A stretch of DNA of 35,428 nucleotides from an uncultured Candidatus Saccharibacteria bacterium (lineage in GTDB: Bacteria; Patescibacteriota; Doudnabacteria; UBA920). The stretch lies in NCBI GenBank assembly GCA_964523855.1, contig CAZGAF010000001.1, forward strand, positions 38,159 through 73,586, given 5' to 3'. The notes below the pieces were generated by a model. The model was not told the DNA's origin, ran no database searches, and worked only from the letters and a program-made list of their open reading frames with translations. How positions within the stretch are numbered: the stretch's first letter is position 1; every line of letters starts with the position of its first letter. Made by a program: the position numbers and the translations under genes. Shown here piece after piece: positions 1 to 35,428 of this stretch.

Positions 1-36
1 TGACCAGTAACTTGTTACTCGTCACTCAAATGAGCT

Positions 37-363
37 TTAGCTCATTTTTATTTCCACATCCACACCGGCCGGTAAGTTCAAGTTGGTCAAAGAATCTATG
101 GTTTTCGGAGTTGCAGATAAAATATCGATAAGGCGCTTATGTACTCTCATTTCAAACTGTTCGCGGCTGTTTTTATGAACGAAAGTAGAGCGTAATACGG
201 TATACTTAGTTTTTTCTGTAGGCAAAGGGACAGGGCCTGCAATAGACGCACCGGTGCGCTTAGCAGTATCAACAATCTGCTTGGCACTCTGGTCAATAAG
301 CTTATGGTCATAAGCTCTGATTTTTATGCGAATTTTTGGCGCTACGGCCTGGTCTTTCTGCAT
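37..363 (-). CDS. rpsJ: 30S ribosomal protein S10
   Basis: 108-aa ORF; [13 protein letters not shown]...[36 protein letters not shown] is the canonical S10 pattern. Confidence 0.95.
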
Positions 364-430
364 GGTTTAAATATTTGCTAAAATACCGATTTAAAATTGA
401 GCTTAAGACTTAACTTAAGCAACTTGCAAT

Positions 431-459
431 AGTTTAATGCACTTTTCAGATTTTGTCAA
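431..459 (-). promoter_or_regulatory. sigma70-like promoter upstream of rpsJ
   Basis: Minus strand reads TTGACA (454-459), 17-nt spacer, TAAACT (431-436). A 7-bp CTTAAG-type hairpin lies in the ~60-nt leader. Confidence 0.45.
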
Positions 460-569
460 CACTTAACAGCAATATTTGACAAAATATTGTATTTATTGCT
501 TAATGATGTAGAATTTATATGTTTTGACGGTTTTACTAAAAATTCATTTAATGACTAAAAAGCTATAAT

Positions 570-1340
570 TTATGAGGAAAATTTCCTCAGTATCAACAAC
601 ATAAACAAAAAAATATTGGCCAATACGCTAAAATAAAAAAATATAAAACCTGGAGTGTATAAAAGTAATCCCAATATTATAACCAAATATTGGAACCCTA
701 GCCCATTTACGCTCACAATGCTCGCAAAACGTGCGCTTGGGACTTTTCTCTCAGAACCAAGCAGACCTTTATCTATCCCATGAGCAATTTTATCCTGCCA
801 GGCATAAAATATGCGGTAAAAAAAGAGCATTATCTTCAAAACAACTGGATTGTCGTAAGGATACGTATTCTGCCCATCTTCTTTTATTTTACTTGTACTA
901 TCTCCCCCGCTACCTGTTCTAAACAAGATACTATAGTAATTAAAAAATGTACCTTGAAAAGAAAAGGAAAGAAAGGCTGTTACTTTTTCCCAAACACTTA
1001 GTCCTGGAAAAAAAGCAAAAAGCATAAAATTACCCAAAAAATCCAAATTACTGTCTAAAAACCTGCCAACCCTAGAAGGCCTATTTTGCAAGCGAGCCAA
1101 AGAGCCATCCGACGCATCCAAAACATTTTTGATAAGTATAAGAACACTTCCCCACCAAACATGGCCTTTTGCTATAAGGTAAACCGCTAAAATAAAGACC
1201 GCAAAATGAAATAGTGTGAGCTGATAGGCTCTAACGGGCGAGCTTTTCAAACTTTTTGCTATAAACACCGCAGGTCTTCTAGCGTAATCTGAAAAGTCCA
1301 CATAGCCCGATTGTATAATTTTATAGCCTGTGTTTTCCAT
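570..1340 (-). CDS. CDP-alcohol phosphatidyltransferase family membrane protein
   Basis: 256-aa multi-TM ORF containing DASDGSLARLQNRPSRVGRFLDSNLD, which fits the DG(x2)AR(x8)G(x3)D(x3)D signature. Confidence 0.75.
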   Translation of the reverse strand: MENTGYKIIQSGYVDFSDYARRPAVFIAKSLKSSPVRAYQLTLFHFAVFILAVYLIAKGHVWWGSVLILIKNVLDASDGSLARLQNRPSRVGRFLDSNLDFLGNFMLFAFFPGLSVWEKVTAFLSFSFQGTFFNYYSILFRTGSGGDSTSKIKEDGQNTYPYDNPVVLKIMLFFYRIFYAWQDKIAHGIDKGLLGSERKVPSARFASIVSVNGLGFQYLVIILGLLLYTPGFIFFYFSVLANIFLFMLLILRKFSS

Positions 1341-1346
1341 TTTTAT

Positions 1347-1355
1347 ATTATAACA
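1347..1355 (-). promoter_or_regulatory. extended -10 element (TGtTATAAT) placed for a leaderless transcript
   Basis: Minus strand reads TGTTATAAT followed by only 6 nt (ATAAAA) before the ATG at 1340. No SD is present. Confidence 0.3.
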
Positions 1356-1360
1356 AAAAG

Positions 1361-1390
1361 AAAAAACCTCTTAACGAGGTTTTTTCTTTT
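1361..1390. terminator. bidirectional intrinsic terminator downstream of tuf
   Basis: AACCTC-ttaac-GAGGTT stem flanked by an A-run on one side and a T-run on the other. Confidence 0.6.
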
Positions 1391-1488
1391 TTAAACAGGC
1401 TGCTTGTAACCACACCTGCGCCTATAGTCCTACCAACTTTTAAACTTGGCAGAAAATTTCGGCGAACAGGTACGAATCATAAGTTAGC

Positions 1489-2682
1489 TTACTTTATAAT
1501 TTTTGTAGCTACTCCTGCACCAACTGTTTTACCGCCTTCTCTAATAGCAAATTTACCTTTTTCTTCCAAAGCTACCGGGGTAATAAGTTTAATGGTTACC
1601 TTTACGGTATCACCAGGCATAACCATTTCCTGACCTTCAGGCAAAGTAACTTCACCAGTCACGTCAGTGGTGCGTACGTAGAATTGAGGCTTATAACCTT
1701 TAAAGAATGGAGTGTGACGGCCACCTTCTTCCTTTTTGAGAACGTAAATTTCAGCTTCGAACTCTGTATGAGGAGTAATAGAACCCGGCTTGGCCAAAAC
1801 CTGACCGCGTTCTACGTCTTCCTTCTTGGTACCACGAAGCAAAATACCTGCATTGTCACCAGCCATACCGCTGTCGAGCTGTTTGTTGAACATTTCAATA
1901 CCAGTTACAACAGTTTTAGAAGTCGGGCGGATACCAACGATTTCAATTTCGTCGTTAAGCTTAACTTCACCACGTTCTATACGGCCGGTAACCACTGTAC
2001 CACGACCTTCAATGGAGAAGATGTCTTCGATAGGCATTAAGAACGGCTTATCGGTTTCGCGCTTTGGGTCTGGGATGTAAGAGTCCAAAGCTTCAACAAG
2101 CTTCATAATAGCCGGTTCACCGAGTTCACCTTGGTCGCCTTCCAAAGCTTTCAAAGCAGAACCTCTGATAATCGGAGTGTCTTTACCCGGGAATTCATAT
2201 TTGGACAAAAGATCGCGAATTTCTTCTTCAACCAAATCCAAAAGTTCTTTGTCCTGTACCATGTCGCACTTATTCATAAATACAACAATGTAAGGCACAC
2301 CTACCTGACGAGCGAGCAAAATGTGTTCGCGAGTCTGAGGCATAGGACCGTCTACAGCAGAAACAACCAAGATAGCGCCATCCATTTGGGCAGCACCGGT
2401 GATCATGTTCTTAATGTAGTCAGCGTGACCAGGACAGTCTACGTGAGCATAGTGACGTTTGTCAGAATGATACTCAACGTGAGCGGTGTTAATGGTAATA
2501 CCGCGGGCTTTTTCTTCCGGGGCATTGTCAATCTGGTCATAGGCTTTAGCCTTAATGTCCGGATTCTTTTTTGCCAATACGGTTGTAATGGCGGCAGTCA
2601 AAGTGGTTTTTCCGTGGTCAACGTGGCCAATAGTACCAACGTTCACGTGCACTTTACTGCGGTCAAATTTTCCATCTGCCAT
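1489..2682 (-). CDS. tuf: elongation factor Tu
   Basis: 397 aa; [18 protein letters not shown] and NKCD GTPase motifs; full-length EF-Tu pattern. Confidence 0.97.
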
Positions 2683-2780
2683 AGCAATAATGTCTTTCTT
2701 TTAGCTTTTTAGCTTCTTGGCTTTTTAGCTTTTTAGGTTTTGACTAACAAGCTACAAGCTACTTGCTACCAGCTAATTGG
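2683..2780 (-). repeat. phased short tandem arrays in the tuf 5' leader
   Basis: Sense strand reads TAGCTGG TAGCAAG TAGCTTG TAGCTTG (heptamers), then TAAAAAGC TAAAAAGC CAAGAAGC TAAAAAGC (octamers), directly before the ATG. Confidence 0.6.
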
Positions 2781-2896
2781 CCCGAGATTCCCTAAGCGCT
2801 ATTGCGTATCGATTCCGCTTCAGCGCCAAGAGGGTCTCTTTTTCCACCCTACAAAAGGGTGGTCCAGGGCTATAAATTAATTTTTATAACAAAAAA

Positions 2897-2925
2897 ATTC
2901 TACCGCATTTTTTTCATAGTGTCAA
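2897..2925 (-). promoter_or_regulatory. sigma70-like promoter for tuf
   Basis: Minus strand reads TTGACA (2920-2925), 17 nt, TAGAAT (2897-2902). This implies a ~200-nt leader. Confidence 0.5.
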
Positions 2926-2965
2926 ACACATCAAAAGCATCTGAATTACTACCCTCTGATTTGGT

Positions 2966-3011
2966 AAAAAAAGACAACCGTCATTCTCTTATATGGAGAA
3001 TGACGGTTGTC
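2966..3011 (-). terminator. strong intrinsic terminator after the 119-aa gene
   Basis: Perfect 16-bp stem GACAACCGTCATTCTC / GAGAATGACGGTTGTC with a 7-nt loop, followed on the minus strand by TTTTTTT. Confidence 0.8.
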
Positions 3012-3067
3012 CAAACTTAAAATTGTTTAACTTCTGAAGGCGCTAGAAGCATATATAGTTCCGTAGC

Positions 3068-3427
3068 TTAGAAATCATCGTCCATTTTAGGCATTTCAAA
3101 GTCGAAGCTAGGGTCTATAACTTCGGCTCGCAAATCCGGCTGGCGCCTTATACCGTTATTTAAAAAAGTATTTGGGTTTTTATATACGCTTTCGGTTTTT
3201 TTAAAATCTTCTGTGTATAAATTTTCTTCGGGTGCAATTTGAGCCTGAGTAATTTCCTTATTTATAGTTTCCACGTCCAAAGACTCAACTTCCCCACTTC
3301 TTAAAAGCAAAGCTTCGTACTGCTCAATAGGCATAATAACCAAAGACGGTTCCCCTGTTTCGTCAATGACAAAAAACTTACCTCCATCTGCCTTAGCTAA
3401 ATTTATTAAATCATTTATATTGGCCAT
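3068..3427 (-). CDS. hypothetical protein with acidic C-terminus; N-terminus faintly Phd/YefM-like
   Basis: 119-aa ORF in the same orientation as its neighbours and followed by a strong terminator. No recognisable catalytic motif. Confidence 0.55.
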   Translation of the reverse strand: MANINDLINLAKADGGKFFVIDETGEPSLVIMPIEQYEALLLRSGEVESLDVETINKEITQAQIAPEENLYTEDFKKTESVYKNPNTFLNNGIRRQPDLRAEVIDPSFDFEMPKMDDDF

Positions 3428-3564
3428 ATAGAATAGCTTCTAAGGGTTAGCCTTTAGCTTTGTAATAATGCAATTATAGCTATATTTTGAAAGCATTTCA
3501 ACATACCAAAAAAAACTTTACCAAAGTATCATTTTATGATAGCTTGTTGATGAAAGGGGGTACT

Positions 3565-3729
3565 ATGTGCTCAATGCTTTCTGAACTCGACACTTGTCCC
3601 ACCTGCGGGGTAAACGAGCTAGATCATGACTTCAGCGCATGCCAAGAGTATCTTCACGAACAGATGCTCCAACAGGCTAACTTGCAAACCCCAAACAGCC
3701 AGGAGGACTCATGTTCATCTATCTCGTAA
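3565..3729 (+). CDS. orphan micro-protein (54 aa, CPTCG motif)
   Basis: AAAGGGGG SD-like box 4 nt before the ATG at 3565. G+C-richer than the flanks and overlaps the next ORF. Confidence 0.4.
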   Translation: MCSMLSELDTCPTCGVNELDHDFSACQEYLHEQMLQQANLQTPNSQEDSCSSIS

Positions 3730-3899
3730 AAGGCACAGGTTTCATAAGTATTGTTATTTCGGAACATCCGAATGTAGACGATGCAAAGAAAGATCACGAA
3801 AACCGAGACATGATTCCTGGTAACGAATGGCATCTTCTTGGCCCCTTCGACCAAGACCGCCAAGACTTCGGAGCATTCGATATTCATCCACACCTCTAG
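3711..3899 (+). CDS. orphan micro-protein (62 aa)
   Basis: AGGAGG 4 nt upstream of the ATG. Its own terminator overlaps the stop codon. Confidence 0.5.
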   Translation: MFIYLVKGTGFISIVISEHPNVDDAKKDHENRDMIPGNEWHLLGPFDQDRQDFGAFDIHPHL

Positions 3900-3925
3900 T
3901 ATGTATGATGCTTAGAGGTTTTTTA
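3893..3925 (+). terminator. intrinsic terminator of the plus-strand micro-ORF pair
   Basis: CCTCTA-14 nt-TAGAGG followed by TTTTTTA. Confidence 0.6.
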
Positions 3926-3936
3926 TTTATATAAAA

Positions 3937-3975
3937 CAAGGGGAATCCTTGCGGTTGCCGCAAAGATTCCCCTTG
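3937..3975. terminator. long hairpin terminator downstream of fusA
   Basis: CAAGGGGAATC..GCGG-ttg-CCGC..GATTCCCCTTG. On the minus strand it is followed by TTTTAT. Confidence 0.65.
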
Positions 3976-4017
3976 TGTGTTATCTGCGTTATCTGTTCCT
4001 GATCTACGTATCTGCGG

Positions 4018-6141
4018 TTACATACCTTTTCTTACATTTATACCAGCTCTGCTTTCAATAATCTTCGCTGCAACGTTCCTCGGAACTTCAGCATAGTGGT
4101 CGAATTCCATGGTGTAGGAAGCTTGACCTTGGGTCATGGACCTTAAGGTTGTAGCGTAACCAAACATTTCGGAAAGCGGCACTTGTGCGTTTATAACTTT
4201 CAAGTGCAAACGGTCAGTCATTTCATTTATTTGAGCACGCTTGGAGTTTAAGTCGCCAATTACGTCACCCATGTTAGTTTCCGGAGTTATAACTTCAACT
4301 TTCATAACAGGTTCCAAAATAATTGGGTCGGCTTTCTTAACCGCGTCTTGCAAAGCTTTAGAACCGGCAATTTTGAAAGCCATTTCCGAAGAGTCAACTT
4401 CGTGGTAGCTACCGTCGTAAGCTGTGGCTTTAAAGTCTACAAGCGGGTAACCGGCTATAACGCCGTTTGCAGCAGACTCTTGAATACCCTTGTCTATAGG
4501 TTTAATAAATTCTTTTGGAATAACACCACCAACAATGGCATCTTCGAATTCATAACCTTTACCGCGCTCAAGCGGCTCAACACGCAAGTAAACATGGCCG
4601 TACTGACCTTTACCACCAGTTTGGCGAATGTATTTGCTTTCAGCTTCAGCCATTTTCTTGAAGGTTTCTTTGTAAGCAACTTCCGGCTTACCTACATTAG
4701 CTTCCACTTTAAATTCGCGCTTCATGCGGTCTACAATAATTTCCAAGTGAAGCTCACCCATACCAGCAATAATAGTCTGCTGAGTTTCTTCGTTTGTAGA
4801 AAGTTTAAATGTCGGATCTTCTTCAGCCAATTTCTGCAAAGCAATACCCATTTTTTCCTGGTCAGCTTTAGTCTTCGGCTCAATAGCCATAGAAATAACA
4901 GGTTCAGCGAATTTGATGGTTTCTAACTGGACTGGCTTTTCTACGTCACACAAAGTATCTCCGGTAAAAGTGTTTTTAGGACCCACCAAAGCACAAATAT
5001 CTCCTGCAAAAACTTCTTTAACTTCGTCACGCTGATCTGCGCGCATACGCACAATACGACCCACGCGTTCTTTGTCACCCGTACGTGCATTTAGGACATA
5101 TGACCCAGCTTCTAGCTTACCGGCATACACGCGGAAGAAACATAAGCGACCTACAAAAGGGTCGGTGGCAATTTTAAAAGCTAACGCTGTAAAAGGTTCG
5201 TCGTCGTTTGGTTTTCGAATTATTTCCGCACCGGTTTTTAGGTCATGACCTTTAGTCTCACCACGGTCGGTTGGAGAAGGTAAAAAGTTGGTGACAGCGT
5301 CCAAAACAGTTTGCACAATAATACCACGACCGTCCCCACCCAAAACCGGGAAGAATTTTGCAGACTGCACAGCTTTACGAATAGCTGTCAAAAATTCTTG
5401 TTCAGTAAGCTCAGTGCCGCCCAAATATTTTTCCATCAATACATCGTCGTATTCAACAACTTTTTCTAAGAGACGGTGACGGTACTCTTTAGCCTTCTCT
5501 AACATATCAGCCGGAATTTCACCAATAGTGAACTCTTTGTCTTTATAGTCCTTGTAGGTGTAAGCTTTCATGTTTATCAAATCCACAACACCAACAATAT
5601 CCTTTTCAAAACCTATTGGAAGTTGAATAGGAAAAGCGTTTGGAGACAAGCGCTTATGAATAGAATCTAAGGACTTATAAAAATCACCACCGGTTTGGTT
5701 GATTTTGTTTATAAAGCACATACGAGGCACACCGTATTTGTCGGCCTGGCGCCATACAGTTTCAGATTGCGGCTCTACACCCATTTTACCGTCAAAAACG
5801 GTAACAGCGCCGTCCAAGACACGCAAACTACGCTCTACTTCTACAGTAAAGTCCACGTGACCCGGGGTGTCTATAATGTTGATTTTATGTTTGACGTCAC
5901 CCGCTAATTTTATAAAGCGAGGCTGCCAGTAACATGTAACAGCGGCGGCAGTAATAGTAATACCGCGTTCGCGTTCTTGTTCCATCCAGTCGGTTGTGGT
6001 TTCACCTTCGTGTACCGCACCGATCTTGTGGATCATACCAGTATTGAACAAAATACCTTCCGTAACAGTAGTTTTACCCGCATCAATGTGGGCAATAATA
6101 CCTATGTTACGAGTGACTTCAATAGGATATTCTCGGGGCAT
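4018..6141 (-). CDS. fusA: elongation factor G
   Basis: 707 aa; [17 protein letters not shown] and the full EF-G domain pattern. Confidence 0.97.
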
Positions 6142-6435
6142 AATAATTTAATCGATAGTGCTAGTTAATAGTTTTTAGTTTTTGTAGCGCAGGACATTGG
6201 CCTGCTGTATTTTTATTTTAATTCAAAATTAAAAAATCAAAGTTTAAAATTTCAGTTGAAAGTTCAAAATGCAATACTCTATGGAATCTTTTTCTTCGCT
6301 TCTTTTATCTATCATTTCGGACAAATTACAAATTATTAATTTGCTCCGGAATCTAGAACCTAACAATACCCTGTCTTGGGTCCCGGATATTTTTCGCAAA
6401 GCCTCAAAATTCCGGGATGACAATGCATTTTAGTT

Positions 6436-6476
6436 TCAGCGTTTTATCAGCGTACTAAATCAGCGGCCGTTCAGCG
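6436..6476. repeat. four TCAGCG hexamers at 11/13/11-nt spacing
   Basis: TCAGCG at 6436, 6447, 6460 and 6471, immediately downstream of the rpsG stop codon. Confidence 0.5.
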
Positions 6477-6478
6477 AA

Positions 6479-7042
6479 CTAACGTCTCTTATTTCCAAAC
6501 CTTGCAAAGTGGGCAAAAGCTTTGTTAGCTTCAGCCATTCTGTGGGTGTCGTCGCGCTTCTTAATAGCGGCTCCAACTTTGTTAAAGCCGTCAATTATTT
6601 CGGTAGCCAATTTCTGAGCCATAGGAGCGCCTTTTTTTGCGCGGGCAGCAGCAATAAGCCACTTCATACCAATGCTGGTTCTTCTCGGTTCAACAACTTC
6701 CATAGGAACCTGGTAGTTAGCACCACCAATACGGCGGCTCTTAAGTTCCATTATTGGGGAAATGTTTTTTAAAGCAATATCAAAAACCTGGCGGCCGTCC
6801 AACTTTTGAGGTTTAGCTGCCGGTTTGTCAGCGGAAGGCTTAGCTGCTGCAGGCGCAGCGGCTTGCACTAAACTCTCTGCCTTTTCGCCAACTATTTCTA
6901 AAGCGGTGTAAAAAATCTTGCGAGCAACATTTTTCTTTCCGCGCTCCATCATGTAATTTATAAATTTTGCGTACTTAACCGAACCAAACTTTGGGTCAGG
7001 TTCCGGAGTGTGCTTGTCGTAATTTCTAGATTTTCTTGGCAT
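6479..7042 (-). CDS. rpsG: 30S ribosomal protein S7 with an internal Ala/Pro/Lys-rich insertion
   Basis: 187 aa; PDPKFGS..., KSRRIGGANYQVPMEV and HRMAEANKAFAHF are S7 hallmarks. Confidence 0.95.
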   Translation of the reverse strand: MPRKSRNYDKHTPEPDPKFGSVKYAKFINYMMERGKKNVARKIFYTALEIVGEKAESLVQAAAPAAAKPSADKPAAKPQKLDGRQVFDIALKNISPIMELKSRRIGGANYQVPMEVVEPRRTSIGMKWLIAAARAKKGAPMAQKLATEIIDGFNKVGAAIKKRDDTHRMAEANKAFAHFARFGNKRR

Positions 7043-7134
7043 GATAGTGAATTTAAAATGTAAATCTCAAAGTGTAAAATATAGGTGTCCCGCTAAGCGG
7101 GACTCTATAACTTTTCATTTTGATTTTTAAATTT

Positions 7135-7548
7135 TTACTTATTCTTAGCTCCGTACTTAGAACGGCTGCCTTTTCTCCCGTCGACTCCGAGAGTATCCAA
7201 CTTACCGCGAACAATGTGGTAACGCACACCAGGCAAATCTTTTACCCTGCCGCCGCGTATCATAACCACGCTGTGTTCTTGAAGGTTATGGCCAATACCA
7301 GGGATATAGGCAATAACTTCCATACCGTTAGTTAACTTTACCTTTGCAACTTTTCGCAAAGCCGAGTTCGGCTTTTTCGGAGTTGTGGTATAAACTTTCA
7401 AACATACTCCTCGCATAAAAGGAGCGCCTTTTCTCAAAGGTACTTCTCTGTTCTTCAAAAGGTTCAAGCGGTGCTGCAAAGCCGGAGACTTAGACTTGGC
7501 TTTAAGCGGTGCTCTACCCTTTCTTACCAATTGGTTGATTGTTGGCAT
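7135..7548 (-). CDS. rpsL: 30S ribosomal protein S12
   Basis: [12 protein letters not shown] start at 7548, which is the canonical S12 N-terminus. The 20 aa upstream in the ORF track are not S12-like. Confidence 0.93.
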
Positions 7549-7658
7549 TTGATTAGTTGTCAGTGAATAGTGACTAGTGTTTAGTAGTAACAACTTCTCA
7601 CTAAACACTGCACACTGTCCACTAAATAATAATTTTCTTGAATGTTTGTAATAAGCAA

Positions 7659-7682
7659 CAAAAAAATCCTAGCAAAAGGATT
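7659..7682 (-). terminator. weak intrinsic terminator / attenuator inside the rpsL upstream region
   Basis: Minus strand reads AATCCT-tttgct-AGGATT followed by TTTTTTT. Confidence 0.35.
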
Positions 7683-7859
7683 ATTTGCTACTTCGCATTG
7701 TTGGTAATCACCAGAAACCTCTTGGTGTTACCTCTTTACCTCTCCTTTCTTAAGGAGAGGTTTAGATGAGGTCACTTCCCAAATTTGCGACTTAAAATTA
7801 AGTAATTCCCTGGCATTTTAAATTTAAACGCTTCGGGGGTTTCTTATTCAATTAGAAAT

Positions 7860-7888
7860 ATTGTACAAAAATAAAGTCTTTTTGTCAA
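7860..7888 (-). promoter_or_regulatory. near-consensus sigma70 promoter upstream of the str cluster
   Basis: Minus strand reads TTGACA (7883-7888), exactly 17 nt, TACAAT (7860-7865). Confidence 0.55.
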
Positions 7889-7899
7889 ACCTTAAGGCC

Positions 7900-8487
7900 T
7901 TAAACTATTAAGCCCAAAACCAGCCTATATAAAGGCTCGACCAAGACAGACAACAAACCTGTCATAACTAAAATTATGAGAATAATAAAACCATACCCCT
8001 CCCATTTCAAAATGCTTTCCTGCCAGGCCCGAGGCGCAATAGACAAAATAACTTTACTGCCGTCTAAAGGCGGAATTGGTATGAGGTTAAAAACGCCCAA
8101 AGCAATGTTTAAAAACACCGCTCTACTCAAAACCACGGCCGCAAACTGACTAGCTAGGCCTAAGCGAATAACCGCTACAAACAAAACTGCTAAGGCAAAA
8201 TTACTCAAAGGCCCCGCCAAAGAAACCATAGCCATACCTAGACGTTTTGGTTTTAAATTCTCAAAGTCGACAGGCACAGGCTTTGCAGCTCCTATCCCAA
8301 CCAAAAAAGGCATAAGTATAGAGCCTATGGGGTCAATGTGAGGAATGGGGTTTAAAGTTATGCGGCCCGCTTCCCTAGCGGTATCATCGCCAAATTTTTC
8401 GGCCATTAGACCATGGCTTACTTCGTGCACCACCACGGAAAAAATCAAAATCGCCACATCGATAATTTTTAAAGTTGTTGAATCCAT
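7900..8487 (-). CDS. site-2 protease family (peptidase M50) membrane metalloprotease
   Basis: 195-aa multi-TM ORF with HEVSHG (HExxH) in the first TM region and a LNLIPIPPLDG motif. Confidence 0.85.
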   Translation of the reverse strand: MDSTTLKIIDVAILIFSVVVHEVSHGLMAEKFGDDTAREAGRITLNPIPHIDPIGSILMPFLVGIGAAKPVPVDFENLKPKRLGMAMVSLAGPLSNFALAVLFVAVIRLGLASQFAAVVLSRAVFLNIALGVFNLIPIPPLDGSKVILSIAPRAWQESILKWEGYGFIILIILVMTGLLSVLVEPLYRLVLGLIV

Positions 8488-8525
8488 GTAAAATAAGACT
8501 TAGTGAGTAAAAAACCTAAAATCCC

Positions 8526-8554
8526 TTGACCATTATAACAAACTATGATAAAGT
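8526..8554 (+). promoter_or_regulatory. sigma70-like promoter for rpmB
   Basis: TTGACC (8526-8531), 17 nt, TAAAGT (8549-8554). Confidence 0.5.
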
Positions 8555-8621
8555 ATTGAAGTCCAATTGAAGCCATACTCAATTTTTCAATTTTAAATCT
8601 TTAAACATTTCTACTATTTTT

Positions 8622-8795
8622 ATGCCAAGAATGTGTGCAATTTGCGGTAAAACTTACAGCCGTACAATAAAACGCTCTCACTCCATGAGACCTTCCATAG
8701 TTAGGCTTTTACCTAACTTGCAATGGTTTAAGCTAGACGGCCAGCGCGTAAAAGCCTGTGCTCGTTGCATAAAGACCAAAGCTAAGGCTAAATAA
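8622..8795 (+). CDS. rpmB: 50S ribosomal protein L28
   Basis: 57-aa ORF missing from the track (below its length cutoff): MPRMCAICGKTYSRTIKRSHSMRPSIVRLLPNLQ..., matching the L28 pattern M.R.C...GK....RSHS....NLQ. A terminator follows. Confidence 0.85.
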   Translation: MPRMCAICGKTYSRTIKRSHSMRPSIVRLLPNLQWFKLDGQRVKACARCIKTKAKAK

Positions 8796-8804
8796 GAAAG
8801 TTTT

Positions 8805-8838
8805 AACCCCGCCATAACCCTGGCGGGGTTTTTGTTTT
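8805..8838 (+). terminator. intrinsic terminator after rpmB
   Basis: CCCCGCCA-taaccc-TGGCGGGG followed by TTTTTGTTTT. Confidence 0.8.
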
Positions 8839-8900
8839 GGACAAAATTTTGTATACTTATGGAGCCTTCAAGGAGGCAATCTTGAAAAACAGGAGTTACC

Positions 8901-9137
8901 GTGAGACACAACGGTACAGTCAAATGGTTCAGCCCTGCCAAGGGGTATGGTTTTTTGACCGGGCCAGGCAGAAAGGACGTATTCGTACATTTCAGCCAAA
9001 TCAATATGCCGGGATACCGGTTTTTGCAAGCCGATCAACAAGTAACATTCGTTCTAGCTAACGGACCCAAGGGTCCTTTCGCAGAAGACGTGGTTGTGGT
9101 ACCATCGCGTATGCACCTTGTCGCCAACGCCGGCTAA
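8901..9137 (+). CDS. csp: cold-shock domain protein
   Basis: GTG start with AGGAG 5 nt upstream. GTVKWFSPAKGYGFL and DVFVHFS are the RNP1/RNP2 cold-shock motifs. Confidence 0.9.
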   Translation: MRHNGTVKWFSPAKGYGFLTGPGRKDVFVHFSQINMPGYRFLQADQQVTFVLANGPKGPFAEDVVVVPSRMHLVANAG

Positions 9138-9154
9138 ATAACGCAGGCGTTTTT

Positions 9155-9526
9155 TTATTTTACTCCGTCCTCTGCCATCGTATTCACTTCCGAAACAAAG
9201 CCTCCAAACAAAGCTCCAGCTAAAACAAAATATAACCAACTGTTTACTAAGTTTACATTTAGCAAAGAAAGCAGTTTGCCTTGCCCTATTAGAAAACCTA
9301 AAATTGCCACAACAAAAAATATTATTGCCGCACTTCGCATAACTATATAACCTTTACTCCCCCTTCCGCCCACAAACAAAACCAAACCCAACACCAAATG
9401 TAAGACATCTTGAGTTTTGGTTGTTGCAAAAAAAGCATCGCTGCCAAACAAAGGACTGCTGGCAAATCCACACAAGCCAGCCAGAACTAAAACCAAACCC
9501 ACAAAAAAACAAATCTTTTTTCCCAT
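9155..9526 (-). CDS. small integral membrane protein (4 TM, DUF4383-like guess)
   Basis: 123-aa hydrophobic ORF packed tightly against maf. Confidence 0.55.
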   Translation of the reverse strand: MGKKICFFVGLVLVLAGLCGFASSPLFGSDAFFATTKTQDVLHLVLGLVLFVGGRGSKGYIVMRSAAIIFFVVAILGFLIGQGKLLSLLNVNLVNSWLYFVLAGALFGGFVSEVNTMAEDGVK

Positions 9527-9529
9527 AAA

Positions 9530-10114
9530 TTATTTCTCCATAAATTTAACCCCAACGCTTTTTAAACCTTTAAAAACACTTTCTAAAGGTAAGCCTATAC
9601 CCCCGGTTATACTCCCCGAAATTTTTTCAATCAAATCAAAACCAAAACCCTGAAGCGCGTACGCGCCTGCTCTGCCCAAGGGCTCTTTAGTTTTAACATA
9701 CTCCTGAATATCTTCTTTGGTTAGCTCCTTAAATTTCACATAAGTTTTACTAACTTCCGAAAACACTTTTTTAGTTCCGCTGTCCAAAACCACCACTGCA
9801 GTATACACAACATTTTCTTTCCCGCTCAGTTCGCCTAACATTTTTACGGCATCTTTACCATTTTTTGGCTTAGCAAAAATTTTACTACCCAAAGCAACCA
9901 ATGAATCCGCCGCAATAATAACCGCATCGTTATATTTTTTTTCTACAGCCTGAGCTTTTCCTAAAGCTAAGTATAAGACTAAATCTTCAGGCTTTGTATT
10001 TTCTTTATGAACCTCTCGGTATTTAGGGTCGACAATTTTAAAGTTTATTTCAAACAATTTAAAAATTTGTTTTCTTCGAGGCGAAGTTGAAGCTAAAATA
10101 AATTTCTTAGGCAT
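9530..10114 (-). CDS. maf: Maf-like nucleoside triphosphate pyrophosphatase
   Basis: 194 aa; ILASTSPRR N-terminus and a GAYALQG motif. Confidence 0.85.
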   Translation of the reverse strand: MPKKFILASTSPRRKQIFKLFEINFKIVDPKYREVHKENTKPEDLVLYLALGKAQAVEKKYNDAVIIAADSLVALGSKIFAKPKNGKDAVKMLGELSGKENVVYTAVVVLDSGTKKVFSEVSKTYVKFKELTKEDIQEYVKTKEPLGRAGAYALQGFGFDLIEKISGSITGGIGLPLESVFKGLKSVGVKFMEK

Positions 10115-10556
10115 GTTTTAATGGTTTTAAATTTGAAGCTAGTCCCAAAGCTAAGGCTATAAGGACTAAGTTCTTTATCATATACTGCCCTTCCAAAGTC
10201 GGTACAAAAGGCGCCTGCCAAGCAATTTCGGGCAAAAAAACCAAAGGCATAAGTGTCATACCCATATGGATTACAAATAGCGGGATTACCAACCTGGTTG
10301 CTTTTGGAAATAAAAACAAAAAACCTATTAACATTTCATACAAAGCAAAGAGTAAAATAAAACTTTGAAAACTCAAGAAAGGCAAAGTTTTTTGCTGCAA
10401 ATCCATAACCAACGGGTTAGCTGGTGATAGGTTTAAAATTTTCAAGATTCCAAACCAAAAATACACCACAAACAAACTCACTCTGGCTAAAGGCGCAGAA
10501 ACTCGTCTGGAAAAGTTTATAAACTTTTCATCTGCTTCTAAAATTTTATGTCGCAT
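10107..10556 (-). CDS. integral membrane protein (DoxX/DUF417-like guess)
   Basis: 149-aa 4-TM ORF overlapping the maf start by 8 nt. Confidence 0.55.
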   Translation of the reverse strand: MRHKILEADEKFINFSRRVSAPLARVSLFVVYFWFGILKILNLSPANPLVMDLQQKTLPFLSFQSFILLFALYEMLIGFLFLFPKATRLVIPLFVIHMGMTLMPLVFLPEIAWQAPFVPTLEGQYMIKNLVLIALALGLASNLKPLKHA

Positions 10557-10610
10557 GTTAGGGCTTTTAATTTTAAAGAATTTTTGTTAAAATAAACAAA
10601 GTTTTAAATA

Positions 10611-10809
10611 CGGGCTGTAGTATAGTGGTAGTACGCGTCCACTTGCCCTGTTAAATTTTACCCTTGTGCGGGGTATAGTATAGTGGTAGTACGCGCCCAT
10701 GGGGTGGGTGTAGACTGGGTTCGATTCCCAGTACCCCGACCAAGGGTAGAAATATTTAACAGGGTAAAGGGTGAATGTAGTCTGGGTTTGATTCCCAACA
10801 GCCCAACCA
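10611..10809 (+). ncRNA. interrupted/split tRNA-shaped gene (tRNA-Pro paralog) hosting a whole tRNA in its anticodon loop
   Basis: 10611-10640 carries the acceptor 5' strand, a D arm identical to the inner tRNA, and CGTCC. 10769-10809 carries GGGTG, the T arm, the acceptor 3' strand and ACCA. 10645-10666 pairs with 10741-10765 (22 bp, two bulges). Deviations from a normal tRNA: C1.A72, C49.A65, T-loop TTTGATT and an 8-nt variable region. Confidence 0.5.
10669..10742 (+). tRNA. tRNA-Pro (anticodon GGG), CCA encoded
   Basis: Manual cloverleaf: CGGGGTA/TACCCCG acceptor, GTAT/GTAC D stem, CGCCC-AT GGG GT-GGGTG anticodon arm, CTGGG-TTCGATT-CCCAG T arm, discriminator A, CCA. Confidence 0.9.
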
Positions 10810-10923
10810 GCTTTCGCTAAATCTTTTAACTACTCTAGCCACGAGTAAAACAGAAGGTTTATCGAAAAATGTATAAATTGTTATAACGAAAGCTGTGTCC
10901 GACGAAGTTTTAACGAAGTCGGA

Positions 10924-10966
10924 CCAAAGAAAAAAGTATGACTTCATGTCGTGCTTTTTTCTTTGG
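10924..10966. repeat. perfect 13-bp inverted repeat (hairpin) downstream of the tRNA locus
   Basis: CCAAAGAAAAAAG, 17-nt loop, CTTTTTTCTTTGG. It is preceded by the GTCCGAC/GTCGGAC hairpin at 10897-10924. Confidence 0.6.
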
Positions 10967-11080
10967 TTATTGGCAGTAAAATACTATTATATTTGATTGT
11001 GTAGTTGCCTCATTCATGAGGCCAAAAAAGCATAAGCTCATTAAACAGTAGTAACTACTATAATTCTAGCAAAATTCAAT

Positions 11081-11114
11081 AAAAAAAGAAGGCTCGAAAA
11101 GTTTCGAGCCTTTT
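11081..11114. terminator. bidirectional intrinsic terminator after the 106-aa ORF
   Basis: GGCTCGA-aaagtt-TCGAGCC flanked by AAAAAAA and TTTT. Confidence 0.7.
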
Positions 11115-11128
11115 GGATTCTTTCGGAC

Positions 11129-11449
11129 TTATACGCCCCAGCCATAAGCGACATCATGAGAAGTTGGCGGTTTTTGTAGCGGTATCGACTCCAAACGATT
11201 GGCTATTCTAGGCCCATCGATAAGTGTATCTCCCGCTAAACCGTCTGGACGGCTGTTTAAAAAAACACAGCACAGCTGTCTTTCCTCGCTTACAACTACC
11301 GCCACATGAATCACGCGGTCATGAAGCCTACGAACTTCGTAGGATTCTACCGTCACCACAACCGCACTTCCCTCAAAGGACATTGCAACCTCGCTGCCCT
11401 TTTCAAAGGAAACGGAAACGTCCTTATTAACTCTCAATATACGCTGCAT
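11129..11449 (-). CDS. orphan hypothetical protein (106 aa)
   Basis: GGAGG 4 nt upstream of the ATG at 11449. G+C-rich relative to the housekeeping genes; has its own promoter and terminator. Confidence 0.5.
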   Translation of the reverse strand: MQRILRVNKDVSVSFEKGSEVAMSFEGSAVVVTVESYEVRRLHDRVIHVAVVVSEERQLCCVFLNSRPDGLAGDTLIDGPRIANRLESIPLQKPPTSHDVAYGWGV

Positions 11450-11520
11450 TGCTCCTCCAACCAAATTTTTACTGCCAAAAAATAGATTTTAATTTTTAAA
11501 AACTATTTTTTTGCAACAAA

Positions 11521-11550
11521 AAGAAAAACCCCCTTTGCAGGGGGTTTTAA
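11521..11550. terminator. intrinsic terminator located inside the leader of the 106-aa ORF
   Basis: AACCCCCT-ttgc-AGGGGGTT with T-runs in both directions. It lies between the promoter at 11631-11658 and the ATG at 11449. Confidence 0.7.
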
Positions 11551-11630
11551 ATTTAAATACTTTAAAACACCACCTGCTTAGGGGGTAATAATAATTATGC
11601 TGCTGTTCTGTATGCGTTTCATATATGTAT

Positions 11631-11658
11631 ATATTATCAAAAGAAAAAATTGTGTCAA
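11631..11658 (-). promoter_or_regulatory. sigma70-like promoter
   Basis: Minus strand reads TTGACA (11653-11658), 16 nt, TAATAT (11631-11636). Confidence 0.5.
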
Positions 11659-11683
11659 ATAAAAAAGCCGATAAAAGCGGCTT
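11659..11683 (-). terminator. intrinsic terminator after the 60-aa ORF
   Basis: Minus strand reads AAGCCG-cttttat-CGGCTT followed by TTTTTTAT. Confidence 0.6.
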
Positions 11684-11730
11684 AATATACAACTGCCAGA
11701 GAAACTGGCAAAAGCAGAAACTGATTGCGG

Positions 11731-11913
11731 CTAACAGGAAATTAAAGATTGGCGACTAGACGCTCTGAGACGCCGGTATAACTCTTCGAACAAATCTGAA
11801 CAACATTCGAAAACTTGATCGCGGCTTGGCTTAAACCAAGCTGGGTACCGCATCGTAATGCGCCACGAAATCTCATCTTGTATCTTCCTAATTTCCGGAT
11901 CCTCGCTCGTCAT
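11731..11913 (-). CDS. orphan micro-protein (60 aa)
   Basis: GGAGGA 3 nt upstream of the ATG at 11913 (MTSEDPEIRK...). Its own terminator is downstream. Confidence 0.45.
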   Translation of the reverse strand: MTSEDPEIRKIQDEISWRITMRYPAWFKPSRDQVFECCSDLFEELYRRLRASSRQSLISC

Positions 11914-12211
11914 CCGTCCTCCTCTACAAACTAACTTCAAACACCAAAAATGTGGTCAAAATATTTTTAACAAAACTTTTGGAATATGAATTTTTTGGGG
12001 AAGAGACAGCGCCGAATGTCTCTGTGTTAAGTGGTTTGGAAAAGATTAGCACACGTGCTAAGATCTTTTTCTGTACACAAACAACACTCGGCGCTGAAGA
12101 TCTGGCTCCAACAGTTTTCACCATGGAGCCTAAGCTACATTAGTTCTGAACGAAAGACCTATTTGGTCTTTAGCTGCCGATTACTCGGTCAGCTTTTCGC
12201 CCAGTTGGAGA

Positions 12212-12385
12212 TCAGGTCAAGCAATAATGTCTGAGCTCTTCACCAAGCTCGTGCTTGATCCGTCTCGGATTTTGGCCTGTCGACTCAAGCATTGCTCTTG
12301 TCAACTTTATGGCCTGAATACCAGACGGGTCTACCTGATCAACTTTTATTTCCTCAGTAACAAGGAGCGCGGGATCCTCATTCAT
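12212..12385 (-). CDS. orphan micro-protein (57 aa; not in the ORF track)
   Basis: Hand translation: MNEDPALLVTEEIKVDQVDPSGIQAIKLTRAMLESTGQNPRRIKHELGEELRHYCLT. GGAGG lies 9 nt upstream of the ATG at 12385. Confidence 0.45.
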   Translation of the reverse strand: MNEDPALLVTEEIKVDQVDPSGIQAIKLTRAMLESTGQNPRRIKHELGEELRHYCLT

Positions 12386-12855
12386 CGGAATATTCCTCCG
12401 GTTTGATTGCCCACCAACGGAGGCGGGCTGGAGATTACTAGGTAGTCAAACACCGGTTGATGCTTTTTTGGTCAACCTTGTTGTACAAGGTTAATTACAG
12501 ACTACCTAAATTTGGCGGTGGCTTAACAGGTTACTGCAGGCATATTATTGCAACTTAACACAGCGGGCCAAGGGCGCCCATTACCCTGTCGAAAGTTTTT
12601 GGCTTTGCTTCACCAAAGTGACCTTCCGCCACCATAACTTGTCGGGTGGTTTTCAAACCTGACTCATGTTCCTCTCTCTCCGTGCGCTAGGCCAAAGAAC
12701 ATTAAGTCAAATTCTATTGGAGCGTTTCCGCTCATTTAGCTTAATTAAGCCAAAGACCAAAATTTGGTCACATCCACCCATAACTTTTGCAGACTCTTTG
12801 CGTCTACAGGCATGTAAACTTTAAAACCAAACCTTACATACCTTTAAACGCATTT
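12386..12855 (-). ncRNA. candidate structured RNA / long structured 5' leader
   Basis: No credible ORF on either strand. Contains a 9-bp closing stem (12439-12447/12500-12508) around two hairpins, a GAGCG-GAAA-CGCTC GNRA hairpin (12720-12733 on the minus strand), and two stems that carry G.U on the minus strand but C.A on the plus strand. A CCUCCG segment pairs with the SD of the 57-aa ORF. Confidence 0.35.
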
Positions 12856-12996
12856 TAAAACCCCGCTTCTTGCGGGGTTGTGTTTAGGTGTAATTTTAGA
12901 CCGTGTTCACACCTCACCCCGCGCGCCCAAAAGGACGGCCTTCACAAAGACCGGGCGAATAGAAATGAGGTTGTGTATATTCTGTAACATCTTAAA
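12856..12996 (-). promoter_or_regulatory. candidate transcription attenuator (terminator/antiterminator) or ~140-nt sRNA
   Basis: On the minus strand, GCGGGGT (12916-12922) and GCGGGGTT (12859-12866) compete for the same AACCCCGC (12872-12879). The downstream pairing is followed by UUUU. Confidence 0.4.
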
Positions 12997-13002
12997 AACA
13001 AT

Positions 13003-13029
13003 ATTATACCTATCGCTTTCACCTGTCAA
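13003..13029 (-). promoter_or_regulatory. promoter with consensus hexamers but a short spacer
   Basis: Minus strand reads TTGACA (13024-13029), 15 nt, TATAAT (13003-13008). Confidence 0.4.
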
Positions 13030-13207
13030 GCGAGTTATCAACAAGGGAAATTAAATTGCTCTAATTTCTAATTAACCTAATTGACTTATAAAATGTCTAA
13101 TTTCTAAATTGAGGCTTGGAATTTGTTTAAAATAATTAGGGTAATTATAATAATTTACATACATGTACAACAAATTCGAATTCTCCTAACAAATCTTATT
13201 ATATTTT

Positions 13208-14158
13208 CTAAACGGTAAGATACCCTGAGTTCTGTTCTGCTGCTTTTTCTGCCATTTTATGGACTATATCGTTAAGTTCTTCTTCACTGTAGAATTCGAT
13301 TAAAATTTTACCAGCCTGACCTTGTCTTTGAATTTTAACCTGAGCTCCAAGCTTAATGCGCAGCTCAGACTCCATAGCCATAAGTTTAGGGTCAGGAGCG
13401 GCCGCATCCATGCTCTTTTTGGCTGTAAGTTCACGAACTTTATTTTCAACTTGCCTTACAGTCCAGTTATCCTCCATGGCTTTTTTGGCCATTAAAATAA
13501 TTTTTTCCGGATCCTGTAAACCCAAAAGTCCTCTGGCATGACCTTCGCTTAAGCGGCCTTCTATTACAAACCTTTGGACTTCTGCCGGCAAGTTTAACAA
13601 ACGAACCGTGTTAGCCACCGCAGGACGCGACTTGCCAACTTTTTTTGCCACCTGCTCCTGGGTCAGACTAAACATGGTCATAAGCTTACTGTAAGCCTGT
13701 GCTTCTTCTATTGGGTTCAGTTCCTGGCGCTGGATATTTTCTATAAGCGCAACTTCGAGCTTGGTCTGGTCAACCATCTCTTCTTTTATAATAGCTGGCA
13801 CCATTTTTAAACCTGCCAACTGGCTTGCGCGAAAACGTCTTTCCCCGACCACCAACTCATAGCCTGTTGGAGTTTTTATAACCACCAGAGGCTGAATAAC
13901 CCCATGTTCTCTTATGGAGTCAGAAAGTTCTTTTAAAGCATTTGGTTCAAAAACTTTTCTTGGCTGAAAAGGATTCGGAACTATTTTTTCTATTTCAATT
14001 TGGTCTATTCTGGCTCCCTCATAAGAAACTCTTTCTGAAGTCTGCGCCGGTACAATAGGCGCCGGAGGAGGCGGCACAACCGGTGCGGGCGAAATCCTTT
14101 CAAAACTGTCTAAAGGCTGTATGGTAACATTGGGTTCTGTTTGGCTTATGGGGTCCAT
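13208..14158 (-). CDS. parB: ParB/Spo0J-family partition protein
   Basis: 316 aa; VVGERRFRA and LIENIQRQELNPIEEAQAY boxes, an HTH region, and a Pro-rich N-terminal extension. Confidence 0.9.
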   Translation of the reverse strand: MDPISQTEPNVTIQPLDSFERISPAPVVPPPPAPIVPAQTSERVSYEGARIDQIEIEKIVPNPFQPRKVFEPNALKELSDSIREHGVIQPLVVIKTPTGYELVVGERRFRASQLAGLKMVPAIIKEEMVDQTKLEVALIENIQRQELNPIEEAQAYSKLMTMFSLTQEQVAKKVGKSRPAVANTVRLLNLPAEVQRFVIEGRLSEGHARGLLGLQDPEKIILMAKKAMEDNWTVRQVENKVRELTAKKSMDAAAPDPKLMAMESELRIKLGAQVKIQRQGQAGKILIEFYSEEELNDIVHKMAEKAAEQNSGYLTV

Positions 14159-14225
14159 ATTTTTTGTTTATGAGTAGATAATATACAGTGCTTAAACTGA
14201 GCTTAAGCACCGCTTCCTATGCAAG

Positions 14226-14310
14226 TGGTGCCGCTGGTCGGAGTCGAACCGACATGCCGTTAGGCACACGATTTTGAGTCGTGCGTGTCTGCCAATTCCA
14301 CCACAGCGGC
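14226..14310 (-). tRNA. tRNA-Leu (anticodon CAA), CCA encoded
   Basis: Reverse complement reads GCCGCTG...CACGA-CT CAA AA-TCGTG, a long variable arm TGCCTAACGGCAT, TCGGTTCGACTCCGA, then CAGCGGC-A-CCA. Confidence 0.9.
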
Positions 14311-14356
14311 TTCACTTAAACAGGACAAATAGTAACCCACTTATTTTAGCAAAAGA

Positions 14357-14893
14357 CTAGAAATGGGTAAAGAGCCGTTCGGCCAAATAAAAATAAGAAC
14401 CAAGGCCAACAAGCGTGCCTAAAAACCAACCACCTAAAACGTCTGAAGCATAATGATAGCCCAAAACCACTCTGCCTATACCAACCATTAAAGCCACTGC
14501 AAAACTTACAACACCTAAAGTAGGATTATATAGAAAAAAAACACTACTTATTGCGGCCGAACTAATAGCATGCCCCGACGGAAACGAATCCGGCCTTTTT
14601 GTCCCCCAAGAAAACAGCCAAGATTTAGGCTGAGAAAATTTATAAACCTGGTGAGGTCTGCTTCGTTTTACAAAAAAATAAATAGCCTCGGCTACTATCC
14701 CCCTTGCAAGTACAAAAGACAAAAAAGCTGTGGCAGGTACAAACTTTTCCTCATACAGGAATATTAACAACAAACCTGCCAACATATAAAAAACTACTCC
14801 GTACATTCCCCAAAATTTCCAAAATATACTGAAAAAATTAAGACTATGTAGTTTTTTTTGCCAATCGGAATATGTTCTTTCTGAAATTTTCAT
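14357..14893 (-). CDS. PAP2-family phosphatase
   Basis: KRSRP, PSGH and GRVVLGYHYASD match the three PAP2 motifs. Overlaps the uppP stop by 4 nt. Confidence 0.8.
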   Translation of the reverse strand: MKISERTYSDWQKKLHSLNFFSIFWKFWGMYGVVFYMLAGLLLIFLYEEKFVPATAFLSFVLARGIVAEAIYFFVKRSRPHQVYKFSQPKSWLFSWGTKRPDSFPSGHAISSAAISSVFFLYNPTLGVVSFAVALMVGIGRVVLGYHYASDVLGGWFLGTLVGLGSYFYLAERLFTHF

Positions 14894-15696
14894 CTAACAA
14901 AATAAACAATTAGTATTAAAATTGCGACAGCTAATCTGTAAAAAGCGAATACTTTAAAATCATGGTTGGCCAAAAACTTAAGCAAATATTTTATAGACAA
15001 GAAACCAAAAACCGCCGCCGACACAAAACCCACCAAAAGATCACCGTAGGAAACACCCGCACCGAATTCCCCCATCTTTACTAAACCCGCTCCAAAAATA
15101 ATCGGCGCAGACATTAGAAAACTAAAACGGGCAGCGTCTGCACGCTTAAAGCCTAAAAAGAGCCCCATAGCCATAGTACTGCCGCTTCTAGACACCCCAG
15201 GCACAATAGCCAAGGCTTGGCTTAAACCCACTAAAAAAGCATCTTTAGGAGTAATACGATCTAAATTTTTTTGTTTTTTTCCAAACCAGTCTACAGCGTA
15301 AATAACAAAACCGAAAATAGAAATAGTAAAAGCTATAAGCAAAGGATTCCTAAAGTTTTTTTCTGCCTGCTCTTCCAAAAGTTTGCCAATTATAGCTCCC
15401 GGCACGCTGGCTAAAACAAGCAGCCAGGAAAGTTTTTGATAAATATTATTTTCAAAATTCCTGGTTTTTTTAAACAAGCTGTGCCAAAAGCCTCTTATTA
15501 AGTCCCGAATATCTGTTCGAAAATAAACCAAAACTGCCAAAAGAGTGCCCCAGTGCAAAGCTAAATCAAAACCCAAGCCCGGATCTTTCCAATTAAAAAG
15601 CCATGGGGTTATAACCAAATGAGCAGAAGAAGAAATAGGCAAAAACTCACCCAATCCCTGCACCATACCTAAAATAAATGCTTGAAAAAAATGCAT
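14890..15696 (-). CDS. uppP: undecaprenyl-diphosphate phosphatase
   Basis: 268 aa; LGMVQGLGEFLPISSSAHL N-terminus and PGVSRSG motif. Confidence 0.92.
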   Translation of the reverse strand: MHFFQAFILGMVQGLGEFLPISSSAHLVITPWLFNWKDPGLGFDLALHWGTLLAVLVYFRTDIRDLIRGFWHSLFKKTRNFENNIYQKLSWLLVLASVPGAIIGKLLEEQAEKNFRNPLLIAFTISIFGFVIYAVDWFGKKQKNLDRITPKDAFLVGLSQALAIVPGVSRSGSTMAMGLFLGFKRADAARFSFLMSAPIIFGAGLVKMGEFGAGVSYGDLLVGFVSAAVFGFLSIKYLLKFLANHDFKVFAFYRLAVAILILIVYFVR

Positions 15697-15701
15697 ATTT
15701 T

Positions 15702-16955
15702 TTATGAGTTTATTCCTGGTACCGGAAACTTAAGTGCAAAAGATTTAACTTTTTCTTTTACTTCTAAAAGCTGAGTTTCGTTATTTCTATTTTCCAAAGC
15801 TTCGTCTATAAGCTCCGCTACAACTTGCATATCTGCTTCCTTACAACCGCGAGTGGTAAGCGCCGGTGTACCCAAACGAATTCCTGAAGGGTCTAGAGGC
15901 TTACGGGGGTCAAAAGGTATCATATTTTTATTAATGCTTATACCAACTTTTTCCAAAACTTTTTCCGCTTCCTTTCCGGTAATCTGCTTACTGCCAAAAA
16001 GGTCTATAAGCATTAGATGGTTATCGGTTCCTCCTGAGACTATTCTATATCCTTTGTTCTTTAAAATTTCCGCTAGCTTTTGTGCATTTTTTATAACTTG
16101 TTTTGAGTACTCCATAAATTTTGGGTCCAAAGCTTCTTTAAAAGCCACAGCTTTTGCGGCGTTTATGTGGTCATGCGGACCGCCCTGCACACCTGGAAAA
16201 ACCGCTTTATCTATACTGCTGGCAAATTTTTCTTTGCACATTATTATGGCGCCTCTAGGTCCTCGCAAAGTTTTATGAGTTGTAGTTGAAACCACATCAC
16301 AATATGACACCGGATTCTCCAACTGTTTGCCTGCAACCAACCCTGCAATATGCGCAATGTCGGCAAACAAAAAAGCTCCGACCTTATCGGCTATCTCTCT
16401 AAAACGCTTCCAGTCCAAAGACCTTGAGTATGCGCTAAAACCCGCCAAAATCATTTTTGGTTTTTCTCTTAAAGCAATTTCCTCTACTTCGTCCATATCG
16501 ATAATTTCGGTTTCCTTTTTTACAAAATACGGAATTATAGTATAAAGTTTGCCGCTAAAATTTAGAGGGTGTCCATGCGACAAATGCCCGCCTTGGTCCA
16601 AAGAAAAACCAAGTACTTTATCGCCCGGATTTAAAAGCGCCATGTAAACAGCCAAATTCGCCGGACTTCCACTCAAAGCTTGCACGTTTACATGCTCCGC
16701 ACCAAAAAGCTCTTTAGCTCTTTGTATGGCTAAACTTTCCGCTTCGTCTATAACCTCATTTCCGCCATAGTATCTTTTACCCGGGTAACCCTCACTATAC
16801 TTGTTAGTCAAAATACTACCCATGGCTTCTAAAACTGCAGTAGACACGTAGTTCTCCGAAGCGATCAGTTCAATTTCTTCTGTTTGTCTTGTCTCTTCTT
16901 TTTTTACAATATTATATAAATCTAAATCTTGGGTTTGTAAATGGGAATAATTCAT
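15702..16955 (-). CDS. glyA: serine hydroxymethyltransferase
   Basis: 417 aa; [24 protein letters not shown] and [12 protein letters not shown] (PLP lysine). Confidence 0.95.
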
Positions 16956-16961
16956 AATTTT

Positions 16962-17411
16962 TTAGTACTTTCCAATATGTTTTTCAAAATGCTCTTTAAA
17001 ATTTTTCAAAGCGTAAACAAAAGCGCTGTGAAGCGGCGAAGGCATGTTTTCTAAACTAAACCAATCCATCGCATCAATTTTATGCGGCTCGTTGTTTTTA
17101 ACCTCTTCTACCTTTACCTCTATAAAAAACGGAATTGCCAACCAATGCGTCGTCACCCCATCTAGCTCTCTCATAACCGAACAAGGCTCCACCCGGCCAA
17201 TTATTTTTCCATGAGCACCATACTCTTCCAACACTTCTTTCAAAACATTTTCTTCAGGAGTCAAACCGAATTCTAACTTCCCAGCTCCACTATCCCACCG
17301 TTCATGTTCGTCGCGGCAATTTTTACTTCGCTTATGCAACAAAATCCTACCTTTACCGTCTGTGCAATAAAATGGAGTACTCACGCCAATATAGTCAACT
17401 CCTATTTTCAT
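16962..17411 (-). CDS. Nudix hydrolase
   Basis: GAGKLEFGLTPEENVLKEVLEEYG fits the Nudix box. Confidence 0.8.
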   Translation of the reverse strand: MKIGVDYIGVSTPFYCTDGKGRILLHKRSKNCRDEHERWDSGAGKLEFGLTPEENVLKEVLEEYGAHGKIIGRVEPCSVMRELDGVTTHWLAIPFFIEVKVEEVKNNEPHKIDAMDWFSLENMPSPLHSAFVYALKNFKEHFEKHIGKY

Positions 17412-17440
17412 AACCTATTTCTGCTTAATTTTTATTCAGG

Positions 17441-17475
17441 CTACAAGCTACCACCTACCAGCTACGAGCTAAATA
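17441..17475 (-). repeat. five phased TAG-initiated heptamers
   Basis: Sense strand reads TAGCTCG TAGCTGG TAGGTGG TAGCTTG TAGCCTG. The first TAG is the MFS stop codon. The segment is 22/25 identical to the tuf-leader array at 2751-2775. Confidence 0.6.
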
Positions 17476-18617
17476 AACATATACAACAAAGTAAACAGCC
17501 CTGCTACTATAAATAATGCCATAAAGCTTCCGGTAAGTCCAAAAACCACAATACCTAAAATACAAGCAAGCAACTTACCCATCGCCAAGCTTTGTTCAAA
17601 AAAAACTATATACGGAACCACATGAGTGTTTTCTGCTCGAATATATGTAACGGTAGATAGTGGTATAAAAGCCAGCTCCTTACTGGTTCTACCCAAAGAG
17701 TCTAGAAAGAAAGTACTCCAAAAACTTACTGCCATAAATCGCATAACCCAAACTATAGAACCAAAAAACGCCCCAATACGTATAAGTATTCTTTTTGAGT
17801 ACTGGTCCGTAACCTTCCCGATAATCAAGGCTAAAACCGCAGCCAACAAACTAGCTATAGTTGCCAAAGCCCCGGCCCGCTCAAAGTCCTTAACAATAAT
17901 ATAAATAAAGATTGGCCAAACATTCAAAGCAAACATTTCTTCCCCAAAACCCAAATAGCCCAAAAACTTTTTAGGATAACTTTTATAAATTTCCCAAGTC
18001 TGGGAATATTCATAAACTTTGGGAGTAAAAACTTCTCTTGCCCTAAAAAGCGGCACCAAACTTATAGTATAAATAATGGCTGTAATAATGAAAGTTATGG
18101 TAAAACCAAATCTTTCGGACAAAAATCCCGCAAACACTGGTCCTGCTATATGAGTTAGACTAATAAGCGAATACACAACTCCAAACTCTCTGCCAACTTG
18201 GTCACGGTCGGCGTATCTGGCCATAAGCGAATGGAAGCCCGGCCAATAAAAAGTTTTGGACAAACCATACAAAAACGCTCCAATAAAAGCTATAGAATGG
18301 TCATTTTGAGAAGCTATAAGCACCATCCAATACAAAATCTGAAACGGGACGGAAAAAGCTATAGCGTGCTTATAACCATAAAAACTAGCCACCTTACCGC
18401 CAACCGGTATAAATATAATATAGGTTGTATAAACCAACGCGGTGAACAATAAAACTTGAGGTATTGTAAAACCCAAAACCGCATACAAAAAAATTGGCTC
18501 AAACAATGCCATCATTGACATGGCTAAGTTTGCCACTGAAGAGTGCGCATACACCTCGCTAATTTCTTCTTTTATATTTTTTGAAAAATACTGGGGAAAT
18601 CTAAAGTGCAAAAGCAT
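17469..18617 (-). CDS. MFS transporter
   Basis: 382 aa, about 12 TM segments, typical MFS layout. Confidence 0.75.
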   Translation of the reverse strand: MLLHFRFPQYFSKNIKEEISEVYAHSSVANLAMSMMALFEPIFLYAVLGFTIPQVLLFTALVYTTYIIFIPVGGKVASFYGYKHAIAFSVPFQILYWMVLIASQNDHSIAFIGAFLYGLSKTFYWPGFHSLMARYADRDQVGREFGVVYSLISLTHIAGPVFAGFLSERFGFTITFIITAIIYTISLVPLFRAREVFTPKVYEYSQTWEIYKSYPKKFLGYLGFGEEMFALNVWPIFIYIIVKDFERAGALATIASLLAAVLALIIGKVTDQYSKRILIRIGAFFGSIVWVMRFMAVSFWSTFFLDSLGRTSKELAFIPLSTVTYIRAENTHVVPYIVFFEQSLAMGKLLACILGIVVFGLTGSFMALFIVAGLFTLLYMFI

Positions 18618-18630
18618 GTATGTTTTTTAT

Positions 18631-19293
18631 TTATTTGACTACAACTTTTTTTATTTCACTCTCACTCACAGGACCCAAACGCAGAATTTCATATTTTACT
18701 CCATCAAGCTTTACCAAAGTGGAAGGTTTCCTTTTTTTTAATTTACCTGCATTTATGATTATATCAGGCTTGTATTTTTTATCTTTAAATTGTATATAAA
18801 CATCTTCTGCGCTATAACTATCGTACCCGCCTGACAACTTTGCAGAAGGGTTTGCACTTGTTGCAGTTATAGGCAGCCCCAAATTTTTAGCCAAGTCTAA
18901 AGCAATCTGGTTTTTAGGCATCCTAAGTCCTAAAAACCCTGTTTTAGCGGTTAAAATATTTTGAATTTCTTTGCTTGATACCTTATACCTACTACTTAAT
19001 ACCAGTGTCAGCGCTCCAGGCCAAAATCTATTTGCCAACTTTTCAGCCATAGCATTCCAATAGCTTATTTTTTTCGCATAAGCTTTGGAAGGCACAACAA
19101 CATGAACGGCTTTTTTAAAATCCCTTTCCTTTATTCGGTATAACTTTTTTACAGCTTTAATATTGGAAGCGTCAACAGCCAAACCGTAGCTGGTATCGGT
19201 CGGATATGCCACAACCTTGCCTTGCTTTAAAGCCAAAACACAAGCGTGAATAATTTGTTTATGTTTGGATTTTTTGTAATCAATAGTTATCAT
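18631..19293 (-). CDS. tsaC: L-threonylcarbamoyladenylate synthase (TsaC/YrdC/Sua5 family)
   Basis: VAYPTDTSYGLAVDA and PGALTLVL motifs of the YrdC domain. Confidence 0.82.
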   Translation of the reverse strand: MITIDYKKSKHKQIIHACVLALKQGKVVAYPTDTSYGLAVDASNIKAVKKLYRIKERDFKKAVHVVVPSKAYAKKISYWNAMAEKLANRFWPGALTLVLSSRYKVSSKEIQNILTAKTGFLGLRMPKNQIALDLAKNLGLPITATSANPSAKLSGGYDSYSAEDVYIQFKDKKYKPDIIINAGKLKKRKPSTLVKLDGVKYEILRLGPVSESEIKKVVVK

Positions 19294-19375
19294 TGGGCTA
19301 CTAAAGTACGAAAAATACTAAAATACGAAACTTACAATCTTAGCATTTTCGTACATTTAGTAATTTCGTAGCTAT

Positions 19376-21949
19376 TTATATTACCAAATTTATAAGCCTA
19401 CCCTTCACAAAAATTACGCGTTTAATGCTTTCACTTAGCAAAGCTTGCTTAACCACTTCTAGCTTTAAAACTTCGGCCTTAACCATTTCTTCCGAGGCAT
19501 TTTGAGCTATTTTTATTTTACCTCTAACCTTACCATTTATTTGGACAACCAAATCACTTTCGCTTTCTGAAATTTTAGACTCGTCATAATCCGGCCACGG
19601 TAAAGTTTGTAACGAAAAATCACGGCCGTGATTTTTAGTAACAACTCCAATCAGACTGTTTAGTTCTTCCGTTATATGCGGAGCAAACGGGTGCAAAACT
19701 TTTACAAAATTCTGCAAAGATTCCAAAGAAATAAATTCGTCCTTTATTTGGTTATGGAATTCCATAAAACTAGAAATGGCGGTATTAAACCTAAAGTTTT
19801 CTATGTCTTCGGTTACTTTCTTTATAAGCTTATTTATCTCCCTTTCTACTTTTGGGGTATCTTGAATGTTATTTGAAATTTGTGATTTGGCATTTGATAA
19901 TTTAGCATGCGGAGCTTCAATTATTTCATTCGCCCAATTCCAAACACGGTCCAAAAATCTTGCCACTCCCACCACGCCCTGGTCGCTCCAGGAAACCATT
20001 GTCTCGTGGGGACCCAAAAACATTTCGTACATTCTTAAAACATCCGCTCCGTATTTTTCTACTATAATCTGCGGATCCACAACATTACCCCTACTTTTAG
20101 ACATTTTTTCTCCGTCCGGTCCAAGCACAATACCGTGCGGTTTTCTTAAAGCATAAGGCTCCTTTTGTGTCACCAAACCTTGGTCATATAAAAACAAATT
20201 CCAAAAGCGGCTATATAGCAAATGCAAAGTCGTATGCTCCATGCCGCCAAAGTACACATCTACCGGGGTCCAATAAGCTTGTTTTTTTATATCTGCAAAA
20301 CTTTTTTTATTTTTTGCATCAGCATACCTAAGCCAATACCAAGAGCTCCCAGCCCATTGCGGCATGGTGTTGGTTTCTCGCCATGCGGTCTTCTTGCAAA
20401 TTGGACACTTAGTTTTAAGCCAAGATTTCATGTCGGCTAAAGGCGACTCTCCCGTGCCTGTCGGCTCGTACTTTTTCACGTTTGGAAGTTTAACCGGCAA
20501 GTCCTTGTCTGGCACAGGCACAGCACCATGATCTTCGCAGTGTATAAGCGGTATAGGCTCACCCCAGTAACGCTGACGACTAAACACCCAGTCACGGAGT
20601 TTGTAGTTAGTTACCGATTTTCCGAACTCTGATGCCATTTTTGGAATAGCTTCGTTTGTTTTTAATCCGTTAAACTTACCTGAGTTAACTAAAATTCCTG
20701 CACCCAAAAAACACCTCTCCCCTTTTTTTATTAAATCAAATTCTTGTTCCAGTCTTCTTTTAGTTGAATCTGTGATTGATTCACCAGGTAAAATCTTCCC
20801 AGCAAAAGCTGGATATACATCAGAAAAATCTAAATCTTCCTGATTTACAGGATCAATCACATGTTTTATTCCACTCGGTATATATTTGACTGCAAAATCA
20901 TAATCACGCCTATCGTGTCCGGGCACAGCCATAATAGCCCCGGTACCATAGTTACCTAAAACATAGTCAGCAACCCAAACAGGAATCTCTTCCTTTGTGG
21001 CAGGGTTTATGGCCTTTATACCCTTAAGTTCCACTCCGCTCTTTTCTTTCCCTTCCGCAGTTCTATCTATATCTGCTTTTGCCTTTGCCTTAGCAGTATA
21101 ATTTTCAACTTCTTTATAATTTAAAATTTGATCTTTAAATTTTGATATTATTTCATGTTCTGGAGCCACCACCATGTAAGTTGCCCCAAAAATAGTATCT
21201 GGCCGTGTAGTAAATATCTTTATTTGATATTTTTCATTTGAAATTTGGAATTCAATTTCCGCTCCCGTACTCTTCCCTATCCAGTTCTCCTGTTGCAATT
21301 TCACAGCCTCAGGCCACTGGGGCAGTTCTTTTAAACCTTCCAGCAGTTTTTCGGCATACTCAGTAATTTTCAAGTACCACTGCCTAAGTTCTTTTTTTTC
21401 TACCACGGTGCCACAACGCTCACATTTCCCGTCTATAACTTCTTCATTGGCAAGGCCAGTTTTGTCTTTGGGACACCAGTTTATTAGCCCCGTAGCTTCG
21501 TAAGCCAAGCCCTTTTTATAAAACTGCAAAAACAGCCACTGAGTCCATTTATAATATTCAGGACTTGTGGTATTTATTTCTCTGTCCCAGTCAAAAGAAA
21601 GACCCCAAGAAAGCATTTGCTTCTTTGCATTAGCTACATTTTTCTTGGTAGTAATAGAAGGATGTACGCCCATTTTTATGGCGTAATTTTCCGCAGGCAA
21701 ACCAAAAGCGTCCCAACCTATGGGAAAAAGCGTTTCAAAACCTTTCATGCGATGATACCGAGCATAAACGTCGGCCGCCACATATGGCCTTAAGTGCCCC
21801 ATATGAAGACCGGCACCGCTTGGGTATGGAAATTCAACCAAAATAAATTTTTTTTGCTTTTTTTTATTTTCAGTAGCCTTAAAAGATTTTTTTACCGCCC
21901 ACTGCTTTTGCCATTTAGATTCGATTTTGGAAAAATTATACTTTTGCAT
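19376..21949 (-). CDS. leuS: leucine--tRNA ligase
   Basis: 857 aa; PYPSGAGLHMGH (HIGH) and KMSKS motifs with LeuRS architecture. Confidence 0.96.
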   Translation of the reverse strand: MQKYNFSKIESKWQKQWAVKKSFKATENKKKQKKFILVEFPYPSGAGLHMGHLRPYVAADVYARYHRMKGFETLFPIGWDAFGLPAENYAIKMGVHPSITTKKNVANAKKQMLSWGLSFDWDREINTTSPEYYKWTQWLFLQFYKKGLAYEATGLINWCPKDKTGLANEEVIDGKCERCGTVVEKKELRQWYLKITEYAEKLLEGLKELPQWPEAVKLQQENWIGKSTGAEIEFQISNEKYQIKIFTTRPDTIFGATYMVVAPEHEIISKFKDQILNYKEVENYTAKAKAKADIDRTAEGKEKSGVELKGIKAINPATKEEIPVWVADYVLGNYGTGAIMAVPGHDRRDYDFAVKYIPSGIKHVIDPVNQEDLDFSDVYPAFAGKILPGESITDSTKRRLEQEFDLIKKGERCFLGAGILVNSGKFNGLKTNEAIPKMASEFGKSVTNYKLRDWVFSRQRYWGEPIPLIHCEDHGAVPVPDKDLPVKLPNVKKYEPTGTGESPLADMKSWLKTKCPICKKTAWRETNTMPQWAGSSWYWLRYADAKNKKSFADIKKQAYWTPVDVYFGGMEHTTLHLLYSRFWNLFLYDQGLVTQKEPYALRKPHGIVLGPDGEKMSKSRGNVVDPQIIVEKYGADVLRMYEMFLGPHETMVSWSDQGVVGVARFLDRVWNWANEIIEAPHAKLSNAKSQISNNIQDTPKVEREINKLIKKVTEDIENFRFNTAISSFMEFHNQIKDEFISLESLQNFVKVLHPFAPHITEELNSLIGVVTKNHGRDFSLQTLPWPDYDESKISESESDLVVQINGKVRGKIKIAQNASEEMVKAEVLKLEVVKQALLSESIKRVIFVKGRLINLVI

Positions 21950-22006
21950 ATGTAAGTTTGACTAAAAATATTGAAATTGATAGATTGTGATTCAGGAGGA
22001 CCTAAA

Positions 22007-22174
22007 ATGATTACCGAGCCCCAATCCTATCCGCACGATATCCTTGATGAGGAATGCGGAACACAACAACCACGGGCCACACTACAACCCGACAGCGCTC
22101 AGACTCTTCCGAACGAACTGCAGCTTGAATTAGAATGGAGCGTACATTGCCGAGACTACGGCAACGCTAACTGA
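22007..22174 (+). CDS. orphan micro-protein (55 aa)
   Basis: AGGAGG 7 nt upstream of the ATG at 22007. G+C-rich. Its 3' end overlaps the tatD 3' end convergently by 19 nt. Confidence 0.4.
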   Translation: MITEPQSYPHDILDEECGTQQPRATLQPDSAQTLPNELQLELEWSVHCRDYGNAN

Positions 22175-23007
22175 AACAACTTCTTCGCATTCTCGGTCGT
22201 AAATCTTTCAACATCGCCGATCGGCAAACCCTTTACCTGAGCTAAGTATTCCGCAACATAGCGGACATACGATGGCTCGTTTTTTTTGCCTCTGTGAGGC
22301 ACCGGAGTTAAATAAGGACAGTCAGTTTCCAAAATAATTCTATCCATTGGAGTCATCTTTACCAGTTTTTCCATGTTACCCGTCTTGTCAAAAGTTATTA
22401 TACCATTAAAAGACACATAGGCTCCTCGCTCTAAAAATAGTTTTAAAGCCTCGGGACTGCCGGTAAAACTATGGACTTCAAAGCGCAAACCCTGTACTCC
22501 TTCTGTATCTAAAATATTTATAAGGTCCGTAAAAAGTTCTTCGTTACCTTTTTCAGGACGACTATGAATAACCAAAGTTTTGTTAAGTTCTTTGGCAAGT
22601 TTTAACTGCAGCCGAAAGGCTGCTTTTTGTTTTTCTTTTATTCCAGCATGCAAAGACTTGTCTTCAGGTAGTCTGTAATAATCCAGTCCACACTCACCTA
22701 TTCCTACCACTTTTTCGTTTTGAGCTAAGAGCTTATAAGCTTCGTAGTCAAAAATTTCTTCGCGGGATTTAAAACTCGTTTCCTCTTCGTCCACATACTG
22801 AGAATGAGTATGTTCTGGGTGTAACCCCACCACCGCATATACGCCTTTTTCAAACTGTTTAGCCAGTTCCACCGCTTGTTTAGAGGTATCTATTTGTGAG
22901 CCAACATTAATAACATATATCCCTGCGTCCAAAGCCCGCTGCAAAGTTTCTTTTGCATCGGTTTCAAAACTCTTAAAATTTACATGGGCATGAGTGTCAA
23001 AAAGCAT
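22156..23007 (-). CDS. tatD: TatD-family metal-dependent hydrolase
   Basis: MLFDTHAHVNF..., GIGECGLDY, and H/D metal ligands spaced as in TatD. Confidence 0.9.
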   Translation of the reverse strand: MLFDTHAHVNFKSFETDAKETLQRALDAGIYVINVGSQIDTSKQAVELAKQFEKGVYAVVGLHPEHTHSQYVDEEETSFKSREEIFDYEAYKLLAQNEKVVGIGECGLDYYRLPEDKSLHAGIKEKQKAAFRLQLKLAKELNKTLVIHSRPEKGNEELFTDLINILDTEGVQGLRFEVHSFTGSPEALKLFLERGAYVSFNGIITFDKTGNMEKLVKMTPMDRIILETDCPYLTPVPHRGKKNEPSYVRYVAEYLAQVKGLPIGDVERFTTENAKKLFQLALP

Positions 23008-23099
23008 GAGTGGAATTAAGAAGTAAGAATTATGAATTTAGAAGTAAAAAAACTTGATTTTTAAATTGTTAGGAGTAAAATAAGCATGAAGGAGGTCAA

Positions 23100-23270
23100 A
23101 TGACCATAACCGATGATTCCGTGATGGGAAAAAAGGGCGAAGGGGACAAACTCCCAAAACATCGACACACGCAGTTGGAACCACCTGCCCCCTTGGATCC
23201 CAATGAACCGAAATTTGAACCGTTCAACGACATGTACGAACACGCTATACGCGATCTTTCGGCTTACTAA
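23100..23270 (+). CDS. orphan micro-protein (56 aa; not in the ORF track)
   Basis: AAGGAGG 4 nt upstream of the ATG. Hand translation: MTITDDSVMGKKGEGDKLPKHRHTQLEPPAPLDPNEPKFEPFNDMYEHAIRDLSAY. A strong terminator follows. Confidence 0.5.
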   Translation: MTITDDSVMGKKGEGDKLPKHRHTQLEPPAPLDPNEPKFEPFNDMYEHAIRDLSAY

Positions 23271-23290
23271 AACCCACCCGCTCTATCTTC

Positions 23291-23328
23291 GACCTGCCGC
23301 TGCATGCTATTGCAGCGGTCTTTTTTTT
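23291..23328 (+). terminator. intrinsic terminator of the 56-aa ORF
   Basis: CCGCTGCA-tgctat-TGCAGCGG followed by TCTTTTTTTT. Confidence 0.8.
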
Positions 23329-23335
23329 ATTTCCA

Positions 23336-23373
23336 CCAAATATTGCAATACTAGCTAGTATTGCAATATTTGG
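23336..23373. repeat. perfect 38-bp palindrome
   Basis: CCAAATATTGCAATACTAG | CTAGTATTGCAATATTTGG. It contains two copies of the 10-bp palindrome TATTGCAATA, 18 bp apart centre to centre. Confidence 0.9.
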
Positions 23374-23378
23374 CTGTT

Positions 23379-24821
23379 TTATATTCTAGGGAACAACGGT
23401 TCGGCTTTGGTAATTTTTTCCTTTTTTAAATGTTCTAAAATCTTTTTACTAACTTCCGGCATAAAGGGCTGTAAATGAGTAGCCGTTTCAAGCAAACACA
23501 AAATGACCTGCGTAGAAATTTCTTCAAACTTTTTTACATTGGTCTTGCCAAGCTCCCATAACTTGTTTTCATCTACAGCTTTGTTACCCCATGCCACCCA
23601 TTCCCATATTTTTGCCAAAGCTTCGTGGAATCTATAGTTTTCTATAAGCAAATTAATCTCACTAGCCTCACCGGGTAAAATTTTATTCTGGATTCCGGAT
23701 CCGCTATCCGGAATGACAAGAGAAGGACTGTACTTTTCCACCAAAGTTGTAATCCTGCTCAACAAATTACCTAACCCATTAGCTAAGTCACCGCTATACC
23801 TAAGCTTTAATTTTTCTTCGCTTATGTCGCCGTCTTGACCGAACGGAACCTCTCTTAACAAGAAATACCTAACTACATCTGGGCCATACTTTGTCGTCCA
23901 CTCAACAGGATCTATAACATTGCCTATCGTTTTGCTAATTTTTTGGCCGTCTATTGTAAAAAAACCATGCGCAAACACTTTCTTTGGAACTTTTTCGCCA
24001 ATAGCCAACAAAAGAGCGGGCCAAATTATACAATGAAACTTAATAATATCTTTTCCAACCAAATGTACATCTACAGGCCAATATTTTTTAAATTTTTCCT
24101 CATCGGCTCCATAACCAACTGCAGTACAGTAGTTAAAAAGTTCATCCAACCAAACATAAATCGTCTGGCTTTCGTCCCACGGAAGAGGTAATGCAAACTT
24201 GGCATTTTGCCTCGAAATCGCTATATCTTCTAAACCCTGCTCAATGAAAGACAAAACCTCATTTCTTCTCTCTTCTGGCGCCACCACCAACTCGGAGTTT
24301 AAGATTTTTTCTTTTAAAACAGGTCCGTATTCCGACAACTTAAAAAACCAATTCTTTTCTTTTACCATTTCAGGCTTTGTCTTGTGGTCAGGGCATACAC
24401 CATTTACCAACTCGGATTCTTTTATAAAAGCTTCATGGCCAATGCAATAAAGCCCTTCGTATTCTCCTTCGTAAATTTTCCCTGAATCCTTTAACTTTAA
24501 AAAGAATTTTTTTACTGCCTCGCTGTGCCTAGTCTCGGTTGTACGAATAAAATCGTTATTAGTAATTTGTAAAAGATCCCAAGCTAAAGAAAACTTAGCA
24601 GACATTTCGTCGGCAAAACTTTGAGGATCCCTGCCGGCCTTTTCTGCACTAGTTGCAATTTTGCTTCCATGCTCAGCTGTTCCGGCTAAAAAAAATGTAT
24701 CGACGCCTTTTTGGCGAAAATACCTAGCCAGCACATCCGCAGCAATGGTAGTGTAAGCCGAACCAATATGGGGCTTATCATTTATATAATAAATTGGGGT
24801 AGTAATATAAAATTTGTCCAT
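23379..24821 (-). CDS. metG: methionine--tRNA ligase (short form)
   Basis: 480 aa; YYINDKPHIGSAY (HIGH-type) and KISKT (KMSKS-type) motifs. Confidence 0.93.
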   Translation of the reverse strand: MDKFYITTPIYYINDKPHIGSAYTTIAADVLARYFRQKGVDTFFLAGTAEHGSKIATSAEKAGRDPQSFADEMSAKFSLAWDLLQITNNDFIRTTETRHSEAVKKFFLKLKDSGKIYEGEYEGLYCIGHEAFIKESELVNGVCPDHKTKPEMVKEKNWFFKLSEYGPVLKEKILNSELVVAPEERRNEVLSFIEQGLEDIAISRQNAKFALPLPWDESQTIYVWLDELFNYCTAVGYGADEEKFKKYWPVDVHLVGKDIIKFHCIIWPALLLAIGEKVPKKVFAHGFFTIDGQKISKTIGNVIDPVEWTTKYGPDVVRYFLLREVPFGQDGDISEEKLKLRYSGDLANGLGNLLSRITTLVEKYSPSLVIPDSGSGIQNKILPGEASEINLLIENYRFHEALAKIWEWVAWGNKAVDENKLWELGKTNVKKFEEISTQVILCLLETATHLQPFMPEVSKKILEHLKKEKITKAEPLFPRI

Positions 24822-24863
24822 ATTTATAAACCTTTCAAGCTTTACAGGCTTAAGGACTGCAAC

Positions 24864-24889
24864 AAAAAAAGGCTATTTCTAGCCTTTTT
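24864..24889. terminator. bidirectional intrinsic terminator after the AI-2E transporter gene
   Basis: AAGGCTA-tttc-TAGCCTT flanked by an A-run and a T-run. Confidence 0.65.
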
Positions 24890-24901
24890 ATTATAACGTT
24901 T

Positions 24902-25951
24902 TTAAGTTTTTATCTCAACCTCAGACTTTTTGGAGCTTAAAAATTCGTTTACTACCACAGTAACTGCGCTAACTAAAGGCACGGCTATTAAAAGCCCGAT
25001 TATTCCGGCTAATTTATAGCCTATTAGCAAAGCCAGTAAAACGGCTAAAGGTGAAGTGCCCACTGTCTTTTCCATTATTTTTGGAACCAAAACAAAGCCT
25101 TCGGTTTTTTGAATAAGTAAGTACATTAAACCAACAACTATAGCCAACGGTGGACTATAAATAAAAGCTATAATTACAGCAGGAACCGCGGACAAAAAAG
25201 GTCCAATGTAAGGCATAACCTCGAACAACCCGGCTAGTAAAGCCAACAATAAAGCATTAGCTAAAATAGGATTTCCACCCTCCCCTCTAAAAATAAGCCC
25301 CACTAAAACCAAACCGATTAGGGTTAAAACAAAAATAAAGAAACTCAAAATTACCTGCCCCAAAACCCACAGCCCCATTTTTCTTTGAATCTTTTCTAAA
25401 AGAGTCATGGTGAAATCGTGATGATGCTCCGGTAAAAGTGTCGCCACAAATTTCTTCATACCCTGCTCCTCCGCAACCAAATAAAAAGAAATAACTAAAA
25501 CTGTAATAAAAGTAAACACTCCGCTAAACACGCCAAAAGTGCTATTTACAACAGTTGTGGAGCCGTTATCAGAAATAAAATTCTTTATTGTGTCCGCTGA
25601 AATGAAATTCTCTATAACACCACTGCCAAAACGCGCGTTTAGTTGGGCTACATACTGGGGCAAGTTGGCTTGTAAAATTTTAAATTGCTCGACAACCGGT
25701 GGAATAACCAAATAAATAACCAACCCGGCCAAACCCAGAACCAACAAATACACGCCAAGCACGCTTACAGCTCTGGGAATTTTTCTTTCACTAAAATAGT
25801 CCACCATAGGGTCCATAGCAGAAGCCAGTATAAGAGCCAAAAGCAAAATAACAATAATATCTCGTATTACCCACAAAAAAGCCAAAGCAAGCCCTGCAAA
25901 AACAACTTTTAAAATTATTTGCGTTGAGCGGTCCAAGTCGTTAAATGTCAT
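24902..25951 (-). CDS. AI-2E family transporter (PerM/UPF0118)
   Basis: 349 aa, about 8 TM segments, with a conserved C-terminal layout including a ...PYIGPF... motif. Confidence 0.8.
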   Translation of the reverse strand: MTFNDLDRSTQIILKVVFAGLALAFLWVIRDIIVILLLALILASAMDPMVDYFSERKIPRAVSVLGVYLLVLGLAGLVIYLVIPPVVEQFKILQANLPQYVAQLNARFGSGVIENFISADTIKNFISDNGSTTVVNSTFGVFSGVFTFITVLVISFYLVAEEQGMKKFVATLLPEHHHDFTMTLLEKIQRKMGLWVLGQVILSFFIFVLTLIGLVLVGLIFRGEGGNPILANALLLALLAGLFEVMPYIGPFLSAVPAVIIAFIYSPPLAIVVGLMYLLIQKTEGFVLVPKIMEKTVGTSPLAVLLALLIGYKLAGIIGLLIAVPLVSAVTVVVNEFLSSKKSEVEIKT

Positions 25952-25993
25952 ATATTTCTAACCTTACTATTTATAAAAACTAAATCGCCTTTT

Positions 25994-26218
25994 TTATAAA
26001 GGCGATTGTTCTTCTAATGCCAAAAGTTTTTTTGCTTCTTCAATCCTAGCATCTAGTTTTTTAATTTCGTCAAAGCAGTAAGCTTTTATTTGCTCGCGTA
26101 AAAATTCAGTCAGACCGTTTGCTTTTAGGTCCCTAATTAGTATTTGCTTTATAGTTTCGTCCAAAGCAGACTGCTCCACCAAATAAATAATATTTTCTAT
26201 GTTTGCCTGATCTTGCAT
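25994..26218 (-). CDS. hypothetical small helical protein (74 aa)
   Basis: ORF with a hairpin at its 3' end. Its start overlaps the stop of an upstream 43-aa ORF (TAATG). Confidence 0.5.
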   Translation of the reverse strand: MQDQANIENIIYLVEQSALDETIKQILIRDLKANGLTEFLREQIKAYCFDEIKKLDARIEEAKKLLALEEQSPL

Positions 26219-26349
26219 TATTGTTTAGCCTCCACATTCACCCCCACTGCTTTTAAAAGTTCTAACAAACCTTCTCTTTTTTGAGTATCTTTCGCTAACT
26301 CTGCATTTACTGCTTCTAGTCTTGCTTCATAACCTTTTTCGGTTTCCAT
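26218..26349 (-). CDS. hypothetical micro-protein (43 aa; not in the ORF track)
   Basis: Hand translation: METEKGYEARLEAVNAELAKDTQKREGLLELLKAVGVNVEAKQ. It fills the nfo to 74-aa gap exactly and is stop/start coupled to the next ORF. Confidence 0.35.
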   Translation of the reverse strand: METEKGYEARLEAVNAELAKDTQKREGLLELLKAVGVNVEAKQ

Positions 26350-26353
26350 ATTT

Positions 26354-27244
26354 TTATATTTTCGCTCGTAATTTTTTTAAAATTTTAATATCTTCTTTGA
26401 CTTTATCATGCTCTGTTTCCAAAATCAAGGGGAAAAGATATCCTTTATCTTTAATCTTTAATCCTTTACTCCAAAATTCCAATAAACACTTAAAGCCTTT
26501 CTCCCCTATTTCCCCATCGCCAATATGCTCATGCCTGTCTTTCCTGCCTCCTAGCGGAATTTTAGAATCGTTAATGTGCGACATTTTAAGCCATTTAAGG
26601 CCAATGGCCTTTTCAAAACTTTTAAACATCTCGTTTGCGGCTTTAGGAGTTCTAAAATCATACCCGGCAGAAAAAGCATGCTGGGTATCAAAACAAATGC
26701 CGCCAAAAGACTTATATTTTAAAAGCGGCTCTGAAAGTTCGGCTAATTCCTCAAAAGTATCGCCAATTACCTCTCCCGAACCAGCAGCGATTTCCAGTAA
26801 AAATTTGGTGGTAACCTTTTTTACAGAAGATTCATATTTCTCCAATACCATTTTAAAACCCTCTTTAGCTTGCTTCATACCTTCTATTTGGCCCAAATCT
26901 TTGAAACTACCCAAGTGAGTCATAAGCAAACTTGCTCCGAGCTCGTTGGCTCTTTTCAGCTCTTCAGAAACTATAGATATCGAACCATGAAAAGTGGTTT
27001 TTTTTGCCGAACCAAAATTTACGATGTAAGGCGCATGCACAACAAAATCTAAGAATTCATATTTCTGCATTTCAAGTTTAAATTTTTCAACATCGGCTTC
27101 CACAATTTGAGGCGCCGGACCGCCCATAGGAGGACGGGTAAAAATTTGAAAAGTTTCGCATTCAAGTTCGGCCGCGTTTTTAGGCGCATTCCAAACCCCA
27201 CCCGCAGCAGATACATGACAGCCAATTTTAAACATATTGTCCAT
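26354..27244 (-). CDS. nfo: endonuclease IV (AP endonuclease family 2)
   Basis: 296 aa; IGCHVS...FQIFTRPP..., HAPYIVN and the Nfo-type H/D/E metal ligand pattern. Confidence 0.85.
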   Translation of the reverse strand: MDNMFKIGCHVSAAGGVWNAPKNAAELECETFQIFTRPPMGGPAPQIVEADVEKFKLEMQKYEFLDFVVHAPYIVNFGSAKKTTFHGSISIVSEELKRANELGASLLMTHLGSFKDLGQIEGMKQAKEGFKMVLEKYESSVKKVTTKFLLEIAAGSGEVIGDTFEELAELSEPLLKYKSFGGICFDTQHAFSAGYDFRTPKAANEMFKSFEKAIGLKWLKMSHINDSKIPLGGRKDRHEHIGDGEIGEKGFKCLLEFWSKGLKIKDKGYLFPLILETEHDKVKEDIKILKKLRAKI

Positions 27245-27695
27245 TTTCCAAATATATTGAAATATTTTTTTGAACCGCTTTTAAACTTTCCATCACGCGG
27301 CTTGTTAAATTAGGATTTAAATATTTTACCAATTCCGACTCCTTCACAAACTTAAAGTCCAACAACTCACTCTCTTGAACTTTTATTTGAGAAATAACAT
27401 CTTGCTCCAAAACACCTCCGTCAAAAATAAATTGCAAATTTTCTCCCTCGGCATTTTTTACGTAATCCACGCAAATGAGCCTAAACTTTTGGAGTTTTAA
27501 ACCCACCTCTTCCTCTACTTCTCTTATACAAGCAACATACGGCGACTCATTTTCCTCAACGCTGCCTCCGGGCAAAATCCAGCCCTCCTTGTAGTTAGGT
27601 TTTACCAACAATAGCTCGTGTTGGCTGTTGAACAAGAAAGCGCCCGAACCCATTCTCTTTTTAGCTAAAGAATTTAAATATGCTTCTCTGTCCAT
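27228..27695 (-). CDS. Nudix hydrolase
   Basis: GGSVEENESPYVACIREVEEEVG Nudix box. Confidence 0.8.
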   Translation of the reverse strand: MDREAYLNSLAKKRMGSGAFLFNSQHELLLVKPNYKEGWILPGGSVEENESPYVACIREVEEEVGLKLQKFRLICVDYVKNAEGENLQFIFDGGVLEQDVISQIKVQESELLDFKFVKESELVKYLNPNLTSRVMESLKAVQKNISIYLENGQYV

Positions 27696-27698
27696 AAT

Positions 27699-28967
27699 TT
27701 AAACTTTTAAAAGTTTTTTAAATACTTCGCTATTTTTATAAGGTCCGATTATTGCCAAAGACATTCTAGCGTTTTCAAAAAGTTCTTTGGCCACTTCTTG
27801 AATATCTTTTGCAGTCACCTTGTCTATGCGCTTAAAAACTTCTTCCGGATTTTCCACTTTTGGGAAAAAAGCATTTCTTTCCAAATACCAATCCAAGCGC
27901 ACCTGATTATCTTCCAAAGCCAACGTTGTCTTGCCCTTTATATATTCTTTGGCCTTTTTTATCTCCTTCTCCTCAACCGGCATGGCTTTTATTTTTCCAA
28001 GCTCTTCCAGAATAATTTTTACCGCTTCTTCAATTTTTGCAGTTTGAACCCCGGCTCTTATAGAAAACACACCCGTGTCCTGATAGTTGCCGTTAGAAGC
28101 ACTTACATAATAAGCCAGACCTCGCCTCTCCCTGACTTCCAAGAAAAGTCTGCTGGACATCCCACCGCCCAAAATTGCGGACAAAACGGAAATTGCCGCA
28201 TTTTTTTTATGACCATAACCAAAAGATTTAAAACCAAAAGACAAATGCGCTTGTTCGGTGGCTTTGTATTTTACTTCAAGTCTAGGCGAATCTTGCTTAT
28301 CCGTAACCTTTGCCCACTTCTGATGATTTTTTGACGGATAATTATGCCAATATTTTTTTACCAATTTATCAAATAACTTTTTGTCATACTTACCCGATAT
28401 GCCCAAAATCATATTGGGTGTCTGGTAATTCCTGTCTTTATACTTTAAAAACATCTCGCGCGTAAACGCGGTAACTGTTTCTTTACTTCCTGCTATGTCG
28501 CAGCCCAAAGCGTCTTTCGGCCACATGAGTTTCTCCAAAATGTTTTCAACTTCGTACATAGGGGTATCCTTGTACATGTTTATCTCTTCGACAATTACCC
28601 CCTTTTCCCGCTCCAATTCGTCCGGGTCCAGCAACGGGTGCTGAATCATATCTGTTAACACTTCAAAAATAAGTTCCAAATGTTTACTGGATGCTTTTAT
28701 AAAATACTGCGTGTGCTCCTTGCCTGTATTTGCATTCATTTCACCACCAATAGAGTCAATAAGAGAAGAAATGGCCAAAGCCGAAGGATATTTGCTTGTC
28801 CCCTTAAACAAAAAATGCTCCAAAAAGTGACTGATACCGTTCTCTTTTGGCGTTTCGCTTCTCGAACCGGTTTTCACAAAAAAATCCACCACCACACTTT
28901 CCGAATCGGAAGACGGCACTTCAACAATAATCAATTTATTTTTTAAAACTTTTTTCTTATGCTTCAT
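27699..28967 (-). CDS. M16-family (pitrilysin/insulinase-like) zinc peptidase
   Basis: HFLEHFLFKGT (HxxEH) motif; 422 aa. Confidence 0.88.
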   Translation of the reverse strand: MKHKKKVLKNKLIIVEVPSSDSESVVVDFFVKTGSRSETPKENGISHFLEHFLFKGTSKYPSALAISSLIDSIGGEMNANTGKEHTQYFIKASSKHLELIFEVLTDMIQHPLLDPDELEREKGVIVEEINMYKDTPMYEVENILEKLMWPKDALGCDIAGSKETVTAFTREMFLKYKDRNYQTPNMILGISGKYDKKLFDKLVKKYWHNYPSKNHQKWAKVTDKQDSPRLEVKYKATEQAHLSFGFKSFGYGHKKNAAISVLSAILGGGMSSRLFLEVRERRGLAYYVSASNGNYQDTGVFSIRAGVQTAKIEEAVKIILEELGKIKAMPVEEKEIKKAKEYIKGKTTLALEDNQVRLDWYLERNAFFPKVENPEEVFKRIDKVTAKDIQEVAKELFENARMSLAIIGPYKNSEVFKKLLKV

Positions 28968-28976
28968 AAATTTTCT

Positions 28977-30044
28977 TTAAAAAATGTTATCCTTTAATAC
29001 TGTCGAAACTTGTATAAACTTTTTAACTTTATTGTCTTCCAAATATACCAAATCTTCAATCCTCACACCACCTTTGTTGGGCACATACACCCCGGGCTCT
29101 ATACTAAATACCATTCCATTTTCTAAAATATCTTTTGACTTGGGAGAAAGGTTGGGCAATTCATGAATTTCTAAACCTGTCCCGTGTCCTAAACTATGTA
29201 TAAAATATTTATCCATACCTTTTTCCGCCAACACCTCAACCGATTTTAAATAAACCTTTTCTGCTTTTACATACGTGCCGCGGGCTCGCTCTAGGTCTAT
29301 ATATTCCATGGAATGTGTATAGGCCTTTTCTACTTGGTTGTAAGCAGCTTCCATTTTTTTGTCCGCTTTTTTTATAAATACAGTTCGAGTGAAATCACTA
29401 CAGTAATTTTTGTATTTAAAACCAAAGTCTAAAATTATAGTTTCCCCAGGTTTTAGTTTTTTATTTCCGGGCATGTGGTGAGGAATCGCTGCATTAGCCC
29501 CACTGGCCACAATAGGCGGAAAAGAAACATCTTCGCCTCCAAGTCTCAAACTAGTACTCTTAATAAACTCAGCCAGCTTAATTTCCGTCATACCTGGCTT
29601 TATAATCTCGTTTCTTAACAGCAAAAATACCTTTTCCACAATTTGCATAGACTTTTTTACCAAGCCCAATTCCTCTGTGTCTTTTACCCGCCTCATTTCA
29701 TCTACCCTGCTTCTTGCAGTCTGTATTTTGATTTTTGATTTTTGATTTTTTAATTTGTGTGTAAGATATTCTCCTTCACCATAAGTAAAATCGTAACCAA
29801 TATCTAATTTACTTTCACCCTGTAAGTAGGTGGAAATATTTTTTAGTCTGTCTACTCTTTTTGACCAAGTAATTTTTTCTAAACCACTGCCAAAAGCCAC
29901 AGTTTGTTTTTTAGTCACAAGTAAAAAATCTTCGGCGTGCAAACCTAAAGGCCGGCCTGTTAAGTAAAGCAAGTTTTCTTTTTTCTTAATCAGAACTGGG
30001 TTTTTTAAAGATTTTTGTAAAGTTTTTAAACGCTGATTGTACAT
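28977..30044 (-). CDS. M24-family Xaa-Pro aminopeptidase
   Basis: HSLGHGTGLEIHE, SIEPG and RIED metal-ligand motifs. Confidence 0.88.
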   Translation of the reverse strand: MYNQRLKTLQKSLKNPVLIKKKENLLYLTGRPLGLHAEDFLLVTKKQTVAFGSGLEKITWSKRVDRLKNISTYLQGESKLDIGYDFTYGEGEYLTHKLKNQKSKIKIQTARSRVDEMRRVKDTEELGLVKKSMQIVEKVFLLLRNEIIKPGMTEIKLAEFIKSTSLRLGGEDVSFPPIVASGANAAIPHHMPGNKKLKPGETIILDFGFKYKNYCSDFTRTVFIKKADKKMEAAYNQVEKAYTHSMEYIDLERARGTYVKAEKVYLKSVEVLAEKGMDKYFIHSLGHGTGLEIHELPNLSPKSKDILENGMVFSIEPGVYVPNKGGVRIEDLVYLEDNKVKKFIQVSTVLKDNIF

Positions 30045-30051
30045 GTGCCCA

Positions 30052-30101
30052 CTCTCCTCCTTTTAGGAGGAGTACTCTGCGAGGCAGAGGGAGGTGGTAA
30101 A
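30052..30101 (+). repeat. two-hairpin repeat element, copy 1
   Basis: CTCCTCC-tttta-GGAGGAG, then CTCTGC-gag-GCAGAG, then GGGAGGTGGTAAA. Confidence 0.8.
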
Positions 30102-30104
30102 GTT

Positions 30105-30458
30105 TTATGCTAAATTCTTTTTTATTTCTTCCACTACTCCATTTAAATTATTTAATACGTCTTTATTTTGAAATCTTATAATTTTGATATTTTGCAGGAC
30201 AATAAAATTGGTTCTTTTAAAATCCTTTTCCTGAGCATTTAAGCTATTGTGGCTTTCGCCATCTAACTCAATCCCCAAATGTTTTTCGTGGCAATAAAAA
30301 TCTATTATATAATAACCTACCCCATACTGCCTTCTAAATTTAACACCAAGCTTACTGCATTTTAGTTGGTTCCACAAAATAATTTCGGGCAAGCCCAAAT
30401 TATTTCTCAGCTCTTTTCTTCTTTGTTTATATTTCGGATTATTGAAAATGTAATCCAT
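30105..30458 (-). CDS. DUF559 (Vsr/restriction-endonuclease-like) domain protein
   Basis: 117 aa; LWNQLK...KFRRQYGVGYYIIDFYC....LGIELDG..H......D..R...L......IRF.N..V matches the DUF559 pattern. Confidence 0.82.
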   Translation of the reverse strand: MDYIFNNPKYKQRRKELRNNLGLPEIILWNQLKCSKLGVKFRRQYGVGYYIIDFYCHEKHLGIELDGESHNSLNAQEKDFKRTNFIVLQNIKIIRFQNKDVLNNLNGVVEEIKKNLA

Positions 30459-30467
30459 AAATATACT

Positions 30468-30517
30468 ACTACCACCTCCCCCTCGATGACTCGGGTACTC
30501 CTCCTAAAAGGAGGAGA
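30468..30517 (-). repeat. two-hairpin repeat element, copy 2 (inverted)
   Basis: The reverse complement reads TCTCCTCC-tttta-GGAGGAG, a third version of hairpin 2 (CCCGA-gtca-TCG(A)GGG), then GGAGGTGGTAGT. Confidence 0.75.
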
Positions 30518-30544
30518 ATATTGCACGCACCTGACAAAGTCCGG

Positions 30545-30597
30545 TTCTCCTCCTTTTAGGAGGAGTCCGTCGCGTTAGCGACGGGAGGTGGTAAAAA
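30545..30597 (+). repeat. two-hairpin repeat element, copy 3
   Basis: CTCCTCC-tttta-GGAGGAG, then CGTCGC-gtta-GCGACG, then GGGAGGTGGTAAA. Confidence 0.8.
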
Positions 30598-30611
30598 ATT
30601 AAGGCAAACAT

Positions 30612-31967
30612 TTATACCAACTGTTTTTCTATATACCCTTTGAGCTCCTCGATCTTCACCCGTTCCTGCTGTTTGGTGTCTCGATTTCTAACTGTCACAG
30701 CTCCATCGTTTAGACTATCAAAATCAACAGTTATGCAAAACGGCGTACCGATTTCGTCTTGGCTATAATAACGCTTGCCTACATTCCCCCTGTCGTCCCA
30801 AGCCACCATAAAATCTTTTCTTAAAGAATCGTAAATTTCCCTGGCTTTAGAAACCAACTCGGGTTTATTTTTCAAAAGAGGAAAAACCGCAGCTTTGTAC
30901 GGAGCAAGCTTGTTAGGTAATTTTAAAGTTATGTTCTCCGGGTCGCTGTCGTCATAAGCAGAAGTAAGTACGGCCAAAAAAGTACGGCTAACGCCCCATG
31001 TCGGCTCTACACAATGTGGTAAAACTTTTTCGCCAGTCTGTGGGTCGGTGTACTCCAAAGACTCACCAGACTTTTCTTGATGGTTTTTTAAATCGTAATC
31101 GGTTCTATACGCAAGCCCATAAAGTTCTTTTTGTCCAAATGGGAACTTAAATTCGGTATCTATGCTTCTCTTACTGTAGTGAGCCCTGTCTGCCTCAGGT
31201 ATTTCTACAAAAACAGCGTTCTCGAATATTCCAAGTTCTTTGCACCATTCTTTTTGCATTTCTAGCCAGTACTCAAACCACTTTTCCCATTCCCCAGGCC
31301 TGACGAAAAATTCTATTTCCATTTGTTCAAACTCGCGAGTCCTGAAAATAAAATTCCCTGGAGTAATTTCATTTCGAAAAGCTGGTCCAATTTGCGCAAT
31401 ACCAAAAGGCAACTGCTTTCGGGAAGTTCCTAGAATATTTTTAAAATTTACAAACATACCTTGGGCAGTTTCCGGTCTTAAATACACTTTGGAATTCTCA
31501 TCTTCAACAGGGCCTAAGTTTGTCTTAAACATCATGTTGAACTTTTTCGGCTCAGTTAGTTCGTTACCAGCAGGCGACTTTAAACCCATTTCTCTAACCT
31601 TTTCCACCATTTGTTCAAAAGTCATACCGGAAACTTGCACGCCGTTATCTTCGAGTAAGTGGTCGAGTCTAAAACGCTCGTGAGTTTTTTTATCTTCAAC
31701 TAAAGGATCGTTAAAAGTGTCCACATGTCCGGAAGCTTGCCAAACTTTTGGGTTCATAATCAAGGCCGCATCTACACCAACCACGTCGTCTCTTTGCTGT
31801 ACAAACTTTTTCCACCATAACTGTTTAATGTTATTTTTTAATTCCACTCCCAAAGGTCCATAGTCCCAACTATTGGCAAGTCCACCATAAATTTCACTCC
31901 CAGGAAAAACGAATCCGCGTCTTTTACACAGACTCACAATTTTATCCATCTTGTTATTTTCTTCCAT
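30612..31967 (-). CDS. glyQS: glycine--tRNA ligase (alpha2 type)
   Basis: IVSLCKRRGFVFPGSEIYGG N-terminal signature plus class II motifs. The start is uncertain: ATG at 31967 is used here, with alternatives at 32018 and 31949. Confidence 0.92.
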   Translation of the reverse strand: MEENNKMDKIVSLCKRRGFVFPGSEIYGGLANSWDYGPLGVELKNNIKQLWWKKFVQQRDDVVGVDAALIMNPKVWQASGHVDTFNDPLVEDKKTHERFRLDHLLEDNGVQVSGMTFEQMVEKVREMGLKSPAGNELTEPKKFNMMFKTNLGPVEDENSKVYLRPETAQGMFVNFKNILGTSRKQLPFGIAQIGPAFRNEITPGNFIFRTREFEQMEIEFFVRPGEWEKWFEYWLEMQKEWCKELGIFENAVFVEIPEADRAHYSKRSIDTEFKFPFGQKELYGLAYRTDYDLKNHQEKSGESLEYTDPQTGEKVLPHCVEPTWGVSRTFLAVLTSAYDDSDPENITLKLPNKLAPYKAAVFPLLKNKPELVSKAREIYDSLRKDFMVAWDDRGNVGKRYYSQDEIGTPFCITVDFDSLNDGAVTVRNRDTKQQERVKIEELKGYIEKQLV

Positions 31968-32095
31968 AACGTTTTCTTTATTAATAACCTTTAAATGCAA
32001 GCTCGTTTTACCGTTCACATAAAATTAATATCCAATATTATATCATAACCTCATAGTAGTAAAAAAGCAAAAACACTTCACTAAGGAGGAAGAAC

Positions 32096-32926
32096 TTGAA
32101 ACTCAGCGTGTTAGGATGCGGAGCCCCGGTGTCTCACTTGTCATATGTGAAAACACACAGCCCTTCTGCCTATCTTTTGGAGTGGGGCCATAGCGGAAAG
32201 CTCTTGTTGGAATGCAGCACTGGAATTCAGGACAGGCTAAAAAAACAAGGAGTAGACATTGCGGACATTACCGACATCTTTCTGTCTCACATACACACAG
32301 ACCACACGGGCGGCTTTCCCAGCCTCTACCAAGACTTGTGGCTAAATACCTTATGGGAAGAAAGCGAGGAGAGAAAAACAAGAACCTCAGCGCCCAGAAA
32401 CATATACGCGTCACGGCAAACACATCGCCACTTAAGGAAAATACTAGAGCTTCTCATGCCGGAAAGCAAAGGCCGGCTATACCCGTTCCCCAAGCTAACC
32501 TTTGTAAACATAATCGGCCGAAGCCGACTGGAACTCAACTGCGCCAAACTCAAAACTTTTCAGAACTTTCACGGAGGCGGTAAAGTACAAAGCCTTTCTC
32601 TGCGCGTGGAAGCCCCCGAAGGAGTTTTTGTGTATTCAGGCGACACCGGCATCTGCCCGGGCATAGAAGAAGCGTGCCAAGGCGCGGACATTTTCTTATG
32701 CGAAGCCTGCGCTATGACTGACGCAGAAATGCGAAGCCACGGACATTTAACTCCTAAAGAGGCTGGAAACATAGCCCGAATGGGTAAGGTTAAGAAACTG
32801 GTTTTAACTCACCTAGCAGCACCGAGGCTAAAGAGTCCGGAAGTTGTAATTCAAGAAGCTCTAAGTTCTGGCTTTGCGGGCAAAATTCAAATCGCCCGAG
32901 ACGGCGATACAATACTGCTGCCCTAG
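32096..32926 (+). CDS. MBL-fold metallo-hydrolase (RNase Z/BN-like)
   Basis: TTG start with AAGGAGG 6 nt upstream; HIHTDHTGG (HxHxDH), SGDTG, HGH and LTHL motifs. Clearly G+C-richer than its neighbours. Confidence 0.82.
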   Translation: MKLSVLGCGAPVSHLSYVKTHSPSAYLLEWGHSGKLLLECSTGIQDRLKKQGVDIADITDIFLSHIHTDHTGGFPSLYQDLWLNTLWEESEERKTRTSAPRNIYASRQTHRHLRKILELLMPESKGRLYPFPKLTFVNIIGRSRLELNCAKLKTFQNFHGGGKVQSLSLRVEAPEGVFVYSGDTGICPGIEEACQGADIFLCEACAMTDAEMRSHGHLTPKEAGNIARMGKVKKLVLTHLAAPRLKSPEVVIQEALSSGFAGKIQIARDGDTILLP

Positions 32927-32940
32927 CCATAACAACACCA

Positions 32941-32970
32941 AACCCGCGCCATAAAGCGCGGGCTTTTTTT
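32941..32970. terminator. intrinsic terminator between the MBL gene and tgt
   Basis: CCCGCGC-cataaa-GCGCGGG followed by CTTTTTTT. Confidence 0.75.
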
Positions 32971-32976
32971 AAAGCT

Positions 32977-34167
32977 TTAAATTTCTTTATAATTTTTTAA
33001 CATTTCGTCAAAGAAATCGTAAGTTATAGCATTCCGAATTTTAGCCATTAAGTTTAAATAAAATTTTAAATTGTGCATTGTTGCAAAACGGGTGGCCAAA
33101 GGTTCTCCAGTAGCAAACAAATGTCTTAAGTAAGCCCGGGTGTGGTTTAAACACAAATAGCAGTCGCAAGTGTTGTCTATAGGCGTAAAGTCTTCTTTAT
33201 ATTTTTCTAAGCGGATGTCGATTGTCGAATAGCCTTCGACCTCACTCTGCGACCCACCTTTTTCATCTCCTTTTAAATTAGGAATTTGATACTTGGAATT
33301 TATATACAATCTTCCATGCCTTGCTTCTCGCGTCGGTATTACACAATCAAAGGTATCACACCCGCGTGCTACGCCCTGAATTATATCGAAGGGCGTGCCA
33401 ACTCCTAAAAGATGTTTAGGAGCATTCTCAGGCAAATGCGGAATCGCAGCCTCTACAGCCTTCATCATTTCTTCATGAGGTTCACCCACCGCAACTCCCC
33501 CAATCGCAAAACCTTCAAATCCCAAACTTACCATAGCCTTAGCAGATTTTTCGCGTAAGTCCGGAAAACTTGCGCCTTGCACTATGCCCCACAATTTTTG
33601 GCCCGGGTTTACAGGATCACCGTTCAAAACAATTTTTTGATGTTCCCTAATAGCCCTTTCAGCCCAACGGTTAGTAAGTTCTATCGACTCCACGCTTCGC
33701 TCATAGGTAAAAGGGTAGCCCGGGAAATCGTCTAAGATAAGACACACGTCACTACCTAAATTTGCTTGAATGTCTACGCTTTTTTCAGGACTCAATATTT
33801 CCTGTCTACCATCTAAATCAAACTGAAAAAGCACTCCTACCTCCATAACCTTTCGCATTTTGGCTAGTGAATAAACTTGAAAGCCGCCACTGTCGGTAAA
33901 AATCGGACCTTTCCAATTCATAAACTTATGTAAGCCTCCGGCTTTATATATAAGAGCATCGCCAGGCCTTTGCCACAAATGATACGTATTAGCCAGTATC
34001 ATATCGGCTCCCCAAAATTTAAGCTCTTCTGCAGTTACAGTCTTAACTGCGCCTTTGGTACCAATTGGCAAAAACGTAGGAGTTTTCACGTCTCCATGAA
34101 CGGTATGAATTATGCCAGTTCGAGCTTTACTAGACTGGTCTGATTTTGTAATTTCAAAATATTGCAT
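32977..34167 (-). CDS. tgt: tRNA-guanine transglycosylase (queuine tRNA-ribosyltransferase)
   Basis: 396 aa; TDSGGFQV, GGVAVGE and the zinc site CDCYLC...H. Confidence 0.95.
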   Translation of the reverse strand: MQYFEITKSDQSSKARTGIIHTVHGDVKTPTFLPIGTKGAVKTVTAEELKFWGADMILANTYHLWQRPGDALIYKAGGLHKFMNWKGPIFTDSGGFQVYSLAKMRKVMEVGVLFQFDLDGRQEILSPEKSVDIQANLGSDVCLILDDFPGYPFTYERSVESIELTNRWAERAIREHQKIVLNGDPVNPGQKLWGIVQGASFPDLREKSAKAMVSLGFEGFAIGGVAVGEPHEEMMKAVEAAIPHLPENAPKHLLGVGTPFDIIQGVARGCDTFDCVIPTREARHGRLYINSKYQIPNLKGDEKGGSQSEVEGYSTIDIRLEKYKEDFTPIDNTCDCYLCLNHTRAYLRHLFATGEPLATRFATMHNLKFYLNLMAKIRNAITYDFFDEMLKNYKEI

Positions 34168-34228
34168 ACTATATAAACGAACACTATCTTAATTTTTTCC
34201 ACACTTAACCAGTACTTTACCGTATTAT

Positions 34229-34273
34229 ACAAAACAGCGTTGCAAAATGCCATATGGCCCCGCAACGCTGTTT
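34229..34273 (-). terminator. intrinsic terminator after the 112-aa ORF
   Basis: Perfect 12-bp arms AAACAGCGTTGC / GCAACGCTGTTT with an 18-nt loop. A T-run follows on the minus strand. Confidence 0.7.
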
Positions 34274-34276
34274 AAT

Positions 34277-34615
34277 TTATTGTACTTTATCTTCCGGAAT
34301 AATTTGCCGAACTTCTTCCAAAGCCTCTTTCGGATCTCCGCTGTGCCTAATATGATCCACAATTTCTTGTCTTATTCTTATTTCTCTTTCAACTCTGTCA
34401 ATAGCCTGCTCAGGCGTCTCTCCCGCTATTCTAATTTCCCTAGCCAAAACAATTTTAGAATGTTCAGGTAACTGATTAAAGAGTTCACGAAGCCTGTTTT
34501 GTAATTCAATTTGAATGGTTCCCTTTTTTTCGTGAAACCTATGCTCTCCAGTTTTTCCCCTAAGAGAGCTAGGCACGGTCTCAGAATGCCCAAACCTTTC
34601 TGTATTATTTTGCAT
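34277..34615 (-). CDS. hypothetical protein (112 aa, charged/helical)
   Basis: ORF with a terminator; no recognisable motif. Confidence 0.5.
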   Translation of the reverse strand: MQNNTERFGHSETVPSSLRGKTGEHRFHEKKGTIQIELQNRLRELFNQLPEHSKIVLAREIRIAGETPEQAIDRVEREIRIRQEIVDHIRHSGDPKEALEEVRQIIPEDKVQ

Positions 34616-34658
34616 AAATTTTATTTACTTACAAATTAATTGTTCTTCTTTTGCCCTG

Positions 34659-35390
34659 CTAAATATTTAGCTTTCTTTTTTCATCCTCCGTCTTGTACTT
34701 TGGCTTTCTGCCCTTGTTTCTATAAGTTGAATGACCATTTTCTTCATTTGTTCTTTTTATAGAAGCGTCGGTATCATACCTTCGCCTATGAGCCAGATGA
34801 CCAGTCTTACTAGATTGTTGTTTATTTTTTAAAGCTAAAATTTGTCCGGGTGTTAGTTTTTTTTGCGCTCTCATTTCCTCGACTGGGTCAGGCTTAACAT
34901 CACTCCAATCAAACAAACGAGCAGCTTCCTTTAACTGATCCACATCTTTTTCTTGAGTAGTTAACAACGCTGTCTCATCTTCAAAAACATGCGGAACTTC
35001 TTCGTATTGCGGCTGTGAACTACTTAGCTGCTTTGCCGGTATTTGCTGAGCTGATCTTGATTTAATTAATTCCAACCTTCCGTTTTCCTTTTTTATTCCG
35101 GTAGCGCTCATGCGAGAAATGTCTATAAGCGCAAATGCCTGAAAAGACAACCGAGACTTCCTGTCAACGAACAAATGATTAAAAATTTCGTCCAATAGAC
35201 TCTTTTTAATTTCTGGCGATATTGGGTAGTCAAGCTTTGCCTTTTCTTTCAGTAAAACTTTTATATATTCATCTGGTTTTTCTAAATATATTCCTATGCG
35301 CTCATAATTAAATAATGAGCGACTTATTTCTAGCGAAATTTCCTTTAAGCTTTCTAAATCCTCTAAAGTCAAATCTTTTGGCACTGCCAA
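34659..35390 (-). CDS. hypothetical protein (243 aa, basic C-terminus)
   Basis: ORF with an apparent TTG start near the window edge; no recognisable motif. Confidence 0.5.
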   Translation of the reverse strand: MAVPKDLTLEDLESLKEISLEISRSLFNYERIGIYLEKPDEYIKVLLKEKAKLDYPISPEIKKSLLDEIFNHLFVDRKSRLSFQAFALIDISRMSATGIKKENGRLELIKSRSAQQIPAKQLSSSQPQYEEVPHVFEDETALLTTQEKDVDQLKEAARLFDWSDVKPDPVEEMRAQKKLTPGQILALKNKQQSSKTGHLAHRRRYDTDASIKRTNEENGHSTYRNKGRKPKYKTEDEKRKLNI

Positions 35391-35428
35391 AACTTCTATG
35401 AAATTCTCTAAATCGGGACCAATGGTAA

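Follow-up and report, generated by a model that had tools for sequence, protein, structure and literature searches.

A complete tRNA-Pro gene nested on a helix in the anticodon loop of a broken tRNA-Pro gene: a putative replacement cassette in CPR bacteria

Introduction

How does a complete tRNA gene come to lie within the anticodon loop of another tRNA gene, and what becomes of the gene that it interrupts? The question is raised by positions 10611–10809 of a 35,428-nt stretch of bacterial DNA (the window, meaning the whole stretch that was analysed), where an intact tRNA-Pro(GGG) sits on a long helix between the two halves of a second, tRNA-Pro-shaped gene. In archaea, tRNA genes are interrupted by bulge-helix-bulge introns or, in Nanoarchaeum and Caldivirga, split altogether, and a model has been proposed in which the insertion of mobile elements disrupts tRNA genes (PMC3293823; review PMC4390854). 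The Williams catalogue of bacterial tRNA interruptions contains group I introns only, and no account of nested tRNA genes came up in our full-text literature searches, either for bacteria in general or for CPR. The initial annotation of the locus offered three readings, namely (i) a tRNA-in-tRNA intron or split tRNA, (ii) a small element with terminal inverted repeats that carries a tRNA and has inserted into a tRNA gene, and (iii) a decaying pseudogene. Here we weigh these readings by folding, by comparison with relatives and by a search for homologous loci.

Results

Host genome and close relatives

The window is a chromosome segment of a Doudnabacteria-like member of the CPR/Patescibacteria. 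The best named relatives of the 149-aa membrane protein that flanks the locus are from Candidatus Doudnabacteria, and the window also encodes ribosomal proteins, EF-Tu, EF-G, LeuRS, MetRS, GlyRS, ParB, SHMT and TGT. The class II synthetase at 30612–32018 is the GlyRS and not a ProRS. Among the open reading frames of the 35-kb window (at least 80 aa, main coding strand) there was no integrase, transposase, recombinase or reverse transcriptase, nor either of the splicing enzymes that the initial annotation had suggested looking for, EndA and RtcB.

The closest relative, L002 (GCA_016788665.1; 149-aa protein 81% identical, ParB 91.6% identical), has a single uninterrupted tRNA-Pro(GGG) in the same intergenic region beside the 149-aa gene. 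Four further relatives (L003, L034, L035 and L036) likewise carry one plain tRNA-Pro at this locus; the comparison of orthologous loci that had been recommended thereby revealed empty sites. Uninterrupted genes were also found in all 16 GTDB species representatives that share the outer 5' half, and 9 of the 16, from several CPR groups, contain the 74-nt tRNA of L002 base for base, a sequence that is the exact CPR consensus of a tRNA with hardly any variation among CPR.

The window and L002 are collinear except for an inverted tRNA segment (10582–10810) and the unmatched stretch that follows it (10811–11080), which elsewhere gave short hairpin matches only. In blastn, 10582–10641 matches L002 positions 4861–4923 in the same orientation with the surrounding DNA matching in reverse, and 10588–10636 matches L035, indicating that an upstream flank of about 30 nt, conserved with L002 and L035, has moved together with the tRNA. 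The tRNA and the 149-aa gene are divergent in the window, L034 and L035 and co-oriented in L002, L003 and L036. L034 additionally contains, about 140 nt downstream of the tRNA, a second copy of its 3'-terminal 25 nt, resembling an att scar. Considering these orientation flips and the att-like scar, the tRNA-Pro(GGG) gene is a recombination hot spot in these genomes. The features of the window locus are as follows.

10582–10610, plus strand: upstream flank of the outer tRNA, homologous to the flank in L002 and L035 (blastn) and inverted with the tRNA relative to L002
10611–10641, plus strand: 5' half of the outer tRNA-Pro(GGG) (acceptor strand, D arm, 5' strand of the anticodon stem, A32); putative relic, 31/31 nt as in L002
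10642–10668, plus strand: loop remnant CTT, left arm (10643–10666) and 2-nt linker TG (fold, duplexfold); homologous left arms in L020 and L021
10669–10742, plus strand: inner tRNA-Pro(GGG), presumed functional gene (ARAGORN, Rfam)
10741–10768, plus strand: right arm (10741–10767), bulged, with CA shared with the inner CCA and conserved GGGTAAA at the end (fold, repeats, duplexfold)
10769–10809, plus strand: 3' half of the outer tRNA-Pro (positions 35–76), 37/41 nt identical to the L002 tRNA
10811–11080, no strand assigned: window-specific 270-nt stretch with several hairpins, a gap in the blastn map against L002 that adjoins the inverted tRNA segment

The nested fold and its arms

Minimum-free-energy folding of 10611–10809 yielded the cloverleaf within a cloverleaf that had been drawn for this locus, with −88.9 kcal/mol as compared to −62.7 ± 4.6 kcal/mol for dinucleotide shuffles (z = −5.7), none of which folded as well (0/200). 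The direct and inverted repeats lie where they had been described. The outer halves, 10611–10641 and 10769–10809, are direct repeats of the inner halves with 90% and 80% identity, respectively, and the arms, 10643–10666 and 10741–10767, pair over about 22–24 bp in the manner of terminal inverted repeats. The arm duplex has a predicted energy of −32.8 kcal/mol, whereas shuffled arms average −11.1 kcal/mol and the best of 500 reaches −24.3 kcal/mol. A separate Logan assembly, L001 (SRR12404947), reproduces the locus from the outer 5' half through the left arm into the beginning of the inner tRNA. The nested arrangement is confirmed as real, its 3' junction on the evidence of the window assembly alone.

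Allowing up to three mismatches, the 35-kb window contains no further copy of the arms. The terminal CAGGGTAAAGG of the right arm recurs in the L020 locus described below and, among the 33 loci examined, nowhere else besides the window. The window arms also contain GTTAAAT and ATTTAAC, reminiscent of integron attC cores; these stand in the wrong order and are not conserved in L020 and L021, so we regard them as coincidence. Scanning for promoter and terminator consensus sequences gave no informative signal.

The inner gene

The inner gene fits its initial description as a textbook tRNA-Pro(GGG) with encoded CCA. ARAGORN and Rfam (RF00005; 55.5 bits, gathering score 29) both place it at 10669–10742 and call no other tRNA in the region. 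It reads CGGGGTA...TACCCCG-A-CCA around the anticodon GGG and forms a cloverleaf without flaw. The proline identity set known from E. coli ProRS comprises C1-G72, A73, G35 and G36, all of which can be read in the inner sequence.

Over 73 aligned positions there are 13 differences between the inner and outer genes; among them are compensated pairs, 5:68 and 7:66 in the acceptor stem and 29:41 in the anticodon stem. Acceptor stems of the inner type occur in free-standing tRNAs of other CPR genomes (L005, L008 and L016), around which no helices between leader and trailer were seen by eye. At this locus and at the two homologous loci described below, 5–6 differences separate an outer gene from free-standing tRNAs, as against 13–16 from its own inner gene; on this comparison the inner gene is evidently not a recent local copy of the outer one. 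The same distances led us to reject gene conversion between inner and outer gene as the cause of the young appearance of the outer genes.

The outer gene as the resident copy

The 5' half of the outer gene is unchanged relative to L002, and the 3' half differs from it by four transitions, G40A (10774), C56T (10789), G65A (10798) and G72A (10805). All four are derived changes of the type G>A or C>T, and each falls on a paired position or on the universally conserved C56. Relative to the CPR consensus the gene has only six differences. By alignment with the uninterrupted tRNA of the relatives, the outer gene can be shown to correspond to the resident tRNA-Pro(GGG) of this lineage, their ortholog.

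The resident gene appears to be decaying, in agreement with reading (iii), which is compatible with reading (ii). C1.A72, C30.A40 and C49.A65 are mismatched in its stems, and there is a U at position 56; the initial annotation had recognised all of these defects except C30.A40. The anticodon loop is interrupted by 127 nt, and the gene was called neither by Rfam nor by ARAGORN, including the intron mode (0–400 nt) that had been recommended as a check; both programs report inner tRNAs alone. The asymmetry of decay (4/41 positions in the 3' half, 0/31 in the 5' half) is not significant and therefore says little by itself on which parts are constrained.

Orthology also shifts several boundaries. 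The insert, previously given as 121 nt, spans 10642–10768 and replaces T33-G34; equivalently, the outer loop has gained a 2-nt CT insertion besides the four transitions, and a 123-nt cassette occupies 10646–10768. GGGT (10769–10772) corresponds to loop residues 35–38, and the 3' strand of the anticodon stem is GAATG (10773–10777) rather than GGGTG, as had been proposed; therefore, the variable region is not 8 nt long but has the normal 4 nt, TAGT.

A family of nested loci

Metagenomes were scanned for a tRNA-Pro 5' half followed 21–51 nt later by the D arm of a second tRNA. The pattern demanded conserved D-arm and anticodon-stem sequence and was designed for nested tRNA-Pro pairs only, and it returned two loci, L020 and L021. 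The family evidence described in the following concerns three members, the window and the two loci recovered with this pattern. In IMG/VR, there were no matches to the tRNA D-arm/anticodon-stem pattern that would point to a viral origin.

L020 belongs to Candidatus Moranbacteria GW2011_GWE1_49_15, whose genome is abundant in Rifle groundwater, and its nested locus is identical in seven further assemblies from JGI, ENA and NCBI. The order is outer 5' half, GCCCTGAAGTAAAATTTT, inner tRNA-Pro(GGG), GAGACC, GAAAATTTACTACAGGGT, AAA and outer 3' half, and folding again gives one complete cloverleaf inside another (z = −4.8). In L020 the outer gene is nearly intact; the exceptions are a G1.G72 mismatch and, in the variable region, an additional hairpin of 35 nt. 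L021 comes from a lineage whose ParB is 52% identical to that of the window, and its nested locus is identical in the ENA contig L029. Here the arms read TCCCCGCACTAAATTTTT and AAAAATTAGTGCGGGGT, with ATA following. In the L021 outer gene C30.C40 is a mismatch, as read from the sequence, the T arm is degenerate, there are about 55 extra nucleotides, and the 3' strand of its acceptor stem (CATTCCGACCA) is displaced by about 75 nt downstream, yet the acceptor strands still pair (CGGAGTG/CATTCCG). The variable-region hairpins of L020 and L021 are homologous, with pairing kept.

The three inserts occupy the same loop site, to within one or two nucleotides, and have common end motifs, CCCYG...CRGGGTAWA (right end CRGGGT-A(A/T)A-GGT). 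The arm interiors have diverged and remain complementary. The check for compensatory change that had been proposed for the helix bears this out, since RNAalifold recovers the arms with four pairs altered on both sides and pairing retained. Mismatches in the arms, as judged by our own pairing, are all G.U on the tRNA strand, with no A.C among them (two in the window, one in L020 and one in L021), which fits selection on the sense RNA. The inner tRNAs are flawless in 3/3 loci; the outer genes are defective in 3/3, each in a different way, and nevertheless 94–100% identical to the free-standing consensus. Whether CCA is encoded agrees between inner and outer gene within each locus. The three loci have no neighbouring gene in common. 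Walks along the synteny of the L020 and L021 neighbours led to relatives at 54–61% identity that have no tRNA at that position, and therefore to no orthologous empty or filled sites for these two loci. The sequence data show a family of cassettes with members in three CPR lineages or more, every one of them at the same site.

The annotation had reasoned that many dispersed copies of the unit would mark an ordinary mobile element. The window contains a single copy, and homologous units were found, by the scan for nested tRNA-Pro pairs, only inside the tRNA-Pro(GGG) genes of the two other CPR lineages. This points to a cassette with a specific target, unlike an ordinary element that disperses. 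Reading (ii) is supported by a family that resides in the tRNA-Pro(GGG) genes of three lineages; neither a mechanism of mobility nor a target-site duplication or other direct repeat flanking the arms was found at the window locus.

A probable replacement cassette in a broken resident gene

The old and diverged cassette with its retained ends and helix, the young outer genes and the empty sites of close relatives together suggest horizontal disruption and replacement. Our favoured explanation, which we hold to be probable but far from certain, is that a horizontally acquired replacement tRNA cassette flanked by inverted repeats disrupted the resident gene, leaving the outer halves as relics that arise as by-products of processing.

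According to this explanation, a cassette of about 125 nt, composed of a tRNA-Pro(GGG) of foreign type between inverted repeats of about 22 bp, would have broken the anticodon loop of the resident gene. It would have arrived in the window lineage horizontally, after the split from L002. Entry could have occurred by homologous recombination through the tRNA halves of 31 and 41 nt, near-identical throughout CPR, or, alternatively, through a site-specific enzyme. The resident promoter would then drive transcription of the whole unit. The inner tRNA, presumably now the decoder, would receive its 5' end by an RNase P cut at position +1 and its 3' end by trimming; RNase III may also cleave the arm helix, the length of which is predicted to suit this enzyme. 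The two outer halves would be released as non-decoding by-products and be free to decay. Such a cassette would be hard to lose, because the resident copy is destroyed at the same time as the replacement is supplied.

Several observations sit uneasily with a relic. The L020 outer gene is almost intact and becomes a clean tRNA-Pro(GGG) when its two inserts are removed; a variable-region hairpin that keeps its pairing in L020 and L021 is unexpected in dead DNA; and the agreement of inner and outer genes in encoding CCA hints at long co-residence or at a donor of the same clade.

Alternative explanations

The outer halves and the arm helix may instead have been kept as a functional, non-decoding RNA scaffold, so that the nested state would be selected rather than a relic. 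Such a scaffold, serving as leader and trailer in the shape of a tRNA, could recruit or position RNase P, RNase III or RNase Z, stabilise the precursor or set the dosage of the inner tRNA. Maintenance of the arm helix by compensatory change across three lineages is consistent with this idea, as are the complete cloverleaf fold of the L020 outer gene, the paired hairpin that it has in common with L021, the unchanged 31/31 nt of the window 5' half, and the pairing of the L021 acceptor strands despite a wrecked T arm. However, a plain tRNA gene suffices in close relatives, the outer defects vary from locus to locus (1:72 pair, T arm, position 40), and conservation of the arms is equally expected from processing of the inner tRNA or from cassette mobility alone. 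We therefore consider a selected scaffold unlikely, though deserving attention.

Alternatively, the nested gene could be ancient and vertically inherited, having originated once by local rearrangement in a CPR ancestor and been lost repeatedly through its direct repeats, with no horizontal mobility. Recombination between the inner and outer repeats, at 90% and 80% identity, could restore a single tRNA by deleting the arms; at each locus the inner and the outer gene are alike in encoding CCA or not, and the tRNA-Pro locus rearranges often, as its orientation flips and the att-like 3' fragment of L034 indicate. Against this, a dead outer gene would not remain so close to the consensus of free-standing tRNAs on the time scale of a phylum, the inner genes have not homogenised the outer ones, and the L002 tRNA is the CPR consensus itself and not a chimera of inner and outer sequence. 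These points make a purely vertical history quite improbable.

Reading (i), a true tRNA-in-tRNA intron or cis-split tRNA, would have one locus produce two functional tRNA-Pro, the outer either cut at the base of the helix and ligated once the inner tRNA is free, or assembled from two paired pieces. The likeness to archaeal split tRNAs extends to the position in the anticodon loop, where introns also lie, and to the flanking helix; it does not extend to the geometry. In the folds of all three loci there is neither a bulge-helix-bulge (3-4-3) nor a relaxed hBH motif at the borders; the helix runs continuously over 17–24 bp, no 4-bp helix stands between two 3-nt bulges, and the residues unpaired at its base number about 3–4 + 3 in the window and 1 + 4 in L020. 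The view that the insert does not resemble a group I intron is upheld, as the Intron_gpI model of Rfam found nothing at its gathering score and nothing at E ≤ 1 either, and the 127 nt, of which 74 are tRNA, fall short of the ~200 nt expected for this class.

Removal of the insert in silico leaves loops of 8 or 9 nt without a consistent anticodon in the window and, by inspection of the sequence, a 6-nt loop in L021. The formal anticodon UUA proposed earlier, with a speculative suppressor role, finds no counterpart in ARAGORN calls on the window splice variants, which give Phe(AAA), Pro(UGG) or an undefined anticodon depending on the cut point. L020 alone yields a normal loop, AUGGGGU, after exact removal of CCCTG...GGGTAAA, and ARAGORN calls the spliced outer gene tRNA-Pro(GGG) only when the variable hairpin is also removed or the threshold is relaxed. 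RtcB genes are present in some CPR relatives (contigs L026–L028); RNase P and RNase III, however, leave 5'-phosphate and 3'-OH ends, which by established enzymology are not RtcB substrates, and EndA is not known from bacteria. With uninterrupted genes in the relatives and four structure-breaking changes in the window outer gene (C1.A72, C30.A40, C49.A65 and U56), a spliced or split outer tRNA is very improbable.

Finally, an assembly chimera of two tRNA-Pro strain variants is very unlikely: the window does derive from a metagenome-type assembly, which alone supports the 3' junction, but the 5' junction is reproduced in L001, the same architecture recurs with different sequence in L020 (eight identical assemblies) and in L021/L029, and complementary arms are not expected from chimeric joins.

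Discussion

Each of the known systems compared here resembles the nested locus in part. Archaeal intron-containing and split tRNA genes are likewise interrupted at the anticodon loop, and there too the two halves are joined by a helix in which both flanks of the intervening sequence pair. Unlike them, the locus is found in a bacterial host, has no bulge-helix-bulge, gives no consistent splice product and contains a decaying outer gene. Archaeal tRNA-Trp introns can bear a functional RNA, a box C/D sRNA; at the present locus, by comparison, the nested RNA is a complete isoacceptor tRNA that appears to replace the host gene. Group I introns, the sole established class of bacterial tRNA interruption, occupy the same loop, whereas the insert described here is about 125 nt long, lacks a ribozyme core and consists mostly of tRNA.

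The intervening sequences of bacterial rRNA, which are common in CPR rRNA and are excised by RNase III without religation, share with the cassette the insertion of a helix into a loop of a structural RNA and, probably, its removal by ordinary nucleases into fragments. The host RNA here is a tRNA, which no longer functions once its anticodon loop is cut; there is a gene within the insert; and cleavage by RNase III is a prediction.

Elements and islands that integrate at tRNA genes, as Williams reportedly described in 2002, carry a replacement segment of the tRNA. The parallels are the tRNA target, the restoration of function by incoming DNA and the att-like scar in the relative L034. The nested locus differs in that the window contains no recombinase, there is no direct repeat of a 3' segment, the halves are nested rather than arranged as attL and attR, and the unit of about 125 nt brings a whole nested tRNA instead of a fused 3' part. 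MITEs, similarly, are small, lack coding capacity for a transposase and can have terminal inverted repeats of about 22 bp as seen here. The cassette departs from them in the absence of a target-site duplication and of dispersed copies in 35 kb, in its tRNA cargo and in the restriction of the three known copies to one site of one tRNA gene; mismatches of the G.U type only also suggest that the helix acts as RNA.

Bacterial tRNA interruptions have so far been thought to be either group I introns or large islands borne by integrases, and this locus represents a third kind, in which a unit of about 125 nt with a whole isoacceptor tRNA on a conserved helix occupies the same position of the loop in each of three distant CPR lineages. 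Because tRNA finders report the inner gene alone, nested loci are invisible in current annotations. More speculatively, and with considerable doubt, CPR bacteria may harbour a so far undescribed class of selfish replacement-tRNA cassettes that are recognisable by their CCCYG...CRGGGTAWA ends, home to the cognate anticodon loop over phylum-level distances, perhaps without any enzyme by way of the invariant tRNA halves, and become indispensable by killing the resident copy and providing the one gene that still works. If the cassette is mobile, it would constitute a minimal gene-replacement element with an addiction-like logic and provide a natural example of how insertions give rise to disrupted and split tRNA genes. 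If, on the other hand, the outer halves have a role of their own, the locus would represent a new pre-tRNA architecture.

Orientation of the tRNA-Pro segment and an att-like scar in a relative

Window 10582-11080 was compared with 4853-4967 of L002 (GCA_016788665.1), the closest relative, which carries a single uninterrupted tRNA-Pro at this locus. The tRNA-Pro segment of the window is inverted together with about 30 nt of its upstream flank, and the 270 nt of hairpin-rich sequence at 10811-11080 have no counterpart in L002. The orientation of tRNA-Pro relative to the flanking 149-aa membrane-protein gene changes among the relatives: the two diverge in the window, L034 and L035 and point the same way in L002, L003 and L036.

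In L034, a relative with a plain tRNA-Pro, the full gene is followed after about 140 nt by a 25-nt second copy of the tRNA-Pro 3' end (1166-1190), an att-like scar. This fragment is accompanied by a hairpin, CCATGAACC...GGTTCATGG, which in L036 (about 1445-1480) and in L009, another locus of the tRNA-Pro comparison, begins within the CCA end of tRNA-Pro.

Additional segments in the other nested loci

The outer genes of the two other nested tRNA-Pro loci, L020 (Moranbacteria GW2011_GWE1_49_15) and L021 (a distant lineage), share a hairpin, homologous between the two and about 35-40 nt long, that is missing from the outer gene of the window. Compensatory changes preserve its pairing (TAGC/GCTA versus TACT/AGTA), and it may have arisen as a second palindromic insertion or may serve as a functional arm.

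L020 about 950-990, minus strand: hairpin between outer anticodon stem and variable loop
L021 about 6505-6545, minus strand: hairpin between outer anticodon stem and variable loop
L021 6405-6470, minus strand: region of the outer-gene acceptor 3' strand

In the outer gene of L021, an extra segment with GCGGGATCCCGC and CCGCCTTCGGCGG hairpins separates a degenerate T arm from the acceptor 3' strand, CATTCCGACCA, which lies about 75 nt past that arm. This arrangement suggests that the same gene took up a third insertion or recombined at its T loop.

A stretch of the window without long ORFs

Over about 1.7 kb (window 11465-13207), the sequence contains no ORF of at least 80 aa, reaches a GC content of up to 0.455 and retains patches of 79-94% nucleotide identity to L002, the best of which (11976-12094, 94%) exceeds the adjoining coding DNA. 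Rfam gave no credible match in this stretch, and the 23S_rRNA_IVP gene that L002 carries in the matching interval is absent from the window. The stretch may correspond to an unannotated structured RNA or to decayed genes.

Other genes

Two further genes of the window were not connected with the tRNA locus.

30105-30458, minus strand: small DUF559 ORF (Vsr-like endonuclease fold)
32096-32926, plus strand: MBL-fold protein, whose similarity to RNase Z and to cyclic-nucleotide phosphodiesterase stays below threshold

RtcB-family RNA ligase genes are present in L026-L028 (L026 about 4935-5753). These CPR contigs are related to the surroundings of the Moranbacteria locus, and the genes indicate that some CPR genomes have RNA ligation capacity.

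Follow-up and report, generated by a model that had tools for sequence, protein, structure and literature searches.

Two candidate leader-peptide attenuators ahead of orphan micro-proteins between tRNA-Pro and parB in an uncultured Patescibacteriota bacterium

Results

The interval between the tRNA-Pro gene and parB in the window (the whole 35,428-nt stretch of DNA that was analysed) is, at a probability that we place near 0.6, a vertically inherited part of the chromosome of a candidate-phylum bacterium with a small genome, and it holds two minus-strand transcription units, each controlled by a ribosome-mediated (leader-peptide) transcription attenuator. The observations behind this reading are the parts themselves, their conservation, the alternative pairings available to the transcripts and the link of one leader family to ridA-ilvA in a related genome (G075). 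The promoters, mini-ORFs, terminators and genes of the two units all lie on the minus strand. Conservation is measured against G003, a relative of the same genus in which the synonymous sites of neighbouring genes differ by 0.61-0.68 per site.

Leader B and its family

Unit B starts at promoter P_B (11631..11658), which the promoter scan returned as TTGACA, a 16-nt spacer and TAATAT with an upstream TG, at the position that the sequence-only reading had given for the promoter of the 106-aa ORF, and which has counterparts in G003, G001, G002 and G017. The predicted mini-ORF of 14 codons and a stop (11578..11622, translation read from the sequence) has its ATG 8 nt past the -10 box, lacks a Shine-Dalgarno (SD) sequence and contains a run of four Ile codons, after which it ends in Thr-Pro-stop. 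Homologues rich in Ile/Val, 14-29 codons long, were found in G003, G001, G002, G017, G050 and G075; Ile/Val runs occur in 7/7 instances and are the sole kept feature of the peptide, and every instance has a promoter, an Ile/Val-rich mini-ORF and a terminator. In G017 the peptide is hydrophobic and spans 29 codons, and the terminator lies at a distance, a form that a small membrane peptide would also explain.

The terminator of leader B is a long hairpin with a U-run (11523..11586), identified by folding, RNAalifold and a covariance model. The final codons of the mini-ORF supply its 5' base strand, and a short terminator (11525-11548) can fold from its inner portion. The hairpin has a fold z-score of -5.2 and contains 20 pairs, 3 of them compensated, in an RNAalifold consensus of 4 sequences, and the leader is 94.3% identical to that of G003 (99/105 columns). 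The covariance model, R1, matches 6/95 genomes of the family, namely all 4 of the genus and G050 and G075. Pairing of region 2 with region 3 is strong in 3/7 instances (matched by 0/300 shuffles) and weak in the other 4/7 (matched by 13-33/300). Terminators with compensatory changes and a U-run were seen in all 16 leader instances (9 of leader A, described below, and 7 of leader B), 15 being detected automatically and the one in G066 placed by eye. A further hairpin, rich in A+U (11466..11522, inverted repeat I2, 85% complementary), lies past the attenuator and ahead of the SD of the 106-aa ORF and is identical to G003 in 67/77 columns.

In G075 the leader B homologue lies directly upstream of RidA (TIGR00004, 165.6 bits) and IlvA (NF006390, 640 bits, the cut-off being 421 bits). 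The sole other IlvA locus among the 146 genomes is that of G045, where the end of a short frame and a hairpin with a U-run precede ridA-ilvA; this locus is cut by the contig end, and a leader probably controls ridA-ilvA in this genome too. Neither ridA nor ilvA is detectable in the genome studied here, so an Ile attenuator would stand in it without a biosynthetic target.

The order in unit B is thus P_B, an ORF of 14 codons that is near-leaderless and carries the four Ile codons in a row, then the terminator and the 106-aa gene. With charged tRNA-Ile plentiful, the ribosome would translate the mini-ORF to its end, and either the long hairpin or the short terminator would then form and stop transcription. 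A ribosome stalled on the Ile codons would cover the 5' base of the hairpin, leaving the middle strands to pair with each other, and the 3' strand beside the U-run would then stay unpaired and RNA polymerase would read through. We infer that stalling is the trigger and that the charging of Ile or branched-chain tRNA is the signal in this genome.

Leader A

Unit A starts at promoter P_A (13001..13029; promoter scan), with TTGACA, a 17-nt spacer and TAATAT/TATAAT, which is kept in G003 and G002 ahead of a homologous mini-ORF. The mini-ORF (12907..12990; predicted, translation read from the sequence) consists of 27 codons and a stop, and its ATG stands 12 nt past the -10 box, again without an SD. 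A search with profile A8 found one copy each in 16/146 related genomes, all from one family, and in all 16 the match sits within an open frame of 28-79 aa. The frame and the length (27-32 codons) are maintained, and in the 10 loci that were read (the window, G003, G002 and 7 other inspected loci, from several genera) the leader lies ~70-200 nt downstream of parB in 10/10. M1, P13, F15 and K17 are invariant among 10 aligned sequences. The mini-ORF is 89.3% identical to that of G003 (75/84), with a pS of 0.20 against 0.61-0.68 in the neighbouring genes, and the peptide is rich in Ile, Leu and Val without a run of one codon.

Inside the mini-ORF there is a conserved hairpin (12936..12953) with a 6-bp stem and a variable 4-nt loop, for which RNAalifold on 9 instances shows that the 6 pairs are kept, one of them varying between UG, CG and UA. 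This hairpin is possibly an RNA polymerase pause hairpin. Since the invariant Pro13, Phe15 and Lys17 coincide with its stem, the constraints on the peptide and on the RNA are inseparable.

Codons 23-26 (12915..12923) are complementary to the 5' strand of T_A, an intrinsic terminator at about 12857..12879 that recurs behind the mini-ORF, as an identical hairpin or one with compensating substitutions, in each of the 9 complete instances. The pairing of the 3' end of the leader with this 5' strand beats at least 97% of shuffles in 9/9 instances (300 shuffles per instance, 0-9 of which reach the observed pairing), and RNAalifold returned the antiterminator helix independently with 12 pairs, 5 of them compensated. 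The antiterminator always falls within the last codons of the mini-ORF.

The order in unit A is P_A, the 27-codon ORF with its hairpin, T_A, a structured leader of ~470 nt, the 57-aa ORF, a long hairpin, the 60-aa ORF and terminator T_B. The antiterminator strand would be provided by the final codons of the mini-ORF: a ribosome at the stop codon would mask this strand and let T_A form, and with a ribosome stalled further upstream the strand would be free to engage the 5' side of T_A, so that transcription went on.

In both units, then, a short predicted ORF lies in the 5' leader, an intrinsic terminator separates it from the structural gene, and the terminator has a mutually exclusive antiterminator whose formation would depend on the position of the ribosome. 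Clustered codons for the sensed amino acid are present in leader B. Genes for making that amino acid lie behind the leader in G075, and probably in G045, and not here.

Genes behind the leaders

The gene of unit B (11129..11449), the ATG-started part of a 111-aa frame, encodes a 106-aa protein that has equal length and 60% amino acid identity in G003, with a DNA identity of 66%; its dN/dS against G003 is 0.16, which indicates that purifying selection acts on the gene. Among 1.84 billion representatives its sole other relative is P0002 (E 6.5e-4), and its best neighbours in the protein atlas are viral hypothetical clusters at a score of 0.77, non-significant and below lead level. The gene is followed by T_C (11089..11112), a bidirectional terminator hairpin from the hairpin scan that is kept in G003.

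From T_A to the 57-aa ORF (12386..12856) the alignment with G003 showed an extended, structured 5' leader that includes a hairpin able to sequester the SD (about 12386-12425). Its identity to G003 is 64-66%, with a variable core at 12520-12640 (33%), and in the pairwise alignment compensatory changes preserve its hairpins, including those at 12640-12850. A weak site at 12544-12571 is the only promoter-like site listed between T_A and the 57-aa ORF. This acidic, fast evolving ORF (12212..12385) keeps its SD, ATG and stop position in G003 at 38% amino acid and 48% DNA identity; it is weakly constrained, with a pN of 0.44 and a saturated pS of 0.78. The gap separating the 57-aa from the 60-aa ORF contains, by folding and alignment, a hairpin of ~36 bp (11985..12096), 105/112 columns of which are identical to G003; it shows no covariation because it shows almost no variation. 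A 66-aa frame that overlaps this hairpin (11924..12124) is doubtful as a gene.

The 60-aa ORF (11731..11913), counted from an ATG within a 69-aa frame that starts at TTG, encodes a protein predicted by AlphaFold2 to be a helical hairpin of two helices (pLDDT 82.7). A 67-aa protein of G001 is homologous to it (44% identity over 48 aa, E 1.2e-11) and is encoded behind leader B there, at a different place in the locus; in G003, where DNA identity is 40%, the N-terminus alone is retained. The unit ends at T_B (11665..11683; hairpin scan, kept in G003). Contigs from RNA libraries (3 runs of one study, with carry-over DNA possible) are identical to 12106-12256, 12210-12403 and 12441-12670, a weak hint of expression. 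Against G003 both leaders (94.3% and 89.3%) are far better conserved than the 106-, 57- and 60-aa ORFs (66%, 48% and 40%).

The sequence-only reading had listed these three ORFs (57 aa at 12212-12385, 60 aa at 11731-11913 and 106 aa at 11129-11449) together with GGAGG boxes and terminators, and our scans recovered them all: GGAGG or GGAGGA lies 5-9 nt ahead of each ATG, and terminator-like hairpins are found at 11665-11683, 11525-11548 and 11089-11112. The anatomy it described, a promoter followed by a complete terminator and then an ORF, was also correct, and we now read it as that of leader-peptide attenuators. The promoter at 13001-13029, the mini-ORFs of 27 and 14 codons, the terminator at ~12857-12879 and the hairpin at 11985-12096 had been overlooked.

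Searches of Pfam and PHROGs gave nothing below E 0.05 for the 10 ORFs scanned, and no integrase, recombinase or phage family, in agreement with the earlier statement that no integrase was found. The 6 proteins given to PADLOC matched none of its families. No above-threshold match in Pfam, PHROGs, NCBIfam or PADLOC supports the suggested toxin-antitoxin, addiction or defence module. By these searches all the cargo proteins are orphans, and for that reason the null result for toxin-antitoxin and defence functions is absence of evidence; given the orphan status, a new type of such module is possible.

Setting of the locus

Several genera of the family share the order parB, leader A, small ORFs and tRNA-Pro, with cargo proteins behind the leaders that vary from genome to genome. 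The spacer between tRNA-Pro and parB measures 1.5-2.4 kb in 7 genomes (G000 and 6 relatives), where it holds no long ORFs. Reading TGA or TAG as a sense codon brings out no long ORF in the islet. The distance from tRNA-Pro to the end of parB is only ~50 nt in G012 and ~260 nt in G019, and the spacer is almost empty there. In 10500-13400 the scan returned 13 terminator-like and 14 promoter-like sites, and shuffled sequence gave 2.6 +/- 1.9 and 5.9 +/- 2.0, respectively. Only two tRNAs in the window match Rfam 15 at or above the gathering score, and the loci of six relatives likewise gave tRNAs only. With E values of up to 5 allowed, every other match stays below two-thirds of its gathering score; the best-scoring leader family is Phe_leader (32.8 bits, gathering score 55).

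The GC content of the spacer is 40.5% against 39.6% genome-wide, and its 500-nt bins (37.6-46.4%) fall within the span seen across the remainder of the window (32.6-47.4%), so the description of a G+C-richer islet does not hold. The islet is syntenic in G003 and has diverged there about as much as its flanks, and the leaders are present in G001 and G002. It had also been stated that a direct repeat of the tRNA 3' end was not found, but copies of the 5' half (10611-10641) and the 3' half (10769-10810) of the tRNA are present, the latter 27 nt past the tRNA and away from the far end of the islet. Pairing of the two copies gives a tRNA-like outer fold with the real tRNA nested inside it, a conserved arrangement with 12 compensated pairs. 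As candidate att sites they were rejected, being halves of this nested fold that do not flank the islet; no direct repeats of the tRNA end flank the islet. The region looks like an inherited chromosomal locus and unlike a foreign insert.

Discussion

Alternative explanations

The two leaders could be free-standing micropeptide genes or small RNAs, with the downstream ORFs using their own signals, an explanation that we consider unlikely. It would account for units that are each a complete promoter-to-terminator cassette, for leaders that stay in place while the cargo behind them changes between genomes, for the retention in leader A of Pro13, Phe15, Lys17, frame and length, and for the hydrophobic 29-codon form in G017. 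The candidate products are a 27-aa amphipathic peptide and a short hydrophobic Ile/Val peptide. Leader B, however, varies from 14 to 29 codons and keeps nothing but its Ile/Val run, and a product of 14 residues is short for a membrane peptide. A plain small gene has no need of a terminator and an antiterminator that co-vary, the latter in the last codons of the ORF. The leader in G075 is directly ahead of ridA-ilvA with no other promoter noted, and the stretch from T_A to the 57-aa ORF has no listed promoter-like site save the weak one at 12544-12571.

That the stretch is largely non-coding, made of structured RNAs or decaying sequence in which the 57-, 60- and 66-aa frames are not proteins, seems to us improbable. 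Non-coding blocks do surpass the 57-aa and 60-aa ORFs in conservation, with hairpins at 12640-12850 preserved by compensatory changes and a 112-nt block that folds as the ~36-bp hairpin; the high pN of the 57-aa ORF, the loss of the 60-aa frame beyond its N-terminus in G003 and the lack of long ORFs in the 7 compared spacers point the same way. Yet the 57-aa ORF keeps its SD, ATG and stop at 48% DNA identity, the 60-aa ORF has a homologue at the protein level elsewhere in the locus of G001 and its product folds confidently, and no Rfam family is matched. An integrated element targeted to the tRNA, or a phage remnant with a toxin-antitoxin, addiction or defence module, was the idea of the sequence-only reading; it is now largely refuted and we regard it as very improbable. 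The region adjoins a tRNA gene, repeats of the tRNA halves exist, the proteins are small, acidic and orphan, and the best atlas neighbours of the 106-aa protein are viral, though non-significant. The variable content of the spacer within the family, nearly absent in G012 and G019, and the cargo that differs between genomes also speak in its favour; an integrated element as such is not supported. No mobile-element family was found in the 10 ORFs scanned, the 6 proteins submitted to PADLOC gave no match, GC equals that of the genome, the tRNA halves form a conserved nested fold, leader A lies just downstream of parB in all ten loci from several genera, and the divergence of the islet from G003 is about that of its flanks.

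Comparison with known systems

Under the attenuation reading, leader B resembles the leader-peptide attenuators of ilvGMEDA (ilvL) and ilvBN of Enterobacteria in its short leader ORF, its run of Ile/Val codons ending near Pro, its intrinsic terminator and the alternative pairings predicted to be set by ribosome position, and in G075 the leader likewise precedes an operon that includes ilvA. It differs in its near-leaderless start without an SD, its length of just 14 codons, a default structure that is one long hairpin (1:4 plus 2:3) instead of separate 1:2 and 3:4 hairpins, and a regulated gene that is a 106-aa orphan in a genome without detectable ilv genes.

The attenuator of the trp operon consists of a 1:2 pause hairpin, a 2:3 antiterminator and a 3:4 terminator. 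Leader A is similar in having a hairpin in the leader ORF and an antiterminator at the ORF end that pairs with the 5' strand of the terminator, but it has no single regulatory codon run, its peptide core and hairpin are conserved across genera, it is single-copy and downstream of parB, and its cargo consists of small orphan or zinc-ribbon proteins and not of biosynthetic enzymes. Leaders that stall ribosomes and act through terminators or arrest motifs include those of antibiotic-responsive ABC-F and efflux genes and TnaC. The invariant residues of leader A together with its terminator/antiterminator switch would fit such sequence-specific stalling; the downstream genes here, however, are not resistance or transport genes and have no known link to a ligand or antibiotic, and the invariant residues may reflect the RNA hairpin and not the peptide. 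With tRNA-adjacent islands and prophage remnants the locus shares a tRNA neighbour, small orphan ORFs and a content variable among relatives, but it lacks an integrase, flanking att repeats or a compositional shift, and its leaders are fixed in place across genera.

Significance

To our knowledge, regulation in bacteria of the candidate phyla radiation (CPR) is almost unknown, and a search of the full-text literature found no paper joining leader peptides, attenuation or terminators, and CPR bacteria. CPR bacteria have tiny genomes and obtain amino acids from hosts. If our reading is true, a classical Ile attenuator has outlived the ilv genes and gates orphan micro-proteins, a starvation sensor re-used after genome reduction, and attenuation would provide a handle on the role of lineage-specific small proteins. 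A bolder proposal, which we hold to be rather doubtful, is that the whole parB-to-tRNA-Pro interval of these Doudnabacteria-like genomes is a dedicated nutrient-sensing locus in which two related stalling leaders report the supply of host-derived amino acids and switch on fast-evolving micro-proteins. One leader would be read through its Ile codons and the other through the conserved 27-codon peptide-plus-hairpin element, in an organism that would no longer be able to make isoleucine. By pure conjecture, the neighbouring tRNA-Pro(GGG), which sits within another tRNA-like scaffold, could be part of this circuit as well: under standard wobble rules it reads CCC and CCU, and one of these two is the Pro codon that closes the Ile run of leader B in 5/7 instances. 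Leader A, a compact family with clear covariation in 16 genomes, is a candidate for an RNA or leader family model for use in annotation.

Setting of the islet

For the islet at 10810-13207 the preferred interpretation is a pair of micro-operons, each gated by an attenuator, at a locus that is inherited but fast-evolving. The host genome is 1.03 Mb in size, 97.8% complete and has a GC content of 39.6%, with 42 tRNAs identified by ARAGORN. The islet adjoins the gene for tRNA-Pro(GGG) (10669-10742, plus strand). Because the genes surrounding it are all on the minus strand, it lies downstream of parB (13208-14158, minus) and upstream of the gene for a 149-aa membrane protein. The three small minus-strand ORFs that a sequence-only reading had described (57 aa, 12212-12385; 60 aa, 11731-11913; 106 aa, 11129-11449), their GGAGG boxes, a promoter at 11631-11658 and three terminators were all recovered at the positions assigned to them. 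Terminator-like sites numbered 13, compared with 2.6 +/- 1.9 in shuffles, and promoter-like sites 14, compared with 5.9 +/- 2.0. A set of 10 small ORFs had no Pfam or PHROGs match below E 0.05; NCBIfam and PADLOC gave no match for the islet proteins, and Rfam matched tRNA families and no other RNA family.

The same reading had described the islet as G+C-richer, had inferred an integrated element from position and composition, and had speculated about a toxin-antitoxin, addiction or defense module or a phage remnant. The idea of a mobile element does not hold up against the findings on integrase genes, att repeats, composition and synteny: the tRNA-to-parB spacer has 40.5% GC vs 39.6% for the genome, with bins within the usual range of the window, and the same islet occupies the same place in G003, a genome of the same genus, as three DNA blocks of 72-77% identity. 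The content of the spacer is not universal in the family. DNA of the islet is common only to G003 and, weakly, to G002 in a DNA-level search of the family, and the tRNA-Pro-to-parB spacers, 1.5-2.4 kb long in a comparison of 7 genomes, span just ~50 nt in G012 and ~260 nt in G019. Repeats of the tRNA, which had been reported as absent for its 3' end, do exist as half copies (10611-10641 and 10769-10810). The toxin-antitoxin or defense proposal gained no positive evidence.

Several other explanations of the region were tried and rejected. Reassignment of TGA to Trp or of TAG to Gln opens no long gene in the islet. A known large RNA was ruled out by the lack of an Rfam match, and RNase P RNA is encoded elsewhere (contig C7; 60.7 bits, under the Rfam gathering score of 100). 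A tmRNA in the islet was dropped, as neither ARAGORN nor the RF00023 model has any match within the islet, and genome-wide both pick up tRNAs alone; all RF00023 matches are tRNAs with at most 30 bits, and the 97.8% complete genome yielded no tmRNA with either tool. GC skew has no turn in the window that would mark a replication origin, and a genome-wide scan allowing 3 mismatches found no canonical parS site.

Leader A downstream of parB

The first unit begins with a promoter (13001-13029); 12 nt further on, a frame of 27 codons opens (12907-12990, minus), and a terminator (T_A, ~12857-12879) comes next. We call this arrangement leader A. Homologous mini-ORFs are present in G003 and G002, and a profile of 10 sequences identified leader A in 16 of 146 genomes, at one copy per genome and always within the family of the window. 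In all 10 loci read (the window, G003, G002 and 7 others) it is located ~70-200 nt downstream of parB. A pattern scan of metagenomes gave 7 matches, all judged to be due to chance.

The residues Met1, Pro13, Phe15 and Lys17 are invariant in the 10-sequence profile. The codons around Pro13, Phe15 and Lys17 fold into a 6-bp hairpin whose loop varies. RNAalifold retains this hairpin across 9 instances, and one instance with a codon insertion still has it in a shifted register. RNA and peptide constraints therefore overlap in this element. At the end of the frame, codons 23-26 can base-pair with the 5' arm of the leader's own terminator, and this is maintained across five different terminator sequences; in each of the 9 instances the antiterminator pairing outdoes at least 97% of 300 shuffles, and RNAalifold independently returned the same helix with 12 pairs, 5 of them compensated. 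Compared with G003 the mini-ORF has a pS of 0.20 and a pN of 0.065. A variant contig (X4, 94% identical and probably DNA) changes the frame by one synonymous, one Glu-to-Lys and one stop-to-stop substitution.

Leader B and the 106-aa gene

The second unit is led by a 14-codon frame opened by the ATG at 11622, directly after the promoter at 11631-11658. The frame of this leader B carries four consecutive Ile codons, then Thr, Pro and the stop, and the codons at its end supply the 5' base of a long hairpin with a terminal U-run (11523-11586); the short terminator recognized by the sequence-only reading can form from the inner part of this hairpin. For the four genus members RNAalifold gave 20 pairs, of which 3 are compensated. 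The covariance model made from this set of four matched 4 of 4 genus members as well as G050 and G075 among 95 family genomes, and alignment revealed a more distant version in G017. Each instance consists of a promoter, a near-leaderless mini-ORF of 14-29 codons rich in Ile or Val and a terminator.

In G075, leader B stands directly before RidA and IlvA (NF006390, 640 bits vs a cut-off of 421), the threonine ammonia-lyase that is the first enzyme of isoleucine synthesis. IlvA was found in just 2 of the 146 genomes of the order, G075 and G045; in the latter, the end of a short frame, a hairpin and a U-run precede ridA-ilvA at a contig end. Both ridA-ilvA loci (G075, contig C39, 6027-7909; G045, contig C37, 1-1731) are behind a leader with a terminator, and they are an isolated remnant or acquisition of the first isoleucine step in otherwise reduced genomes. 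From the leader before ridA-ilvA in G075 and its likeness in G045 we identify the leader B family as a putative Ile-type leader-peptide attenuator. Neither ilvA nor ridA was detected in the genome of the window, and leader B is therefore predicted to gate the 106-aa orphan there. Decayed copies of these genes were considered and rejected, as a tblastn search for remnants came up empty for the islet and the spacers of relatives (best E 0.11), and likewise for the genome. Elsewhere leader B precedes a protein of the 60-aa family (G001) or other orphans (G002 and G050), and profile comparison with hhalign detected no relation among the proteins behind it. The trigger would be ribosome stalling, and the signal in the genome of the window would be the charging of Ile or branched-chain tRNA; any function assigned to the micro-proteins would likewise be putative.

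Sequence comparison shows the 106-aa ORF to be a genuine gene: its protein has equal length in G003, with 60% amino acid identity and a dN/dS of 0.16. It is nearly an orphan, since a word-based search of 5.8 billion proteins returned just the protein itself and an exhaustive search of 1.84 billion representatives gave one weak relative (P0002, E 6.5e-4). AlphaFold2 produced a poor model (pLDDT 52.8), and comparison with a protein atlas gave scores no higher than 0.77.

Conservation of leaders and turnover of cargo

Identities per segment, computed from the full pairwise alignment of the islet with G003, are 94.3% for leader B (99/105), 93.8% for a hairpin at 11985-12096 (105/112) and 89.3% for the leader A mini-ORF (75/84), vs 66% for the 106-aa ORF, 48% for the 57-aa ORF and 40% for the 60-aa ORF, so the three ORFs are not what the islet has kept best. 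For parB, the membrane protein gene and the 106-aa gene, synonymous divergence from G003 is 0.61-0.68 per site; identity this high in the leaders, next to such divergence, argues for strong nucleotide-level selection on them. At the level of sequence comparison, the leaders persist while their cargo turns over.

Behind T_A come ~470 nt, the 57-aa ORF, the invariant long hairpin, the 60-aa ORF and a terminator (T_B, 11665-11683). The ~470-nt stretch has no credible ORF, and compensatory changes relative to G003 preserve its hairpins; one predicted stem could sequester the Shine-Dalgarno sequence of the 57-aa ORF. This ORF retains its Shine-Dalgarno sequence, ATG and stop position in G003 with an amino acid identity of just 38%. 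The 60-aa ORF is lost there past the N-terminus and has a 67-aa homolog in G001 (E 1.2e-11); its protein gave a confident two-helix model (pLDDT 82.7), for which a fold search was uninformative (best E 0.82, designed helical bundles). A profile of the 57- and 60-aa proteins has strong matches (E 1e-16 or better) only in the genome of the window, G003 and G001 of 146 genomes; in a fourth, G094, it gets no further than E 0.007. Leader A of other genera is followed by different cargo, often small zinc-ribbon-like proteins, none of which attains a Pfam cut-off; those of G011 and G065 are related (E 5.5e-8). Three RNA-library contigs from one study, identical to 12106-12256, 12210-12403 and 12441-12670, are a weak hint, and no proof, of expression of the read-through part. 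The invariant hairpin also contains a 16-nt near-palindrome with a CACGTG-like center (12045-12062), which is unique in the genome and loosely resembles a parS half-site arrangement.

Nested tRNA and other neighboring elements

The tRNA-half copies, at about 10611-10645 and 10769-10810 on the plus strand, together make up an outer tRNA-like cloverleaf, whose anticodon stem extends into a ~30-bp helix tipped by the complete tRNA-Pro(GGG). This fold has an MFE of -88.9 kcal/mol (z -5.1), and none of 200 shuffles folds as well. The nested layout was also seen for G001 and G004, with additional hairpins in the D and T loops of the outer cloverleaf, and RNAalifold on the three sequences gave 68 pairs, 12 of them compensated; G003, G002 and G011 have the plain tRNA alone. 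The fold may serve as a processing scaffold for the pre-tRNA. Full-text literature matches were unrelated by title or abstract and a description of the arrangement was not found among them; as far as those titles and abstracts go, it looks new.

An A+T-rich intergenic repeat of ~100 nt is present at 13049-13155 and in two other copies in the genome (C7:21467-21571 and C13:22140-22232), which have 84% and 77% identity to that of the window. One of the three is located between mraZ-like and rsmH-like genes, and the repeat has many matches in the genomes of relatives. Its place in G003 and G002 is taken by a gene for a 120-123-aa protein, which by eye we take to be of the putative four-helix-bundle ("23S rRNA intervening sequence") type. 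Downstream of tRNA-Pro, a 20-bp A+T-rich palindromic hairpin (10923-10967) may be a tRNA terminator or processing hairpin; it is 87-89% conserved in other genera (G071, G092, G017, G005 and G074), and its counterpart in G017 directly abuts the tRNA.

Follow-up and report, generated by a model that had tools for sequence, protein, structure and literature searches.

The window analysed here, i.e., the whole stretch of 35,428 nucleotides, contains a real, selected and multi-domain structured RNA of approximately 470 nt on its minus strand, at 12382-12852, a segment that is free of genes, in an uncultured Candidatus Doudnabacteria genome. Relatives retain its shape to a greater extent than its sequence. 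It presents the general hallmarks of structured RNAs, which are compensatory changes, a folding energy beyond that of shuffled sequences, and strand specificity. With moderate confidence, this RNA may be read as the body of a very long, folded, cis-acting 5' leader of an operon composed of two small ORFs, sORF1 and sORF2.

Few bacterial RNAs combine a large size with a complex fold that evolution has maintained, and those that do have repeatedly been a source of new biochemistry. The members of the candidate phyla radiation are uncultured, with a regulation that is almost unknown, and no large RNA of complex fold described for this radiation was found in the literature.

Folding, strand and covariation

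The original prediction, made from the letters of the sequence, had proposed a comparison of the fold with shuffled controls and a scan against Rfam. In the comparison, the minus strand of the region reached a minimum free energy of -173 kcal/mol (z -7.08), which none of the 100 shuffles equalled, whereas the plus-strand fold reached a z of only -2.68. A 300-nt scan of the whole window had its most extreme minus-strand value at 12601-12900 (z -7.4), and the homologue of the RNA in another Doudnabacteria MAG (L001) gave a z of -7.50 on the minus strand versus -4.95 on the plus strand.

As had been expected, there is no credible ORF: on both strands, the ORFs that overlap 12386-12855 do not exceed 52 aa. 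The claim that the region is richer in G+C than the housekeeping genes is only partly true, since its 44.5% exceeds the 39.6% of the window but equals the values for tuf (44.8%) and parB (44.1%).

The copy in L001, which is 68% identical to that of the window (versus 82% for the coding DNA of parB), is the only full-length homologue, and its independent fold yields the same architecture. When the 118 matched pairs of the two RNAs are compared, 69 are the same, 18 are changed on one side, 28 are changed on both sides, and three are non-canonical. A tool-based count of 110 pairs found 99% of the cells paired and 20 pairs with changes on both sides, a value that was not reached in any of 500 shuffles, while slid partners gave only 0-2 both-side changes. 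The structure conservation index (SCI) was 0.86 on the structure-guided alignment, and 0.49 on a plain MAFFT alignment, with a column-shuffle z of -7.7. The indels that separate the two copies have lengths that are not multiples of three, and the region has no protein similarity.

The strain variants recovered from sludge and wastewater runs retain pairing in 29 of 36 stem changes when read on the minus strand, versus 19 of 36 on the plus strand. Together with the G.U asymmetry, from which a minus-strand transcript had originally been proposed, and the orientation of the promoter, terminator and Shine-Dalgarno (SD) signals, these variants confirm the minus strand as the strand of the RNA. In the variant X4, the blocks of the RNA are approximately 94% identical to the window and sORF1, sORF2 and the neighbouring 106-aa ORF are less than 80% identical, so the RNA is under a tighter constraint than the proteins that it would regulate.

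A 5' module formed by a hairpin, the sequence AAAAGUUAYGGG and a closing helix covaries and has been retained in five lineages, and the inner domains diverge strongly across the lineages, those of the distant relatives not being alignable. L010 has a related RNA of approximately 550 nt, with a terminator at its end and without a downstream sORF, and both L020 and L004 have the same order of leader, structured RNA, SD and sORF. A search of phages and plasmids by BLASTN ("distant") returned no match, three pattern scans of viral contigs returned either chance matches or none, and a scan of metagenome contigs with GCGCACGGAGAGAG..CCACCCGA returned three chance matches and no homologue.

Metatranscriptome contigs cover pieces of the region at a depth like that of the neighbouring genes; these contigs are unstranded, and DNA is a possible source of them. 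One contig from a cDNA library (X11) runs unbroken from 12969 to 12452, that is, from inside the micro-ORF described below, through the terminator and into the RNA, and the raw-read RNA runs X19 and X20 gave no reads.

Helices and junction domains

The architecture runs, in order, from P1 through the closure P0 and the five-way, four-way and three-way junction domains to P5 and P6, and is made up of the following elements:

12799..12852, minus strand: P1, a long 5' hairpin of 21 pairs, with two both-side and five one-side changes relative to L001
12789-12807 (stem 12789-12794/12802-12807), minus strand: P1', a small hairpin that rivals the base of P1 and covaries in five lineages
12641..12784, minus strand: P2 domain, with the motif CAAAAGUUAUGGG and then a closing helix, GUU+GGGUGG/CCACCC+GAC, round four hairpins
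12755-12769, minus strand: hairpin P2a
12735-12754, minus strand: hairpin P2b
12720-12733, minus strand: hairpin P2c
12655-12714, minus strand: hairpin P2d
12673..12688, minus strand: apical loop of P2d, AGCGCACGGAGAGAGA, SD-like and purine-rich, identical in the window, L001, X4 and X11
12517..12633, minus strand: P3 domain, with the closing helix GGUGGC/GCCACC (GGGACC/GGUCCC in L001) round variable hairpins
12439..12508, minus strand: P4, a three-way domain, UAGGUAGUC/GACUACCUA, with P4a (12472-12494) and P4b (12448-12465)
12431..12438, minus strand: 3' arm of P0, the long-range closure with 12789-12796, which holds the conserved UCUCC
12409..12428, minus strand: P5, hairpin GCCCGCC-UCCGUU-GGUGGGC of seven pairs, with one G.U to G-C change
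12382..12406, minus strand: P6, hairpin that holds the SD GGAGG (12395-12399) and part of the sORF1 AUG (12383-12385)
12357..12383, minus strand: P7, hairpin of sORF1 codons 1-3 with codons 6-9, in both genomes

The hairpins P2a-d have 19 both-side changes relative to L001, and the closing helix of their domain covaries in L010 and L020. In the P3 closing helix, three of the six pairs are changed on both sides, and the variant X35 has a swap from G-C to A-U in an inner helix of L001. The pairing of the P4 domain is kept in the variants X4 and X35, including two both-side swaps. The weakest helix of the model is P0, which has five pairs and a single G.U to A-U change. Three single-stranded blocks, AGCGCACGGAGAGAGA, CCAAUAGAA and UCUCC, are invariant, and the P2d loop could form a pseudoknot, through its GGAGA (12678-12682), with the conserved UCUCC (12431-12435), in a region where the sequence does not vary.

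All the stems listed in the original prediction were recovered at the positions given. The pairing TAGGTAGTC/GACTACCTA (12439-12447/12500-12508) corresponds to P4, the hairpin at 12474-12492 to P4a, and the GAGCG-GAAA-CGCUC hairpin at 12720-12733 to P2c, and the stem 12809-12817/12834-12842 lies within P1. By contrast, the alternative hairpin proposed at 12455-12477 found no support, the covarying pairings here being P4a and P4b, and the GNRA tetraloop attributed to P2c is not conserved, given that the loop in L001 is AAGUG.

At the 3' end, the idea that structure could gate the SD is supported by the predicted hairpins P6 and P7, which involve the SD and the start codon, but the suggested partner, CCUCCG (12418-12423), is not the favoured one. 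The favoured partner is UUCCG, located just 3' of the SD in P6 (probability 0.8-0.9), and the predicted probability that the SD is paired in this hairpin reaches 0.71-0.79 for the window, against 0.80-0.93 for L001. Covariation in P6 and P7 is near zero because the sequence is invariant, the P6 stem being identical in the window and L001; in P7, a single U.G to U-A change separates the two genomes.

The attenuator-like element and the small ORFs

The RNA is preceded by a promoter, a micro-ORF and two alternative pairings:

13001..13029, minus strand: sigma-70-like promoter, TTGACA, 17 nt, TAATAT, the proposed driver of the whole unit
12907..12990, minus strand: conserved micro-ORF of 27 codons plus stop, MLQNIHNLISIRPVFVKAVLLGARGEV
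12872..12922, minus strand: antiterminator, with a 5' arm that covers the last codons and stop of the micro-ORF and a 3' arm that also serves the terminator as its 5' arm
12855..12879, minus strand: intrinsic terminator, AACCCCGC-AAGAA-GCGGGGUU and then UUUU (-15.9 kcal/mol)

The -35 and -10 boxes of this promoter are near-identical in L001, equivalents precede the micro-ORF at other loci, and the minus strand has no further promoter match from 13001 to the RNA. Micro-ORFs of 26-35 codons, with an ATG start, were identified by HMM or by eye downstream of parB at 17 other Doudnabacteria loci, of which the weakest three or four are marginal. Relative to L001, the micro-ORF of the window has four synonymous and four non-synonymous changes and a stop-to-stop change, and relative to the X4 variant, three synonymous and two non-synonymous changes and, once more, a stop-to-stop change; across all the loci, no excess of variation at the third codon position was found. 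A hairpin within the micro-ORF (12924-12957) also covaries.

The 34-nt block at 12846-12879, which includes the terminator, does not differ between the window and L001, nor in the variants that span it. In 15 of 17 leaders, folding without the 3' arm of the terminator left its 5' arm paired to the last part of the micro-ORF, and the sequences of the terminator and antiterminator arms covary between loci. This pairing was obtained by folding each sequence separately, in place of RNAalifold, which found no consensus for 15 micro-ORF leaders aligned by plain MAFFT, their 3' parts being out of register. The element resembles an attenuator in that its antiterminator and terminator exclude each other and the micro-ORF ends inside the antiterminator arm; the peptides have no repeated codon run, and no cognate biosynthetic operon lies downstream.

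On the other side of the RNA, the same transcript would include:

12212..12385, minus strand: sORF1, 57 aa, with a full-length L001 orthologue that is 38% identical (E 1e-8)
11975..12095, minus strand: ultra-conserved block with the inverted repeat TTAGCAC-GT-GTGCTAA
11731..11913, minus strand: sORF2, 60 aa, with the SD GGAGGA and a homologue at the same locus in L003

sORF1 is a genuine but fast-evolving small-protein gene, with related peptides in L008 and L018 and no family in either Pfam or NCBIfam. The ultra-conserved block shares identical runs of 23, 30 and 29 nt with L001 and has few variant changes, and a spurious ORF that crosses it has no protein matches.

Around the RNA lie parB, three small ORFs and an ORF of 106 aa, an orphan that matched only itself in both large protein searches and for which an exact-sequence lookup returned no encoding contig. 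The 90% cluster of parB contains only the window and L001. The whole unit has a fixed chromosomal position, between parB and tRNA-Pro. The region had been described as part of a tRNA-adjacent islet, which holds insofar as a tRNA gene is nearby, but tRNA-Pro is 1.6 kb from the RNA and on the opposite strand. The tRNA gene has fragments of tRNA-Pro on its flanks, and its orientation flips among relatives.

Regulatory model, alternatives and known RNAs

The original prediction left two options, a long regulatory leader or an unclassified structured RNA, and this pair is supported by the covariation, the negative results with Rfam and the predicted sequestration of the SD. The leader is the likelier of the two because the RNA sits behind a conserved micro-ORF attenuator. 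The proposed model builds on the motifs of the promoter and terminator, the conservation of the micro-ORF, the exclusive pairings, the covarying architecture and the predicted SD sequestration, from which we infer both the occurrence of attenuation and translational gating and their trigger.

In this model, transcription would start at the promoter (13029-13001), and the first 84 nt would comprise the 27-aa micro-ORF, whose final codons and stop would be contained in the antiterminator's 5' arm. A ribosome at the stop codon would mask the antiterminator, allowing the terminator (12879-12855) to form and the transcript to end, while early stalling on the conserved peptide, or a failure to load, would leave the antiterminator to form, with read-through into the RNA of approximately 470 nt. 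This RNA would then fold as P1, the closed body P2-P3-P4, P5, and finally P6 and P7, which would bury the SD and start region of sORF1.

The translation of sORF1 would need a second event on the RNA body. Candidates for it are the binding of a factor or ligand, an effect of temperature, processing of the RNA, and the standby of a ribosome on the GGAGAGAG loop, which is exposed. The role of the RNA would be that of a second checkpoint after the leader-peptide attenuator, and this need for a second event would account for the conserved shape of the body. Also in favour of a leader are the lack of another promoter match before the RNA, the conservation of sORF1 as a protein, the shared order of elements in L020 and L004, and the unbroken X11 contig. 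A number of points weigh against the leader model. To our knowledge, approximately 470 nt is far above the length of any well-understood bacterial leader. Other such points are the tighter constraint on the RNA than on the sORFs in X4, the absence of an sORF in L010, the near-invariance of P6 and P7, the single full-length homologue, the lack of a nameable ligand or factor, and the transcript evidence, which is weak and unstranded.

Some of these same observations lend themselves to a different reading, held here only tentatively, in which the RNA is a free-standing, large and ornate non-coding RNA of a new Doudnabacteria-specific class, processed from the read-through transcript and acting either in trans or as an assembly of RNA alone or of RNA with protein (a scaffold, decoy or ribozyme), with its adjacency to sORF1 being incidental or secondary. 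The three multi-stem junction domains within a long-range closure, the invariant single-stranded blocks, the conservation above that of the adjacent ORFs in X4, the relative without a downstream sORF (L010) and the 5' module that covaries in five lineages all fit this reading. However, the RNA has no promoter of its own, its 3' end runs straight into the SD and AUG hairpins, it shows no enrichment over the neighbouring genes in the metatranscriptome assemblies, and its inner domains differ greatly by lineage, whereas catalytic and assembly RNAs keep conserved cores. A more specific proposal, which we regard as rather unlikely, is that this is the founding member of a class of Doudnabacteria ornate RNAs of approximately 350-550 nt, with its own biochemical function, whose synthesis would be turned on by an attenuator with a ribosome-arresting micro-peptide; we know of no described precedent for a giant non-coding RNA placed under a switch that senses translation.

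It is improbable that the hairpins are a passive stabiliser or spacer, which would keep ribonucleases off the sORF mRNA or hold back the ribosome or polymerase, with selection for the general degree of structure and not for a specific fold. The sequence does change rapidly, being less similar to L001 than is parB, and in most relatives the intergenic region between parB and tRNA-Pro has strong structure on its sense strand, made of hairpins that are unrelated. The window and L001 nevertheless share homologous helix positions and the same junction topology, invariant loops and joining regions, and an SCI of 0.86; the structure is conserved helix by helix and is therefore not generic "structuredness". 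A non-functional origin, be it a decaying gene or mobile-element remnant at a tRNA integration site, recent common descent, or a plus-strand transcript, is very improbable. The tRNA-Pro fragments, the flipping tRNA and the orphan 106-aa protein would be expected of such a remnant, but recent descent and decay are difficult to reconcile with 28 compensatory changes against three non-canonical pairs, with the variants that keep pairing preferentially on the minus strand, with the lack of any ORF or protein similarity and of indels in multiples of three, or with a promoter, terminator and SD that are all directed along the minus strand.

The unit thus brings together a promoter, a micro-ORF with a terminator and antiterminator, an RNA of approximately 470 nt with three junction domains, a sequestered ribosome-binding site and fast-evolving small proteins. 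If the leader model is true, this would be the largest two-tier arrangement known to us (attenuation and then translational gating) before a gene of 57 aa, and if the RNA is free-standing, it would represent a new class of ornate RNA. In either case, the micro-ORF family of the examined Doudnabacteria loci is a new candidate regulatory peptide.

In relation to known families, Rfam 15 was scanned at the gathering thresholds over the whole window, and permissively (E<=10) over 11700-13300, the L001 homologue and the L010 relative. No family was assigned to the region by either threshold, and the hits otherwise were tRNAs and noise, in the window, L001 and L010 alike. The ROOL, GOLLD, OLE, raiA and HEARO models had no match at either threshold in these three sequences, and the riboswitch classes and T-box leaders had no Rfam match. 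The expected absence of RNase P RNA, tmRNA, SRP RNA and common riboswitches was borne out, there being no match in the region to the first three or to 6S RNA, and ARAGORN found only tRNA-Pro and tRNA-Leu. Group I and group II intron models had no match at E<=10, and no split rRNA, tRNA or protein gene flanks the RNA. The string GUUCAGAACUAAUGUA at 12133-12148 is reminiscent of the R element of group I introns, but lies outside the RNA and is matched by no model. No domains of IscB/TnpB, an IS110 recombinase or a reverse transcriptase lie adjacent, as would accompany an omega RNA, an IS110 bridge RNA or a retron msr-msd, respectively.

Other candidates were also rejected. DnaA-box-like 9-mers lie beside the promoter, but the flanking genes are all on one strand, with no skew switch, which does not fit a replication origin, and the inverted repeat TTAGCAC-GT-GTGCTAA is not of parS form. 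A protein-sponge RNA with repeated AAGUUNNGGG sites was discarded because the enrichment comes largely from the terminator arms, as was a GNRA tetraloop-receptor pair, whose loop is not conserved and which has no CCUAAG partner. The micro-peptide is not a membrane helix, as a type I toxin would be, and L001 has an Avd-like 23S_rRNA_IVP protein, but no reverse transcriptase that would make up a diversity-generating retroelement.

The original prediction had compared the setting with that of GOLLD and ROOL, and this likeness holds in kind (a large, ornate RNA with a tRNA nearby), but not as a family, given the lack of an Rfam match. Like the ornate RNAs, i.e., ROOL (approximately 581 nt), GOLLD, OLE, raiA and HEARO/omega RNA, the Doudnabacteria RNA is longer than 450 nt, with several junctions supported by covariation, a narrow phylogenetic range and a nearby tRNA gene. 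GOLLD and ROOL are frequently found near tRNAs (PMC5737381), and some ornate RNAs form RNA-only assemblies (PMC12286853). Unlike them, the Doudnabacteria RNA is without its own promoter and sits behind an attenuator, its 3' end holds the SD and AUG of a gene, conservation of the inner domains is poor even within a single candidate phylum, and its surroundings are not those of a phage or prophage.

Riboswitch and T-box leaders, and the RNAIII of Staphylococcus with its hld, are long structured or dual-function RNAs and, as here, join a structured RNA to a small ORF, with the SD and start in hairpins. In sequence, the present RNA is unrelated to all of these. Its length is two to three times that typical of riboswitch and T-box leaders, and it has no aptamer or T-box recognisable by Rfam; it differs from RNAIII in that the ORF is at the 3' end of the RNA rather than inside it.

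Finally, the upstream element is like the trpL, hisL and pheL attenuators in its short ORF after the promoter and in the position of the stop, next to or inside the 5' arm of the antiterminator. Unlike these attenuators, it has no regulatory codon run, the peptide itself being conserved (HN.I...LPVF.KAV.W), its cargo is a giant RNA and small proteins rather than a biosynthetic operon, and its untranslated state is predicted to form the antiterminator, such that read-through would be the default. The Trp_leader model gave a sub-threshold match on the L001 copy, with an E of about 1.

Structure and strand of the RNA

The original prediction placed an apparently structured RNA, devoid of credible ORFs, on the minus strand at 12386-12855, and each of its stems was found in place, with no ORF of more than 52 aa overlapping this interval. 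In the comparison with shuffled sequences that it proposed, the minus strand folded well below the controls (MFE -173 kcal/mol vs -128 +/- 6.4; z -7.08), the plus strand reaching z -2.68. The only full-length homologue, from L001, a metagenome-assembled genome (MAG), gave z -7.50 in the sense and z -4.95 in the antisense direction. When the whole window was scanned in 300-nt segments, the strongest minus-strand values were those of 12601-12900 (z -7.4) and 12001-12300 (z -6.6), a ranking which sets aside a palindromic element at about 30.4 kb that has no connection with the RNA. The region had also been described as G+C-richer than the housekeeping genes; it does exceed the window (44.5% vs 39.6%), but only equals tuf and parB.

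In L001, a homologous unit is present downstream of ParB, and the two RNAs, each folded alone, adopt an identical set and order of helices (P1, P0, P2-P6).

Nucleotide identity between L001 and the window
parB coding DNA: 82%
promoter, micro-ORF and terminator: 84%
the RNA: 68%
sORF1: 58%

Helices of the RNA
P1: long hairpin
P0: long-range closure
P2: five-way junction, GUU+GGGUGG with CCACCC+GAC, enclosing hairpins P2a-d
P3: four-way junction, closing helix GGUGGC/GCCACC (window) or GGGACC/GGUCCC (L001)
P4: three-way junction, closing helix UAGGUAGUC/GACUACCUA (window) or GGGCAGUC/GACUGCCU (L001)
P5 and P6: helices 3' of P4, in both window and L001

With the helices matched through their conserved flanks, 69 of 118 pairs are identical, 18 still pair after a change on one side and 28 after changes on both sides, and 3 are non-canonical. 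The G.U pairs, 19 in the window and 15 in L001, would be C.A on the opposite strand. Covariation was counted over 110 pairs after aligning the window with L001 and with two strain variants that had been reconstructed; P2a and P2b were excluded because MAFFT had shifted both. Here 99% of the cells are paired and 20 pairs have both-side changes, a count which rests on one full-length divergent homologue, L001, was reached by 0 of 500 shuffles and fell to 0-2 when the partners were slid by 1-3 columns. The SCI (the ratio of the consensus folding energy to the mean single-sequence energy) was 0.86 on a structure-guided alignment, which leans towards the structure, and 0.49 on a plain MAFFT alignment independent of the proposed structure (column-shuffle z -7.7).

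Logan contigs of runs on wastewater, sludge, bioreactors and groundwater provided further copies, which are window-type, with 92-95% identity, in X4, X11, X2, X15, X17 and X18, and L001-type in X30, X33 and X35. Each listed substitution was scored on single-sequence MFE structures. Loops hold 21 of them; single stem changes kept the pairing in 25 cases and broke it in 5, and double stem changes were compensatory in 4 (e.g., G-C to A-U, C-G to U-A, U-A to C-G) and not in 2. Read on the opposite strand, the stem changes keep 19 pairs and break 17. At the level of sequence comparison, this variant test settles the minus strand as that of the RNA, in agreement with the orientation first proposed from G.U pairs. 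The variants also support the predicted P0, P1, P2a, P2b, P2d, P3c, P4a and P4b separately from the window-L001 comparison. Along the 3.3-kb contig of X4, the RNA blocks are ~94% identical to the window, and all three ORF regions are below 80%.

The absence of any recognised class was borne out, as Rfam 15 at gathering thresholds returned two tRNAs only for the whole window, permissive scans (E<=10) of 11700-13300 and of the related L001 (homologous) and L010 stretches returned noise only, and ARAGORN found no tmRNA. Membership was rejected for each named family tested, and the likeness to ROOL and GOLLD is in kind only. No resembling sequence was found in phage and plasmid collections or viral contigs, nor did searches of the literature yield an account of an RNA of this kind from CPR bacteria.

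The proposed upstream attenuator and the small ORFs

The features surrounding the RNA are the following.

13208-14158, minus: ParB, 316-aa ORF (Pfam HTH_ParB, ParB_N, ParB_C)
13029-13001, minus: sigma-70-like promoter by motif match (TTGACA, 17 nt, TAATAT), kept in L001
12990 (ATG), minus: micro-ORF of 27 codons, MLQNIHNLISIRPVFVKAVLLGARGEV, directly after the promoter
12879-12859 plus UUUU, minus: intrinsic terminator
12212-12385, minus: sORF1, 57 aa, with a full-length L001 orthologue (38% identity, E 1e-8)
11731-11913, minus: sORF2, with a homologue in L003
11129-11449, minus: 106-aa ORF that has a promoter and terminators of its own, ~63% identical to the L001 copy
10669-10742, plus: tRNA-Pro(GGG)

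On the minus strand from ParB to the RNA, no other promoter match was found. Downstream of ParB, 17 further Doudnabacteria loci have an ORF equivalent to the micro-ORF, of 26-35 codons and with the consensus M..(x)HN.I...LPVF.KAV.W, although the weakest of these matches are marginal. Neither Pfam nor NCBIfam contains a family that the peptide matches, and it may have a regulatory role, possibly as an arrest peptide. Of the changes that separate the micro-ORF from its L001 counterpart, 4 are synonymous and 4 non-synonymous; for X4 the numbers are 3 and 2, and both counterparts have TAA in place of TGA. Given that these close pairs look coding-like, that no third-position excess exists over all loci (entropy 1.07, 1.07 and 1.00 by codon position), and that a hairpin within the micro-ORF covaries (GGUCUU/AAGGCC), it is probably under peptide and RNA constraint together.

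An antiterminator takes in the last codons and the stop of the micro-ORF with its 5' arm, and its 3' arm is the 5' arm of the intrinsic terminator. Of 17 leaders, 15 show this arrangement, with arms that covary among loci (GGGGUGAGGUGU/ACACCU..ACCCC, GGGGUUUUGG/CCAAAACCCC, AGGGUUUUGGU/ACCAAAACCCU). The anatomy is that of leader-peptide attenuators, and the L001 leader has a sub-threshold match to Rfam Trp_leader (E about 1). The RNA begins with the nucleotide that follows the terminator U-tract.

At the other end, it had been suggested that the SD of sORF1 is gated by pairing with CCUCCG. The SD is indeed predicted to be paired, but the favoured partner in P6 (12382-12406) is UUCCG, immediately 5' of the AUG, which pairs with CGGAG (predicted probability 0.71-0.79 for the window, 0.80-0.93 for L001), and the next-best is a conserved UCUCC. 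A conserved hairpin, P7, joins sORF1 codons 1-3 with codons 6-9. Given the L001 orthologue and the related peptides in L008 and L018, sORF1 is taken as a real gene.

A second strongly structured stretch lies 3' of sORF1 and holds a nearly invariant block at 11975-12095, with almost 100% window-L001 identity on the minus strand (runs of 23, 30 and 29 nt; parB DNA 82%) and an inverted repeat, TTAGCAC-GT-GTGCTAA. With one common variant, 12061 A>G, the hairpin of this block survives only in the plus-strand reading, so the block may be a DNA operator or plus-strand element. Terminators follow sORF2, and then the separately promoted 106-aa ORF, for which searches of 5.8 billion and of 1.84 billion proteins gave no relative besides the L001 copy and which, by these searches, is a lineage-specific orphan.

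Relatives, transcription and possible function

In the Doudnabacteria loci L004, L010 and L020, a long and then a short hairpin come after the micro-ORF terminator, with AAAAGUUAYGGG next and finally a closing helix GGGnnn/nnnCCC that encloses several hairpins, the assignment of L004 to this 5' module being tentative. A mini-alignment of the module, built by hand from five lineages, comprises 12 pairs; 97% of its cells are paired, and 8 pairs have both-side changes, a count that none of 500 shuffles equalled. The inner domains vary greatly among the window/L001-type, L004, L010 and L020 lineages, and the sense strand between parB and tRNA-Pro is strongly structured in most of the clade.

Exact pieces of the region occur in wastewater metatranscriptome assemblies (X1, 12441-12670; X5, 12210-12403; X6, 12106-12256), and a cDNA-library contig of X11 runs from 12969 to 12452, i.e., from the micro-ORF interior across the terminator into the RNA. 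Their depths resemble those of neighbouring genes; the contigs are strandless, DNA carry-over is possible, and two raw-read runs yielded nothing. This is consistent with, and no proof of, transcription with terminator read-through.

The preferred reading, given an even chance, is a cis-acting leader, in which the micro-ORF attenuator would decide polymerase entry into the RNA, and the folded RNA would keep the sORF1 ribosome-binding site shut until a second input acts on the RNA body. The RNAs of L020 and L004 likewise lead on into an SD and a small ORF. The main rival, a possible though less probable one, is a free-standing ornate RNA freed from the read-through transcript, which is favoured by a conservation of the RNA exceeding that of the adjacent ORFs and by the L010 relative, in which a terminator closes the RNA and no ORF follows.

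A merely protective stack of hairpins is unlikely, as it would leave the helix-by-helix conservation unexplained, and a non-functional remnant or plus-strand element, contradicted by both the covariation and the strand test, is very improbable.

Genomic setting

The source genome of the window belongs to Candidatus Doudnabacteria (Patescibacteria, candidate phyla radiation). Among one-genome-per-species contigs, its ParB is most similar to those of Doudnabacteria MAGs, with L001 in first place (JAEUSF010000004.1; 92% amino-acid identity). No parA adjoins parB; next to it on the upstream side lie tRNA-Leu and a PAP2 phosphatase. Almost all long ORFs are on the minus strand (EF-Tu, EF-G, S7, S12, Maf, ParB, PAP2, UppP, SHMT, LeuRS, MetRS and others), and the RNA sits in an ORF-poor 2.4-kb interval from tRNA-Pro(GGG) to the ParB stop codon. 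This tRNA is flanked on both sides by partial duplicates, a 5'-half and a 3'-fragment (10611-10641 and 10769-10810), and its orientation relative to parB flips among relatives, both of which suggest that recombination or integration once took place here.

In L007, L008, L011, L013, L020, L022 and L023, small CxxC...CxxC zinc-ribbon ORFs of 50-90 aa occupy the place, between parB and tRNA-Pro, of sORF1 and sORF2 in the window, and the interval has the appearance of a hotspot for small proteins that evolve quickly. A 23S_rRNA_IVP ORF (four-helix-bundle, Avd-like) lies between parB and the micro-ORF promoter in L001 (10985-11356), L002 and L020, and is missing in the window. The stretch from the parB stop to the promoter contains AT-rich TCTAATTTCTAA(T/A)T repeats (13053-13139), matched by many unrelated metatranscriptome contigs at higher depth. 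DnaA-box-like 9-mers occur just upstream of the micro-ORF -35 in the window (13032-13040, TGTTGATAA), L016 (TTATCCACA, perfect), L002 (TGTGGATAT), L007, L011 and L021; gene orientation and GC skew speak against a replication origin at this promoter.

Finally, GC-rich nested palindromes (CCACCUCCC..CUCCUCCUAAAAGGAGGAG..GGGGGAGGUGG) lie on the minus strand at 30045-30100 and 30460-30600, on either side of one ORF.

30105-30458: 117-aa DUF559/REase-like ORF, between the palindromes

With z -8.7 and -7.0, these palindromes are the strongest folding signal of the window.

Follow-up and report, generated by a model that had tools for sequence, protein, structure and literature searches.

A DUF559 nuclease gene bracketed by inverted repeats with a candidate DNA triplex signature: a possible REPIN-RAYT-like partnership in bacteria

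DUF559 genes from many bacterial phyla are bracketed by inverted copies of a structured repeat, an arrangement that suggests a possible partnership like that of REP and RAYT. At the locus described here, a DUF559 nuclease and its cognate repeats, acting as folded single-stranded DNA, may form such a REPIN-RAYT-like system, a reading to which we assign a probability of roughly one half. The whole stretch of DNA that was analysed (35,428 nt; hereafter the window) contained three ∼48-nt repeat copies around a DUF559 gene for a protein of 117 aa, and no further copies were found in these 35 kb. The features of the locus are as follows.

30052..30100, plus strand: repeat copy 1, antisense to the DUF559 gene, just past its stop codon
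30054-30072, plus strand: copy 1 hairpin 1, with pyrimidine arm CTCCTCCT and purine arm AGGAGGAG
30075-30089, plus strand: copy 1 hairpin 2
30091-30098, plus strand: copy 1 mirror tail GAGGTGGT
30105..30458, minus strand: DUF559 gene, 117 aa, Pfam PF04480
30469..30518, minus strand: repeat copy 2, sense with the DUF559 gene, its tail ending 11 nt before the ATG
30498-30516, minus strand: copy 2 hairpin 1
30480-30495, minus strand: copy 2 hairpin 2
30470-30480, minus strand: copy 2 tail
30519..30544, no strand: spacer of 26 nt, with copies 2 and 3 head to head around it
30545..30594, plus strand: repeat copy 3, running opposite to the DUF559 gene, with copy 2 on one side and the GlyRS stop codon on the other
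30547-30565, plus strand: copy 3 hairpin 1
30567-30584, plus strand: copy 3 hairpin 2
30585-30592, plus strand: copy 3 mirror tail GAGGTGGT

All three copies had the same layout, TCTCCTCC-TTTTA-GGAGGAG followed by TAC or TCC, a variable hairpin and GGGAGGTGGTA, which extends over 30053-30099 (plus strand), 30470-30517 (minus strand) and 30546-30593 (plus strand). Copies 1 and 2 were mutually inverted, and their tails adjoined the stop and start codons of the DUF559 gene. The 19-mer CTCCTCCTTTTAGGAGGAG occurred exactly three times (0.02 expected within three mismatches; the observed count was reached by 0 of 100 shuffles), and GGGAGGTGGTA was also found exactly three times in the window (0.24 expected within one mismatch). 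Since both counts are far above expectation, a chance origin of the window copies can be excluded, and the three structured copies reported around this gene in a preliminary description of the DNA are borne out. A two-hairpin fold was found in each copy, on either strand, as DNA (z-scores of -4.6, -3.1 and -6.7 for copies 1, 2 and 3, respectively), and the scores against covariance model R1 were 49.9 bits (E 2.9e-10), 39.7 bits (E 1.2e-7) and 49.3 bits (E 4.3e-10), in the same order. A weak small hairpin (CCTGAC-AAA-GTCCGG) is possible in the spacer between copies 2 and 3 and was clearer in the orthologous loci L036 and L200.

The product of the gene is a small nuclease with a predicted PD-(D/E)XK fold of the Vsr and homing-endonuclease type. 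It matched PF04480 over residues 10-116 (E 4.7e-27; 94.5 bits vs a cut-off of 20.6), and profile matches were obtained to PDB 3HRL (E 2.5e-27) and to 3R3P, that is, I-Bth0305I (HMM E 1.3e-3). When the AlphaFold2 model (pLDDT 89.7) was submitted to Foldseek, 3HRL (E 3e-6), 3R3P (TM-score 0.65-0.77) and 1VSR (probability 0.95, TM-score 0.48) were retrieved, in agreement with the DUF559 identity and Vsr-like fold proposed at the outset. D53, E64 and D66 were invariant in 35 homologues, and sequence identity between the window protein and Vsr was only ∼12%. No transposase domain was detected in the cassette by Pfam domain search, and no cytosine methyltransferase gene was seen beside DUF559 in the window or in loci L036-L038. 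As a query, the window protein matched 19,000 clusters at 50% identity with E up to 1e-3, 5,721 of them with E up to 1e-10; an identical protein was not recorded in the public assemblies. In Caulobacter, the DUF559 protein VsrA has a functional link to cytosine methylation, with a presumed role in T:G repair, and causes DNA damage when the cytosine methyltransferase is missing (PMC12907096).

The association between repeat and gene was examined in 84 DUF559 loci, taken from genomes and metagenomes that are not related to one another; 80 of these loci had enough downstream sequence. A sense copy lay no more than 150 nt upstream in 67 of the 84 loci, an inverted copy was present downstream in 47 of 80, and both sides were occupied in 44 of 80. 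Repeat density was 6.9 per kb near a DUF559 gene vs 0.24 per kb elsewhere, the corresponding covariance-model densities being 3.79 and 0.076 per kb; the repeat was thus enriched 29- to 50-fold within 200 nt of DUF559 genes. Orientation followed a strict rule: according to the covariance model, sense copies outnumbered antisense ones 36 to 9 in the 60 nt upstream of the gene, and antisense copies outnumbered sense ones 37 to 4 in the 60 nt downstream of it. The suggestion in the preliminary description that the repeat travels with DUF559 genes therefore holds across these loci. The same architecture was observed in Flavobacteriaceae, Roseivirga, Draconibacterium and Saccharibacteria, and both the enrichment and the fixed orientation span from AT-rich CPR bacteria to GC-rich genomes. 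In a viral control of 80 loci, mostly with distant DUF559 homologues, three motifs were found in 246 kb, all of them by the two closest homologues (L120 and L121, the only viral contigs with repeats). A phage origin was rejected on the grounds that viral contigs mostly hold distant homologues without repeats.

DUF559 was present within 8 kb in only 2 of 35 loci retrieved via the repeat, a figure that is compatible with dispersal of the repeat and equally with its independence from the gene, and most repeat copies in Bacteroidota loci were far from any DUF559 gene. Nuclease similarity tracked repeat type (identity of 49.2% vs 46.1%, reached in 0 of 500 permutations), a small difference that cannot separate co-inheritance from co-adaptation. 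In the literature on DUF559 or ycjD, neither was tied to repeats, and in that on intrastrand triplex or BoxC repeats, these were not tied to any endonuclease, RAYT or REPIN. We found no published link between DUF559 and triplex repeats, and the one reported here is new in this analysis.

Covariation was evaluated in 134 distinct relatives of the repeat. Owing to variable loop lengths, the 5' arm was wrongly placed when all copies were aligned with MAFFT; the covariance-model seed was built from copies of equal loop length. Covariation was strong: changes on both sides were found in 7 of 7 pairs of hairpin 2, in which 90% of cells were paired, whereas the paired fraction was 97.7% for hairpin 1 and 95.6% for the whole structure, and the observed covariation score was reached by 0 of 500 shuffles. 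The compensatory changes first noticed among the window copies were thus confirmed on a much larger set, and the proposal that the structure itself is under selection is supported. G-U pairs were rare overall and accounted for ∼1% of hairpin-2 pairs. Rfam contained no matching family at the gathering threshold or with E up to 10, the only matches being spurious, microRNA-like ones to the palindrome.

The tail of the repeat mirrors the purine arm of hairpin 1, G matching G and A matching A or T. This mirror match was present in 253 of 559 strand-instances, compared with 64.7 ± 6.3 when arm types were permuted (maximum 82 in 200 permutations), and more than 15 arm types each had their own mirrored tail. 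In the window copies the purine arm AGGAGGAG is mirrored by the tail GAGGTGGT, and the two arms and the tail change jointly between orthologues (CTCCTCC/GGAGGAG/GAGGTGG in the window; CCTCTCC/GGAGAGG/GGAGTGG in L200). We read this mirror relation as the mark of a purine-motif DNA triplex of the intrastrand kind, which the repeat, judged by its sequence, could form. The second loop measured 18-19 nt in the window copies, where it holds the covarying hairpin 2, and 3 nt in 84 relative instances. Two other accounts of the tail were rejected. Watson-Crick pairing with the 5' arm would give at most 4-5 bp and is unconserved between types, the covariation being explained by the mirror rule instead; a G-quadruplex is permitted by the G content but leaves unexplained the positions at which A is mirrored by A or T and the need for a pyrimidine arm. 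The preliminary description had recorded a conserved tail, and both its nature as a mirror repeat of the purine arm and the kinship of the element with BoxC/PIT/TM repeats were missed there.

Much of this architecture recurs in the BoxC, PIT and TM_ECO repeats, intrastrand triplex elements known from E. coli and other bacteria (Hoyne and Maher, 2000; Holder et al., 2015, PMC4666352). The elements follow one another in the same order (pyrimidine arm, loop, purine arm, second loop, and a G-rich third segment mirroring the purine arm), and both kinds of repeat are intergenic, occur singly or as tail-to-tail inverted pairs of two subtypes and have no assigned function. The window copies have the layout of the TM_ECO consensus, CCCTCNCCC N3-6 GGGNGAGGG N3 GGGNGAGGG, in another sequence: the arms are CTCCTCC or CCCCTCC (CTCCTCC/GGAGGAG in the window) rather than CCCTCNCCC, and the second loop, 18-19 nt long and containing a hairpin, contrasts with 1-6 nt in the ITxF search and 3 nt in TM_ECO. 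According to PMC4666352, BoxC/TM_ECO DNA formed a triplex in vitro by CD and NMR, a stable triplex was not detected by DMS footprinting in E. coli in vivo, purine-motif triplexes are not formed by RNA, and PIT elements acted neither as promoters nor as terminators. As far as its text was searched, that article reports no association with a gene family or mobile element and mentions neither ycjD nor an endonuclease.

E. coli provides a DUF559 gene and BoxC repeats in the same genome. The product of ycjD is 38% identical to the window protein and also has 117 aa. A BoxC copy lies ∼170 nt downstream of ycjD, a degenerate copy overlaps its stop codon, and a duplicated 3' fragment of the gene adjoins BoxC. 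The gene was present in 3378 of 5426 E. coli genomes, single-copy and at one locus, and the genomes had a median of 15 BoxC places and one ycjD (maximum 2); E. coli K-12 had 23 BoxC copies. In an evenly spaced sample of 59 genomes, the median number of BoxC places was 17 with ycjD (range 9-24, n=37) and 3 without it (range 1-12, n=22; Mann-Whitney p = 8e-10, uncorrected for phylogeny). This correlation may only mirror phylogroup, and O157-like strains, which are without ycjD at this locus, had 10-12 BoxC copies.

The boundaries of the cassette coincide with the repeats. Cassettes with 83-90% identity shared only the segment from inverted repeat to inverted repeat, their flanks being different, and homology between cassettes in different contexts stopped at the outer edge of hairpin 1, which supports the earlier view of a cassette bounded by inverted repeats. 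In L110 and L114, 453 nt were shared with 100% identity between different flanks. ORF-less forms were found as solo copies, tail-to-tail dimers (L028, L031, L003 and also E. coli) and tandem arrays. In Flavobacteriaceae loci, which had many dimers and few DUF559 genes, and in E. coli, the repeats were dispersed as singlets and inverted doublets; in the window, all three copies were at the gene. No target-site duplication was found at the cassette ends in L062, L110, L114 and L117, and with neither a target-site duplication nor a transposase, a classical IS or MITE was rejected. Three Doudnabacteria-like genomes (the window, L036 and L200) had the cassette in a syntenic position, and two others lacked it at the corresponding junction. 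This GlyRS-M24 junction was variable, and relatives with other small ORFs there had no repeats at that position. Recent mobility was not evident at the window locus, because the locus is old and syntenic and the repeat occurred only at DUF559 in the window.

Of the known systems, REP/REPIN-RAYT also combines a nuclease gene, present once and passed on mostly by vertical descent, with inverted copies of its own structured repeat on either side. Further common points are dispersal of the repeat as singlets and inverted doublets (for the present repeat, in Flavobacteriaceae loci and in E. coli), conservation of structure while stem sequence varies and, as suggested in E. coli, a smaller repeat population where the gene is absent. 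However, RAYT is an HUH/Y1 transposase with a covalent intermediate, whereas DUF559 is a predicted PD-(D/E)XK hydrolase, and the REP palindrome is GTAG-tagged, whereas the present repeat combines a hairpin with a mirror tail, a triplex candidate. IS200/IS605 elements and MITEs are likewise tiny (the present unit is ∼470 bp), with structured ends and ORF-less derivatives that keep only the ends, but the cassette differs from them in the absence of a known-family transposase and of target-site duplication and in the low DUF559 copy number per genome. I-Bth0305I and other free-standing or intron-borne homing endonucleases have a related catalytic fold (3R3P) and are small, selfish-looking nuclease genes too; the DUF559 gene, in contrast, resides in neither an intron nor an intein, has structured inverted repeats on both sides and has not apparently spread into the many ORF-less dimers. 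The very-short-patch repair endonuclease Vsr belongs to the same fold class (1VSR), but DUF559 differs from it in its low sequence identity, in its tight linkage to a repeat and in the absence of a linked methyltransferase at the loci named above.

The REPIN-RAYT-like reading would work as follows. The gene has an inverted repeat copy on either side, each with its tail pointing inward, and the working form of the repeat would be folded single-stranded DNA. The pyrimidine and purine arms would pair into hairpin 1, the G/A/T tail would fold back antiparallel on the purine arm to give the G.G:C, A.A:T and T.A:T triplets of an intrastrand triplex with the purine motif, and the variable hairpin 2 would occupy the connecting loop; we regard the element as a hairpin-bearing variant of the BoxC/PIT/TM repeats. 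We infer such folding in vivo, as well as recognition and cleavage of the fold by DUF559, which would be the cognate structure-recognising nuclease of the repeats, in the part that RAYT plays for REP/REPIN. The gene, present once and passed on mostly by vertical descent, would stay flanked by its own repeats, and nicking at the folded element and subsequent host replication or repair might maintain the repeats and occasionally copy ORF-less ones elsewhere. The copying step is undefined in this scheme, because PD-(D/E)XK enzymes hydrolyse DNA and, to our knowledge, no strand-transfer activity has been reported for them. Further points weigh against the scheme: no target-site duplication was seen, E. 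coli gave no sign of a stable triplex in vivo or of promoter or terminator activity of PIT elements (PMC4666352), the function indicated for the Caulobacter DUF559 protein is a different one (PMC12907096), O157-like strains retain BoxC copies without ycjD at its locus, the window has repeats only at its old, syntenic DUF559 locus, and few of the loci retrieved via the repeat carry DUF559.

Several other explanations have to be weighed. It is unlikely that DUF559 is a structure-specific host repair nuclease, acting on hairpin or triplex roadblocks at forks or in Vsr-like T:G repair, to which the repeats are linked without mobilisation as independent parasites or instability elements. The Vsr-like fold, the DNA damage by Caulobacter VsrA without a cytosine methyltransferase (PMC12907096), the description of TM loci as rearrangement hotspots in PMC4666352, and a single-copy, vertically inherited and syntenic gene would suit such a role; it leaves unexplained, however, the strict geometry across phyla (a sense copy before the gene and an inverted one after it, both with the tail towards the ORF and directly adjoining its start and stop codons), the cassette homology that ends exactly at the outer hairpin, and the tracking of repeat type by nuclease similarity (49.2% vs 46.1%, 0 of 500 permutations). 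A homing-type selfish cassette, in which DUF559 would cut ORF-less tail-to-tail dimers as empty sites and repair from a filled copy would insert the ORF with the repeats as homology arms, seems to us rather improbable. I-Bth0305I is among the nearest solved relatives, the dimers match the cassette geometry, and both the identical 453 nt of L110 and L114 between different flanks and the duplicated 3' fragment of ycjD beside BoxC would be expected from it. On the other hand, E. coli BoxC places far outnumber ycjD (median 15 vs one, maximum 2), which indicates that dimers are not being filled; Flavobacteriaceae loci are rich in dimers and poor in DUF559 genes, and the Doudnabacteria locus is stably syntenic.

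Control at the RNA level, with the sense copy folding in the 5' UTR so as to mask or expose a Shine-Dalgarno (SD) sequence and the inverted copy as a 3' stabiliser or terminator, is very unlikely. It would agree with the sense copy being always upstream of the ORF, with GGAGGTGG 8-9 nt before the ATG in some loci (L038) and with GGAGGAG 9 nt before the M24 start codon in the window. The preliminary description had seen hairpin 1 as a pair of SD-like and anti-SD-like sequences and had suggested that its GGAGGAG, sequestered upstream of the M24 peptidase start codon, may affect expression of neighbouring genes, but neither reading is supported: many arm types (GGGGAGA, GGGGGAG, GGGAAGG and more) keep the architecture without GGAGG, and the orthologous locus L036 does not have the putative M24 SD. 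The tail itself was rejected as an SD, its distance to the start codon ranging from 3 to 129 nt. In addition, there are hardly any G-U pairs, the purine tail with its mirror relation suits a triplex impossible for RNA, the inverted copy is followed by neither a T-run nor a predicted terminator, PIT elements lack promoter and terminator activity (PMC4666352), and no Rfam family matches. Finally, passive accumulation, in which ordinary genome-wide palindromes would collect between genes wherever a small gene has been acquired horizontally, is highly implausible: the distance of most Bacteroidota copies from any DUF559 gene and the variable GlyRS-M24 junction with its other small ORFs could be taken in its favour, but it does not account for a 29- to 50-fold enrichment with fixed orientation in unrelated lineages, for the absence of repeats where the same junction holds other ORFs, or for the distant DUF559 homologues in viral contigs without repeats.

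Returning to the REPIN-RAYT-like reading, a broader and more tentative extension of it is possible, in which BoxC/PIT/TM repeats and their hairpin-bearing variants would have their missing partner enzymes in DUF559 proteins. Such pairs, widespread from CPR bacteria to E. coli K-12, would amount to a second replicator of the REPIN-RAYT type with an unrelated mechanism, and its cis element would be recognised in the form of single-stranded DNA folded into a triple helix. Catalogues of BoxC, PIT and other triplex repeats date back to the 1990s, and these repeats have been linked to genome instability, with no function or partner assigned, and DUF559 is a very large family without an established role; if the extension is true, these two long-standing puzzles would explain each other. 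If nuclease and repeat are specifically paired, the nuclease would also be a naturally occurring reader of a triple helix or hairpin in DNA, REPIN-RAYT would be joined by a second domesticated system of repeat replication, and the genome plasticity that repeats drive would become more accessible to study.

Three structured copies of a repeat of ~48 nt surround the DUF559 (PF04480 nuclease family) gene of the window, as the preliminary description had proposed. Each consists of hairpin 1 (pyrimidine arm, loop and purine arm), a variable hairpin 2 and a G-rich tail:

28977-30044, minus strand, M24 peptidase gene
30052-30100, plus strand, element copy of ~48 nt
30105-30458, minus strand, DUF559 gene
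30469-30518, minus strand, element copy of ~48 nt
30545-30594, plus strand, element copy of ~48 nt
30612-32018, minus strand, GlyRS gene

Every gene around this locus lies on the minus strand, and the order in gene direction is GlyRS, antisense copy, sense copy, DUF559, antisense copy and M24. The hairpin-1 19-mer and the 11-mer tail had three exact occurrences each in the whole window, far above chance, and no further copies of either were found elsewhere in it. All copies folded into two hairpins on either strand (DNA z-scores of -3.1 to -6.7) with the tail unpaired. The two copies flanking the ORF are inverted, with hairpin 1 facing outward and the tails adjoining the start and stop codons, which agrees with the earlier account. 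Within the M24 peptidase gene, a TTTTGA-like short tandem run (29725-29755) gives a K/S/I-rich stretch on the coding strand.

Other repeats were also observed in the window. At 10611-10765, the intact tRNA-Pro(GGG) (10669-10742) is preceded, 25 nt upstream, by a 31-nt tRNA 5' half that shares 90% identity with its beginning. An inverted repeat, CCCTGTTAAATTTTACCCTTG (10645-10665) and CAAGGGTAGAAATATTTAACAGGG (10742-10765), flanks the intact tRNA. In an intergenic inverted repeat (7552-7633), a 14-nt spacer separates arms of 34 nt that are 74% complementary, and two long near-perfect hairpins (3929-3983 and 11466-11522) have arms of 26 and 27 nt (85% complementary) and 3-nt loops.

Searching outside the window revealed that the repeat was not confined to it. 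When one genome per species was scanned for exact matches to the hairpin-1 19-mer, 35 loci were obtained. The architecture was complete in ~19 of them, with hairpin 1 followed by TAC or TG, by a GC-rich hairpin that differed and by GGAGGTGGT; these ~19 belonged to Flavobacteriaceae, Namhaeicola, Roseivirga, Draconibacterium, Cyclobacteriaceae and Saccharibacteria. DUF559 was present within 8 kb in only 2 of the 35. The nearest relatives of the window DUF559 protein were found in Candidatus Doudnabacteria (82% identity), and the orthologous GlyRS-DUF559-M24 locus L036 contained the window's three copies and a fourth. In two other loci (L037 and L038), the cassette, that is, the ORF with its flanking inverted copies, lay between ribulose-phosphate epimerase and transketolase genes. 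The majority of 80 metagenome loci fetched by a DUF559 peptide pattern had a sense copy immediately upstream and an inverted copy immediately downstream, with the GC-rich consensus CCCCTCC-loop-GGAGGGG, then a hairpin, then GGGGTGGT. Direct tandem arrays were seen upstream of the DUF559 gene in L075 (29-169; three copies, 47-nt period) and L112 (1866-1968; two copies). In five GC-rich cassettes (L095, L099, L112, L055 and L069), the 40-60 nt separating the sense-copy tail from the ORF contained a conserved palindrome, GTCAAC...GTTGAC, which could be an operator or promoter.

The suggested association with DUF559 was supported by both density and orientation. A covariance model based on 17 copies produced 231 matches in the window and 83 DUF559 loci. 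The density of the best 150 was 3.79 per kb up to 200 nt from the gene and 0.076 per kb beyond that distance. In the 60 nt upstream, 36 copies were sense and 9 antisense, and in the 60 nt downstream, 37 were antisense and 4 sense. In a model-free search for pyrimidine/purine hairpins with a mirror tail, 67 of 84 DUF559 loci had a sense copy no more than 150 nt upstream; of 80 loci, 47 had an inverted copy downstream and 44 had both (6.9 per kb near DUF559 versus 0.24 per kb elsewhere). As a control, 80 viral-contig loci, mostly with distant DUF559 homologues, contained three motifs in 246 kb, all of which adjoined the two closest homologues.

Compensatory changes in hairpin 2, also noted previously, were confirmed in a model-based alignment of 134 distinct rows. 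Paired cells accounted for 95.6%; this alignment is fitted to the model and favours pairing, and the raw sequences gave the same picture. Two-sided changes were found in all seven hairpin-2 pairs and in 4 of 9 hairpin-1 pairs; none of 500 shuffles reached the observed covariation score, which collapsed when partners were slid. Between orthologous copies, hairpin 2 was nearly wholly different and its flanks were unchanged. Thus, the structure is under selection. G-U pairs made up only ~1% of hairpin-2 pairs, which fits either a need for both strands to fold or selection at the DNA level. The commonest loop among 149 distinct folding hairpin-2 sequences was a triloop (35 GNA triloops; 90 C:G closing pairs), and, in DNA, d(C-GNA-G) mini-hairpins have unusually high stability.

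The tail, previously described as conserved, is indeed so, and has an additional feature: read backwards, it repeats the hairpin-1 purine arm, such that G faces G and A faces either A or T. Besides more than 10 additional types, the following arm/tail pairs were observed:

AGGAGGAG with GAGGTGGT (window)
AGGAGGGG with GGGGTGGT
AAGGGGAGG with GGAGGGGTT
AAGGGGAGA with AGAGGGGTT
AGGGGGAG with GAGGGGGT
AGGGAAGG with GGAAGGGT

Among all perfect pyrimidine/purine hairpins on both strands of all loci, a mirror tail occurred within 48 nt in 253 of 559 strand-instances (~90% of hairpins, one side each), versus 64.7 +/- 6.3 (maximum 82) in 200 permutations of arm types. Arm, partner arm and tail changed together in orthologues (CTCCTCC/GGAGGAG/GAGGTGG in the window versus CCTCTCC/GGAGAGG/GGAGTGG in L200), and L036 (CCCCTCC/GGAGGGG/GGGGCGG) had one non-canonical position. 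The parts follow one another as pyrimidine arm, loop, purine arm, linker and antiparallel G/A/T strand, the linker being either ~3 nt long or a hairpin of 12-20 nt. Judged by sequence, this layout is what defines an intrastrand purine-motif triplex, with predicted G.G:C, A.A:T and T.A:T triplets; the only demonstrated triplex is that of the E. coli relative, formed in vitro.

Intrastrand triplex motifs are known as abundant bacterial repeats from a study centred on the BoxC/PIT/TM_ECO repeats of E. coli (consensus CCCTCNCCC N3-6 GGGNGAGGG N3 GGGNGAGGG) (Holder et al., 2015, PMC4666352). CD and NMR showed a stable triplex of the BoxC/TM_ECO DNA strand, which was not detected in vivo; promoter/terminator activity was absent in prior work, between-strain variability at TM loci was unusually high, and neither a consensus of flanking genes nor a link to mobile elements was observed (PMC4666352). 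Because loops were restricted to 1-6 nt in that search, hairpin-bearing variants like those of the window would escape it. Neither 'ycjD' nor 'endonuclease' appears in its main text, and no link of DUF559 or ycjD to repeats was found in the published literature. Five MG1655 sites are inverted pairs joining two subtypes, type A and type B (PMC4666352). Inverted pairs in L028 (793-889) and in the L037/L038 flanks also usually joined different subtypes (CCCCTCC and CTCCTCC), and hairpin 2 was often unlike in the two arms; such mixed pairing would avoid long perfect palindromes.

The link between repeat and DUF559 is also seen in E. coli. Its DUF559 gene, ycjD (b1289), encodes a 117-aa protein 38% identical to that of the window, and the stop codon falls within a degenerate inverted copy, followed by a duplicated ycjD 3' fragment (~4290-4370, minus strand, of L119, E. 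coli K-12 NC_000913.3 1347000-1353000) and then a canonical BoxC copy ~170 nt downstream. A perfect hairpin of 16 bp (CACCTCATTCTGACAA...TTGTCAGAATGAGGTG) has the ycjD GTG start codon at its end. ycjD is single-copy and was found in 3378 of 5426 complete E. coli genomes; in genomes without it, the site is taken by eefRABCD (PMC12817139). BoxC occurred in every E. coli genome, at 1-27 places. With a 762-nt query covering ycjD, BoxC and the beginning of fabI, 60 records were sampled at even spacing, including 59 chromosomes, among which 37 with ycjD had 9-24 BoxC places (median 17) versus 1-12 (median 3) in 22 without it (Mann-Whitney p = 8e-10, uncorrected for phylogeny). The latter comprised an O157-like group (10-12 copies) and a group including Nissle 1917 (mostly 1-3).

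The cassette also behaved as a unit, as had been supposed for the ~466 bp in the window. Three cassettes (L062, L114 and L117) were 83-90% identical only over ~85 nt upstream, the ORF and ~60 nt downstream, with homology spanning inverted repeat to inverted repeat and unrelated flanks. L110 and L114 were 100% identical over the 453-nt cassette and then diverged on both sides, the break point in L110 being inside the 3' repeat, a pattern explained either by recombination at this element or by a chimeric assembly. Tail-to-tail dimers and tandem arrays lacking an ORF were present in Flavobacteriaceae and other loci. Nuclease similarity was slightly higher among cassettes with the same repeat type. 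Comparison of filled and empty sites showed the cassette at the GlyRS-M24 junction in three related genomes (window, L036 and L200), whereas two other relatives had an unannotated ORF and no repeats there (258 aa, L201 1720-2496; 78 aa, L203 2262-2498); thus, what occupies this junction varies. Target-site duplications were not observed at cassette ends, and the window cassette looks old and vertically inherited rather than recently mobile.

DUF559 is a large family (~19,000 clusters at 50% identity). The confident AlphaFold2 model of the window protein (pLDDT 89.7) was closest to 3HRL (Neisseria) and the homing endonuclease I-Bth0305I, then to Vsr and restriction enzymes. A DUF559-fold domain was also found in Tetrahymena and Toxoplasma mitoribosomal proteins (Foldseek, probability 0.7-1.0). 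A Caulobacter DUF559 protein is genotoxic upon loss of a cytosine methyltransferase (PMC12907096); therefore, members of this family act on DNA in vivo.

Several explanations compete for these data. DUF559 might be a nuclease for host repair on which the repeats hitch-hike, or might home into empty dimers. Repeats might also have accumulated passively. Regulation through RNA, including the earlier proposal that the SD-like arm affects neighbouring gene expression, fares worst, given the rarity of G-U pairs. The best-supported reading of the observed association, geometry, covariation and mirror rule is that a nuclease gene appears to be kept with its cognate folded-DNA repeats. This arrangement would be analogous to that of the REPIN-RAYT system, although the parts are unrelated, and we infer that DUF559 would recognise, cleave and copy the repeats.
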